Origin: Bacteroidia bacterium
GTDB lineage: Bacteria; Bacteroidota; Bacteroidia; 2-12-FULL-35-15
DNA length: 49,930 nucleotides
Assembly (NCBI GenBank): GCA_046594925.1
Contig: JBKJQG010000132.1
Location: forward strand, 1 to 49,930
Direction: 5' to 3'
Numbering within the stretch: the stretch's first letter is position 1; each line of letters begins with the position of its first letter. Below the pieces are notes generated by a model. The model was not told the DNA's origin, made no database searches, and saw only the letters and a list, made by a program, of their open reading frames with translations. A program made the position numbers and the translations under genes. This document shows, in pieces, positions 1 through 49,930 of this stretch.

Positions 1-2
1 AA

Positions 3-182
3 AACCCGGTTGGAAAAATTGATGCTTACAATTACTTCTCCCTTGCAGGACTTATTGTGAATAAAGCTTTTTACGGACCTGATGGAAAAATGACCGTTCG
101 TTACAAAGAGCGTTACAAAGCAATCACAAAAGAGCAATTCGAGATCCTGTATTTGCAGATATTAAAATGTTCAACAAAATAG
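3..182 (+). CDS. 3' end of a gene running in from the left edge (hypothetical protein, partial)
   Basis: Open frame from position 3 (NPVGKIDAYNYFSLAG...LQILKCSTK) to TAG at 180-182, 2 nt before the ATG at 185. Confidence 0.6.
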   Translation, partial: NPVGKIDAYNYFSLAGLIVNKAFYGPDGKMTVRYKERYKAITKEQFEILYLQILKCSTK

Positions 183-184
183 AA

Positions 185-1711
185 ATGCGAAAGTTTTTCT
201 TCATACTCCTTTTTATTCCAGCTTTCGTAAATGCACAAAGCACGTTCACCGAAAACGTTGCTCCCATCATCTACAACAAATGCAGTTCTTGCCACAGAGC
301 AGGAGGCATTGCTCCTTTGCAATTCACGAGCTATGAAGAGGTTAAAAAAAATATTGGTATGATCTCCATGGCGGCTTTGGATCCAAAATCCAAATTCATG
401 CCGCCCTGGATGCCCGATACACAATACAGTCACTTCATTGATGAACGAGTATTGAGCGAAAAAGAAATGGAATCCATAAAGAACTGGATTAGCTCAGGAA
501 TGACAAAGGGCGACCTTGCCGCAGAACCAGACCTTCCGTCTTTCCCGAAAGACGCACAATTGGAGAAACCCGATCTGACCTTGTCGATGAAAGAAGCTTT
601 CCGTCATACCGGAAACAACGATGACGAATACCGCGTTTTTATCCTGCCGACGAATTTAAAAGAAGGTCACAATGTGTCAGCCATTGAAATTGTTCCGGGC
701 AATCCGAAAATTGCTCACCACATTATTCTTGGACTGGACACCACACAATTTGCAGAGAAACTGGATGCGAGAGATGAAGGATACGGTTATTCCCAGTATT
801 CCGGGTTTGGTTTTTATCCGACCTATGAAAATTGGAGCGGCTGGGTCCCTGGACAAAAAACAAGATTTTTTCCTGAGGGCATCAGCAACTATATTTTACC
901 AAATTCGAAAGTGCTTCTGCAGATGCATTATGGCCCGTCGCCGATAGACGCATGGGATTCTACTTCGGTAAACATCTACTACAGCAAAACGCCGGTCAAC
1001 CGTTATTTAAAAGGTTGGGTGATCAGTCCGAATGATATAAAAGACGGTCCTTTCTTCATAAAGGCGAACAGCAAACCAACATTCCACGCGCAATACAAGG
1101 TAGTGGGCGACTGCAGTCTGATCAGCGTTACACCTCATGCTCACTGGCTGGGTAAAAAATGGGAAGTGTTTGCCGTGCATCCGAATGGTGACACCACAAA
1201 CCTGATCCGTATCAAAGACTGGGATTTCAATTGGCAGAATTTTTTCAGTTATAAGAAGTTCATCAAATTAGAGAAAGGAAGCATCATCTATTGCAACGTC
1301 ACTTACGACAATACCGAAAAGAATTACCGTAACCCCAATCGTCCGATCAAGAATGTTGCCTGGGGCGAAAGCGCCAAGGATGAAATGTTTCTCTTCTACT
1401 TCGCCTATGTCGACTACAAGAACGGTGACGAGAACATGGAGATCGGCGGAAGCATGAATTCCTTTGATCCTATTTACAGTGCGGAGAAAAAATGTGTGAA
1501 TATTTTCTATAATTTAGCAGAGAATACAGATGTGCACATTAGGCTCTGCGACAGCAACAACAAGATTGTAGTTAATCATGAAGCGAAGATAGAAACGGAT
1601 GCCGGAAAGCACGAAACGCTTCTCCACACGACTTCTTTAAAACCTGGAACTTACTGGTGTAAATTCTCAACCGCGACCTATACTGAAACTAAAAAAATTG
1701 TTATATTGTAA
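185..1711 (+). CDS. Secreted heme c (CxxCH) / copper type II (PHM/DBH-like) monooxygenase-domain protein with C-terminal beta domain
   Basis: Signal peptide MRKFFFILLFIPAFVNA, so ATG 185 is preferred over 167. CSSCH motif. Candidate Cu ligands AHHI, QMHY, PHAH and DEMF. WDFNWQ motif. C-terminus LKPGTYW...TKKIVIL resembles a T9SS sorting domain. Confidence 0.75.
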   Translation: MRKFFFILLFIPAFVNAQSTFTENVAPIIYNKCSSCHRAGGIAPLQFTSYEEVKKNIGMISMAALDPKSKFMPPWMPDTQYSHFIDERVLSEKEMESIKNWISSGMTKGDLAAEPDLPSFPKDAQLEKPDLTLSMKEAFRHTGNNDDEYRVFILPTNLKEGHNVSAIEIVPGNPKIAHHIILGLDTTQFAEKLDARDEGYGYSQYSGFGFYPTYENWSGWVPGQKTRFFPEGISNYILPNSKVLLQMHYGPSPIDAWDSTSVNIYYSKTPVNRYLKGWVISPNDIKDGPFFIKANSKPTFHAQYKVVGDCSLISVTPHAHWLGKKWEVFAVHPNGDTTNLIRIKDWDFNWQNFFSYKKFIKLEKGSIIYCNVTYDNTEKNYRNPNRPIKNVAWGESAKDEMFLFYFAYVDYKNGDENMEIGGSMNSFDPIYSAEKKCVNIFYNLAENTDVHIRLCDSNNKIVVNHEAKIETDAGKHETLLHTTSLKPGTYWCKFSTATYTETKKIVIL

Positions 1712-1720
1712 TTTTACAAC

Positions 1721-1743
1721 CCGTCAGCCTGAGCGTAGTCGAA
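1721..1743 (+). repeat. Short REP-like intergenic repeat CCGTCAGCCTGAGCGTAGTCGAA
   Basis: 22/23 identical to the reverse complement of 23127-23149; related copies at 26080-26104 and 35425-35460. Confidence 0.7.
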
Positions 1744-1767
1744 TGGCAAAAGAGATAAAACAAAAAA

Positions 1768-2280
1768 ATGAGCGAAGAAATCATAAATAAAGTTTCGCAA
1801 AGCGGATTGGTAACGATAGACTTGGAAACATTCTATCCCGAAGGAGAACGCTTTTTGTTCGACATTAAAGACCTTTTGTTTCAGGGATTGATCTTGAAAG
1901 AAAAAGATTTCCGTGAATTCATAAAGAACGAAGACTGGAGCAAATACAAGGAAAAATACGTTGCGCTGATCTGTTCTGCCGATGCAATTGTTCCCACTTG
2001 GGCTTACATGTTATTGGCAACGCAATTGGAACCGGTGGCGAAGAAAGTGGTGTTCGGAGATCTGGAAACTTTGGAAACGATTCTTTATTCAGAGATCTTG
2101 AACAAATTGGATGTTGCTGAATACAAAGACGCCAGGATAGTCATTAAAGGCTGCGGAGATCTTCCTGTTCCTAAATCGGCTTACGTTCAGATAACTAGTA
2201 TGCTTCGCCCTTTAGCTAAGAGCATTATGTATGGTGAACCTTGTTCTACAGTTCCTCTATATAAGAAGGCAAAAGAATAA
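1768..2280 (+). CDS. DUF2480 family protein
   Basis: EIINKVSQSGLVTIDLE, LILKEKDFRE, CSADAIVPTWAYML, IKGCG and SIMYGEPCSTVP are typical of this Bacteroidota family. Confidence 0.85.
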   Translation: MSEEIINKVSQSGLVTIDLETFYPEGERFLFDIKDLLFQGLILKEKDFREFIKNEDWSKYKEKYVALICSADAIVPTWAYMLLATQLEPVAKKVVFGDLETLETILYSEILNKLDVAEYKDARIVIKGCGDLPVPKSAYVQITSMLRPLAKSIMYGEPCSTVPLYKKAKE

Positions 2281-2284
2281 GAGA

Positions 2285-3181
2285 TTATCTTATCACCACA
2301 AATTTTCCTGTGATCTTAACGGAATTTTCGGATTCAAAAGAATAGATGTAAGTATCGGATGCTAATTGCGAGATGTCGATATTTTTTGTGCTTTCAGATA
2401 TTTCTTCAACAAATACTAATCTCCCTGTTAAGTCCATTATCTTCAAAATTCCATTTGAGCGACCGTTTCGTTCGATCTGAAGAAAATTTTGTGTCGGATT
2501 TGGGAACACGCTGAAAGCAGAATCCGCGAACATTTCTGAAACTCCTAAATAACCGTAGCATTGGGTTCCCCATAGTTGGATATCATTCTCAGAGACGCAA
2601 GCGTGAATTCCCCAGACTCCCGTCCCCAGAATAATTGGAGAGCAAAGACCTTGTGAACTTCCGATGCTTTCGATGTAAAATTCACCGTTATTCAAATAGA
2701 CTATTTTTCTGATGGCCCCATCAAGAAGAACTGTGTCTCCTACACTGTCCACAACAAGCGTTTGACCTAGTCCTGCATAATAAGAGTTTAATGTATCTCC
2801 CGCGATAAGAGTAAAATCGTAAAGCAAAGCATCAGAATTATTTCCCTGATCAAATACAAAAACTTTTTTTGCTGTTGTATCCTCGCGCATGAAAGCCCAG
2901 ATAGTTGAGACAGAACCGTCGACTGCAAAAGGAGGACAATATGGTCCAGGGTTTACATTGACAATCGGATACCCTCTGATGATCTGGTATGTTTGTCCCA
3001 TAATCAAAGTATCATCTCCCTGAAAAAAGTATTGATTTCCTCCGCTCAGACTGCAAATTTGAGAACCATCGCCTTGAAGGATGTCCCAAAACGTATTTGT
3101 CCGGACCAAAGGATGGTAGACCTGTCCGTAGGAAGCAACTCCCATGAGAATTTGCAAAATTATCAGATGGAATCTTCTCAT
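2285..3181 (-). CDS. T9SS type A sorting-domain secreted protein
   Basis: Signal peptide; LLYDFTL..GDT and IESIGS motifs; C-terminal domain FPNPT...IMDLTGR...IDISQL...GKFVVIR. Confidence 0.8.
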   Translation of the reverse strand: MRRFHLIILQILMGVASYGQVYHPLVRTNTFWDILQGDGSQICSLSGGNQYFFQGDDTLIMGQTYQIIRGYPIVNVNPGPYCPPFAVDGSVSTIWAFMREDTTAKKVFVFDQGNNSDALLYDFTLIAGDTLNSYYAGLGQTLVVDSVGDTVLLDGAIRKIVYLNNGEFYIESIGSSQGLCSPIILGTGVWGIHACVSENDIQLWGTQCYGYLGVSEMFADSAFSVFPNPTQNFLQIERNGRSNGILKIMDLTGRLVFVEEISESTKNIDISQLASDTYIYSFESENSVKITGKFVVIR

Positions 3182-3196
3182 GGTTGTTAACTAAAA

Positions 3197-5812
3197 TTAC
3201 TCCTCCCCTTCTTTATCCAAATGCTGCTGTACCACTTCGATTGCATTTGTGATCACATCACTTAATGCGGTAATAAAACTACCATCCTTTGCAATATTAA
3301 TCGCGTGCTTAATGGCATCTGTTTCTTTCGGAATGATCTCATAGGTTACTTCTTTATCCACCGATTTAATTCCTTCGATAATTAAATTGATGATCTCTTC
3401 TTCGGTTCTTCCGCGCAAATGTTTTTCCTGACGGATGATGATGTGATCGAACATTCTTGCTGCAATCACTGCACAATCCTTGATGTCGCTATCTCTTCTA
3501 TCGCCTACTCCAGCAATGATTCCGACTTTATGTGGAGACTGGATACTTTGCAAGAAATCTTCGATGCCTAAATAGCCGGAAGGATTGTGAGCAAAATCGA
3601 TCATCACTTTGAATTTCTTGAAGTCGAAGATGTTCATTCGGCCAGGAGTTTGCGCAGCACTCGGAATGAAGGTTGCCAAAGAAGTTTTGATGTCCTCTGT
3701 TTTGAATCCCCACAAGTAACTTGCTAATGTCGCTGCCAGCACATTCGCTATCATGAATTTTGCTTTCCCGTTCAAAGTCAAAGGAACGTGTGTTGCTTTT
3801 TCAACACGCATCTTCCAGTCGCCTTTTTTGATGGTGATGTATCCATTCTCATAGATCGCAGCAATTCCGCCTGTGCGGCAGTGATTCACGATCACGTCGC
3901 AATGTTCGTTCATGCTGAAGTAAGCCACTTTGCAATCCACTTCTTTCGCAATTTCCACACAGTTCACATCGTCAGCATTCAATACAGCCCAACCACCTTT
4001 TTTAACGCTGTTCACTACCACTGCTTTCACACGTGAAAGATCTTTCAGATCGTGAATGTCGCTGATGCCCAAATGATCTTCCTGAATGTTGGTGATGATC
4101 CCGATGTCGCAGCGGCTGAATCCTAAACCGGAACGGAGGATTCCTCCTCGTGCTGTTTCGAGAACTGCAAATTCCACTGTCGGATCTTTCAGAATAAACT
4201 CCGTGCTCAGAGGTCCGGTAGTATCGCCCTTTTCGAGCATGTGGTTCTGAACATAAATTCCGTCGGAAGTCGTAAAGCCGACTTTGTATCCGTTGTTTTT
4301 TACTATGTGAGCGATCAAACGCGTGGTGGTTGTTTTTCCATTTGTCCCTGTCACTGCAATGATAGGAATGCGTGAAGGTTTTCCCAAAGGATACAACATG
4401 TCTATCACCGGAGCGGCCACGTTGCGGGGCAACCCTTCTGAAGGCGCCAGGTGCATGCGGAATCCTGGTGCTGCGTTCACTTCCAAAATAACGCCTCCAT
4501 TTTCTTTCAGCGATTGCGTTAAATTTTTTGCCATGATGTCGATTCCGCAAACATCCAATCCTATGACACGGGAAATTCTCTCAGCAAGGAAAATATTTTC
4601 AGGGTGCAACATTTCGGTCACGTCGATGGACGTTCCGCCGGTACTTAAATTCGCAGTTGATTTTAAATAAACCACTTCCTTAGCGGGTGGAACGCTTTCC
4701 AAAGTATAATTCTTCTTTTCCAGCAGGTCCATCGTGTCGCGGTCGACTGTGATCTCCGTCAGTACGTTTTCGTGTCCGTACCCTCGTCGAGGATCTCTGT
4801 TCGTTTCATCGATGAGTTGCTGAACCGTTTGTTTTCCATCCCCGATCACATTTGCCGGCACGCGTTGAGCTGCTGCTACCAGTTTATTGTCTATGACCAG
4901 CATGCGGAAGTCATACCCCGTTATAAATTTCTCGACGATTACTTTACGTGAATATTTTTGTGCAAAAGCCAGTCCGGCGACTGCATCCTCGTATTTATTG
5001 ATGTTGATGGAAACCCCTTTTCCGTGATTTCCGTCCAGAGGTTTTAAAACCACGGGGTAGCCTATGCGTTTGATGATGTTTTCCAGATCTTCTTCATCCA
5101 CACAGATCCCGCCTTTCGCAACGGGAATAGAAGCAGCATCCAGCATTTGTTTGGTTTGTTCTTTATTGCAAGCAATGTCAACGGCGATACTGCTGGTCTT
5201 GCAAGTAATGGTCGCCTGAAAGCGCATCTGGTTCACGCCATAACCCAACTGAACAAGGGAATTTGAGCCCAAACGGATCCAAGGGATGTCCCTGGCCACG
5301 GCTTCGTCCACAATACTGCCGGTGCTTGGCCCAAGGCGGACATCCTCGCGGATCTCACGCATTTTTTTCAGATCAGCCTGCAGGTCGTAGGGAACATTGT
5401 CGGCCAATGCCTGGGCAATCTGAACCGCCGATTCAGCAGCAAAAATGCCTACTTTTTCCTCCACATAGCTAAAAACAACGTTGTAAACGCCAGGCGTCTT
5501 GGTTTCGCGGGTTCTTCCGTATCCAGTTTCCATTCCAGCAAGCGACTGAGTCTCCAGGGCAATGTGTTCTATTACGTGCCCCATCCAGGTGCCTCTTTCA
5601 ACACGTTGAAAAAAGCCTCCGCGAACCTCTTCCGAGCAGCGGTGCTCTATCATTGTTGGGAACATGGCTTCCAGCCTTTCTTTGAATCCCTTGATTTTAT
5701 TCGTTGGCAGCTGTTCCATTCCTTCCAGGTCCAGCCTCATTTGTATCAATTTTTTTCTGCTTACGCTCCAGATGTTCGGGCCTCTCAATGCTTGTATGCT
5801 AAGTGCTTTCAT
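3197..5812 (-). CDS. cphA: Cyanophycin synthetase CphA1
   Basis: LRGPNIWS N-terminus; Cx19HxxEH N-domain site; ATP-grasp (KPLDGNHGKG, ANLSTGG, EVNAAPGFRMH); Mur-ligase-like domain (GTNGKTTT, ETARGG, PGRMN, DFAHNP). Confidence 0.97.
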   Translation of the reverse strand: MKALSIQALRGPNIWSVSRKKLIQMRLDLEGMEQLPTNKIKGFKERLEAMFPTMIEHRCSEEVRGGFFQRVERGTWMGHVIEHIALETQSLAGMETGYGRTRETKTPGVYNVVFSYVEEKVGIFAAESAVQIAQALADNVPYDLQADLKKMREIREDVRLGPSTGSIVDEAVARDIPWIRLGSNSLVQLGYGVNQMRFQATITCKTSSIAVDIACNKEQTKQMLDAASIPVAKGGICVDEEDLENIIKRIGYPVVLKPLDGNHGKGVSININKYEDAVAGLAFAQKYSRKVIVEKFITGYDFRMLVIDNKLVAAAQRVPANVIGDGKQTVQQLIDETNRDPRRGYGHENVLTEITVDRDTMDLLEKKNYTLESVPPAKEVVYLKSTANLSTGGTSIDVTEMLHPENIFLAERISRVIGLDVCGIDIMAKNLTQSLKENGGVILEVNAAPGFRMHLAPSEGLPRNVAAPVIDMLYPLGKPSRIPIIAVTGTNGKTTTTRLIAHIVKNNGYKVGFTTSDGIYVQNHMLEKGDTTGPLSTEFILKDPTVEFAVLETARGGILRSGLGFSRCDIGIITNIQEDHLGISDIHDLKDLSRVKAVVVNSVKKGGWAVLNADDVNCVEIAKEVDCKVAYFSMNEHCDVIVNHCRTGGIAAIYENGYITIKKGDWKMRVEKATHVPLTLNGKAKFMIANVLAATLASYLWGFKTEDIKTSLATFIPSAAQTPGRMNIFDFKKFKVMIDFAHNPSGYLGIEDFLQSIQSPHKVGIIAGVGDRRDSDIKDCAVIAARMFDHIIIRQEKHLRGRTEEEIINLIIEGIKSVDKEVTYEIIPKETDAIKHAINIAKDGSFITALSDVITNAIEVVQQHLDKEGEE

Positions 5813-6007
5813 AAATTAAGAATTGGTGTTTAATGCTGTATTACTTGAAAAAAATGCCCCAAAACAGGGCACAAAGGGATGTAAGATAGCACGAAATTTT
5901 CTGAAATCAAAGAAAAAATCGGCAGGACGGTGATAATCCACAGTGACCTTTTGATAAAAAACATTTTTCGGTCAAAATGATGTTGTTTTTTCTGATATTT
6001 TTATGAC

Positions 6008-6898
6008 ATGAATCCAAAAGGTAAATTAATTGTCATCGGTGGGGCTGTTGACAAAGGCAGTTTCACTGAAAAGAATTTCGACAAGCAGGTAGAAAAAAAC
6101 CTGAATTTTTTTGAGACCGGAATTTTAAAACGTCTGCTCATTGAATCCAGATTGAAAGAAGAATCTCAGATCGAGATCATCACTACAGCATCGAAAATCC
6201 CGAAGGAAGTAGGCCCCGAATATGCCAAGGCACTTGAATACCTCGGAGCAAAAAATGTGAGTGTCCTGCACATTGAGACACGCGCAGAAGCTTTACTAGA
6301 GGAGAATGCCGCGAGAGTGAGTAAAGCGGACGTGGTACTTTTTACCGGTGGGGATCAGTTGCGTTTATCATCCATTCTCGGAGGAACACCCATTCACGAC
6401 CTCATTTTAAAAAAATACGTACTCGAAGATTTTATATATGCCGGAACATCGGCAGGAGCTGCAGCAGCCTCCAACAGCATGATCTATCAAGGATCCAGCA
6501 GCGAAGCTTTGTTAAAAGGAGAAGTAAAGATCACGAGCGGATTGGGCCTGATCGATCATGTGATCATTGATACGCATTTTGTCCACCGGGGAAGAATAGG
6601 AAGATTGTTTCAAGCGGTCGTTGGAAATCCCCGTACCCTGGGCATAGGGTTGGGAGAAGATACCGGGCTGTTGATCACCAATGGGGACTCTATGGAAGCC
6701 ATCGGATCCGGACTAATCATTCTGGTGGATGGACGCAACATTAAAGACACCAACCTGACACACGTAGAGATGGGCACTCCGATCTCGATAAAGCACCTGG
6801 TGGTGCATGTGATGAGTAAGCACGATCATTACGACCTGACCAAACATGAAATGACCATACACATGCAGGTTCCTTTGAAAACGACCACAGATAAATAA
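6008..6898 (+). CDS. cphB: Cyanophycinase (peptidase S51)
   Basis: LIVIGGAVDK, FTGGDQLRL, GTSAGA nucleophile motif, IDTHF..RGR.GRL and GLGEDT; adjacent to cphA. Confidence 0.93.
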   Translation: MNPKGKLIVIGGAVDKGSFTEKNFDKQVEKNLNFFETGILKRLLIESRLKEESQIEIITTASKIPKEVGPEYAKALEYLGAKNVSVLHIETRAEALLEENAARVSKADVVLFTGGDQLRLSSILGGTPIHDLILKKYVLEDFIYAGTSAGAAAASNSMIYQGSSSEALLKGEVKITSGLGLIDHVIIDTHFVHRGRIGRLFQAVVGNPRTLGIGLGEDTGLLITNGDSMEAIGSGLIILVDGRNIKDTNLTHVEMGTPISIKHLVVHVMSKHDHYDLTKHEMTIHMQVPLKTTTDK

Positions 6899-6972
6899 CC
6901 CTCCTGCGCTTCGTCCTTCGTAGTTACTACTAAGGAGAAGGATTAAAAGCTTCGGAGGATAAAAAACACAAC

Positions 6973-7815
6973 ATGAAACTAATAATTCACGGCGGATTTT
7001 TCAGCGAGTCATCGCAAAGTGCCGAAACCAAACTCGCCAAGCAAGAGGCACTGAAACGCGTACTAAAAGCTTCTTATGAATACCTAAAAACGCATACAGC
7101 ACTGGAAACGGTGGTTCATGCCGTGGAACAGCTGGAGGACGACGAACTTTTTAATGCCGGCATAGGTTCTCAGATCCAAAGTGATGGCAAGATCCGGATG
7201 AGCGCGTCTATAATGGATGGAAAAACGACAAAGTTCAGCGGAGTGATCAACATTGAGAACGTAAAAAATCCTATCCGCGTTGCCGAAAAATTATTTACCA
7301 CACAAGACAGAGTATTGGGAGGAGAAGGTGCAACGGTTTATGCACGACTGAATAAGTTTGATTTCTTCAATCCGGAAATTCAACAAAGAAGAAAAGAATA
7401 CGAAGCAAAATTAGGAAGCAAATCATTGGGCACAGTGGGCTGTGTGGCGCTAGATTCAACCGGCAACCTGGCAGCAGCCACCTCCACCGGAGGAAAAGGA
7501 TTTGAAGTGCCGGGAAGGATTTCTGATTCTGCAACAACTGCTGGAAATTTCGCAAATGAATTCTGTGGAGTTAGCTGTACAGGAATAGGAGAAGACATTG
7601 TGAGTGCGGCAGTAGCTTCTAGCATTGTTGCACGGGTAAGTGACGGAACTTCGATTGAAACTGCTTTTGAAAGAACCTTCGCAGCATTGAAAAAGATAGA
7701 TGGTTTCGCTGGTGCAATCGCCATCGACCACAAAGGAAATATCCACAACCTGGACTCACACCCAAGTATGGTTTACGGCAGTTTTGACGGAAGCAACATC
7801 AAAGTTTTCGGATAA
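6973..7815 (+). CDS. iaaA: Isoaspartyl peptidase / L-asparaginase (Ntn hydrolase)
   Basis: IIHGG, LEDDELFNAGIGS, autocleavage site G-TVGCVALD, AATSTGG, GRISDS and CTGIGEDI. Confidence 0.9.
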   Translation: MKLIIHGGFFSESSQSAETKLAKQEALKRVLKASYEYLKTHTALETVVHAVEQLEDDELFNAGIGSQIQSDGKIRMSASIMDGKTTKFSGVINIENVKNPIRVAEKLFTTQDRVLGGEGATVYARLNKFDFFNPEIQQRRKEYEAKLGSKSLGTVGCVALDSTGNLAAATSTGGKGFEVPGRISDSATTAGNFANEFCGVSCTGIGEDIVSAAVASSIVARVSDGTSIETAFERTFAALKKIDGFAGAIAIDHKGNIHNLDSHPSMVYGSFDGSNIKVFG

Positions 7816-7831
7816 AATTCTCTCCCTTTAT

Positions 7832-7877
7832 TAAATAAAAAATCCTCTCCTTTTTACAGGAGAGGATTTTTTATTTA
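7832..7877. terminator. Bidirectional rho-independent terminator between convergent iaaA and the large T9SS gene
   Basis: Perfect 20-bp inverted repeat TAAATAAAAAATCCTCTCCT-TTTTAC-AGGAGAGGATTTTTTATTTA with T-tracts on both strands. Confidence 0.9.
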
Positions 7878-7892
7878 GTTGTAGTGATATGC

Positions 7893-10800
7893 TTACTGAA
7901 CAATCAGTTTTTGGATTCTCACCTCAGCACCTGTGTTTACTTTAATGTAGTACAAGCCTTTAGCTACTTCTTCCAAATTGATTTGTTTATTGAATGATCC
8001 GCTCACATTCTTATCTGCAGAAGTAAACACTTCTTTTCCTTGGATGTCAACAATGCTGATCACTAACTCCGCAATGTTTGCGTTGTTGATGGAGATATTG
8101 AACATTCCCATTGTTGGGTTAGGATAAACCGACCACTCATTTGTCGAGTTGTTAGCAATTCCTGCGCCGATGATCATCACACAAGCAGAAGTATCCACAC
8201 AACCATTGTCCGTCACCTCAACTGCATAACTTCCGTCAGCGGTTGCCGAATAACTTTGACTGGTTGCACCAGAGATTGGCAGAGAAGTTCCGCAATTGAT
8301 CCACTGGTAAGTTCCAACTGATGAGTTAGAAGTGATCACAGACAAAGAAGTAGTCGTCGTCACATCAATTGTTGTTACAGTGATGGTAGTCGTTACTGTA
8401 CTGTCGCAAGAATTTGCAGCGCTTAACACGTCGGTATAAGTACCTGCGGTGGTGTAAGTATTTGTTCCAACCGTTACAGATCCTGAACCACAGAAGTTAA
8501 AACTTTGTGCACTTGCGATAGCTGCTGGCTGAGTGATGGATAAGTTGACTGCACCCACACATCCGTTTGTATCTGTTACTGTGTAAGTAGTTGTTCCTGC
8601 TAACTGGAAGAATGTTCCTTCACCGGTATAGCCAGGAGTTCCGTCCATACCTGTCACAGTCACCAGTGTTGAATCACCGTTACACATAATAGGAGAGAAA
8701 GAAGTCATTACCATTACAGCTGTTGGCTCTGTAAGGGTTGCACTTGTTGTTGCTGTACAACCGTTTGCATCTGTAACGGTATAGACAGTTGTTCCGGCTC
8801 CTTGCATCATTGAACCGTCTCCTGTGTAAGGACTAGTTCCGCCTGTTGCAGATACAACCACAGCAGTAGTTCCTCCGTTACAAAGAATTGATCCTGATAC
8901 TGAATTAGTAGCAGCAAGTACAGCTGGTTCTGTAACAGTTACAGAAGCTGTTCCAGTACATCCGTTAGCATCTGTTACAGTGTAAACCACTGTTCCGGCT
9001 GTTTGTGAGAATGTATTCGAACCTGAAGTAAAAGGAACTGCATAAGGAGTTGTACCTCCGGTCGCCATGATGGTGACAGAAGATGATCCACCGTTACACA
9101 ACACACCTGTTTCAGAATAACTAACAGCGACTGCTGTAGGCTCTGTGATGGTCGTGCTGGTTGTTGCAGTACATCCGTTTGCGTCGGTCACCGTATAAGT
9201 AGTTGATCCAGCAACTTGAGGCATCGCTCCGGTTCCTGTATAAGAAGGAGTTCCGCCGCTTGCAGAAACCGTTACAGTTCCCGTTCCGCCGTTACACATG
9301 ATTGGTGAAGTCTCGCTGGAAGTTGCAACCAATAGTGTTGGTTGAGTCAACGTTACCGAAGCTGTTCCGGTACATCCGTTTGCATCGGTAACAGTATAAA
9401 CTGTTGTTCCGGCAGATTGAGAGAATGACCCTGTTCCTGTCAATGTTCCTGTTCCACCCGTTGCAGAAATTGCAACTGAAGCTGAACCACCGAAACAAGA
9501 AATTGTACCAGGTGTTGCAGTTACTGCGATCACGGTTGGTTCAGTAACAACCACTGAAGTTGTTCCTGTACATCCGTTAGCATCGGTAACAGTATAAACT
9601 GTTGTTCCGGCAGATTGTGTAAATGAACCCGTTCCTGTTAATGTTCCAGTTCCTCCTGTTGCAGAAATTGTAACTGTAGATGTGCCACCATTACATAAAA
9701 CTGTTGTTTGAGAAGAAGTCACTGCGATAGGAGTTGGTTCTGTAATTGTTCCTGTCGCAGTAGAGGAACATCCGTTCACATCTGTTACAGTATAAGAATA
9801 AGCGCCTGCAGAAGCAGTGAATGAACCTGTTCCTGTATAAGCAGGGGTTCCACCTGTTGCAGAAACTGTTACTGTAGAAGTTCCACCGTTACACAAAATA
9901 GTAGTTGATGTTGCTGATGCCACAGGGGTAGGATTTGCAGTAATTGCAACTGTCGCTGAAGCGGAACAACCAGCTGTAGACGTAGCAACGACTGTGTACG
10001 TTTCACTGGTCATGATTGCAGATGCTGTCGGATTTGAAACCGTGGTACTACTCAGATAAGTACCAGGCGACCACAGATAAGAAATGCTGCTCGCAGTTCC
10101 TCCTGTAATGTTCACTGTATAATCCTCTACCTGTCCGTATGTTGAAGTACCGCATGGCGTAGAGTTTGGTCCAGAACTTTGATCCTGAAGTCTGATACGC
10201 ATACGAGTAGTTCCGTTAAGAGCAGTTACTGGAATGGTAATGTTACCAGTAACAACTGTAGCAGTTCCGGCGCAAGTAGGACAAAATGTACTGATAGCTG
10301 CGTTCAATACGTTCTCAGCCGGGTTAGCAAATACACCATCCTGGTTCATGTCCACCCAGATGTGGATGCGGTCATCCGTTGCATAGGCTTGTGACACACC
10401 AATACTGATTGGCGTTGACACAGTTGCTGCAACGTTCGTACTTACAGCTGTAAAGTTTTCGTAACCTGCTGTAGCCGATGAGGTATTGTTAATCGTACCA
10501 AATGTTAAGTTAGATATTTTTTCAAATGAAAGGCTGGTAGCCGATGCAGTACAATATGCAGCGATCACAGGTGAAGCAACCGCTGTTAAAGCTGAATTTC
10601 CACCAGCACAAACTGTTGAAGGTGTCGCTGTAGCTGAAGTGATAGCAATCGCATTGTTTGAAGTGATCAGAGCGGTTGCAGTACTTGTACAACCATTTCC
10701 ATCCGTTCCGGTAACAGTATAAGTTGTTGTTCCGGTAGGACTAGCATTCACGTTTGCTCCTGTTGTAGAAGACAATCCCGCTGCAGGCAACCAAGCGTAT

Positions 10801-13800
10801 GATGTTGAAGTGCCCGACGCTGCAAGAGCAACTGCCGTTCCGCCCGGATTACAGAATGAACCGGTAGTTGGAGTAACTGAAACGGTAGGCAATGCATTGA
10901 TTGTCAAAGTAACCGTACTTGAAGATGTCGAACCACAGTTGTCGGTTACCGTCACGGTATAAGTTCCAGCGGCTGCAGCTGAAGTTACCAATGTTGGGTT
11001 TTGTAATGTTGACGCAAAGCTATTGGGGCCAACCCATGCAAAAGTATACGGGGAGCCACCACCTACAGGTATAGAGTTAAAAGTAACGGTTGTTCCAACA
11101 CAAGCGCTAGCCGAAGGAGTAATGGTGCTGGAGCTTGTTAGTGCAGAACCGGCAGTAATCGTTACAGTAGACGTAGAAGAACATGCACCATTTGAAGCTT
11201 CTACAGTATAGGTCGTTGTTGTCGTTACAGCATTCGCCATTGGATTATTAATGGTTGTACTTGACAAGAATGTTGCAGGTGTCCACAAATAAGTTGGAGA
11301 AGGTGGTGTGAAGGTATATATTCTTCCAATTGCAGGAGCCGTTGTGTTTGCATCATTTGCTGCTGCGGTACTTGAAGTATTAGTAGCAAAAGTGATGCTT
11401 TGGAAATTGGCTGCAGCACCCGTCATACCGGAAGAAATAGTTCCGGAAGTAGGCACACCCATTGTTCCGTAGCGGAATTCAACGACACCTGTTGCTTCAT
11501 AAAGCCAAGCCTGAAAAGTTGAATTTGCGGGGCCGGCAGTATTGCGTGGAACAGTTACAAACCACTGAACCATTAAAATTCTGTTTGGTGCTGTTCCGCT
11601 AACAAGTGTTTTTACGTTTCCTGTTGTTCCTGTTGCCAAATCATCCCAATAAGGATAGATCTTAGGGATATTTGTTGCGCTGGTAACAGCATTGGTAAAT
11701 TGAGCAGCAGCAGTGGCTCCGCCTAATAATATCCAACCGTCAGGCGAAACAGAAAACTGTGTATAGTTTGTTCCATTGAAATTAAAAGTAAACCCAATCG
11801 CTGCAGGTGCTGCAGTAGGGGTGTCATCATTTCCTGTTCCAAGAGCATTAGTAGCACCAGTCATCGGGTCAAGAGCAGCCCCTATTCCAGTACTATAAGC
11901 ATAAGCATTCACTGGCGTTGGAACGGTGGCTGCTGCAAGCAACTGAGAATTACCACCAGAACACACACTTGAAGGAGTAGCTGTTACAGAAGAAATAACA
12001 GGAGTTTGAGTCACCGTAATTACACTTGTCGCTGTTGCTGTACATCCACTACCATCTGTTCCAGTAACGGTATAAGTTGTTGTAGAAGTTGGTAAGGCAT
12101 TGACGCTGGCTCCTGTTGTAGCGGAAAGACCTGCTGCAGGACCCCAAGCAAAAGTTGTGGCGCCTGAAGCTGTTAAAGCCACGGCAGATCCGCCTGGCGC
12201 ACAAATACTTCCCGTTGTAGGAGTTACTGAAACAGTTGGTAACGCGGTCACTGTCACTGTTACTTCGTTTGACAAACCGGTAATAGGGCCTGAAGTACAA
12301 GTTGTTTGCAATACATAATAATATGTTCCCACCGCAAGTGCACCGGTAGTATAAGAAGTGGTAGTAGCGCCAGTTCCACCTGTAACATTCGAATACGGTC
12401 CGCCAGGAGTTGTTGAAATCATCCACTGGTAAGAGATTCCTGTTCCGGTAGATGCACCAGTAGAAACCAACGTAGCAGTTGAGCCCGCACATTTGTTTAT
12501 TGTAGAGGGTGAGATTGTTCCTCCGTTAGCTGAAACACAGCCCGCAGCGATCACCTCATCAGCACCCATATCAGGATTTGTCGTGGATGCATTCGGACGA
12601 ACATCTCCATCAATATCTGTTGTGACAGCCACCGCAGCATCGCCTTTTTGCTCGACATTTGCTAATTCAGGAGACGCCAGATCTATATGAAGATTTGTTG
12701 CCGAAATGAGTGGTGCTGCATTCGATGATGCATAAGAAGCATTATCATTTGTTCCAGAAGCAGATAATGTACTTGTATACGATCTCAGGTTATTGGCTGG
12801 CGCAGTTGCTCCGGCATTGAAGTTTGAAGAAAGATATAAGTTAGCCGCGCTTCCTGTAGTACCGACTTGAGCAATTCCGCTGTATGCAAGAGCTCCTTGA
12901 TAATAAGCATTGTTATTCAAAGTAAGATTCATCGCGCTTGTTGCGCCGGAAGGAATCATTATACAAACAAAAACATCATTATATAGCGTAGCGTTTCCAC
13001 CGGTAGCTTTGTTGGAAAAAATATTGTTTCTAACGTCAAGACCAGTAAGACCAACACCTGTAATTGCAAGGCAAGTGACCACGTTGGTGCTGACTGCACC
13101 CGGAACAACTCCTGTAAAGCTTACAGTGTTGTTGTAAACTTTGTGACCCGTTCCGGAAGAAAGGCGGATTCCATAAGCCCCGAAAGTAAATCCAAATCCA
13201 CCAGCTCCTCCAACCTGATTGTTTAAGCAGTTGCCAACAAAGTTATTCTGAATAATATGATTTGTTCCACCTGTAACATCTATTCCTGTTGCGGGGTAGG
13301 TTGCTGTATTGTTATTAATCACACGAGCAACGGTGTTTTTTTCAATAAGCGCGCCAGTCAAACCGGTTGCGCTGATCATCCCAAGATTGATTCCTCTGTT
13401 TGGTGTTGAACTTGCGATAAATCCTTCCACCATCACGATGTTTCCACGAACCACCGCGTTGGATGATCCCTGAACCGTAATGCCGACAGCCGTTACTTGG
13501 TTAATGTCTCCAACCACAGCATTACCAACAATGTTGTTTGTAACCGTTAATCCAACAGCCACAGCGGGGCCAGAACCGTTAACAGAAATACCTCTTGAGG
13601 CAGTTTGAATGTTGTTATTATCAACAACAAGGCTCAAAAGTGATTGGCCCGTAGGAACCGCTGTGGTAGCAGATGCTAGCGCTGACGGAGCAGTTGTTGT
13701 TGCAACCGTAGATGCACCTCCTGAAGCAATAACACCCCAAGTAGTAACTTCAGTAGTAAACGCAGAAGTATTTCTTCCCGTTCCGCTTCCTGTTAAATTA

Positions 13801-14309
13801 CAATTTTTGATTGTAATGTTATCGTTGGTAGTAATGAGTGTTGAGCTTGCTATACGAATTACAGAAGTAAAAGTAATTGTATTAGCAGCTGTATTTGTAA
13901 TAGTCAAATTTCTATTGATCCCACCCGTATTTGAATTGTCTCCGTCAATGGTAACATTATCTGCACCATTCAATTCGATCAATCCTCTTCCTGTTGTTGT
14001 AGGTCCTGAGATAGAAACACCATCCACTGTAGGAGCAATGCCTATCGCTGTATAAAGGGCAGATCCTGCTCCACTTGCATTTAAAACACAAGCGCCTGTT
14101 TCTGTAGTGCTCGCTGATATACCGATTCCGATATTTCCTGTATGCGTACCGGCATTAATGGCTGCAAAAGCTCCGGCCAAAGTTGTATACGATGCAGCAG
14201 GCACTCCTCCTGTCGCGACAACGTCCACCTGTGCCGATGCACTGATGCCCATCATCAAACACGCCACCGCTAGGATGACACGCGTTTTTAGGTTGTAAAT
14301 TCTTTTCAT
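7893..14309 (-). CDS. Large T9SS-secreted adhesin-like protein (N-terminal beta-helix, Ig-like repeats, GEVED domain, SprB-like repeats)
   Basis: Signal peptide; Asn-rich beta-helix region; WVDMNQDGVF...TRMRI...YGQVEDYTVNI (GEVED); seven YTVTDxNGC repeats of about 66 aa; sorting domain YPNPT...DIQGK...GLYYIK...QKLIVQ. Confidence 0.88.
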   Translation of the reverse strand: MKRIYNLKTRVILAVACLMMGISASAQVDVVATGGVPAASYTTLAGAFAAINAGTHTGNIGIGISASTTETGACVLNASGAGSALYTAIGIAPTVDGVSISGPTTTGRGLIELNGADNVTIDGDNSNTGGINRNLTITNTAANTITFTSVIRIASSTLITTNDNITIKNCNLTGSGTGRNTSAFTTEVTTWGVIASGGASTVATTTAPSALASATTAVPTGQSLLSLVVDNNNIQTASRGISVNGSGPAVAVGLTVTNNIVGNAVVGDINQVTAVGITVQGSSNAVVRGNIVMVEGFIASSTPNRGINLGMISATGLTGALIEKNTVARVINNNTATYPATGIDVTGGTNHIIQNNFVGNCLNNQVGGAGGFGFTFGAYGIRLSSGTGHKVYNNTVSFTGVVPGAVSTNVVTCLAITGVGLTGLDVRNNIFSNKATGGNATLYNDVFVCIMIPSGATSAMNLTLNNNAYYQGALAYSGIAQVGTTGSAANLYLSSNFNAGATAPANNLRSYTSTLSASGTNDNASYASSNAAPLISATNLHIDLASPELANVEQKGDAAVAVTTDIDGDVRPNASTTNPDMGADEVIAAGCVSANGGTISPSTINKCAGSTATLVSTGASTGTGISYQWMISTTPGGPYSNVTGGTGATTTSYTTGALAVGTYYYVLQTTCTSGPITGLSNEVTVTVTALPTVSVTPTTGSICAPGGSAVALTASGATTFAWGPAAGLSATTGASVNALPTSTTTYTVTGTDGSGCTATATSVITVTQTPVISSVTATPSSVCSGGNSQLLAAATVPTPVNAYAYSTGIGAALDPMTGATNALGTGNDDTPTAAPAAIGFTFNFNGTNYTQFSVSPDGWILLGGATAAAQFTNAVTSATNIPKIYPYWDDLATGTTGNVKTLVSGTAPNRILMVQWFVTVPRNTAGPANSTFQAWLYEATGVVEFRYGTMGVPTSGTISSGMTGAAANFQSITFATNTSSTAAANDANTTAPAIGRIYTFTPPSPTYLWTPATFLSSTTINNPMANAVTTTTTYTVEASNGACSSTSTVTITAGSALTSSSTITPSASACVGTTVTFNSIPVGGGSPYTFAWVGPNSFASTLQNPTLVTSAAAAGTYTVTVTDNCGSTSSSTVTLTINALPTVSVTPTTGSFCNPGGTAVALAASGTSTSYAWLPAAGLSSTTGANVNASPTGTTTYTVTGTDGNGCTSTATALITSNNAIAITSATATPSTVCAGGNSALTAVASPVIAAYCTASATSLSFEKISNLTFGTINNTSSATAGYENFTAVSTNVAATVSTPISIGVSQAYATDDRIHIWVDMNQDGVFANPAENVLNAAISTFCPTCAGTATVVTGNITIPVTALNGTTRMRIRLQDQSSGPNSTPCGTSTYGQVEDYTVNITGGTASSISYLWSPGTYLSSTTVSNPTASAIMTSETYTVVATSTAGCSASATVAITANPTPVASATSTTILCNGGTSTVTVSATGGTPAYTGTGSFTASAGAYSYTVTDVNGCSSTATGTITEPTPIAVTSSQTTVLCNGGTSTVTISATGGTGTLTGTGSFTQSAGTTVYTVTDANGCTGTTSVVVTEPTVIAVTATPGTISCFGGSASVAISATGGTGTLTGTGSFSQSAGTTVYTVTDANGCTGTASVTLTQPTLLVATSSETSPIMCNGGTGTVTVSASGGTPSYTGTGAMPQVAGSTTYTVTDANGCTATTSTTITEPTAVAVSYSETGVLCNGGSSSVTIMATGGTTPYAVPFTSGSNTFSQTAGTVVYTVTDANGCTGTASVTVTEPAVLAATNSVSGSILCNGGTTAVVVSATGGTSPYTGDGSMMQGAGTTVYTVTDANGCTATTSATLTEPTAVMVMTSFSPIMCNGDSTLVTVTGMDGTPGYTGEGTFFQLAGTTTYTVTDTNGCVGAVNLSITQPAAIASAQSFNFCGSGSVTVGTNTYTTAGTYTDVLSAANSCDSTVTTTITVTTIDVTTTTSLSVITSNSSVGTYQWINCGTSLPISGATSQSYSATADGSYAVEVTDNGCVDTSACVMIIGAGIANNSTNEWSVYPNPTMGMFNISINNANIAELVISIVDIQGKEVFTSADKNVSGSFNKQINLEEVAKGLYYIKVNTGAEVRIQKLIVQ

Positions 14310-14638
14310 CTCTTTTGTTTTAATTTATACTTCGTTTATTTTCTACTCAAAACACCTCATTTTCTATTCAAAAACAAGGACTGTAAAAGTACGGTTAATT
14401 TGAAGGAAAATCTACATGATTTTCGCTCAATTAATTAACATTTCGATAAAAGACGGGAAATCGTCGGTAAAGACACTGCCACGAGGGAAAAGCATTTCGG
14501 AACCATGCTTCAGAGGTCTTTAAAAAATTAAAAATCAATTATTTACACAATCTAATTTCCCCTTAGTTTCTAATTAGTTTGAACAACTAATTTACAAAAA
14601 CCTGATAAAAATATAAGGAACCCGGAAGATTTTATGAA

Positions 14639-16540
14639 TTAATAAGCGCGGACGTTCTTTCCTTCCATATAATTGATGAAAGACTTGTTCACCACCTTGT
14701 TCCCGCCTGCCGTAGGGTAGTTCCCAGTGAAGTACCAATCGCCCAGGTGGCCCGGAATGGCGTTGTGCAGGCCTTCGATGGATTGATAGATGATGTCGAC
14801 CTCTGCATTGATTCCCTCCGGACGAAGCAGTTCTGCAATCTTAACAGAGATTTGTTCTGCCGTAAACGGTTCGTAAATTTCTTTCACAACGTTAACAATC
14901 TTTTCTTTCGGAAGGTCTTCCTGCGCTTTTGCTTTTTCGTACAATTCATCCAGTAGATTTTCCTTGAAATTATCTTTAAGCAATTGAACGGCAGCCTGAA
15001 AAGCAATAAAATCGCCCAACTTAGCCATATCAATTCCATAACAATCCGGATAACGGATCTGAGGCGCAGAAGAAACAACAACAATTTTTTTCGGACCCAA
15101 ACGATCCAGAATTTTTAATATGCTTTGTTTTAGGGTTGTTCCACGAACAATAGAATCATCCACGATCACCAGATTATCCACACCCTCCTTGATTACACCG
15201 TAAGTCGTATCGTAAACGTGAGCGACCATGTCGTCGCGCTGAGAATCATTGGTAATGAAAGTCCGCAGCTTGGCATCCTTGATTGCGATCTTGTGGACGC
15301 GGGGACGGATGGAAAGAATTTCACTAAGTTCCGGATCACGAACGGCACTTCCCATTTGGAGGATTTTGTGACGCTTGATGGTATTAGCATAGTGGTGCAA
15401 TCCTTCAATCAGACCGCCAAATGCTACTTCTGCCGTGTTCGGTATGTATGAAAAAACGGTGTTCTTCAGGTCGTAATCAACGGATTTCAGAACCGAAGGA
15501 GTCAATTGGCTTCCCAATTTTTGTCTTTCCTGATAAATGTCGGCATCACTTCCCCGTGAGAAATAAATACGCTCGAAAGAACAGGATGTTTTTTCAAGGG
15601 GCTCAATGATCTCTTTTTCGCTGAACTTTCCGTCTTTTTTTATAATCAATGCTCTTCCCGGAGCCAATTCTTTTACATCCTCTATGGGAACATTAAATGC
15701 TGTTTGAATAACGGGACGCTCGGATGTCACTACCACGATCTCATCATCCGAATAATAGAATACAGGACGGATGCCACTTGGGTCGCGCAATACAAATGCA
15801 TCCCCGTGTCCGAACAATCCGGCCATTGCATACCCGCCATCCCATTTCTTGCTGGCGTCTTTTAAGATCGCCTGCACATCCAAATTCTCCGCGATCAAAG
15901 CAGAGATCTCCGCATTGCTATGTCCTTCTTTCTTATACTTCTGAAAAAGGCGTTCATTCTCTTCATCCAAAAAGTGACCGATCTTTTCCATCACCGTCAC
16001 TGTATCTGCTTTTTCCTTTGGATGCTGACCAAGTTCTACCAATTGATCGAACAGTTCATCCACATTGGTCAGGTTGAAATTCCCCGCAACCACTAAATTC
16101 CTGGTCATCCAATTATTCTGACGTAAGAACGGATGGCAGTTCTCAATGCTGTTTCCGCCAAATGTTCCATAACGCAAATGCCCCAGGAACAACTCTCCGG
16201 TGTACGGAAGATTTTTCTTCAGCCATTTTGCGTCCAATAATTTTTCAGGATTTTTTTTGTTGATGTCTTCGAAGCGTGAATTTATCTTTCCGAAGATCTC
16301 TTTGATTGCGCCACTGCCAACTGCTCTTGTTCTGCTGATGTATTTGGTGCCGGGAACCACATCAAATTTTATGTTTGCGACTCCTGCTCCATCCTGTCCC
16401 CTGTTGTGCTGTTTTTCCATGAGTAAGTACAGTTTGTTCACTCCATATAAAGGTGTGCCGTACTTTTTGATGTAATAATCCAGCGGCTTCAGCAATCGGA
16501 TCATTGCTATTCCACATTCATGTTTTATTGCATCACTCAT
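14639..16540 (-). CDS. purF: Amidophosphoribosyltransferase (long Bacteroidota type)
   Basis: Propeptide followed by CGIA; QHNRGQDGAG; GHLRYGT; CSFERIYFSRGSD; PRT motif VIVDDSIVRGTT; PDCYGIDM. Confidence 0.95.
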   Translation of the reverse strand: MSDAIKHECGIAMIRLLKPLDYYIKKYGTPLYGVNKLYLLMEKQHNRGQDGAGVANIKFDVVPGTKYISRTRAVGSGAIKEIFGKINSRFEDINKKNPEKLLDAKWLKKNLPYTGELFLGHLRYGTFGGNSIENCHPFLRQNNWMTRNLVVAGNFNLTNVDELFDQLVELGQHPKEKADTVTVMEKIGHFLDEENERLFQKYKKEGHSNAEISALIAENLDVQAILKDASKKWDGGYAMAGLFGHGDAFVLRDPSGIRPVFYYSDDEIVVVTSERPVIQTAFNVPIEDVKELAPGRALIIKKDGKFSEKEIIEPLEKTSCSFERIYFSRGSDADIYQERQKLGSQLTPSVLKSVDYDLKNTVFSYIPNTAEVAFGGLIEGLHHYANTIKRHKILQMGSAVRDPELSEILSIRPRVHKIAIKDAKLRTFITNDSQRDDMVAHVYDTTYGVIKEGVDNLVIVDDSIVRGTTLKQSILKILDRLGPKKIVVVSSAPQIRYPDCYGIDMAKLGDFIAFQAAVQLLKDNFKENLLDELYEKAKAQEDLPKEKIVNVVKEIYEPFTAEQISVKIAELLRPEGINAEVDIIYQSIEGLHNAIPGHLGDWYFTGNYPTAGGNKVVNKSFINYMEGKNVRAY

Positions 16541-16571
16541 TTATAAATGGGGGTTTTAGAAAGATATATTA

Positions 16572-16579
16572 CAAATTTA
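16572..16579 (-). promoter_or_regulatory. Bacteroidota -7 promoter box (TAAATTTG) upstream of purF
   Basis: Matches TAnnTTTG about 30 nt upstream of the purF ATG. Confidence 0.6.
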
Positions 16580-16620
16580 CGATTAATTTGGATTGAAATG
16601 AGTCGCCTTAGACAGAAAGC

Positions 16621-16816
16621 TTAAAACTTAGTACGGATAACGAATAAACACAGTCCCGATAGCTATCGGGATTACAGATCTGTGGTCATTTGTCGAAAAA
16701 GACCAAAAGTCACAGTGCCAAGATGATTAATCATAATGAGTTTTCTTAAAAAGCCGACAGACTTCAAAGTGCGAATCTGTAATATCTTTAAAGATTCCGT
16801 TATCCGGACCTTTTAA
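16621..16816. repeat. Nested inverted-repeat (MITE/REP-like) element containing the perfect palindrome TCCCGATAGCTATCGGGA
   Basis: GTACGGATAACGAAT (16631-16645) pairs with ATTCCGTTATCCGGAC (16794-16809). ATTACAGAT (16671-16679) pairs with ATCTGTAAT (16775-16783). 18-bp palindrome at 16654-16671. Confidence 0.55.
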
Positions 16817-16951
16817 AAGTAAATCCCGAAGAGCTTGTCAGAACTTCGGGATTTGGATAAAACTAAACATGAAACACTGTTGTGCTACTCCTTCACAACA
16901 ACAAGCTTTTGTGTAATACATTGTGGTCGGGAGACCAACAATTACTATTAC
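16812..16951 (-). ncRNA. Candidate small regulatory RNA (~140 nt)
   Basis: -7 box TATATTTG (16956-16963) and -33 TTTG (16984-16987) on the minus strand; two internal hairpins (16913-16951, 16878-16900); terminator hairpin 16821-16854. Confidence 0.5.
16821..16854 (-). terminator. Rho-independent terminator-like hairpin
   Basis: 11-bp stem AAATCCCGAAG...CTTCGGGATTT; reads ...TTTACTTTT at its 3' side on the minus strand. Confidence 0.6.
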
Positions 16952-16955
16952 AATA

Positions 16956-16987
16956 CAAATATAACATCATAAAGAACCAAAACCAAA
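16956..16987 (-). promoter_or_regulatory. Bacteroidota -33/-7 promoter driving the candidate sRNA
   Basis: TTTG-N20-TATATTTG on the minus strand. Confidence 0.6.
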
Positions 16988-17224
16988 CCAAAACTCCCAT
17001 AAAATAAGAATTCGAAGGGTTCTTTTGAGGCCAAAAAGAAACCGCTTTCCGCACCTTGATATCGACGGAATGCCCTTTTTTAAAGGCCTTCCTTGAATTG
17101 GAGGGAGGATTCTTATGTTTGCATAAAATTAAGTTTTCGACGGCTGATTTTTGCCGGTTTTGGAGTAGATTTCCCCGAAATACAATGAAAAGCGTAAAAA
17201 TTTAGATTTTCTCTTTTCAAATGA

Positions 17225-17232
17225 TATATTTG
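17225..17232 (+). promoter_or_regulatory. -7 box (TATATTTG) for the 520-aa gene
   Basis: Consensus TAnnTTTG, 31 nt upstream of ATG 17264. Confidence 0.6.
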
Positions 17233-17263
17233 TATATCCCCATCATTTAACGCACAGATCAGA

Positions 17264-18826
17264 ATGTCATCAGCTAACCACTTGCACCAGCTCATCAAAT
17301 CTTTATCGGCTCCCGAAAAGGGCTATATAAAGAAGCACGCCATGCTGCACGTGATCGGGGAGCAGAACAAATACATCAAGATCTTCGATGCGATCGACAA
17401 ACAAAAGAGCTACGATGAAAAAGAGATCATTCGCAAATTCAAAGGTGAACCGACCCTGAACAATTTTGCCGTTGCCAAAAATTACCTTTTTAAATTTATC
17501 TTAAAATCACTCGAGTCGTACAACAATAACGTCAAAAGTGAGTTGCGTAGCGCGCTGAACCAGATCGATATTCTGTATAATAAAAATCTCCCGGCCGTTG
17601 CCAAAAAAATGATTCTCAAATCAAAAGCAACTGCCTTGCAGCACGAGCTTTATGAATTTATGGAAGAGTTGATCGATTGGGAGATCATCTTATTAGTGGA
17701 AGAAGCCACTCCTGAAAACTATCTGAAGCTGGTTAACAAATATTTTGAAGAGCTCTACGATTCGATTGAAAAGAAAAAGACCATTATCGGATACAAACAC
17801 CTTTATCAGAAACTGCGTGCAAAAGCTTTGTATACGGGTCTCGCGCGCAACGATGAAGATGTGATCCAATTCCAGAAGATCGCCAGCGAGGACCAGAACA
17901 ACGACAAAAATTTACTGAACACTTTCAACGCACAGTATTACAGAAACCTGATGCAGGCAAACTTTTTGTTCACGATCAACGAACAAGGGCAAGCGAACGA
18001 GATCCTGAAAAAGAATGTGGCCTTGCTGGACGCGAACAAACACATGCTTGAATTAAAACCATTCACTTACATCGGATTGCTGCGAAATAAAGCGGTGAAT
18101 GAACTTTCCCTAATGATGTATGGCGACCTTTTCAATACGCTGGAACGCATGGATGAATTTGTTGCCAAGTACGGACACATGAACAGAAACTATGAATTGC
18201 TTACGGAAAACTTAAAGTTGTTTGTTTACATCCCAACCGGACAGTTCGACAAAGCACTCGAGATCGCAAATAAAGTAGACAAGATTTACAGACAACTTCC
18301 GCAAACTAAAACCTTACAGAAAGAAAAGCAATTGCATCATTATGCATTGGCCTACATCTATATCGGCCTGGGCGAATACAAGCTTGCCAATCAAAACATT
18401 AACCTGCTGCTTCACAATACCGACTTGGATTTTCGAAGTGACCTATTCTGTTTCGCTCATATTTTAAGTCTCATCACCTATTTTGAGATGGACGATGACG
18501 AGATGATGGAAAAACGGATTCGTTCGACTTACCGATTGTTGATGAAGCGGAACAAGCTTTACAACTACGAAAAGCAGATCATTTCCTTTTTCAAGGATTC
18601 GCAGAACAAAGTGCGTTCTTCATCCGAATTGACGGCCGATTTCATCCGTTTAAAAAACAGCATCGAAGAATTGACAACCAACAAGATCGAAAAAAACGCC
18701 TTGAACTTATTTGATTTAATTTCTTGGTTGGAAAGCAAAATTGAAAAGAAAAGTTTTATGGAAATAAAACAAAACAAGTTCAATCAGCTGATGGCGAATG
18801 AGGCTTCTAGTGCGCACATGCATTAG
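17264..18826 (+). CDS. Hypothetical all-helical (TPR-like) cytoplasmic protein, possible regulator
   Basis: No signal peptide. N-terminal LHQLIKSLSAPEKGY...IFDAIDKQ...KNYLFKFILKSL block; TPR-like segments (GQFDKALEIANK, LAYIYIGLGEYKLA). Confidence 0.7.
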   Translation: MSSANHLHQLIKSLSAPEKGYIKKHAMLHVIGEQNKYIKIFDAIDKQKSYDEKEIIRKFKGEPTLNNFAVAKNYLFKFILKSLESYNNNVKSELRSALNQIDILYNKNLPAVAKKMILKSKATALQHELYEFMEELIDWEIILLVEEATPENYLKLVNKYFEELYDSIEKKKTIIGYKHLYQKLRAKALYTGLARNDEDVIQFQKIASEDQNNDKNLLNTFNAQYYRNLMQANFLFTINEQGQANEILKKNVALLDANKHMLELKPFTYIGLLRNKAVNELSLMMYGDLFNTLERMDEFVAKYGHMNRNYELLTENLKLFVYIPTGQFDKALEIANKVDKIYRQLPQTKTLQKEKQLHHYALAYIYIGLGEYKLANQNINLLLHNTDLDFRSDLFCFAHILSLITYFEMDDDEMMEKRIRSTYRLLMKRNKLYNYEKQIISFFKDSQNKVRSSSELTADFIRLKNSIEELTTNKIEKNALNLFDLISWLESKIEKKSFMEIKQNKFNQLMANEASSAHMH

Positions 18827-18931
18827 GTTAATTTGAAAATTAATAAGGAAATCAAAACTATCGAGCGTCTTGAGAATAATCCGTGGATAAAAAAATGAAA
18901 GCACCTATTCTGTTTATATCCACTTTCTTGC

Positions 18932-19126
18932 GTAGGCGCTAGGCTCTGCCTAGTGACAGACAGTCATCGGTAGGCGCTAGGCTCCGCCTAGTGACAAGAG
19001 GAACTGCAAAAACCTCGTAAGCGCTAGGCTCCGCCTAGTGATAGACAGTCCTCCGTAAGCGCTAGGCTCTGCCTAGTGATAGTCGGTCCACAAAAAACTC
19101 CGTAAGCGCTAGGCTCTGCCTAGTGA
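18932..19126 (+). repeat. Tandem array of five GTAG-type REP-like palindromes (GTARGCGCTAGGCTCYGCCTAGTGA)
   Basis: Copies start at 18932, 18970, 19017, 19055 and 19102. Spacers alternate 13/22/13/22 nt. Internal hairpin CTAGGC-TCY-GCCTAG. Confidence 0.9.
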
Positions 19127-19134
19127 CGGCCCTT

Positions 19135-20154
19135 CTACAAAAACTGCTCCTTCTTCAGATTCAACCATTGCAAAGCTGCTCCGTTCAAAAGCAATTCTTT
19201 TACATCGCGTTCGTAGGGCATTTCTTTGATGAGTTTTCCGGGTTCTAATTCCCCGAGTGGAAAAGGATAATCCGTTCCGAGTGCGACTTTATCAGCGCCA
19301 AACATACCAACCACATAATCTAGCATTTGATCATCATGTACCAAGCTATCGATCCAAAATTTTCCTAAATATTCGCGAGGGTTTACGTTATTGTCCACTG
19401 CAACTAAATCGGGGCGGCAATTAAATCCGTGTTCTATTCTTCCGATGGTTGCGGGAAAACTTCCCCCACCGTGTGCGAAAGCAACCCTCAAGTTTGGCAA
19501 ACGTTCGAAAATTCCGCCGAAGATCATGGAGCAAATGGCTAAGGATGTTTCAGCAGGCATTCCTACCAGCCAAGGAAGCCAGTATTTCGGCATCTTGTCT
19601 TGTCCCATCATGTCCCAAGGGTGAACAAAAACGGCCATGTCTAATTTCTCGCAAGCTTCAAACACAGAAAATAAATTCGCATCGTTCAAATTCCAATCGT
19701 TCACGTGAGAACCGATCTGCACTCCTGCTAGTCCAATTTCCTTGCAGCGTTTTAATTCCTGTATAGCGAGCTCTGGTGATTGCAAGGGGATGGTGCCTAA
19801 CCCCACAAACCTTTTTGGAAAACGTCTTACAATATCGGCTATGTGATCATTTAAAAAAACAGAAAGTTCCAGGCAATCCTGAGGTTTAGCCCAATAACTG
19901 AACATTACGGGAACAGTAGAAAGCACTTGCACATCCACGTGGTGGTGATCGCATTCGTCCATTCGTTTCTCGGCGCTCCAACAATTGTCTTCTACTTCGC
20001 GGAAAAATTTCCCGTCATCCAGGATCATGTTGGCGCAGCAAGGTTTTTCATGCTGCAACTGAACAAATCCTCCGTAACCGAATTTCTCTTTCCAGTTCGG
20101 AATGTTTTCAGGAAGGATGTGTGTGTGAATGTCTATTGTGAGGATCTTTGCCAT
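19135..20154 (-). CDS. 2-amino-3-carboxymuconate-6-semialdehyde decarboxylase (ACMSD, amidohydrolase family)
   Basis: IDIHTH, QVLSTVPVMFSYWAKP, FVHPWDMMG, YWLPWLVGMPAET, FAHGGGSFP..IGRIEHGF and LGTDYPFPLGE. Confidence 0.9.
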   Translation of the reverse strand: MAKILTIDIHTHILPENIPNWKEKFGYGGFVQLQHEKPCCANMILDDGKFFREVEDNCWSAEKRMDECDHHHVDVQVLSTVPVMFSYWAKPQDCLELSVFLNDHIADIVRRFPKRFVGLGTIPLQSPELAIQELKRCKEIGLAGVQIGSHVNDWNLNDANLFSVFEACEKLDMAVFVHPWDMMGQDKMPKYWLPWLVGMPAETSLAICSMIFGGIFERLPNLRVAFAHGGGSFPATIGRIEHGFNCRPDLVAVDNNVNPREYLGKFWIDSLVHDDQMLDYVVGMFGADKVALGTDYPFPLGELEPGKLIKEMPYERDVKELLLNGAALQWLNLKKEQFL

Positions 20155-20191
20155 ATTATTTTTGCCGCGAAGGCACGTAGGTTAATTTTAA

Positions 20192-20581
20192 CTATGAAAA
20201 TGCTCTATAAATTTCAAACCCAATAAAAACAACGAACATTAAGTAGACTATGTATGTTAATTTCTTAATTCTTCGCATTTCAGCACTTTCCGTATTTAGG
20301 ATGACCGGATTAAGGGTTACACACAATATCAACATAGTAAAAATTGGTGTTTCGAACATAAATAAACTGAAGGGAAGTATTTCGTGGCCATTGCACCTCC
20401 TATCATGCTTGTCGATGTAAAATGCCCTTGCATAAACTGGAATTATGAACAATATTGGCAAGAACATATCTAATGCCTGCAGGAAATCTCCCTCTTTGAC
20501 CAAACGCACAAGGTGAAAAAAGAGAATACAGAGAAAAAAAAACGTGACTACGTAAAATAGCAACTTCTTTGCCGATCTCAT
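20192..20581 (-). CDS. Hypothetical membrane protein
   Basis: Four hydrophobic segments; the ATG directly follows the gmk stop codon. Confidence 0.6.
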   Translation of the reverse strand: MRSAKKLLFYVVTFFFLCILFFHLVRLVKEGDFLQALDMFLPILFIIPVYARAFYIDKHDRRCNGHEILPFSLFMFETPIFTMLILCVTLNPVILNTESAEMRRIKKLTYIVYLMFVVFIGFEIYRAFS

Positions 20582-21145
20582 TTACCTCAAAAATTCCCTG
20601 ACCACTTTCTCCGCTTCCGCAAAAGCGTGCTCCAACGTATCGTTCAAAACAATCTTATCAAACTGAGTGGCTGTTTGCAATTCCACTTCTGCTTTCCCTA
20701 TTCTTCTCGCAATACTTTCAGGAGTTTCTGTCTCCCGCATTTTCAACCTGTTCTCTAAATGCTGAATACTTGGTGGCATCACAAAGATGGCTAAAGCTTG
20801 ATCACCGAATAACTTTTTCAGATTCAAACCTCCTACCACGTCCATGTCGAAAATGATGTGATGTCCTTTTTTCCAGATGCGTTCGATCTCTGCTTTTAAG
20901 GTTCCGTAAAAATTATCCTTGTAAACCTCTTCCCACTCCACAAATTCTTTTTCTTCGATCTTCTTTTTGAATTCTGCCACAGAAATGAAATAATAATCTA
21001 CTCCCTGTGTTTCGTCTTTCCTTTTGGGACGGCTGCAGGCAGAAACTGAAAACTCCAGTTGTGGAATTTTAGTCAGCAGGTATTGAACGATGGTCGTTTT
21101 ACCGGCTCCGGAGGGTGCTGAAAATATGACGAGCTTACCTTTCAA
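20582..21145 (-). CDS. gmk: Guanylate kinase
   Basis: SAPSGAGKTT P-loop; SACSRPKRKDE..GVDYYF; EWEEVY..NFYGT; TTG start. Confidence 0.96.
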   Translation of the reverse strand: MKGKLVIFSAPSGAGKTTIVQYLLTKIPQLEFSVSACSRPKRKDETQGVDYYFISVAEFKKKIEEKEFVEWEEVYKDNFYGTLKAEIERIWKKGHHIIFDMDVVGGLNLKKLFGDQALAIFVMPPSIQHLENRLKMRETETPESIARRIGKAEVELQTATQFDKIVLNDTLEHAFAEAEKVVREFLR

Positions 21146-21243
21146 TTGTTATTATTCGTGTTATTCGTGTTTAACTTTTCCTGCCCCTGCCCCCTCCAAA
21201 GGGGGATAGGTTCAACTAAGGCGCGACTATACCGCTTTGATTG

Positions 21244-22122
21244 TTATAGTACGTTCAGAAGCTGTTCTTTGATCTTCTCCAATTCATCTTTCATCTGCAC
21301 GACAAGTTTTTGAACCGTCGCATCATTTGCTTTTGAACCGATGGTATTAATCTCCCTTCCGATCTCCTGAGAAATGAATCCAAGTTTTCTTCCGCTTCCG
21401 GGCTCTTTCATGGTATTCATAAAATAATCGATATGGGTTTTTAAACGCAATTTCTCTTCGGTAATATCCAGTTTCTCGATGTAATAAACCAATTCCTGTT
21501 CAAAACGGTTTTGATCGATTTTTTCCTTTTCGATGGCTTCTGCAATGCTATTCTTTATTCTGGTCCGGATGTTCTCCACACGCGAAGCATCCATTTTGAT
21601 TACCTCCGCAAGCAAACTATCGATCAGACCAATGCGTGTAGTGAATTCTTTCGCGAGCGTTTTTCCTTCATCGTCGCGGAATTTTTGAAACGCATCAATG
21701 GCTTTATCGACTGTTGCTTTGATCTGTTTCCATTCGTTCTCATCCAATTCCACCACTTCGCGTTCAGCTTTCATAACGTCCGGCATTTTCACAACCATGG
21801 CGAGTAAATTCTGATCGCTTTCACCCAGTTCAGTTGACAATGCCTTCAATTCTTTGTAATAGGTCTTTGCTAAGGTCTTGTTGATGGCCACCGGCAGGGA
21901 ATCCTGTGTGGCTTCTGTAAATACGGTCAGGTCAATTTTCCCACGTTCTATTTGCTTGGAGATTTCCGCACGCAATTCCAGTTCCTTCTCTTTGTAAAGG
22001 TAAGGAAGGCGCAAATTCAGATCCAGTTGTTTGCTGTTCAGTGAACGTACTTCAACTGTCACTTTTTTTCCGGGAACTTCGGCGGTTGATTTTCCGAATC
22101 CGGTCATTGATTTCATTTGCAT
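21244..22122 (-). CDS. yicC: YicC/YloC family endoribonuclease
   Basis: SMTGFG, EVRSLNSKQLD, KLDITEE..RL and GRKLGFISQEIGREINTIGSK; lies upstream of gmk. Confidence 0.93.
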   Translation of the reverse strand: MQMKSMTGFGKSTAEVPGKKVTVEVRSLNSKQLDLNLRLPYLYKEKELELRAEISKQIERGKIDLTVFTEATQDSLPVAINKTLAKTYYKELKALSTELGESDQNLLAMVVKMPDVMKAEREVVELDENEWKQIKATVDKAIDAFQKFRDDEGKTLAKEFTTRIGLIDSLLAEVIKMDASRVENIRTRIKNSIAEAIEKEKIDQNRFEQELVYYIEKLDITEEKLRLKTHIDYFMNTMKEPGSGRKLGFISQEIGREINTIGSKANDATVQKLVVQMKDELEKIKEQLLNVL

Positions 22123-22193
22123 AGAATTGATTTATGTTAAAGCAAATGTAGTGTTTTTTAGAATAGGTGACTAAGTAACCAGGTGAAAAGTGA

Positions 22194-23102
22194 CTAAGAG
22201 GTTTTACCTGACTTTCCTTTACTAAAGGGCATACTCACGAGGTAAACGCCAAAGACAATGAGCACTGCGGCAGTAATTTTTCGGAGGTCGAGTGTGTCGT
22301 TTTGGTAAACAAAAATGGCGAAAAGAGTCGCGAGGAAAGGTTGTAAATAAATATAAATACTAACGATGGAAGGACTGAGTGCCCGCAGAGCATAAGTATT
22401 CAAAACGTAAGCAAAAAAGGTTGTTGCAATTACCACAAATACAATGTCGTACCAGATTCTTGGTGAAAGTTCATCCCATTTCACTTCGGTGAATTCGGAA
22501 AAGCCGAAAGGAAGCACGTACAAGAAGCCAAACAGGAACACCCATTTAACGATGGTAAAAGTATTGTATTTGCTCATCAATGGTTTTACCAGAACGAGAT
22601 AAAGCGCCCAAGAAATGGAATTAACCAAGATCATCAAATCCCCGCTGATGGTTTCCGAACCGAAGGAAAAAGACTTGTTGAAAAGCAAAAGCAATAAAGC
22701 TCCCGCTATTCCCAAACCGATTCCGATCAATTTATTGACAGAGACTCTTTCTTTTAAGACAGCAGCTGCGATGAGCAAAACCACAATCGGGTTGGATATC
22801 ATAATGATGGATGCATTGATGGGCGTGGTGATGCTCAACCCTTTTAAGAAAAGTAATTGGTTGCAGGCAACGCCGAACACCGCTAATAATGCAAAACGAG
22901 GAAGGTCTTTTTTGTCGATCTTTTCTTTAATAAAAAAAGCACTCACCAACCAGAACAAGATCAGTGCTCCTCCCACACGCATAAGCACAAACGCAAAAGG
23001 CTGAACGTGCGCAGGCATAACTTCCTTGGCAATAGAGTAATTGGCCCCGTAAATTAAATTTACAGCGATCAATGCTAAATGGGCCTGGAGTATTTTATTC
23101 AT
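22194..23102 (-). CDS. DMT/EamA family transporter
   Basis: About ten TM segments in two EamA repeats (LIYGANYSIAK; YIYLQP). Confidence 0.88.
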   Translation of the reverse strand: MNKILQAHLALIAVNLIYGANYSIAKEVMPAHVQPFAFVLMRVGGALILFWLVSAFFIKEKIDKKDLPRFALLAVFGVACNQLLFLKGLSITTPINASIIMISNPIVVLLIAAAVLKERVSVNKLIGIGLGIAGALLLLLFNKSFSFGSETISGDLMILVNSISWALYLVLVKPLMSKYNTFTIVKWVFLFGFLYVLPFGFSEFTEVKWDELSPRIWYDIVFVVIATTFFAYVLNTYALRALSPSIVSIYIYLQPFLATLFAIFVYQNDTLDLRKITAAVLIVFGVYLVSMPFSKGKSGKTS

Positions 23103-23126
23103 AAACAAACTTCTTTTACCTCGACC

Positions 23127-23149
23127 TTCGACTACGCTCAGGGTGACGG
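23127..23149 (-). repeat. REP-like repeat (same family as 1721-1743)
   Basis: The reverse complement reads CCGTCACCCTGAGCGTAGTCGAA. Confidence 0.7.
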
Positions 23150-23165
23150 CTCTGGTGAGGACGCA

Positions 23166-23516
23166 TTACAATTCAGCTTTTGCAGCGGCGATGGTGTTCT
23201 TGGAATTCCCGACAAAGATCTTGTCTTTGACCATGATCACCGGACGCTTCAGAAACGTGTATTCTTCCAGAATGTGTTTTTTATAATCGTCTTCTTCCAG
23301 TTTCTTTTTATCCAAACCCAAAGCACGATATTTCAAAGCTACTCTGCTAAACAATGCTTCATAGCTTCCGGCCATTTTTTTCATCTCCGTCAATTGAGTA
23401 GCTGTGATCTTTTCTGTCTTGATGTCCTGAAATTCGAACTTCTTGGTTTTCAATCCGAGCTCGGTTATGATGCGGGTGCAAGTGGAACAGGTGCTTAGGT
23501 AATAGATCTTTTTCAT
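23166..23516 (-). CDS. ArsC/Spx family protein
   Basis: YYLSTCSTC, QDIK, LFSR and FLKRPV motifs. Confidence 0.85.
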   Translation of the reverse strand: MKKIYYLSTCSTCTRIITELGLKTKKFEFQDIKTEKITATQLTEMKKMAGSYEALFSRVALKYRALGLDKKKLEEDDYKKHILEEYTFLKRPVIMVKDKIFVGNSKNTIAAAKAEL

Positions 23517-24013
23517 TTCCTTGTGATTAATTTGCGGTATTCCTTTCTCGTCCAGTGCATTCTTGTATAATGAATAACAGTTACGGCAATATTGGAATTA
23601 AAAACTTCAATTTGAGTCTGGTATTTCCACTTTGAATAATATGTCCCAGGTGATTTTGCTAATCTGTAATGTCCGGTTTTCAGAAACTCATCGACATGCT
23701 TTTGAGAACAATCATCACAATAGTAGATGAATGTCGACTCTTCACAAATTCCAGCAGCGTCGAAACGAAACTCGCTGGACATCTTTTCAATCCCGGTGAT
23801 TTCCACCATCAAAATTCCAACCGAATCTTTTTTAACCGAAAAATTATTTTCGTGTGCCTTAGCAAGGCTCCGATAGTGCTCTTTCACAAGGGCCTCTTGC
23901 TCCCACTTGCCGGTAGATTGGGAATGGACCGCAAAATGAATGCAAAGCGATATTACTATAGATAGAACTCTAATCCACACAGATTCGCAATTTCGTCCGC
24001 CGCCGCGGATCAT
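23513..24013 (-). CDS. Hypothetical exported protein (start uncertain)
   Basis: Hydrophobic N-terminal segment; stop overlaps the arsC-family ATG (ATGA); CxxC at CDDC. Confidence 0.55.
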   Translation of the reverse strand: MIRGGGRNCESVWIRVLSIVISLCIHFAVHSQSTGKWEQEALVKEHYRSLAKAHENNFSVKKDSVGILMVEITGIEKMSSEFRFDAAGICEESTFIYYCDDCSQKHVDEFLKTGHYRLAKSPGTYYSKWKYQTQIEVFNSNIAVTVIHYTRMHWTRKEYRKLITRK

Positions 24014-24025
24014 TCGTTATTTGTA

Positions 24026-25459
24026 CTATTCTACAGCACTCAACTTGATCATGTTGGTTTTCCCTTTTTCACTCAAAGGAATACTTGCGATGTTGATCAC
24101 CAAGTCGTTTGTCCGGACCATTCCGCTTTTCTTAAGAATGAATTTGATGTCGGCAATGGTATGATCCGTGCTGATGTTCTTATCGTAATAAAATCCTTGC
24201 ACTCCCCAAACCAAACTCAATGTTGTAAGAATGTCGTAGTTATCCGTGAACACAAATATGTTTGCTTTGGGACGGCTGCTGGATAACTTAATTGCAGTGT
24301 AACCGGAATGTGTCATCGTGACAATCGCTGCCGCTCCAGTACGTTGAGCCATCTTTGCTGCTGTGAAGCAAATCGAGTTGGTGAGGAAACGTTCATCGCG
24401 CAGATCCACTTCCGGAGCTTCGTAATCACGGTCATAAATGTGAGATTCTTTTTCAACGTGTTCGATAATCTTTGTCATCGCAGCAACTACTTTTGCAGGA
24501 TGTGCTCCTACCGAAGTTTCTCCGCTTAACATAACCGCATCTGCTCCGTCCATGACGCTGTTTGCCACATCGTTCACTTCCGCGCGGGAAGGGCTGATGT
24601 TATGGATCATGCTTTCCATCATCTGCGTGGCAATGATTACCGGCTTGGAGGCTTCCAGACATTTGCGCACGAGCATTTTCTGGATAACCGGAACTTCCTG
24701 CATCGGAACTTCAACACCAAGGTCGCCACGGGCAACCATCAGCGCATCGGTTTCTCTGATGATGTTGTCGATGTCGGAAAGGGCCTCAGGCTTTTCAATT
24801 TTAGCCACAACACGTGTTCTTACATTGTGATCGAAATTCTGGATCAGGTGTTTCAATTCGATAATATCCGAGGCCGAACGCACAAAGGACAGTCCCACCC
24901 AGTCTACTTTCTGAGTCAAGGCGAAATCCAAATCTTTCAGATCCTTTTCCGTAAGACAAGGCAATGAAATTTTGGTATTGGGAAGGTTCACCCCTTTTTT
25001 GGAAGAAAGGATCCCACCATGTGCAACCACGGCTTTTACTTCATCAATTCCATTTGTGGATATCGCAGTCAGCATCAACTTTCCGTCATCGATCAAGATG
25101 CTATCTCCCACGTTCACATCTTTAGGAAACTGAGGATAGGTAATGTATAGCCTTTCAGCTGTTCCCAGACACTCGTTGGTGGTAATGGTCACTTCTTTTC
25201 CTGCGACCAATTCCACTCCGTTGTTTTCCACCGACCCGATGCGCAGTTTTGGTCCTTGTAGATCCGCAAGAATGGCACAATGTGTTCCCAGCTTCTTATT
25301 GATCGCACGAATGGTATTGATCTGCGCCAACACGTTCTCGTATGCTCCGTGAGAAAAATTCACGCGGCATACATTTGCTCCTGCTTTGATCATGTCTTCG
25401 ATCACTTCGGGAGTAGTCGAAGCAGGTCCTAAGGTGGCAACAATTTTTGTTCTTTTCAT
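24026..25459 (-). CDS. pyk: Pyruvate kinase
   Basis: RTKIVATLGPAS, RVNFSHG, DLQGPKLR, AKIEKPEA, MVARGDLGVE, ATQMMESM and DAVMLSGET. Confidence 0.98.
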   Translation of the reverse strand: MKRTKIVATLGPASTTPEVIEDMIKAGANVCRVNFSHGAYENVLAQINTIRAINKKLGTHCAILADLQGPKLRIGSVENNGVELVAGKEVTITTNECLGTAERLYITYPQFPKDVNVGDSILIDDGKLMLTAISTNGIDEVKAVVAHGGILSSKKGVNLPNTKISLPCLTEKDLKDLDFALTQKVDWVGLSFVRSASDIIELKHLIQNFDHNVRTRVVAKIEKPEALSDIDNIIRETDALMVARGDLGVEVPMQEVPVIQKMLVRKCLEASKPVIIATQMMESMIHNISPSRAEVNDVANSVMDGADAVMLSGETSVGAHPAKVVAAMTKIIEHVEKESHIYDRDYEAPEVDLRDERFLTNSICFTAAKMAQRTGAAAIVTMTHSGYTAIKLSSSRPKANIFVFTDNYDILTTLSLVWGVQGFYYDKNISTDHTIADIKFILKKSGMVRTNDLVINIASIPLSEKGKTNMIKLSAVE

Positions 25460-25560
25460 AAGTTATAATTTTTCCTTTTTTTGTCTTATGGAAAGAGCCT
25501 TTACATTATTGCTGTTTGCTTTGCAAACTAGTATGGCTCTTTTCATAAGTTCTATTTCTA

Positions 25561-25980
25561 CTATAATATTAAATTCTGTTTTGATTTTAGTGCATTCACA
25601 TCCACCCTGAAGGCCGTTTGCACCAAATTACTTTCCTTGATCTGTTTCACCATTTCCATCACCCTTTCGTCTTCCAGCTCGCCGCGGATGATGAAAAAGT
25701 AATCCACTTGTTTCTGCTCGGGTATCAACATTCCTTTTTCACTTCTGTTAGCCACAATAAAATATTCCATGAATTCATCGGGCTGTTCGAAGCAGAACAG
25801 GGAGAAATAAGAAGGCTCATCCAACTTTTTGTCCTTAATCTCCAGCGCATCTGTCTTCACCAGGTTCAATCCCAATTGATTATTCAGTGCCCAGCAGATA
25901 CGGTAGTCCTTTTCGTGCGATGAAATGCCGATCAGCACAAAGTCGTAATCGTATTCTATTTCAAGGGTGTATTTTCCCAA
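25561..25980 (-). CDS. IPExxxVDY family protein
   Basis: LIPEQKQVDY motif, DYRICWALN; sits between rnc and pyk; TTG start. Confidence 0.85.
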   Translation of the reverse strand: MGKYTLEIEYDYDFVLIGISSHEKDYRICWALNNQLGLNLVKTDALEIKDKKLDEPSYFSLFCFEQPDEFMEYFIVANRSEKGMLIPEQKQVDYFFIIRGELEDERVMEMVKQIKESNLVQTAFRVDVNALKSKQNLIL

Positions 25981-26123
25981 AGCCTTGTTTTAAACTCTTG
26001 TAAATTTATAAATCTAATCGGAGAATCCCTTTAAAACAGGGATTATTTTTATATTACTATATCCCAATCGGTCGACGACGTTTATGCGGAGTGTAGTCGA
26101 AGTGCTCAGGATGAATTCAGCAA

Positions 26124-26852
26124 TTATATTCCTAGCTTGGTGCAGGCAAGTTCCGAAACCAGCTGTTCGGCACGTTTTTTTGAGAAGTGCTGAGCCGTTC
26201 CCAGGGCTTCATTGTCGATCAGCAATTGGATGCTGTATTGTTTGTCGTCTGAATTAGCTCCATCAACAAGGGTTTCGAAGCGGAATTCTTTTTTCTCCTT
26301 CTGTACCCACTCGATCATCTTGCTCTTGAAATCCACTTCTTTGGTCTCCACTTCATCCATGTCGATGTGAACATTTACAATCCGCGTGAGAATGAACTCC
26401 TGGGCAAACTTGTAGCCTTTGTCCAGATAGATCGCTCCGATCAGAGCTTCGTATGCATCTCCGTTGATCGAGCTGGACTTATTGCTTCCGTGCCGGTCGT
26501 TATTCACTTCGATGAAATTATTCAATCCGAGTTTCATCGCCAGCTGATTGTGTTGCTGACGGCTCACCATTTTCGAACGCATCTTGGTAAGAAATCCTTC
26601 GTCCTTGTAAGGGAATTTTTTGAAAAGGTAATCAGCGACCACGGTGCCGATCACTGAATCGCCCAAAAATTCCAACCGTTCATTACTATCCCTCACGCCT
26701 TTTTTTATTAGCTGTGCAGCGGAACTGTGGCGGAAAGCAAGCTTATACAATGAAATATTAGTAGGATAGAATCCGAGAACATTGTGAAGGGACTCGTGCA
26801 GTTTTTTGTCGGGAGAAAAATAAACCCTGATTGATTTGCTGAATTTTGGCAA
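26124..26852 (-). CDS. rnc: Ribonuclease III (start uncertain; frame open to 26882)
   Basis: AFRHSS, NERLEFLGDSV, DEGFLTKMRSK, DAYEALIGAIYLDKG and a C-terminal dsRBD (SKKRAEQ). Confidence 0.95.
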   Translation of the reverse strand: MPKFSKSIRVYFSPDKKLHESLHNVLGFYPTNISLYKLAFRHSSAAQLIKKGVRDSNERLEFLGDSVIGTVVADYLFKKFPYKDEGFLTKMRSKMVSRQQHNQLAMKLGLNNFIEVNNDRHGSNKSSSINGDAYEALIGAIYLDKGYKFAQEFILTRIVNVHIDMDEVETKEVDFKSKMIEWVQKEKKEFRFETLVDGANSDDKQYSIQLLIDNEALGTAQHFSKKRAEQLVSELACTKLGI

Positions 26853-26859
26853 GAGGAAA

Positions 26860-28116
26860 TTAAGCTGTGTATTTCTTAACAATTACAGAAGCATTGTGTC
26901 CGCCAAAACCGAAAGTATTGCTTAAAGCAGCGCGCACGACACGTTTCTGAGCTTTATGGAATGTAAGATTCAATTTGTTATCCAGAGCCGGATCGTCATT
27001 GAAGTGATTGATTGTAGGAGGAATGATGTCGTTCTGACAAGCCAAAACACAAGCGATGGCTTCAATGGCACCGGCCGCACCCAATAAGTGTCCGGTCATT
27101 GATTTGGTAGAGCTGATGTTCAATTTATAGGCGTGTTCACCAAACACACCCAGGATGGCTTTGGTTTCTGCAATGTCACCTAAAGGAGTAGAGGTGCCGT
27201 GTACATTCACGTAATCGATGTCTTCAGGTGTCATTTCTGCATCTTCCAATGCATTGCGCATGACTCTTAACGCGCCCAATCCTTCCGGATGAGGAGCAGT
27301 GATGTGGTTTGCATCTGCCGTCATTCCACCGCCAACTACTTCGGCATAAATTTTAGCCCCGCGTTTTAAAGCATGTTCTAATTCTTCGAGGATCAAACAA
27401 CCTGCTCCTTCACCTAAAACGAAACCATCACGGTCCACGTCGAACGGACGGGAAGCGGTTTGAGGAGAATCGTTGCGTGTAGAAAGAGCGTGCATGGCAT
27501 TGAATCCACCGATACCGGCTTCGCAGACTGCAGCTTCGGAGCCTCCTGTGACAATGATATCCGCTTTACCCAACTTAATGTAAGTAGCAGCATCGATCAA
27601 AGCATTGGTGGAAGAAGCACAGGCAGAAACGGTAGTGAAGTTAGGACCACGCATCCCGAAACGGATGGAGATGTGTCCTGAACAAATGTCTGCGATCATT
27701 TTGGGAATGAAGAAAGGGTTGAAACGCGGAGTTCCATCACCTTTGGCATAACCAAAACACTCGTCTTGAAAAGTCTGCAAGCCCCCTATACCGGAACCCC
27801 AGATAACACCGGCTCTGTCGGGATCGAATGCGTTTTCTCCATCCAATCCGGCATCTTTAACTGCCTGAATAGCGGAACACAAACCATACTGAGAAAAGAC
27901 GTCGATTTTACGGGCTTCCTTGCGATCGAGGTAATCTTCAGGATTGAATCCTTTTACTTCGCAGGCAAATTGGGTTTTGAACTTAGAAGCATCAAAACGA
28001 GTAATAGGAGCAGCTCCGCTGACACCATTCAGAAGGTTGTTCCAAAAATCGGAAACATTATTACCAACCGGGGTGATTGCGCCAAGACCTGTTACTACTA
28101 CTCGTCTAAACTTCAT
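26860..28116 (-). CDS. fabF: 3-oxoacyl-ACP synthase II
   Basis: RRVVVTGLG, SACASS, DGFVLGEGAG, NVHGTSTPLGD, TKSMTGHLLGAAG and SNTFGFGGHNA. Confidence 0.97.
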   Translation of the reverse strand: MKFRRVVVTGLGAITPVGNNVSDFWNNLLNGVSGAAPITRFDASKFKTQFACEVKGFNPEDYLDRKEARKIDVFSQYGLCSAIQAVKDAGLDGENAFDPDRAGVIWGSGIGGLQTFQDECFGYAKGDGTPRFNPFFIPKMIADICSGHISIRFGMRGPNFTTVSACASSTNALIDAATYIKLGKADIIVTGGSEAAVCEAGIGGFNAMHALSTRNDSPQTASRPFDVDRDGFVLGEGAGCLILEELEHALKRGAKIYAEVVGGGMTADANHITAPHPEGLGALRVMRNALEDAEMTPEDIDYVNVHGTSTPLGDIAETKAILGVFGEHAYKLNISSTKSMTGHLLGAAGAIEAIACVLACQNDIIPPTINHFNDDPALDNKLNLTFHKAQKRVVRAALSNTFGFGGHNASVIVKKYTA

Positions 28117-28137
28117 TAAATAAATCTTTTGGGAGAA

Positions 28138-28374
28138 TTATTTTGCGTTTGCTTCGATATAAGCAATTGCATCACCCACGGTACCAATCTTTTCAGCTTG
28201 GTCATCAGGGATAGCGATGTTGAATTCTTTTTCAAATTCCATGATCAATTCCACAGTATCCAATGAATCTGCTCCTAAATCATTTGTAAAGCTTGCTGTT
28301 GGTGTTACTTCTTTCTCGTCTACACCTAATTTATCAACGATGATAGCTTTTACTTTTGTTGCAATGTCTGACAT
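28138..28374 (-). CDS. acpP: Acyl carrier protein
   Basis: [18 protein letters not shown]...[20 protein letters not shown]. True start is 28374; a TATCTTTG -7 box lies at 28407-28414. Confidence 0.97.
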
Positions 28375-28448
28375 TTTTTTAAATGTTTTTGGGTTAATTT
28401 TGGGTGCAAAGATATAGTTATATGCATAATTACAAAAAAATAAGCGCA

Positions 28449-29117
28449 CTATTCATAAAAAACATCAATTTGTTGCAAGGTTTTTCGCTTTAAATCAGGC
28501 ACTTGCGTGTTATTTGCCAGATAACCAACCGGAATCAGCAAAAAGGGTCGCTCATTCTCCGGTCTTTCAAGCAATTTACAAAGAAAATTCATTGGACTTG
28601 GCGTATGAGTAAGTGCAACGAGTCCCGCATGGTGAATGGCCGTGAGTAAAAAGCCTGTGGCAAGGCCAACCGACTCGGTAACATAATAGTTGTTCTTTTT
28701 CTTTTCCCCTGCCAATTCATAGATCCTTTTAAAGACAATAATTAATGCCGGAGCAACTTCCAAAAAGGGCTTTTCCCAATCCGTTCCCAAAGGGGCCAGA
28801 TCTTCCAGCCACTCTTCTGTCATTCTTCCGTTATAACTGTCGTATTCTTCCTTTTCAGCAGCCGCACGGATCTGCTTTTTTAATTCCGGGTTCGTTACCA
28901 CGCAAAAGGTCCAAGGTTGCTTGTGAGCACCCGAAGGAGCTGTAGATGCTGCCAGCAAAATATTCTCAAGCACTTCCCTGGAAACCGGTTGGTCGGAAAA
29001 ATCCCTCACTGTCCGTCTTTTATCCAGCCAATCATAAAATGCTTTGCTGCGCGACAACATCTCTGTCTCGGAATAGGTTTCCCTAGTATAGGGCACGTAT
29101 GGATATGTTTTTGCCAT
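28449..29117 (-). CDS. Nitroreductase family protein, iodotyrosine deiodinase (IYD)-like
   Basis: [21 protein letters not shown], lid region EKEEYDSY...[24 protein letters not shown] and LLIPVGY. Confidence 0.85.
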
Positions 29118-29155
29118 TTTCGAACTCGTTTTTGTAAAAATACTACTTTTACAGC

Positions 29156-29722
29156 ATGATTAAAAATGTTGCCATTTTTGCTTCTGGAGAAGGAACCAAT
29201 GCACAAACCATCATGGATCATTTTAAGGCTTCGGCTGACGTGAAAATTGGCTTAGTGGTTTCCAACAAATCAACGGCAAATGTATTGAACCGTTCAAACA
29301 AAAATGGCATTCCAACGCTGTTGATCAACCGCGACACATTTTACGGAAGCACCGATGTAGTGGAAAAACTAAAAACCGCTAAGATCGACCTGATCGTTCT
29401 GGCTGGATTCCTTTGGATGCTCCCCGAAAATCTCATCAAGGCATTTCCCAATAAGATCGTGAACATCCATCCTGCACTTCTGCCGAAGTTTGGTGGCAAA
29501 GGGATGTTTGGAATGAATGTGCACAAAGCAGTGATCGAAGCAAAAGAAAAAGAAAGTGGCATCTCCATCCATTTTGTGAATGAACATTACGATGAAGGAG
29601 AGATCATCTCTCAACATGCCTGCGCCGTTTCCGTAAACGATACCCCGGAAACATTAGCTGCTAAGATCCGGGAGCTGGAACATAAATTTTTTCCTAAAGC
29701 GATCGAGATGTTACTCACCTAA
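29156..29722 (+). CDS. purN: Phosphoribosylglycinamide formyltransferase
   Basis: FASGEGTNA, LIVLAGFL, NIHPALLPKFGG, VH, SIHFVNE.YDEG.II.Q. Confidence 0.95.
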   Translation: MIKNVAIFASGEGTNAQTIMDHFKASADVKIGLVVSNKSTANVLNRSNKNGIPTLLINRDTFYGSTDVVEKLKTAKIDLIVLAGFLWMLPENLIKAFPNKIVNIHPALLPKFGGKGMFGMNVHKAVIEAKEKESGISIHFVNEHYDEGEIISQHACAVSVNDTPETLAAKIRELEHKFFPKAIEMLLT

Positions 29723-29869
29723 ATTTTCGCTCTTGTAAGGCTCAGATTTGTAAATTGCACTGATTTATTTTACAACCACGCAGATTCGCTCACGTAGATA
29801 TTCTTATTTTTGAACTCCCGAACCGCAAGGGCGGTTTCGTAAATCCGTATTAATTCCTTATCCGTAACC

Positions 29870-30448
29870 ATGCATTTCGACTTTAAACAAATAGCAACCT
29901 TAACCATGATTCTGTTCGCAGTAATCGACGTGATCGGCTCATTGCCTGTTTTGCTTGACCTTCAGACCAAGGTAGGAAAGATCCAATCGGAAAAAGCAAC
30001 CGTTGTTTCGGGTGTAATCATGATCATTTTTATGTTCGTCGGAGAACAAATATTAAACCTGATTGGAATTGACGTGAGCTCATTTGCCATCGCGGGATCA
30101 TTCATCATTTTCTTTCTGGCTTTGGAAATGATCCTTGGAGTAAAGTTTTACAAAGAAGAAACAGCAGCAACGGCCTCTGTTGTGCCTATTGCATTTCCGC
30201 TGATAGCAGGAACGGGTACGCTGACTACTTTGCTTTCCCTTCGCGCCGAATATTATATCGAAAACATCTTAGTAGCAATAGTGGTCAACCTGATCTTCGT
30301 ATATATCGTGCTTAAAAACACCCATCGTCTTGAAAAAATATTGGGAGTTGGCGGAATTAATATTTTGAGAAAAGTATTTGGAATCATTTTGTTAGCGATT
30401 GCTGTGAAATTATTTACAACTCACGCGGGAATGATAATGCACAAGTAA
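29870..30448 (+). CDS. MarC family integral membrane protein
   Basis: LFAVIDVIGSLP, FAIAGS, VPIAFPLIAGTG and FGIILLAIAV. Confidence 0.9.
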   Translation: MHFDFKQIATLTMILFAVIDVIGSLPVLLDLQTKVGKIQSEKATVVSGVIMIIFMFVGEQILNLIGIDVSSFAIAGSFIIFFLALEMILGVKFYKEETAATASVVPIAFPLIAGTGTLTTLLSLRAEYYIENILVAIVVNLIFVYIVLKNTHRLEKILGVGGINILRKVFGIILLAIAVKLFTTHAGMIMHK

Positions 30449-30519
30449 GACAGTAGGTAATTAAAAATGGTAGGCAATAGGCAAAAAATAAAAATAGTGG
30501 ATAGAAAAATTTCACAAAA

Positions 30520-30969
30520 ATGATCAAGATCTACACAGATGGTGCTTCCCGTGGAAACCCCGGTCCTGGAGGCTTTGGGGTGGTGATGATCGCCGGCACC
30601 CACCGTAAGGAAATTTCAGAAGGATTTAAATTAACCACCAACAACCGCATGGAGTTGTTGAGTGTGATTGTTGCTTTGGAGTCTTTAAAAAAAGAAGGAA
30701 CGGAAGCCACTGTTTATTCCGATTCAAAATATGTTGTGGATTCTGTTGAGCTAAAATGGGTTTTCGGCTGGGAGAAAAAAAATTTCAAGGACAAAAAAAA
30801 TCCGGATCTCTGGCAACGTTTTTTAAAGATCTACAGAAAACACAAGGTAAAATTTGTCTGGGTAAAAGGACATTCTTCTAATGTTGAAAACAACCGCTGT
30901 GATGAGCTGGCCGTGGAAGCTGCTTTGGGAGGCGATTTGAAGGTTGATCGTGGGTATGAGGGGAGTTAG
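30520..30969 (+). CDS. rnhA: Ribonuclease HI
   Basis: YTDGASRGNPGPGG, TTNNRMEL, SDSKYV, KNPDLW, WVKGH and NNRCDELA. Confidence 0.96.
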   Translation: MIKIYTDGASRGNPGPGGFGVVMIAGTHRKEISEGFKLTTNNRMELLSVIVALESLKKEGTEATVYSDSKYVVDSVELKWVFGWEKKNFKDKKNPDLWQRFLKIYRKHKVKFVWVKGHSSNVENNRCDELAVEAALGGDLKVDRGYEGS

Positions 30970-31059
30970 TTTACAGGCAAAAAAATTTCACGCAGATTGG
31001 CGCGGAAAAGGAACGCAGATTTTCGCGGATTAAAATGGGGTAAAAATTGTTTCTATTAA

Positions 31060-31617
31060 ATGAGATTCAAGACTTTGTTGATTATTGCATTCTTCACGGC
31101 AATCATTCCGCTGATTGTCGGGTCACTAATTTTTTGGATCTGGTATTTTCTTCCGATTCGTAATCTGGAGTTTGCTGGTTTTATCACCACACTTATCTCA
31201 ATTCCTGTTTGCCTTGTTGGATTGCTGCTCGTTATCATTTACAAAGTAAAAAACAAAACTGGCCTTGCTCAAAGAAAAAAGGCAAATCGGGTTATTGGTT
31301 TGATTTTGTTAAATATCCCCATGTGTGTCTTTTATTTTTGGTTTGCGACTTATTTAAGTGATACAGAACGATTAACAATTACAAATAGCTCTAATGAGGA
31401 TTTGACAGATGTCCAGATTTTTGGTACAGGAGACTTTCATGTAATTGACCGAATTGAACAGCGAGATTGCAAAACTGTTTGGGTTCACCTGAATAAAGAA
31501 GGTGCCATATACATGCTTTACAATCAAAACGAAAAAGTTAAGGGACGAATTCTAGAAGGATATGAAGGCCGGGGAATGGGGAGAATACACGATCACAAGA
31601 TATTTCCGCGAGAGTAA
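31060..31617 (+). CDS. Hypothetical membrane protein (3 TM plus soluble domain)
   Basis: Three hydrophobic segments followed by a soluble beta-rich tail; AT-rich. Confidence 0.65.
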   Translation: MRFKTLLIIAFFTAIIPLIVGSLIFWIWYFLPIRNLEFAGFITTLISIPVCLVGLLLVIIYKVKNKTGLAQRKKANRVIGLILLNIPMCVFYFWFATYLSDTERLTITNSSNEDLTDVQIFGTGDFHVIDRIEQRDCKTVWVHLNKEGAIYMLYNQNEKVKGRILEGYEGRGMGRIHDHKIFPRE

Positions 31618-31648
31618 AATTGATCAAGGTCGTAAAAACAATGAACAC

Positions 31649-32437
31649 CTACAAACTGGCTGTCCTGCCGCCATCCACAGGAACATTAATCCCGGTTACG
31701 TAAGACGCAGCCGGTGATGCAAGAAAAGCAACGACATTTGCTACCTCAGACGGTTCAGCAAATCGTCCCAAAGGAATTTCACTTTCCATTTCATTCTTGA
31801 TCTCATTGAGGGATTCTCCGGTATTGTTGGATTTATTTTCGATGATGCTTTGTAATCGTCCGGTTAATGTTGCTCCGGGAAGTACGTTGTTCACGGTGAT
31901 CCCATAAGAAGCGACTTCGTTCGCTAATGTTTTGCTCCAATTGGCGACCGCAGCACGAATGGTATTGGACACGCCCAAATTCTTTAAAGGGGCCTTAACC
32001 GACGTACTGATGATGTTAATCACCCTTCCGTACTGGGCTTTTTTCATTCCTTCGATCAATGCCTGAACTAAGATGTGATTGCAGACCAAATGATTGTTGA
32101 ACGCTTGTAGAAAATCATCCACTTTTGCATTTTGAATTAGGCCGCTTGGAGGACCTCCGGTATTGTTCACCAGAATGTGAATGGAACCTTGAGTCGCCAC
32201 AAAACCTTCAAGCTTTTCTTTTAAGAGGTTGGACTGTTGAAAATCAGCTACGAGGAAATTGTGTTTTTGTCCTTTGGAAACATCCAGGTCTTTCATTGCC
32301 GTTTTTAATGACTCTTCATTGCGGGCAACCAATACAATGTTCGCTCCCAGCAAAGCTAATTCGATGGCTGCTGCCTTTCCAATTCCTTGTGTGCTTCCGC
32401 ATACCATGGCTGTTTTTCCTGTCAGATCTAAATTCAT
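31649..32437 (-). CDS. SDR family oxidoreductase (3-oxoacyl-ACP reductase-like)
   Basis: GSTQGIG, LVNNTGGP, SNTIR in place of YxxxK, NNVLPG, IPLGRFA and PVDGG; own -7 box TAATTTTG at 32451-32458. Confidence 0.88.
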   Translation of the reverse strand: MNLDLTGKTAMVCGSTQGIGKAAAIELALLGANIVLVARNEESLKTAMKDLDVSKGQKHNFLVADFQQSNLLKEKLEGFVATQGSIHILVNNTGGPPSGLIQNAKVDDFLQAFNNHLVCNHILVQALIEGMKKAQYGRVINIISTSVKAPLKNLGVSNTIRAAVANWSKTLANEVASYGITVNNVLPGATLTGRLQSIIENKSNNTGESLNEIKNEMESEIPLGRFAEPSEVANVVAFLASPAASYVTGINVPVDGGRTASL

Positions 32438-32459
32438 GTTGTAAAAATAGCAAAATTAA

Positions 32460-33626
32460 TCAGAACGGTTTTCCGTGCGTCGACTTCACAACAGTATTGC
32501 GAATCAGTGGGACTGCCTTCAGGATCGATATCGCCAAATTGGTCATGGAGGTGTTCTTCAGGAGTTTTTGCAAATAGCCGGAAGTTCCTACACGTACTTT
32601 GAATTGTTTTTTCCAAAAGCTTTCGTATTTTTTTTCAAGTTCTGGCCGGGTGATTTTCTTTTCAAAATAATGGCCCAATTGCTGCGCAAGAAAAAAAGAG
32701 CTTCGCATGGCCATGCTCATGCCATTGCCGCTCAAAGGCGCAATGTTCCCTGCTGTGTCGCCCAACATAATGATGTGATTCTCGACCGCACTCTTGTATC
32801 CGATTTTGATTTGCGAAATGGCTAGCGGCTCTTCAAACAGAAATTTTGCTTTATTAAAATAGTCTTTTAGGAATGGATTTGAAAAGAGGACCTCTGCTTC
32901 CATTTTTTTTATGTCCCCTTTATATCTTTTCAGATTTTCAGAATCGGTGAGGTAGCATAGGCAATACCGATCGCCTTCTATTTTGGAGATGCCGCAATAG
33001 CCATTTTTGAAATTATGTAATTCGATCACATCCTGCGGAAGGTCGATGTTCACGTGATATTTGATGCCGACATAATTCCTTTCCCTCTTGTTGACGGCCG
33101 CAGCCAATGCTGGTTTTACGGCGGGGTCAACTTTCCGCAATTTTAAATCCAGGTTGCTTTTTTTGCCCCAGGCGCCCACACAAATTCCAGCAGTGAAATT
33201 TCCTTTAGTTGACTCAAGCGTAAAAAATTCACCATCAAACCTGAGATCATTTACCCTGCATTCTTCCAACAACTCTACTCCTTTTTCCCGAGCAATGGCA
33301 GCCAATGACGAATCCAATAAATAACGGCTAATGCCAAAACCTCCAAGATCTAATTTGTGTTTCAATAATTTTCCGGAAGGAGATGAAACATGCAGTCGGG
33401 TGATCTTAGGCAAATTCAATTCCGACAGATTCAAGCCCAATCGTTCCAGAAAATCCCAGGACTCCATGGAAATGTACTCGCCGCAAACCTTGTGAAAGGG
33501 ATAGCTGTTCTTTTCGAACAATACACAAGAATGACCGGCATCGGCCAGTTGAATGGCCAGTGTCAATCCCGCCAATCCACCACCGACGATGGCAACTTTG
33601 TAGTTCTTATTTTGTGTTTTTTCCAA
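32460..33626 (-). CDS. NAD(P)/FAD-dependent oxidoreductase (flavoprotein monooxygenase / geranylgeranyl-reductase-like)
   Basis: IVGGGLAG, EKNSYPFHKVCGEYIS and LGDTAGNIAPLSGNGMSMA. Likely TTG start at 33626, overlapping the methyltransferase end. Confidence 0.85.
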   Translation of the reverse strand: MEKTQNKNYKVAIVGGGLAGLTLAIQLADAGHSCVLFEKNSYPFHKVCGEYISMESWDFLERLGLNLSELNLPKITRLHVSSPSGKLLKHKLDLGGFGISRYLLDSSLAAIAREKGVELLEECRVNDLRFDGEFFTLESTKGNFTAGICVGAWGKKSNLDLKLRKVDPAVKPALAAAVNKRERNYVGIKYHVNIDLPQDVIELHNFKNGYCGISKIEGDRYCLCYLTDSENLKRYKGDIKKMEAEVLFSNPFLKDYFNKAKFLFEEPLAISQIKIGYKSAVENHIIMLGDTAGNIAPLSGNGMSMAMRSSFFLAQQLGHYFEKKITRPELEKKYESFWKKQFKVRVGTSGYLQKLLKNTSMTNLAISILKAVPLIRNTVVKSTHGKPF

Positions 33627-34314
33627 GGACAAGGTATCTGAATGCCCACTTCCAGCTGACATTGAAGTTCTTTACTTCTGCTTTTTCCAACAATGAACTT
33701 AATTCTTCTTTACGGAATCCGCGAAGCACGGAAAGCGGTGCATCATTTTTCACCAAAGTAGATCCATTCAGCAAGCGGGTTAAATATTTTATGCTGTAAT
33801 AAGCGAACCAGTTACGCTGCAGATCGTTGATGATGAATCCTGTTTTTGCGTAAGTATCCATATATTGAAACAGTTCGGTCAACTCATCGTTTTTCAAGTG
33901 GTGACAAAAAAGTGAACAGTGTACAATGTCAACTTCTTTCTCCGATTTCAAAAAAGCGCGGTAATCGCTGATCACACCATCTATTTCAGGATAGCCCTTA
34001 CACTGCTCTTTCATGAACTGAATCGCATCTGCGTTCATGTCGACGCCCGTAAGCTTCACCTGAAAGTTTTTCGCTCTTGCCCATTTGGCAATTTGTTTCA
34101 ATGCATCACCTCCGCCGCAGCCGATGTCGATGATCCGGTATGTTTTATTCTTGTTGGTGACTAATTTGCTGATTCCTGCAAGTGTGATCGCGTGTCCGCC
34201 CAATAAGCGATTGACAGTATCTAATTCTCGAAGGTTCTTGAAAAGTAAGTCTCGGGGGATGTTTGGAGCATCCAGCAATTCGGGTTCGTAAGAGCGCTGA
34301 GAGAATTTACTCAT
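33607..34314 (-). CDS. SAM-dependent methyltransferase
   Basis: RSYEPELLD, IIDIGCGGGD, SLFCHH, INDLQR and DAPLSVLRGF. ATG 34314 overlaps the PKS stop (ATGAGTAA). Confidence 0.88.
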   Translation of the reverse strand: MSKFSQRSYEPELLDAPNIPRDLLFKNLRELDTVNRLLGGHAITLAGISKLVTNKNKTYRIIDIGCGGGDALKQIAKWARAKNFQVKLTGVDMNADAIQFMKEQCKGYPEIDGVISDYRAFLKSEKEVDIVHCSLFCHHLKNDELTELFQYMDTYAKTGFIINDLQRNWFAYYSIKYLTRLLNGSTLVKNDAPLSVLRGFRKEELSSLLEKAEVKNFNVSWKWAFRYLVLGKNTK

Positions 34315-35389
34315 AACTGAACAACGCCGTTTCAATGCTCAAACCCGGTCCGAATCCGATGGAGAAAATGGTTTCATCCTTTTTATGCTCTTTCATCAAC
34401 TCACTCATCACAAACAAAATGGTGGGAGACGACATGTTCCCGAACTCATCTAAAATTTTATAGGAGGCTTTTGTATCTGCATCGCTCAGCTGCAGTTTTT
34501 GTTTGATCACATCCACGATTCTTTTGCCTCCCGGGTGTATTGCCCAGTGGTTGATAGAGCCTGGAGAAAGGTTCAGTTTTTTTGAAGCAGATGCAAGGAT
34601 TGCATTCACCTCATCGCCGATGAGTTCAGGAATTCTTGCATCGAGGATCATCTCAAAATTTACCGGCGTGATATTCCAGCCCATCAGATCTTTTCCTTTA
34701 CTCAATAACAACGAGTAAAATCCCTTTATGTTCAATCCCTTTCTATCCGAATCGTCTGAGGTAAGGATCACCGCAGCTGCTCCATCACCAAAAATTGTAT
34801 TCGACAACAAATTATCATTGTTGTTCTTCGGCTGAAAGTGCAGCGTGCAGAGTTCCACACAAACAATGAGTACCTTCGCATTCACATCCGACTTCAGGAT
34901 CAGATCGCCGATTTTCAAAGCATGGAATGCAGCGTTGCACCCTAAAAAATTAATAGAGGTGTGAAAAATATCAGGCGGCAGCTTCAGTTTATCGATCAGC
35001 ACAGCATCCAATCCAGGAGCATACAGGCCGGTACAGGAAACGGTGATCAGATGAGTGATGCCAAATGCATCTAATGTGGTATCTATCTTTGAAAATGAAT
35101 CGTTTATTGCCGCAAGTGCTAAAGGAATTGCCTTTTCCTTAAATGCTTCCAGTCTGTTCTCCACATTCGCCTTGGAAGGAGTTCCATTAAAGAAAACATG
35201 TTGCATCCGACTTTTATCAAAATCGGGAAGAACAGAGTAGCGAGAGCTAATGCCACTGTTATTGAAAAGCACATTCAGTTTGCGGGAAGCCAAGTCGTTT
35301 CCATAAGCAGCCTGCATGAACTCCAGGATTGCCGGTTGCTCGGTGCGGTGTTGCGGAACTGCTGTCCCTATGGAAATAATTTTACTCAT
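34307..35389 (-). CDS. Type III polyketide synthase (chalcone synthase-like)
   Basis: VSCTG; catalytic Cys in FLGCNA; VELCTLH; FGDGAAA; His in WAIHPGG; Asn in GNMSSPT; GFGPGLS. Confidence 0.95.
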   Translation of the reverse strand: MSKIISIGTAVPQHRTEQPAILEFMQAAYGNDLASRKLNVLFNNSGISSRYSVLPDFDKSRMQHVFFNGTPSKANVENRLEAFKEKAIPLALAAINDSFSKIDTTLDAFGITHLITVSCTGLYAPGLDAVLIDKLKLPPDIFHTSINFLGCNAAFHALKIGDLILKSDVNAKVLIVCVELCTLHFQPKNNNDNLLSNTIFGDGAAAVILTSDDSDRKGLNIKGFYSLLLSKGKDLMGWNITPVNFEMILDARIPELIGDEVNAILASASKKLNLSPGSINHWAIHPGGKRIVDVIKQKLQLSDADTKASYKILDEFGNMSSPTILFVMSELMKEHKKDETIFSIGFGPGLSIETALFSYE

Positions 35390-35424
35390 ATTTTATTGTC
35401 GCATTATCCTTTCGCCAGCCTAAA

Positions 35425-35460
35425 CACTTCGATCCGCCAGGGCGGACGCTCAGCATAAAC
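35425..35460 (-). repeat. REP-like repeat with an extra hairpin inserted in its middle
   Basis: The reverse complement GTTTATGCTGAGCG-[TCCGCCCTGGCGGA]-TCGAAGTG compares with GTTTATGCGGAGTG-TAG-TCGAAGTG at 26080-26104. Confidence 0.6.
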
Positions 35461-35471
35461 TTCATCGAAGA

Positions 35472-36380
35472 CTAAAACCAGTGAAAACTGTGATTCAATA
35501 TTAAAGTTAAAAAATAAATATTCATGCAAGTCGATGCCATTAAATTCATGCTCATCGTGTTCTCATAATTTGCATGGCTGCTGTCCTTTCTCACGTTGTT
35601 GAACCAAATCAACAAGCGGATTACTACGGGCAGCATCAGCACAAAAAACAAAAGTAAAGCAGTTAACTGATCCTTCTTATCAAAGTAATGATACAACAAG
35701 GCGCCTGCTATTCCAAACATAATGGACGAAAAAGCAAAAGTTCCCAGATATCCGAGTTTATAACTAATAGTGGTCACTCCGTCCTTTTTATCTGCTTCGT
35801 GCTGATAGATCTGCGTAAGCGGGTAAACACTGCCGATGAACAGACTGGCAATGCTCATACAAATTACGTTATCGACGGTAAAAAAGTTTGAAAACGAAAA
35901 GTCACCTACAACAGCAGAAGAAACCATCAGAAAAGTAAATGCCCCTTGAAAAAAGAATACCGTCAGAAATCCCAGAACAGCGTGCTTCTTCAGCCTTAAT
36001 TTCCGGTAACTGTATGCCCTCGAGATCAAAACATATAACAAAACAAGTGCGAAAAAATTAAGAGACACCAGTAAACCCAACAACACTCCTGTGAGGTCGA
36101 AGAGCAGTGTAGCATAGAACAGGTTTTCGGTAACTGCCGGCGGATTTTTCAGTCCGCCTATGCTCCCCTCGTCCCGGTCTTGGTGACTATTATATCCATT
36201 GCTGGAAGGATAGATCAAAAGGTGAAGGACCAGAAAGGAGATGAGTGTGTTCTTGCTCGCAGTGAAATTACTTTGGCTCAACGCGAATAAAAAAACAGGC
36301 ATGAGGTGATAAGAAAAGGGAAACCGCAAATGTTTCACAGTGTTTTTATCGAACCAGGATATAACGTTCAAGGATGGCAT
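35472..36380 (-). CDS. UbiA family prenyltransferase (start uncertain; frame open to 36422)
   Basis: HLRFPFS; NGYNSHQDRDEG first Asp-rich motif; AYS..KLRLK; YPLTQIYQHEADKKDG second motif; multiple TM helices. Confidence 0.85.
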   Translation of the reverse strand: MPSLNVISWFDKNTVKHLRFPFSYHLMPVFLFALSQSNFTASKNTLISFLVLHLLIYPSSNGYNSHQDRDEGSIGGLKNPPAVTENLFYATLLFDLTGVLLGLLVSLNFFALVLLYVLISRAYSYRKLRLKKHAVLGFLTVFFFQGAFTFLMVSSAVVGDFSFSNFFTVDNVICMSIASLFIGSVYPLTQIYQHEADKKDGVTTISYKLGYLGTFAFSSIMFGIAGALLYHYFDKKDQLTALLLFFVLMLPVVIRLLIWFNNVRKDSSHANYENTMSMNLMASTCMNIYFLTLILNHSFHWF

Positions 36381-36561
36381 GGAGCAATTTAATTGTTTCG
36401 CCATTGTTTGCGGCAGGAACAAAGATGAGCATCTTTCCCGCTAAATGCTTACACAATCTATGGGAAGATGTTATAAAATTCACACAATTTGCTACGAATA
36501 ACCTGCCTCCCGGCGGGCAGGCGAAAAGAACAACTATTGCGAATCTGTGTTTTAGAAAGGG

Positions 36562-37935
36562 CTATCCGAACAAGAGGCTGAACACCTCTTCGATCTTTCC
36601 GACCATAGTAATCTTGATGTGGTAGCTGTCGAGGTCAAGTCCTTTTTTGTTGTATTTGGAAATAAAGATGTGTTCAAATCCCAGCTTTTCAGCTTCAGAG
36701 ATGCGTTGATCGATACGGTTCACGGGACGAATTTCTCCGCTAAGTCCCACCTCACCGGCGAAACATACTTTGGGGGAAATGGGCATGTCTTCATTGCTGG
36801 AAAGCACTGCACAAACCAATGCCAGGTCAATTCCCGGGTCTTCTACTTTTATTCCTCCGGCGATGTTGAGAAAAACGTCTTTCACGCCCAATCTGAATCC
36901 GCAACGTTTTTCGAGAACCGCCAATAACATGGACAATCGTCTCAGATCAAAACCGGTAGATGAACGTTGTGGCGTGCCGTAAGCAGCACTGCTCACCAAA
37001 GCTTGTGTCTCGATCAGCATGGGGCGCATGCCTTCCATGGTCGCAGCAATTGCTACTCCGCTCACCAACTCTTCCCTTGCTGTGATTAATATTTCGGAAG
37101 GGTTGCTGACTTCACGCAGCCCGCTTCCTTGCATCTCATAAATTCCGAGTTCGTTGGTTGAACCGAAACGGTTCTTAGCCGTTCGCAACAAACGGTAAAC
37201 GTGATTCCGGTCGCCTTCAAATTGCAGCACTGTATCCACCATGTGTTCCAATACTTTCGGACCGGCGAGACTTCCGTCCTTTGTAATGTGTCCGATCAAA
37301 AAAACGGGGGTTCCGCTTTCCTTCGCATAGCGCAATAGTTCGGCAGTACATTCACGAATCTGCGAAACACTTCCCGGGGAAGATTCGATGTGTGTGGAAT
37401 GTAAAGTCTGAATGGAATCGATGATTACAAAATTCGGTTCCAGCTGTTCAATCTGCTTGAAAATATTTTGTGTGGAAGTTTCCGTAAGGATGTAACAATT
37501 CGGATTATTCATCCCGATGCGTTCCGCACGCATACGGATCTGTTGTTCACTTTCTTCTCCCGAAACATAAAGTACTTTCAAGTTGCGCATGTTGATCGCA
37601 ACCTGCAACATCAAGGTTGATTTTCCGATTCCGGGTTCTCCTCCGAACAATGTTAAAGATCCCGGGACGAGTCCGCCACCAAGCACCCGTGATAATTCTT
37701 TATCATGCAGTTCTATGCGGTAATGCTGTTCTAAATTAATTTCAGTAACCAATTGCGGCTTCGATGATCGTTGCGTTGATGTGCTCGCAATGCCGGGCGT
37801 TTTTGCATCGTCGCCTTTGGATACTACTTCTTCTACATAGGTATTCCATTCTCCGCAAGAAGGACATTTGCCTATCCACTTCGCTGATTGTGTTCCGCAG
37901 TTCTGGCAGAAGAATGATGTTTTTGTTTTAGCCAT
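36562..37935 (-). CDS. radA: DNA repair protein RadA/Sms
   Basis: CQNCG...CPSCGEWN zinc finger, GEPGIGKST, IDSIQ, GHITKDG.LAGPK.LEHMVD, KNRFG and GEVGLSGEIR. Confidence 0.98.
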   Translation of the reverse strand: MAKTKTSFFCQNCGTQSAKWIGKCPSCGEWNTYVEEVVSKGDDAKTPGIASTSTQRSSKPQLVTEINLEQHYRIELHDKELSRVLGGGLVPGSLTLFGGEPGIGKSTLMLQVAINMRNLKVLYVSGEESEQQIRMRAERIGMNNPNCYILTETSTQNIFKQIEQLEPNFVIIDSIQTLHSTHIESSPGSVSQIRECTAELLRYAKESGTPVFLIGHITKDGSLAGPKVLEHMVDTVLQFEGDRNHVYRLLRTAKNRFGSTNELGIYEMQGSGLREVSNPSEILITAREELVSGVAIAATMEGMRPMLIETQALVSSAAYGTPQRSSTGFDLRRLSMLLAVLEKRCGFRLGVKDVFLNIAGGIKVEDPGIDLALVCAVLSSNEDMPISPKVCFAGEVGLSGEIRPVNRIDQRISEAEKLGFEHIFISKYNKKGLDLDSYHIKITMVGKIEEVFSLLFG

Positions 37936-38081
37936 TGTATTCAGTAGGCAATATGCAATTTTAATTAGTAGGCAATTTTTACAATTCGTTCTATGGTTTC
38001 AAATTGAAACCTTAGAGAATCAATTCGATCTTGCTTTCTATCGATTTTTTTGATGTCACAATTTGTGATATCAAAATATTA

Positions 38082-38621
38082 TCATGTTAGTTTAATTTTA
38101 TTTTCAATCGCCGTCGTGGAAAATCCTTCTAAAAACTCTATTGTCTTCACTTCTCCCTTATTCGCTTTTACAATGTCGGAGCCGACAATATATTTCTTAC
38201 TGTCTTTATTTGTTTCATTAGCATCATAATCAGCCCCCTTCACAAGCACTTCCGGATTTACAAATTTTATTAATTCCAAAGGGGTGTCTTCATCAAAAAT
38301 AATTACCCCGCTTACAAAATGCAAAGAGGCTAAGATCTGTGCGCGTGTTTGTTCGTCCTGCAAAGGACGTGAACTGCTTTTCCCTTGCCGTTTTACAGAT
38401 GCGTCGCTGTTAATTCCAACAATCATTCGATTTGCCAGATCACTTGCCTTAGCCAGATAATCAATGTGCCCGCGGTGAATGATGTCAAAACACCCATTCG
38501 TAAAAACAATCTTGTCGCCTTGGAATCTCCAAACGATCATCGGTTTAAGCAATGTCTCCTGAGTGAATATTTTTTCCTGAACAAGTTCCAGGGCCGGACG
38601 TTTATAAGTGTATGGAACCAT
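38082..38621 (-). CDS. rfaE2: D-glycero-beta-D-manno-heptose 1-phosphate adenylyltransferase (RfaE2/HldC-like)
   Basis: VFTNGCFDIIHRGH, GINSDASV, FDEDTP, LVKGADY and GFSTT. Confidence 0.88.
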   Translation of the reverse strand: MVPYTYKRPALELVQEKIFTQETLLKPMIVWRFQGDKIVFTNGCFDIIHRGHIDYLAKASDLANRMIVGINSDASVKRQGKSSSRPLQDEQTRAQILASLHFVSGVIIFDEDTPLELIKFVNPEVLVKGADYDANETNKDSKKYIVGSDIVKANKGEVKTIEFLEGFSTTAIENKIKLT

Positions 38622-38725
38622 TTTATGAATGTATGATGTATGATGGAAAATGTTTGATGGATCTGAAAATAAAAATATGCACTATGTGAAATGAATAAGG
38701 GATGATGCAGGTAAAAATAGGAATA

Positions 38726-39742
38726 TTATTGCTCAGGCTTTGCTACTTTATTTAGCAATGCTAAAAGTAACAGGGAGATGAGACCGACCGTCATAATGAG
38801 AACGAACTGAGAAGTCCAGACCGCCCATGCAAAAGCAAAGGCGACCGGCTTACCGATGAGGTAGACAGTGGTAAGGATTTGAATGACGATGAGCTGATAA
38901 GCCCCTGTTCCTCCGGGTACTGCAATCACACCCAAACTGCCGAACACCACAATCACCACAGCCACCATGATGGAAAGGTCGGCCGTTTCACTAAAGGCAA
39001 AAAAGCAGACATAAACCTGGAGAACGTACATGATCCAAATAAGAACTGTATGGACAATAAAAGCAACCGGTTGGTTCACATTCTTTACACTCAGCAAACC
39101 GTTCCATAATCCTGTGATGAACCCTTTGGCTTTTCCCGAGATGAGTGCGCGGATCCTTTTGCGGAAATAGAAAAAGGCAGCTGCCATCAGAAGAAAAACA
39201 ATTCCGGCAACCATGACAAGGGTTTGATTCTGCAAGAAAGCATTGAATTTATTTGCAACCGTGTCGAAGATCAAGTCGTTGGCAATTCCGGAGATGCGAT
39301 CGAATTCAATTCCCAACGCAGCAAAAAAGATGATGATCAAACAAAGCACATCCAGTGCCCTTTCGGTAACAACCGTTCCAAATCCTTCCGTGAAAGGAAC
39401 TTTTTCGTAGGTTGTCATCAAGCCACAACGAGTCACTTCACCCAGGCGAGGCAAAGCAAAGTTGGCAAGGTATCCCACCATCACTGAAAAAAACGTATTC
39501 GATGTTTTCGGTTTATAGCCCAATGGATCCAGAAGGATCTTCCAGCGGAGTGTCCTGAAATAGTGACTGAGACCGCTGATGACGATGGAAAGAACGATCC
39601 AGAAATAATTGGCGTTGGAGAAAGATGTTTTGATGTTCGCAAATTCTTCGTCCGTGGTCTTTCTCAATGCCAACCATATCAAAGTGGCTCCCAATCCTAA
39701 AAAGAACAGGAATTTCAATATGGAAAACAGTTGTTTTTTCAA
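38726..39742 (-). CDS. Lysylphosphatidylglycerol synthase TM-region (flippase-like) membrane protein
   Basis: RTLRWKILL, GYLANFALPRLGEVTRC, GTVVTERALD and PGGTGAYQ. Confidence 0.85.
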   Translation of the reverse strand: MKKQLFSILKFLFFLGLGATLIWLALRKTTDEEFANIKTSFSNANYFWIVLSIVISGLSHYFRTLRWKILLDPLGYKPKTSNTFFSVMVGYLANFALPRLGEVTRCGLMTTYEKVPFTEGFGTVVTERALDVLCLIIIFFAALGIEFDRISGIANDLIFDTVANKFNAFLQNQTLVMVAGIVFLLMAAAFFYFRKRIRALISGKAKGFITGLWNGLLSVKNVNQPVAFIVHTVLIWIMYVLQVYVCFFAFSETADLSIMVAVVIVVFGSLGVIAVPGGTGAYQLIVIQILTTVYLIGKPVAFAFAWAVWTSQFVLIMTVGLISLLLLALLNKVAKPEQ

Positions 39743-39746
39743 AATC

Positions 39747-40097
39747 CTATCTTAAGGTATTGGTCTTGGTATCCGGGAAAACGACGGTAGGCTTGTGTTT
39801 TTTTGCTTCTTCAAAATCCATCATGGCGTAAGAAACGATGATGATCTGATGACCGACCTCGACTTTGAGGGAAGCGGGACCGTTGAGACAGATAACGCCC
39901 GAACCGCGATCACCTTTGATCACATAAGTGGTAAACCGCTCTCCGTTGTTATAATTGAAGATGTCCACCTTTTCGTTTTCGATCAAGTTGGCAGCCTCCA
40001 TCAGATTCTCGTCGATCGTCACCGAACCAATGTAATCCAGGTCGGCTTGAGTAACGCTTACGCGGTGTATTTTTGATTTTAAAACTTCTATCTGCAT
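39747..40097 (-). CDS. panD: Aspartate 1-decarboxylase
   Basis: [14 protein letters not shown] cleavage site, NNGERFTTY and ICLNGPA. Confidence 0.96.
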
Positions 40098-40366
40098 AAC
40101 GGGTGCAAAACTAAATAAATAAATCTGATTGTATAGCAGGTTTTTAGACGGAGGGGAAATTTATTCGCATAAACGGCATTCTCCGTTTTAACTTTAATGT
40201 ACATTAGGACTGCAAGTTGCTTTAATGTCTTTAATGTCTTTTGATTCTCCAAAAGAAAGAAACAAAGAAAAAGCGACTACGAAAACCAACCCCAAGGTAT
40301 TTCGTGGACGTCCGCCCCGTCGCTCCGTACTATAATTGTTCGAGAACAAAGGGAGTTTGGATAGGA

Positions 40367-41254
40367 TTAATACAAAAGCACATTATCGATCAAACGTACA
40401 GCGCCCAATCTCACGGCGATGCAAGCAACGGCACTTCTGGTAAGTGAGAAATTCTGAATGGGCTGCAGGGTGTCCGCATCAGCGATCTCAATGTATTCGA
40501 GGGTGATGGAAGGGACAGCGCTGATCTGTTTCATTGCAGCTGTTTTTAATTCAGGGATGGGCGCCGACCGGCAATTCGCCTCCAGGGTAAAAAGCGTCTT
40601 GGAAATGATAGCGGCTTCTTCCCGCTCGGTTTTGGTCAGCCTTTCATTCCTGGAACTCATCGCCAATCCATTGGGTTCCCGGATGATGTCGCAGGAAACG
40701 ATCTCTACGTTTATTTCCAGTTGCTTGATCATGCTCCGGATGATGGCCAATTGCTGAAAGTCCTTTTGTCCGAAATAAGCTTTGTCCGGCTGCACGATCC
40801 GGAACAATTTACTCACCACCTGAGCCACTCCGTTGAAATGTCCGGGACGCTGGGCACCTTCCATAACTGTTTCCAATGCTCCAAAATCGACTTTTTTGCC
40901 TTGCGTCCAGCTTTTATCCTCTTTCTTTTGCCTTTTCAGCTCCAATTCTCCTTCAGAATACATTTCCCTGACTTCCGGAGCAAAAACAATGTCGCAACCC
41001 GCTTCTTTAAGTAGCTGGCAATCAGACTCTAATGTTTTAGGGTAGTTCTCCAGGTCGGAAAGTTCATTGAATTGAGTGGGATTCACGAAGATGCTGCAAA
41101 CCACCACGTCGCATCCCGACTTAGCCTTATCCACAAGGGAGATGTGGCCTTTGTGGAGGGCTCCCATGGTAGGTACGAAACCGACTGTTTTTTTTCGGTT
41201 CCTCATACTATTCAGGTGGTTTTGAAGTTCTCCTATAGAATTAAAAATAATCAT
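40367..41254 (-). CDS. panC: Pantoate--beta-alanine ligase
   Basis: FVPTMGALHKGH, SIFVNPTQF, RPGHFNGV, YFGQKDFQQ, GLAMSSRN and VRLIDN. Confidence 0.96.
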   Translation of the reverse strand: MIIFNSIGELQNHLNSMRNRKKTVGFVPTMGALHKGHISLVDKAKSGCDVVVCSIFVNPTQFNELSDLENYPKTLESDCQLLKEAGCDIVFAPEVREMYSEGELELKRQKKEDKSWTQGKKVDFGALETVMEGAQRPGHFNGVAQVVSKLFRIVQPDKAYFGQKDFQQLAIIRSMIKQLEINVEIVSCDIIREPNGLAMSSRNERLTKTEREEAAIISKTLFTLEANCRSAPIPELKTAAMKQISAVPSITLEYIEIADADTLQPIQNFSLTRSAVACIAVRLGAVRLIDNVLLY

Positions 41255-41340
41255 CCGTCCCAATAATTGTTAAGAAGCACTAAAATAAGGCTGAAACGCC
41301 CTTTTTTTCCTTTAAAAGCGGTCAAATCTAATATTAATAC

Positions 41341-41372
41341 TTTGAAATTACGGAAATTTTTGCTTACTTTTG
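41341..41372 (+). promoter_or_regulatory. Bacteroidota -33/-7 promoter of the GT5-DUF4270-glmS operon
   Basis: TTTG (41341-41344)-N20-TACTTTTG (41365-41372). Confidence 0.65.
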
Positions 41373-41408
41373 TATACTTTTTTGAAAACCTAACCTTAAT
41401 TCGATCTT

Positions 41409-42245
41409 ATGAAGAAGAAAGCTAGAGTTCTTTTTGTATCCCAAGAAGTTACCCCGTATTTAGATGAATCCCCGATGAGTATGATCGGAAGAAAATTACC
41501 ACAAGGAATACAAGAACGAGGCAAAGAAATCAGATTATTCATGCCAAAATTCGGAATCATCAATGAAAGAAGGAATCAGTTACACGAAGTAATTCGTTTA
41601 TCCGGAATGAACCTCATTATTGACAACAACGATCACCCTCTCATTATTAAAGTTGCTTCCATTCAGGCGGCACGCATGCAAGTTTATTTTATTGATAATC
41701 AGGAGTATTTTGAGCGGAAGCATACCTTAACAGATAAAAAAGGCGATCATTTTGCCGACAACGACGAACGTGCCATTTTCTTTTGCCGCGGTGTTATTGA
41801 AACTGTTAAAAAATTAGGCTGGTCGCCTGACGTGGTTCACCTTCACGGGTGGATGACGAGCTTAACAGCGCTTTACCTGAAAAAATCATTCAAGGACAAT
41901 CCTTTGTTCGCGGAGACCAAGATCGTTTATTCGGTTTATGATGACGAGTTCAGCACTCCTCTTCACAAGGATTTCGCTAAGAAAGTAGTACACGAAGGAA
42001 TTGAAAAAGGAGATCTGGAACATTATAAAAATCCTACCTTTGTAAACATCAGTAAAGCAGCCATCGATTTAGCTGACGGAATCATTAAAGGAAGCGCAAA
42101 AATTAATTCGGATGTAGAGAAATACATCAAAAAATCAGGCAAACCATATTTGGATTTTGTTGCCGGTGATAACAACGAATATATTGATGCTTACTCTGAA
42201 TTTTATGATGCCGTGTTGGAAGAAGTGGCAGAAATGGTTGACTAA
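41409..42245 (+). CDS. Stand-alone starch/glycogen synthase catalytic-domain (GT5 N-half) protein
   Basis: RLFMPKFG.INERRNQLHEVIRLSGMN, VYFIDN..YF.RK, DNDERAIFF and WSPDVVHLHGW; only 278 aa. Confidence 0.85.
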   Translation: MKKKARVLFVSQEVTPYLDESPMSMIGRKLPQGIQERGKEIRLFMPKFGIINERRNQLHEVIRLSGMNLIIDNNDHPLIIKVASIQAARMQVYFIDNQEYFERKHTLTDKKGDHFADNDERAIFFCRGVIETVKKLGWSPDVVHLHGWMTSLTALYLKKSFKDNPLFAETKIVYSVYDDEFSTPLHKDFAKKVVHEGIEKGDLEHYKNPTFVNISKAAIDLADGIIKGSAKINSDVEKYIKKSGKPYLDFVAGDNNEYIDAYSEFYDAVLEEVAEMVD

Positions 42246-42254
42246 AAATTTTTT

Positions 42255-43661
42255 ATGAAAATACAGAACAGCATACCTAAAATTTTGTCACGCTCCGGCG
42301 TGACAAAATTTTTTTTTATACTCCCTCTTTCTCTGAGCTTATTAGCTTCCTGTGACGAATCTAGTGTTGTAGGACTAGATGTACAGCCGGAGAATGACCT
42401 CTTGAATGTTGGTTACCAGGATACAACCACCATTTATACCCGAACTTATCTGGGCGACTCCCTCAATACGGACGAGTCACTCATTACCACCGGGCTTGGA
42501 CTGATCGGCAAATACGTCGATCCGATCTTCGGAACAGCGACTGCTTCGATGTATACACAAGTTCGAACAACAACCGCCATTACTCCTATTACTTTCGGGA
42601 CTTCTCCTGTTTGTGATTCCGTTGTCCTTTCCTTAGTTTATGAAGGAGGCGTTTACGGAAAAAAAGAAAGAGTGAATCAGAAACTGAATGTGTATCAACT
42701 TTCGGAAAGCTTAGTGCAATCCTCCGTTTATTATTCCACTAACACGTTAAGCAACTTCGGCGCCGACCTCACCAAAGCCAACGGTTATGTTTTTAAACCG
42801 AGTCCGCTCGACAGCGTCATGCTGGTAATAGCCGATACAGTTATGTTAAAACCACAGGAACGCATCGAATTGGATGCCGCTTTCGGACAAACGATATTGA
42901 ACAATCAGTCGACCGGAAACGTTGCAACCAATGCGGCCTTCCAGAACTTTTTCAAAGGACTTTACATTACAACTGAAAACACCACAGGACTTGCTTCCAG
43001 CGAAGGAAACATCATCAATTTCAAAATGGGTGAATCGAAGATTACCATCTATTACCACAACAGCAATGTAACCAACAATGATTCTTTGGCTTATGACCTG
43101 AGCCTTGGAAGTGTCGGACGGTTCAATCATTTCACACACGATTATTCTGCAGCAGCCATTCATCCATTGCTGAATGCACAGATCAACTCAACTCCAGGCA
43201 ATACGAATGCGACTGTTTTTGTTCAGGGAATGGCCGGAGTGAAAACAAAAATAACATTTCCACATTTGATGAACTGGGCGGACAAAGGACTTATTGGAGT
43301 AAACAAAGCAGAATTAGTGATCAGTGTGGATACAAGTGACATCACCTACAACCTCGACACCTTTGCATCACCGGCTGCATTTGTATTATACGGCATAAAC
43401 GATGATGGAAGCAACTATGCTATTCCCGATGCATTTGAAGGCTCCGGATATTTTGGCGGAAGTTATAATTCCGGAACCGTACAGTACCGCTACAACATTG
43501 CCCGTTACATTCAACAAGTCTTGGATGGCGACCGAAACAACAACGGCTTGTATCTTTTAACATCCAACGGAGCCAACCTTGCCAACAGAGCTGTGGTTGC
43601 AGGAGGAAATTCAACAAGCCGTCCGATGAAATTAAACATTACTTATACAAAACTACATTAA
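42255..43661 (+). CDS. DUF4270 family lipoprotein
   Basis: Lipobox LLASC, G.YVDP.FG, DSVVLSL.Y, F...FKGLYI, VQGMAG and LNITYT; position directly before glmS. Confidence 0.8.
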   Translation: MKIQNSIPKILSRSGVTKFFFILPLSLSLLASCDESSVVGLDVQPENDLLNVGYQDTTTIYTRTYLGDSLNTDESLITTGLGLIGKYVDPIFGTATASMYTQVRTTTAITPITFGTSPVCDSVVLSLVYEGGVYGKKERVNQKLNVYQLSESLVQSSVYYSTNTLSNFGADLTKANGYVFKPSPLDSVMLVIADTVMLKPQERIELDAAFGQTILNNQSTGNVATNAAFQNFFKGLYITTENTTGLASSEGNIINFKMGESKITIYYHNSNVTNNDSLAYDLSLGSVGRFNHFTHDYSAAAIHPLLNAQINSTPGNTNATVFVQGMAGVKTKITFPHLMNWADKGLIGVNKAELVISVDTSDITYNLDTFASPAAFVLYGINDDGSNYAIPDAFEGSGYFGGSYNSGTVQYRYNIARYIQQVLDGDRNNNGLYLLTSNGANLANRAVVAGGNSTSRPMKLNITYTKLH

Positions 43662-43664
43662 CAA

Positions 43665-45506
43665 ATGTGTGGAATAGTTGCATATATTGGAGACAAACAA
43701 GCCTATCCTTTTTTGATAAAAGGATTGCAAAGACTTGAATACAGAGGGTACGACAGTGCCGGAGTGGCTATGTTGGACAACGGTGATCTGAACGTTTACA
43801 AGTGTAAAGGAAAGGTTGTTGACCTGCACAATTTCATTGGCGAAAAGAACAAAGGCGGAACCATCGGAATAGGACATACGCGCTGGGCGACACACGGTGT
43901 TCCCAATGACGTGAATGCCCACCCGCATTATTCGGCATCCAAGAACATGGTGATGATTCATAACGGCATCATTGAAAACTATGGGCCGCTAAAAGAAGAA
44001 TTAAAAAAACGAGGACACATTTTCGAAAGCGACACCGATACCGAGGTGTTGATCCACCTCATAGAAGACATTCAGCAAAAAGAGAACCTGCGTTTGGGAG
44101 AAGCGGTGCGCATAGCCTTGAATCAGGTTGTAGGAGCATACGCAATTGTCATTCTTTCAAAAAACAATCCCGACGAATTGTTTGCCGCCAAAAAAGGCAG
44201 TCCGATGGTTATAGGAATAGGAGAAAATGAATTTTACATTGCTTCCGATGCAACACCGATTGTGGAGTACACAAAAAATGTGGTTTATCTGGAAGACGAA
44301 GAAATTGCTTTCATTGAAAGAGGAAAAGAGTTAAAGATCAAAACCATCAAGAACAGAGAGAAGACGCCTTATGTTCAGGAATTGGAACTGAAACTCGAAG
44401 CGCTTGAAAAAGGCGGCTACGACCATTTCATGTTAAAAGAAATCTATGAGCAACCGCGTTCCATCAAGGACAGTATGCGCGGGCGTTTGAGCTCCTCCGA
44501 AGGAGTGGTGAATCTGGGTGGGATCACAGAATACGAACAAAAATTCATCAATGCAAAACGCATCCTCATCATTGCCTGCGGAACATCCTGGCATGCCGGA
44601 CTGGTTGCTGAATATTTATTTGAAGACCTTGCACGCATTCCCGTGGAGGTGGAATACGCGTCCGAATTCCGTTACCGGAATCCGATCGTGTATGAGGACG
44701 ATGTAGTGATCGCCATTTCACAATCCGGAGAAACCGCAGATACTTTAGCTGCGATTGAGTTGGCAAAATCAAAAGGAGCAACCATCATCGGAGTATGTAA
44801 TGTGGTAGGTTCGAGTATTGCCAGAGCAACTCATGCAGGTTCATATACCCACGCCGGGCCGGAAATTGGTGTGGCTTCCACAAAAGCATTCACCGCTCAA
44901 GTAACCGTCCTCACTTTGATGGCTTTGAGAATTGCATTCAGAAAAGGAACCATTTCTTCTTCCCGCTTCCATACTTTATTAAGTGAGCTGGAAGCAATTC
45001 CTGCGAAAATAGAACGCGTGTTGCAAACCAACGACAAAATAAAATACATTGCTGATATTTACAAAAATGTGAACAACGCCTTGTACTTGGGCCGCGGATA
45101 CAGCTTTCCTGTTGCTTTGGAAGGGGCCTTGAAATTAAAAGAGATCTCCTACATCCACGCGGAAGGTTATCCTGCCGCTGAAATGAAACACGGTCCTATT
45201 GCTTTGATCGATGAAGAGATGCCTGTTTTTGTAATTGCTACAAAAGGAACTTCTTACGAAAAGGTTGTTAGCAACATCCAGGAAGTAAAAGCCCGTAAAG
45301 GAAAAATCATTGCCATCGTTACCGAAGGAGATACACAAGTAAAAGAAATGGCGGATTATACCATTGAAATTCCTGAGACCGATGAGATCCTCGTTCCATT
45401 GGTTTCTGTTGTTCCCTTGCAATTACTTTCTTACCACATTGCGGTAATGAGAGGCTGTAATGTGGATCAGCCTAGAAATTTGGCTAAGAGTGTTACTGTG
45501 GAGTAA
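43665..45506 (+). CDS. glmS: Glutamine--fructose-6-phosphate aminotransferase
   Basis: MCGIV, LEYRGYDSAG, GHTRWATHG, ACGTSWHA, SQSGETADT, VASTKAF, EMKHGP and PRNLAKSVTVE. Confidence 0.99.
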   Translation: MCGIVAYIGDKQAYPFLIKGLQRLEYRGYDSAGVAMLDNGDLNVYKCKGKVVDLHNFIGEKNKGGTIGIGHTRWATHGVPNDVNAHPHYSASKNMVMIHNGIIENYGPLKEELKKRGHIFESDTDTEVLIHLIEDIQQKENLRLGEAVRIALNQVVGAYAIVILSKNNPDELFAAKKGSPMVIGIGENEFYIASDATPIVEYTKNVVYLEDEEIAFIERGKELKIKTIKNREKTPYVQELELKLEALEKGGYDHFMLKEIYEQPRSIKDSMRGRLSSSEGVVNLGGITEYEQKFINAKRILIIACGTSWHAGLVAEYLFEDLARIPVEVEYASEFRYRNPIVYEDDVVIAISQSGETADTLAAIELAKSKGATIIGVCNVVGSSIARATHAGSYTHAGPEIGVASTKAFTAQVTVLTLMALRIAFRKGTISSSRFHTLLSELEAIPAKIERVLQTNDKIKYIADIYKNVNNALYLGRGYSFPVALEGALKLKEISYIHAEGYPAAEMKHGPIALIDEEMPVFVIATKGTSYEKVVSNIQEVKARKGKIIAIVTEGDTQVKEMADYTIEIPETDEILVPLVSVVPLQLLSYHIAVMRGCNVDQPRNLAKSVTVE

Positions 45507-45527
45507 GTATTACGAGCCATTCATATT

Positions 45528-45555
45528 AAAAGTCCCGGGATTCCGGGACTTTTTT
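45528..45555 (+). terminator. Rho-independent terminator after glmS
   Basis: AAAAGTCCCGG-GATT-CCGGGACTTTTTT. Confidence 0.9.
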
Positions 45556-45628
45556 GTTTTAACCTGAGCAAGTTTAACGCTCAAATTCCCTTCAGAGACT
45601 GCATAGGATCATTTTGAGAGGAATTGGC

Positions 45629-45719
45629 TATATTTGAATATGCGAACCAAATTTCCCCAATCCATACCAAGATGGGTGTATAGGTGAACAAAAGGTTCGG
45701 GTATAAACAAGTTAGGTGC
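45629..45719 (+). promoter_or_regulatory. Putative cassette-array promoter (TATATTTG) and attI-like head ending in core GTTAGGT
   Basis: -7 box at 45629-45636. GTTAGGTGC (45711-45719) is the exact reverse complement of GCACCTAAC (46138-46146). Confidence 0.5.
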
Positions 45720-45743
45720 AAGTTTCCTATACCGTGCGACATT

Positions 45744-46145
45744 ATGATACATTCGACATTTATACTTGACATTTTCGACCTCTTATTTGACGGAGATGAA
45801 ATCGGTGTGAATCTAAGAAAACAAGTAAACTTCTTGACCGAGGCTGAATATGAATATACAAGTGTTGGTGTTTTTGTTAATTTCACTTACAGTATCGGTA
45901 TAGACAAATATAGAATTCTCTCGACAGCGTTAAACCACGGTGACGTGCTCAATGGTGTAACAATTCATAGCGACAAAAATAATGTTGAAGCAGACGCACA
46001 AGTTTTTTTAAAAGATGGACTTATCTGCTATCTGGAGATTTGGAATAAAATTGGCGACTATCCTTCCAAAGATCTAGACGATTATGTAATGACGCAAGAT
46101 TGGAAAGACGCTCCCGGACGACAAAGAGTTAAAACCAGCACCTAA
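45744..46145 (+). CDS. Hypothetical protein (cassette 1)
   Basis: ATG 45744 lies just after the core site; the stop TAA falls inside the inverse core ACCTAAC. Confidence 0.7.
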   Translation: MIHSTFILDIFDLLFDGDEIGVNLRKQVNFLTEAEYEYTSVGVFVNFTYSIGIDKYRILSTALNHGDVLNGVTIHSDKNNVEADAQVFLKDGLICYLEIWNKIGDYPSKDLDDYVMTQDWKDAPGRQRVKTST

Positions 46146-46270
46146 CAGCCGTCTGGCGCCATTTGGGCATCTCGCTTCGCGAAACAAATTATAATTAACA
46201 TTGAAAATTAAACTTCGCCATAAAAAATAGTAAGAAACCCAAACGAGCGCCAAGCCGAAAACCGTTATCG
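46140..46270 (+). other. attC-like recombination site A
   Basis: ACCTAAC...GTTATCG with imperfect arms CCGTCTGGCGCCATTTGGG / CCCAAACGAGCGCCAAGCCG. Confidence 0.65.
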
Positions 46271-46320
46271 ATGACGGGTGGCACGACAAAAAAAGAAATA
46301 TTTTATACCTTTAGATAATT

Positions 46321-46764
46321 ATGAAATACGAAAAATATCAGCTTGAATCGGACAGAAAACTATTACTCTTTGAATTTGTTAGCGTTGGACCGAAGGGTAG
46401 AATAAAAAAGATCGTTCAATACACCGAAACCAATTTGAAGGACTATTATAATTTAGGATTCGGAGACAAAGATGAAAAAACCGGAGAGATTAACGACCTT
46501 GTAATAACCAATAATGGTGACAGTCAGCAAGTTTTGGCAACCGTTGCTTCAACCGTCTATGCCTTTACAGACAAACATCCGGACGCTTGGATATACGCCA
46601 GAGGAAGCAATAACGCTCGGACTAGGCTTTACCGGATCGGAATAACTAATAATTTGTTAGAAATCAAGAAAGACTTTGAAGTATTTGGCTTAAAAGACGA
46701 TCAGTGGCACACATTCCGGAGAGACATCGACTATAAAGCATTTTTAATTAAGAGAAAAAAGTAG
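46321..46764 (+). CDS. DUF6934-like protein (cassette 2)
   Basis: FEFVSVGPKG.IKKIVQY, YNLGFGD, TNNGD..QVLATVA and GS..ARTRLY; family recognised from memory, not by search. Confidence 0.75.
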   Translation: MKYEKYQLESDRKLLLFEFVSVGPKGRIKKIVQYTETNLKDYYNLGFGDKDEKTGEINDLVITNNGDSQQVLATVASTVYAFTDKHPDAWIYARGSNNARTRLYRIGITNNLLEIKKDFEVFGLKDDQWHTFRRDIDYKAFLIKRKK

Positions 46765-46779
46765 TAAATTTGTACTATC

Positions 46780-46944
46780 ATGACAGTTAAAGAATTAAAT
46801 AAATCCAAAACGCCAATCGTCAAAATTAACAAGACGCTTGACAAACTCGCTACGAAAGTACTTTTCCCGGACAAGTTGGAGGAAGCTAATCGTATTCTCA
46901 AGACGGTTGGTTTACCGAAAACAAAAACACCCCACCACCGCTAA
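46780..46944 (+). CDS. Small basic protein, 54 aa (not in the ORF track); putative partner of the DUF6934-like protein
   Basis: MTVKELNKSKTPIVKINKTLDKLATKVLFPDKLEEANRILKTVGLPKTKTPHHR*. TAAATTTG box at 46765-46772; stop falls inside inverse core CGCTAAC. Confidence 0.7.
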   Translation: MTVKELNKSKTPIVKINKTLDKLATKVLFPDKLEEANRILKTVGLPKTKTPHHR

Positions 46945-47069
46945 CACAGGGCAATCGCAAAAATTGATTTTCGCTCCGTAAAACAATTTTTTTGTATGTT
47001 TATAATTCCAGCTTCGCAGAAAAACTTCATTTATAATCGCCTTCTGCGCCAGGCCTGAGAATGTTGGGT
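46939..47069 (+). other. attC-like recombination site B
   Basis: CGCTAAC...GTTGGGT; same length as site A and aligns to it without gaps; arms more degenerate. Confidence 0.6.
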
Positions 47070-47087
47070 ACCGCAGAAATTTATACA

Positions 47088-48197
47088 ATGGACTACAAAA
47101 GAATCCCCATAGAAATTGAATCGCCTGAACAACTGGGTTATTCAAATGTAAAATACAACCTGACGGAAAGCTCCGTCAGCGACACCGTTATGGGCAACAT
47201 TCAACTGAACATCAATGACCTAAAGTTGGCATATACCGATCATATAGGAAAACCAGAACTGAGAGCATTGTTGATTTCTGAATACAAAAACCTCAGCAAA
47301 GAAAACATCCTGATCACGGCCGGTGCTGCCTCTGCTTTATTCATCGTCGCCACCTCCCTGCTCGAAAAAGAAGATCATTTGATTGTCCTGCGTCCGAATT
47401 ATGCTTCCAACATTGAAACACCCCGGGCGATAGGTTGCGAGATCGATTTTGTCGACCTCAAATTCGAAAATAGCTTTACTGTTTCTGTTGAAGAGATTCG
47501 CTCCAAAATAAAACCAAACACAAAACTAATCAGCATCACCCATCCGCACAACCCAACGGGAATGGTCATTCCGAAAGAAACGATGTTGGAAATAGCTGAC
47601 CTAGCCGAAAAGAACAATTGCATTTTGTTGGTCGATGAAACCTATCGTGAATTAAACCTGGACAACATCTACCCACTTGCGGCTTCATTACACAAGAGGG
47701 TCATCTCCGTCGGCTCGGTTTCAAAAGCTTACGGATTACCAGGAATTCGCATTGGCTGGCTCGTGACTCGCGACAAAAAATTATTTGAAAAATTTCTCGC
47801 AGCAAAAGAACAGATCTTTCTTTGCAATTCAGTGATCGATGAGGAGGTCGCATACCAGTATCTGTTAAAGAAGGAACAGCACTTCAAAGGCATCAGAGAA
47901 CATATCCATAAAAATTATCAAACGGTGATAAATTGGATAGCTTCTGAACAGCGCATGGAAATGATCGAACCCGGCGGAGGGGTGGTCTGCTTTCCGAGAA
48001 TAAAAAACAAAGACCTGAATGCTGCCCTATTCTACGAGACACTGAATAAAAAATACGAGACCTTTGTAGGTCCCGGCCATTGGTTTGAAATGCCCGCCCA
48101 TTACATGCGCATAGGATACGGCTGGCCATCGAATGAAGAGTTGACGCAAGGACTGAAAAACATCTCCTTGTGCCTGGACGACTTGGGAATGCGTTGA
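47088..48197 (+). CDS. PLP-dependent aminotransferase class I/II
   Basis: ITAGAA.AL, PHNPTG, VDETY and SVSKAYGLPGIRIGW; ATG 47088 preferred. Confidence 0.9.
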   Translation: MDYKRIPIEIESPEQLGYSNVKYNLTESSVSDTVMGNIQLNINDLKLAYTDHIGKPELRALLISEYKNLSKENILITAGAASALFIVATSLLEKEDHLIVLRPNYASNIETPRAIGCEIDFVDLKFENSFTVSVEEIRSKIKPNTKLISITHPHNPTGMVIPKETMLEIADLAEKNNCILLVDETYRELNLDNIYPLAASLHKRVISVGSVSKAYGLPGIRIGWLVTRDKKLFEKFLAAKEQIFLCNSVIDEEVAYQYLLKKEQHFKGIREHIHKNYQTVINWIASEQRMEMIEPGGGVVCFPRIKNKDLNAALFYETLNKKYETFVGPGHWFEMPAHYMRIGYGWPSNEELTQGLKNISLCLDDLGMR

Positions 48198-48217
48198 TTT
48201 TTTACTACATTTAGTCT

Positions 48218-48733
48218 ATGAAACATTTTATCCCCTTTCTCTTCGTTTGCTTTCTTCTAGCTTGCGGAGCTGCGGCATCTCCGGAACGCAAATTCGATAA
48301 ACATGATGTGGCATTTACTTGTCCCACCGGCTGGAAAATAACCGAAGAAGACAGCATGGACGGCGAGGGATATTATTTATCCTGCGAAATGGATGGTCTT
48401 ACTTCCAGTGCGCTGCTTACGATGAGCTGGGTCAATGATACCATAGATCTCGACGCGATGCTCGAACTCTATAAAGAAGAACTTAAGAATAACGAGATCT
48501 TTAAACGCACAAATATTACTTTCGAAGCCATCGAAGATGGTACTTATAACGGTAAGCCAGCAAGGGTCGCCAACTATCGTCTGACTTTGCTGAGCGACGA
48601 AACAGAAGGCAGCCTTTATTGCTTTTACGGCAGCATGAAAACATTCGCCCTCGTCAAGCAACAATCTACAGAAGATGATGCAAAAAACAAAAAAGGTTTT
48701 GAACTCATCGAAAGCAGCTTCACCATTAAATAA
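48218..48733 (+). CDS. Hypothetical lipoprotein
   Basis: Lipobox LLAC; F..P.GW and IESSFTIK motifs, suggestive of a PsbP/DcrB-like fold. Confidence 0.7.
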   Translation: MKHFIPFLFVCFLLACGAAASPERKFDKHDVAFTCPTGWKITEEDSMDGEGYYLSCEMDGLTSSALLTMSWVNDTIDLDAMLELYKEELKNNEIFKRTNITFEAIEDGTYNGKPARVANYRLTLLSDETEGSLYCFYGSMKTFALVKQQSTEDDAKNKKGFELIESSFTIK

Positions 48734-48738
48734 AAAAC

Positions 48739-49413
48739 ATGAACTACTTTTTAAGCGCTTTCGTTTGCATTTCTATTTGTGCCTGCTCCGGAGAATCCGA
48801 AGAACAATTGGCCGCAGAAGGATATCAGCTTCCGGACAGCTTATTTGCCTTTCAGAATATTGAAAACACACTGTTTACCGAGAATATGTTTTGGGACACT
48901 AACGATTGGACAAAAGTATACGTAGACTCTACAGCAAAAAAGGAATTTATTAAACTCGATAGCGCGCAAAAAATGCGCCTGCTTGCCCCCATAACGGGCA
49001 TCGACTCCAATTATCTAGTTGAATACATGGATGCCTTTTTTGTGTCCAAACAAAAAATGATCGGAGCGTTTACCCCCATTACAATTTTTATGTATGGGGA
49101 TGACTATTCGGCTTTGCATTATATCCTCCTGGACAAAACCATGAAACCTGTATCAAGTTATATTGTGAACGGCGGTGAAGCCGGAGGCCCGGTCGCGGAA
49201 ACAGAAAACTCCATCACGCTTCCTCCCGTGATCCATTCTTTTTTTAAAGGAGATGTATTCTATAACTATTCTTTAACAGAAACCATGAATACCGATTCTG
49301 TTGATCAGCCATCCACTTTTGATTCGCTGTATTTTGAGCATCACATTCTCCCTGAGGGAAAGATCCAAACAAAGCGCTTGGATAGTGTTCGCTTTGAACG
49401 AATGCCTAACTAA
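48739..49413 (+). CDS. Hypothetical lipoprotein
   Basis: Lipobox ICAC-S; starts 5 nt after the previous gene. Confidence 0.65.
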   Translation: MNYFLSAFVCISICACSGESEEQLAAEGYQLPDSLFAFQNIENTLFTENMFWDTNDWTKVYVDSTAKKEFIKLDSAQKMRLLAPITGIDSNYLVEYMDAFFVSKQKMIGAFTPITIFMYGDDYSALHYILLDKTMKPVSSYIVNGGEAGGPVAETENSITLPPVIHSFFKGDVFYNYSLTETMNTDSVDQPSTFDSLYFEHHILPEGKIQTKRLDSVRFERMPN

Positions 49414-49424
49414 TATTTTGTCAT

Positions 49425-49685
49425 TCAAAACGGACTAGGGTCAAATCCGGTTCCAATCGTAATCGTTTCCTCTACCTTAAAGGCAAGCTTCCTTAATTGT
49501 TTTATTGAAACGAACTTCCTATTTATCCTGTATCCGGGAGTCAGGCTATTATTCAATACATATTTCAATTTTCTAAATTTTTTCGTATATTTATTATCGC
49601 AATGAGCTAATTGATAAAAGTTGCCCTGAACATCAACAACAACGAATGGAAATTCGGTAAATCTATATCTAACAGCTAAAATCAT
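49425..49685 (-). CDS. Small basic hypothetical protein (start uncertain; frame open to 49733)
   Basis: MILAVRYRF...GYRINRKFVSIKQLRKL; divergent from the attI-like head at 49754-49773. Confidence 0.55.
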   Translation of the reverse strand: MILAVRYRFTEFPFVVVDVQGNFYQLAHCDNKYTKKFRKLKYVLNNSLTPGYRINRKFVSIKQLRKLAFKVEETITIGTGFDPSPF

Positions 49686-49753
49686 GTCAAAATGTGTGTA
49701 ACACAAACATATTGATTTTATTGATACGAGCACAAATTGTTACACAGATGTTG

Positions 49754-49773
49754 CGCATATATATAAGTTATGC
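49754..49773 (+). other. Second attI-like head / core site (GTTATGC)
   Basis: CGCATATATATAAGTTA aligns with CGGGTATAAACAAGTTA at 45698-45714. Confidence 0.4.
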
Positions 49774-49930
49774 CTCATTGTAGGACGACCGAATAAACCG
49801 ACAAAATTTCGACAAGAAATCGGAAAGACAGCCAACTCTTCTGCAAAATTAAAAGAGGTATTTGCCACACACAAGCCGACCCCAAAATACCACATTTAAT
49901 TTTGCCCGACACTCCAAAGCCCACCCACCA

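What the first reader, a model, noticed from the sequence alone, without database searches (positions are those of the whole stretch)
45629..47069. Integrase-less integron-like cassette array after glmS, with non-canonical 131-bp attC-like sites
Seen in sequence: three core-like boxes, GTTAGGT (45711), GTTATCG (46264) and GTTGGGT (47063), and two inverse cores, ACCTAAC (46140) and CGCTAAC (46939), each containing the stop codon of the preceding ORF. Each cassette's left core is complementary to its own right inverse core: GTTAGGTGC/GCACCTAAC is a perfect 9/9 match and GTTATCG/CGCTAAC is 6/7. The two attC-like sites are both exactly 131 bp and align without gaps (hand count 67/131 identical), with TCGCT, AAACAA, CTTCGC and GCGCCA at identical offsets and imperfect inverted arms. 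A TATATTTG promoter box precedes the first core. Established knowledge: this cross-complementarity is what integron cassettes show after G/TT crossover integration of circular intermediates. Inference: this is a Bacteroidota integron-like capture system whose att sites diverge from the proteobacterial attC model, mobilised in trans by a tyrosine recombinase encoded elsewhere.
Basis: partly seen in the sequence, partly recalled or inferred. Interest (0 to 1): 0.85.

Follow-up and report, generated by a model that had tools for sequence, protein, structure and literature searches.

The report
Integron-like gene cassettes after glmS
Two mobile gene cassettes of an integron-like gene-capture system sit after glmS in a soil Bacteroidia genome, and the recombinase linked to this system lacks the protein domain held to define integron integrases, which would widen what counts as an integron.

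Summary
All five core boxes are at the stated coordinates, and the two 131-nt sites are 67/131 identical ungapped (shuffles 33.6 +/- 4.9). They belong to a family with 17 copies in this genome, found in 50 of 68 genomes of the genus. The family has a covarying hairpin bounded by TAAC...GTTA. In arrays, the left core of a site complements the right core of the previous site at 5/5 variable positions in 21 of 33 adjacent pairs (random pairs 2.4%). This is the integron cassette signature. Arrays start 60-100 nt downstream of, and co-oriented with, a Xer/IntI-like tyrosine recombinase. That recombinase has an extra N-terminal domain but only 21 residues where VchIntIA has the 64-residue I2 region. 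The window's 'head' (45618-45725) is homologous to the promoter/attI-like region that follows these recombinase genes. The locus is therefore an orphan attI-like site plus two cassettes, with the genome's only recombinase of this family on another contig. Cassette 2 looks partly decayed, and no activity was shown. Similar recombinase-plus-array loci occur in Flavobacteriaceae. My open-access literature searches found no description. Verdict: a real integron-like system, probably a new variant.

The parts
43665..45506 (+). glmS (613 aa), the upstream chromosomal flank
   Evidence: ORF. Its C-terminal 149 aa are 93-99% identical across genus genomes.
45528..45553 (+). Intrinsic terminator of glmS (11-bp stem followed by a T-run)
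45618..45725 (+). 'Head': a promoter-like TAnnTTTG box (TATATTTG, 45629-45636), a leader, and an attI-like crossover point TATAAACAAG|TTAGGTGC with the G at 45711. It is homologous to the region directly downstream of recombinase genes in other genomes of the genus.
   Evidence: An HMM built from 10 recombinase-adjacent regions, with the window left out, places its best hit in the whole 3.9-Mb genome here (45640-45725, E 1.3e-6). Model R2 scores 60.4 bits.
45712..46264 (+). Cassette 1 (553 nt). It starts with TTAGGTGC and ends with the G of site A's right core. It holds ORF1 (45744-46145, 133 aa from the ATG), which has no Pfam family.
   Evidence: The left end is the 9/9 complement of site A's left core. 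Pfam found nothing. No relative of ORF1 was found in the 68 genus genomes by DNA search.
46140..46270 (+). attC-like site A (R'' ACCTAAC ... R' GTTATCG)
   Evidence: R1 gives 114.2 bits. The bottom-strand hairpin has z -2.5. It is a member of alignment A1 with covarying stems.
46265..47063 (+). Cassette 2 (799 nt), holding ORF2 (46321-46764, DUF6934) and ORF3 (46780-46944, 54 aa). Its left end TTATCGAT is a diverged form of the expected TTAGCGGT.
   Evidence: PF22028 matches at 3.1e-59. The coding part is 80-84% identical in G062, G058 and G054. In G058 it is bounded by GTTAGCGGT...CCGCTAAC. A groundwater metagenome contig covers 46468-47069 with 47 differing letters and 3 gaps over about 600 nt, about 92% identity.
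46939..47069 (+). attC-like site B (R'' CGCTAAC ... R' GTTGGGT). Its stems are partly mismatched.
   Evidence: R1 gives 96.7 bits. The fold is weak, z -0.6. Its left arm is of one subfamily type and its right arm resembles the other.
47088..48197 (+). Class I/II aminotransferase, the downstream chromosomal flank. In G005 its homologue (77% aa identity) lies 140 nt after glmS with nothing between.
   Evidence: PF00155 matches at 8.3e-44.

Best explanation
The stretch 45618-47069 is an orphan integron-type platform. It consists of a promoter/attI-like 'head' followed by two gene cassettes, and each cassette ends in a roughly 131-nt attC-like site. The inferred mechanism has four steps. (1) A cassette exists transiently as a circle whose attC-like site folds, probably as a bottom-strand hairpin with TAAC/GTTA (R''/R') paired at its base. 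(2) A tyrosine recombinase cuts at or next to G|TT of the right core. (3) The recombinase joins the circle to the G|TT of the head, or to that of another attC-like site. (4) The inserted cassette then begins with TTA plus its own variable bases and ends with their complement. The cassettes are co-oriented and would be transcribed from the head's TAnnTTTG promoter. The recombinase is not a canonical IntI. It is a Xer/IntI-like 'simple' tyrosine recombinase with an intact RKHRHY catalytic set, no I2 insertion, and an extra N-terminal alpha/beta domain of about 90 aa. In this genome its only copy is on contig C325, where it has its own attI-like site and a first cassette that runs off the contig. 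The window's array could therefore only be serviced in trans. What is shown: the site family, its conserved structure, the cassette-boundary rule, the physical linkage of arrays to the recombinase, and the homology of the head. What is inferred: single-strand folding, the exact cut position, present-day activity, and use of the promoter.
For: Family and structure. Iterated nhmmer finds 17 copies in the genome. Alignment A1 has invariant TAAC...GTTA ends. With my hand-set structure, 83.6% of cells pair, against 30-40% when the partners are slid. Twelve of 21 pairs show compensatory changes, and the covariation score is 0.314 against 0.146 in shuffles (0 of 500 reached it).

Cassette rule. For 33 adjacent same-strand site pairs less than 4 kb apart, I compared the reverse complement of a site's left core with the previous site's right core at 5 variable positions. 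It matches at 5/5 in 21 pairs and at 4/5 or better in 27. A site's own right core matches at a mean of 2.0/5 (n=57). Random pairs also average 2.0/5, with P(5/5)=0.024.

ORFs and strand. In 47 of 48 cassettes the longest ORF is co-oriented with the site. The bottom strand is the more stable in 63 of 81 sites, equal in 2 (mean -22.35 against -20.33 kcal/mol; Wilcoxon p 3e-8).

Linkage to the recombinase. I examined 23 recombinase loci of the genus. Seventeen have at least 1.5 kb of downstream sequence. Twelve of these carry co-oriented R1 hits downstream (E<=0.01), and one more carries a 5-cassette chain of a shorter site type. Examples are G004:C1, with 12 sites in 17 kb directly after the gene, and G014:C3.

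Head. The motif TATAArrrAG|TTAnnnnnAA lies 60-100 nt after the recombinase stop codon. The window's head is the best hit in the genome for an HMM built without it.

This genome's recombinase. C325:432-2078(-) encodes 548 aa. It scores 212 bits on TIGR02249 (cut-off 265), with model positions 180-239 unmatched. An attI-like G lies at C325:154, and an ORF then runs off the contig.

Mobility and content. Cassette 2 recurs in other species, and in G058 it has the predicted GTTAGCGGT boundary. Of 10 cassette ORFs from this genome, 5 have no Pfam family. The others are a GNAT, a HAD hydrolase, an HTH protein, a PemK/MazF toxin and a protein with a T9SS sorting tail.
Against: No activity was observed. 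The runs are held only as contigs, and those showed no excision or circle joints.

Site B folds no better than shuffles (z -0.6). Cassette 2's left end matches its own left core at only 7/9. The array may therefore be a fossil.

The recombinase lacks the I2 region, which the integron literature treats as essential for attC recombination. Its role here rests on adjacency alone.

Co-occurrence by presence or absence is weak. R1 hits occur in 30 of 37 genomes with the recombinase and in 20 of 31 without it (my tally).

The window's head resembles the attI-like regions of the 370-380-aa recombinase subfamily. This genome holds only a 548-aa subfamily member, 41% identical, and neither the head HMM nor model R2 matched the region after its gene at their thresholds.

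Four of the 17 recombinase loci with enough downstream sequence showed no co-oriented downstream array. No conserved single extrahelical base was seen. I hand-derived the structure from the same alignment on which it was then counted.
Confidence: 0.85

Rival explanations
1. The system is real, but the window's copy is an inert relic. The head and the two cassettes were left behind after loss of a neighbouring recombinase gene or after an old insertion. They are no longer mobilised and their genes are now ordinary chromosomal genes.
For: Site B folds poorly. Its right arm departs at 2 positions from the type that would pair with its left arm. Cassette 2's left end differs at 2 of 8 positions from the form seen in G058, which is also the form predicted by its own left core. 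The genome's only recombinase is of another subfamily, and the head models did not match the region after its gene. At another head, on C232, there is a faint trace of a recombinase C-terminus just upstream (tblastn E 0.02-0.08, 15-22 aa).
Against: Site A and cassette 1 are intact, with 9/9 boundary complementarity and a bottom-strand fold of z -2.5. No recombinase remnant lies upstream of the window's head. R1-type sites follow both recombinase subfamilies; for example G009's 546-aa gene has a site scoring 84 bits downstream.
Confidence: 0.45
2. This is a cassette system that works on double-stranded DNA, like Xer/dif-type module exchange, and not on folded single strands. The hairpin potential would then be a by-product of two inverted binding arms.
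For: The recombinase aligns without a gap to archaeal XerA and has 21 residues where VchIntIA has 64, the region that holds I2. Per an abstract seen in a search listing, the I2 helix is what moved integron integrases from double-strand to single-strand DNA recombination. The bases just left of the cut (GGAACG or AAACCG) are semi-conserved and could serve as an overlap region.
Against: Covariation extends through about 20 pairs far from the cores, not just through two binding arms. The bottom strand is systematically the more stable one. The variable bases next to the cut differ between partner sites, which would hinder an exchange that depends on homology on that side. All sites in an array share one orientation, unlike the alternating sites of dif modules (the dif-module layout is recalled).
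Confidence: 0.2
3. The 131-nt elements are a palindromic intergenic repeat (MITE, REP or ERIC type), or 3'-end RNA stabiliser/terminator hairpins, and are unrelated to any recombinase.
For: They are multi-copy, intergenic and palindromic, and some are single and dispersed. They carry a conserved internal direct repeat GCTTCG that is unusual for attC loops.
Against: The neighbour-complementarity rule has no explanation under this model. The arrays begin at recombinase genes. Co-orientation with ORFs is 47 of 48. Neither window site was called terminator-like in the scan. No Rfam family matches.
Confidence: 0.04

Closest known systems
[quoted passage not shown]
   Same: Arrays of co-oriented ORFs are separated by sites of about 130 nt. 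These sites are imperfect palindromes whose structure is conserved. Within a genome and genus the sites also resemble each other in sequence. Crossover is at G|TT, so each cassette's left end complements its own left core. Cassette content is toxin-antitoxin modules, acetyltransferases and many unknowns. Small integrase-less clusters lie elsewhere in the genome.
   Different: The associated recombinase has no IntI-specific insertion and scores 212 bits against a 265-bit cut-off on TIGR02249. It carries an extra N-terminal domain. The spacer between the R and L boxes is asymmetric (1 nt against 5 nt), and no conserved extrahelical base was seen. The attI-like head occurs in several copies per genome.
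Integrons with the integrase co-oriented with the array: Treponema-type 'inverted' integrons (recalled), and archaeal integrons, whose attI lies immediately downstream of intI (passage read)
   Same: The order is gene, then attI-like site, then cassettes, all on one strand, with the attI-like site within about 100 nt of the stop codon.
   Different: Those systems have integrases with the additional domain (passage). Here it is absent.
Xer recombinases (XerA, XerC/D) and Xer-dependent dif modules of Acinetobacter plasmids (the modules are recalled, not tested)
   Same: The closest solved relatives by sequence and fold are XerA (4a8e, 5hxy), alongside IntI4. The recombinase has the 'simple' architecture without an arm-binding domain of the phage type.
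   Different: The sites are 131-nt structured palindromes, not 28-bp dif-like sites. All sites in an array have the same orientation. The genes sit beside cassette arrays. Three other Xer-like genes of about 300 aa exist in this genome (C381, C267, C132).

Membership tests
Integron (complete, in the IntegronFinder / Messier & Roy sense) | A tyrosine recombinase that carries the IntI-specific additional domain (I2 helix around patch III) | tested here: not met
   TIGR02249 matches model positions 3-181 and 238-315 only, with about 17-21 residues between them. No hit exceeds the 265-bit cut-off in this genome or in 5 others. Against 2A3V, query 104-272 aligns to chain 10-178 and query 294-371 to chain 243-320, while XerA aligns without a gap. 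The AlphaFold model has 16 residues between helices 262-275 and 292-306.
Integron (complete, in the IntegronFinder / Messier & Roy sense) | attC sites: imperfect palindromes R''-L''...L'-R' conserved in structure | tested here: met
   Twenty-one pairs, 83.6% of cells paired, 12 pairs with compensatory changes; slid controls pair at 30-40%.
Integron (complete, in the IntegronFinder / Messier & Roy sense) | Core consensus RYYYAAC / GTTRRRY | tested here: inconclusive
   TAAC and GTTA are near-invariant. The remaining positions fit R/Y only in part. For example GTTAGGC fits, but GTTATGC and GTTAGCA do not.
Integron (complete, in the IntegronFinder / Messier & Roy sense) | Cassette boundaries at G|TT, so that a cassette's 5' end complements its own R'' | tested here: met
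   5/5 in 21 of 33 adjacent pairs and 4/5 or better in 27 of 33; random pairs give P(5/5)=0.024. The window's cassette 1 is 9/9.
Integron (complete, in the IntegronFinder / Messier & Roy sense) | An attI site and a cassette promoter next to the integrase gene | tested here: met
   A conserved TATAA..AG|TTA point lies 60-100 nt after the stop codon, and several loci have a TAnnTTTG box there. It is downstream of the gene, not upstream as in classical integrons. Promoter function is not tested.
Integron (complete, in the IntegronFinder / Messier & Roy sense) | Extrahelical bases and an unpaired central spacer that set strand choice | tested here: inconclusive
   There is an asymmetric spacer (1 nt against 5 nt) and subfamily-specific mismatches, but no conserved single bulged base. 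The bottom strand is the more stable in 63 of 81 sites.
Integron (complete, in the IntegronFinder / Messier & Roy sense) | Sites recognised by the IntegronFinder attC covariance model | not testable with these tools
   IntegronFinder and its model are not available here. Rfam has no matching family.
[quoted passage not shown] | Two or more attC sites close together with no integrase nearby | tested here: met
   The two sites are 799 nt apart. All tyrosine-recombinase hits in this genome lie on contigs C325, C381, C267 and C132, none on the window's contig. The caveat is that the sites are 'attC' only by the tests above.
MITE / REP-type repeat | Near-identical copies with terminal inverted repeats, placed independently of gene orientation and of any recombinase | tested here: not met
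   Mean column identity among copies is 66% with covarying stems. The sites are co-oriented with ORFs in 47 of 48 cassettes, and arrays sit next to recombinase genes. Target-site duplications were not examined.

The most novel reading that the evidence does not exclude
Bacteroidota carry their own, phylum-wide class of integrons. Its integrase is a Xer/IntI-like recombinase without the I2 helix but with a dedicated N-terminal domain. It sits upstream of, and is co-oriented with, its attI site and cassette array. Several orphan promoter/attI 'landing pads' per genome let cassettes be captured and expressed at many loci. This would be either a pre-I2 ancestral form or an independent route to recombination of folded attC sites. 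Tools that require the I2 domain would not call such loci complete integrons.
Probability: 0.5. Interest if true: 0.9.

Novelty: new variant of a known kind. Interest (0 to 1): 0.8.

Why it matters
Integrons are defined in practice by an integrase that carries the I2 insertion. That insertion is regarded as the step that made single-stranded attC recombination possible (abstract of PMC7790495 in the listing; passages). Complete integrons are described as very rare in Bacteroidetes: the IntegronFinder 2.0 paper names one, in Salinibacter ruber (passage).

Here a cassette system shows the full integron boundary signature, yet it is tied to an I2-less recombinase family. At least 7998 proteins of that family score E<=1e-30, which was the candidate cap of the search. 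The system occurs in a soil Bacteroidia genus and in marine Flavobacteriaceae, including a cultured Winogradskyella strain.

If the recombinase is the cassette recombinase, three things follow. The I2 requirement is not universal. A large reservoir of mobile cassettes in a major phylum may have been missed by surveys. And how attC recombination evolved from Xer-like enzymes becomes testable in a cultured organism.

Tried and rejected
Comparison downstream of glmS. Among 23 genus genomes with a glmS match, only G005 has the aminotransferase next to glmS (140 nt apart, nothing between). Its intergenic DNA is too diverged to place the insertion boundaries. The other 22 have unrelated genes after glmS. 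The comparison therefore shows a variable locus but no G|TT-bounded indel.

Sequencing runs. All four runs are held only as assembled contigs. X1 may be the source sample, and X2 (same study) holds the same sequence in pieces. No contig joins across a cassette or shows a circle junction, so nothing can be said about excision.

R1 beyond the genus. The model gave only weak hits (23.9 bits or less) in 39 recombinase loci from other Bacteroidota. I therefore used a model-free detector of cassette chains. It looks for a 9-mer GTTnnnnnn with its reverse complement 250-5000 nt downstream, and for a next pair starting 40-220 nt after that. Its background in this genome is 12 chains of exactly 3 and none of 4 or more in 3.8 Mb. 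Only chains of 5 or more were therefore counted, and the chain of 3 in a Spirochaeota-labelled MAG (L141) was not.

RNAalifold on A1 returned only 7 pairs at -0.85 kcal/mol. The structure I used came from my own maximum-pairing pass on the same alignment. This favours that structure on 'cells paired', so I rely more on the compensatory changes and the slid controls.

Presence or absence of recombinase against sites across the 68 genomes is only weakly associated (30 of 37 against 20 of 31). I did not use it as support.

The N-terminal domain has no Pfam family. The protein atlas gave only Bacteroidota hypothetical proteins at scores of 0.85 or less. No PDB hit in the fold search was identified as covering the N-terminal domain.

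A -33 TTTG box was considered. TTTG at 45613 is only 16 nt, start to start, from the -7 box, so I make no claim. The TAnnTTTG consensus itself is recalled, not from a call.

No phylogeny against canonical IntI and Xer sequences was made, because I held no set of canonical IntI sequences.

Supplementary files of papers were not opened. The IntegronFinder 2.0 tables could list CALINs in Bacteroidota that overlap such arrays. Not-in-print statements rest on searches, over open-access PMC and bioRxiv only.
Full report
OBSERVATION. Sites A (46140-46270) and B (46939-47069) are both 131 nt and align without gaps at 67/131 identity. Shuffles of B give 33.6 +/- 4.9, and 0 of 5000 reached 67. The gene order is as follows:
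- glmS, 43665-45506
- its terminator, 45528-45553
- about 160 nt of non-coding DNA
- ORF1, 45744-46145, no Pfam family
- site A
- ORF2, 46321-46764, DUF6934 (E 3e-59)
- ORF3, 46780-46944, 54 aa
- site B
- a class I/II aminotransferase, from 47088

The stop codons of ORF1 and ORF3 lie inside the left cores. The bottom strand of A folds into a long imperfect hairpin (z -2.5). B folds no better than shuffles (z -0.6).

A REPEAT FAMILY WITH A CONSERVED FOLD. The window is the whole of contig C95 of a 3.89-Mb, 384-contig assembly. An HMM built from A and B and iterated on that genome converges on 17 copies on 13 contigs. Several lie in pairs 700-1300 nt apart, and several lie at contig ends. Their alignment has near-invariant TAAC at the 5' end and GTTA at the 3' end. 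It contains two subfamilies whose stems differ by paired substitutions. For a 21-pair structure, 83.6% of cells pair, against 30-40% when partners are slid by 1-3 columns. Twelve pairs show compensatory changes, and the covariation score is 0.314 against 0.146 in shuffles (0 of 500 reached it). I derived that structure from the same alignment, and RNAalifold alone recovered only 7 pairs. The weight therefore lies on the compensatory changes. No Rfam family matches.

THE CASSETTE SIGNATURE. A covariance model (R1) finds the family in 50 of 68 genomes of the genus. It often occurs in same-strand arrays; G004:C1 has 12 sites in 17 kb. I took the first and last 9 nt of 57 sites. These were 42 of the 52 rows, after dropping 3 partial hits, 2 opposite-strand duplicates and 5 rows with E>0.02, plus the 15 sites of this genome that lie outside the window. 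For 33 adjacent pairs less than 4 kb apart, I compared the reverse complement of a site's left core with the right core of the preceding site, at the five variable positions after GTTA. It matches at 5/5 in 21 pairs and at 4/5 or better in 27. A site's own right core matches at a mean of 2.0/5, and random pairs at 2.0/5 with P(5/5)=0.024. By established knowledge of integron recombination, this is what is left when circular cassettes are linearised at G|TT of their own site and inserted at another site. In 47 of 48 cassettes the longest ORF is co-oriented with the site, and median spacing is 1105 nt. The bottom strand is the more stable in 63 of 81 sites. Ten cassette ORFs of this genome comprise 5 without a Pfam family, a GNAT, a HAD hydrolase, an HTH protein, a PemK/MazF toxin and a protein with a T9SS sorting tail.

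THE RECOMBINASE. The integron-integrase model TIGR02249 has no hit above its cut-off in this genome. Its best hit is a 548-aa ORF on C325, at 212 bits against a cut-off of 265. It matches model positions 9-179 and 240-315 but not the stretch between them, and XerA, XerC and XerD models score close behind. In G004 and G014 the homologous gene (378 and 375 aa) lies directly upstream of an array and on the same strand. The family is present in 37 of 68 genus genomes, often at contig edges with the downstream side running off the contig. I examined 23 recombinase loci. Seventeen have at least 1.5 kb of downstream sequence. Twelve of these carry co-oriented R1 sites downstream, one more carries a 5-cassette chain with shorter sites, and four show none. 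One of those four, G002, has an array on the other side in divergent orientation. The catalytic R, K, H-x-x-R, H and Y residues are invariant in 16 aligned members. Against VchIntIA (2A3V), residues 104-272 align to chain 10-178 and residues 294-371 to chain 243-320. The protein therefore has 21 residues where IntI has 64, while XerA aligns end to end. An AlphaFold model (pLDDT 83.8) shows only 16 residues between the flanking helices there. It also shows a confident N-terminal alpha/beta domain (residues 1-70). The fold search ranks XerA and IntI4 together at the top. The N-terminal domain has no Pfam family. The 546-548-aa forms carry it twice.

THE HEAD IS AN attI-LIKE SITE. The left boundary predicted from the first site's left core lies 71 nt (G004) and 103 nt (G014) after the recombinase stop codon, in the context TATAA..AAG|TTA. 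Most loci share this motif, and several have a TAnnTTTGA box just after the stop codon. An HMM built from ten such regions, with the window excluded, places its best hit in the whole genome on the window's head (45640-45725, E 1.3e-6). Four further hits of equal strength fall on C232, C310, C209 and C278. On C232, C310 and C278 each is followed downstream by a co-oriented attC-like site (on C232 the intervening ORF is on the opposite strand); C209 ends about 0.6 kb after its head. A sequence model of the head (R2) finds it in 45 of 68 genomes, at 1-8 copies. It occurs both next to recombinase genes and away from them; G064 has a head in front of an array and no recombinase of the family. The window therefore holds an orphan promoter/attI-like site with two cassettes, and this layout recurs in the genus. 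This genome's own recombinase has an attI-like point (G at C325:154) about 275 nt after its stop codon, and an ORF then runs off the contig. That region is not matched by the head models, and the protein is only 41% identical to G004's.

BEYOND THE GENUS. The recombinase family, including its N-terminal part, occurs across Bacteroidota. At least 7998 proteins score E<=1e-30, which was the candidate cap of the search. Their sources name them 'site-specific tyrosine recombinase/integron integrase' or 'XerD'. The model-free chain detector finds chains of 5-6 cassettes in several places. In Flavobacteriaceae bacterium S0862 the chain starts 71 nt after the recombinase stop codon, and in Winogradskyella ursingii HL4150 it starts 60 nt after. 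In Psychroserpens sp. AS72 a chain of 6 ends just upstream of the gene. The sites there are about 135 nt and of CAAC...GTTG type. Background in this genome is no chain of 4 or more in 3.8 Mb.

STATE OF THE WINDOW'S ARRAY. Cassette 1 is intact but has no relative in the 68 genomes. The coding part of cassette 2 recurs at 80-84% identity in three other species. In G058 it is bounded by GTTAGCGGT...CCGCTAAC, which is the left boundary predicted from the window's site B. The window itself has TTATCGAT there. Site B's arms are partly mismatched. A groundwater metagenome contig covers 46468-47069 at about 92% identity. Contig-level run data show no excision. In G005, glmS and the aminotransferase are adjacent.

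LITERATURE. I read passages in four papers.
- The IntegronFinder 2.0 paper reports only In0 earlier, and one complete integron (Salinibacter ruber), in Bacteroidetes.
- A review lists Bacteroidota among phyla with integrons.
- The archaeal-integron paper states that the additional domain is a defining characteristic of IntIs, and that archaeal attIs lie immediately downstream of intI.

The abstract of PMC7790495, seen only in a listing, ties the I2 helix to the move to single-strand recombination. Eight searches found no description of cassette arrays tied to an I2-less recombinase in Bacteroidota. They cover open-access papers and preprints only, and no supplements were opened.

VERDICT. It works like an integron. 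It does not meet the integrase criterion for membership of the family as currently defined. Activity, strand use and the role of the recombinase remain inferred.

Noticed in passing
G000 contigs C209:6658-6766(+), C278:4879-4983(-), C232:2275-2381(-), C310:4375-4487(-), C99:5208-5317(+), and weakly C126:22534-22623(+): There are six further copies of the promoter/attI-like head in this genome. None is next to a recombinase gene, and most are followed by co-oriented cassettes. How heads spread is unexplained.
   Followed up: partly
L043 (G000:C232) 2386-2471, minus strand: A faint tblastn trace (E 0.02-0.08, 15-22 aa) of a recombinase C-terminus lies directly upstream of the C232 head. It may be the remnant of a deleted recombinase gene. 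There is no such trace at the window's head.
   Followed up: no
A1 alignment columns about 39-47 and 77-86 (in the window, within 46172-46225 and 46971-47020): The loop of the attC-like sites carries a conserved direct repeat GCTTCG(Y)AA. This is unusual for attC loops, which are normally variable. It might be a protein-binding or promoter element.
   Followed up: no
L050 (G000:C325) 5513-6068 and 5365-5500, minus strand: A MazE/MazF-type (PemK) pair ends in an attC-like site whose right core is degenerate (GCCATTTAA). It lies 3.3 kb upstream of the genome's recombinase gene and is co-oriented with it.
   Followed up: partly
L110/L090 (G002:C32:159996-161073 and 167376-187134): One genus member has the recombinase gene divergent from its array, as in classical integrons, instead of co-oriented with it. 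Psychroserpens sp. AS72 (L136) has its chain upstream of the gene.
   Followed up: no
L105 (G079:C42) 2276-10322: A second recombinase locus in G079 is followed by a chain of 5 cassettes whose sites are only about 105 nt and are not detected by model R1. Several attC types therefore coexist in the genus.
   Followed up: no
window 46321-46944: DUF6934 (ORF2) always travels with the 54-aa ORF3 in the three other species that hold it. They may be a two-gene module of unknown function.
   Followed up: no
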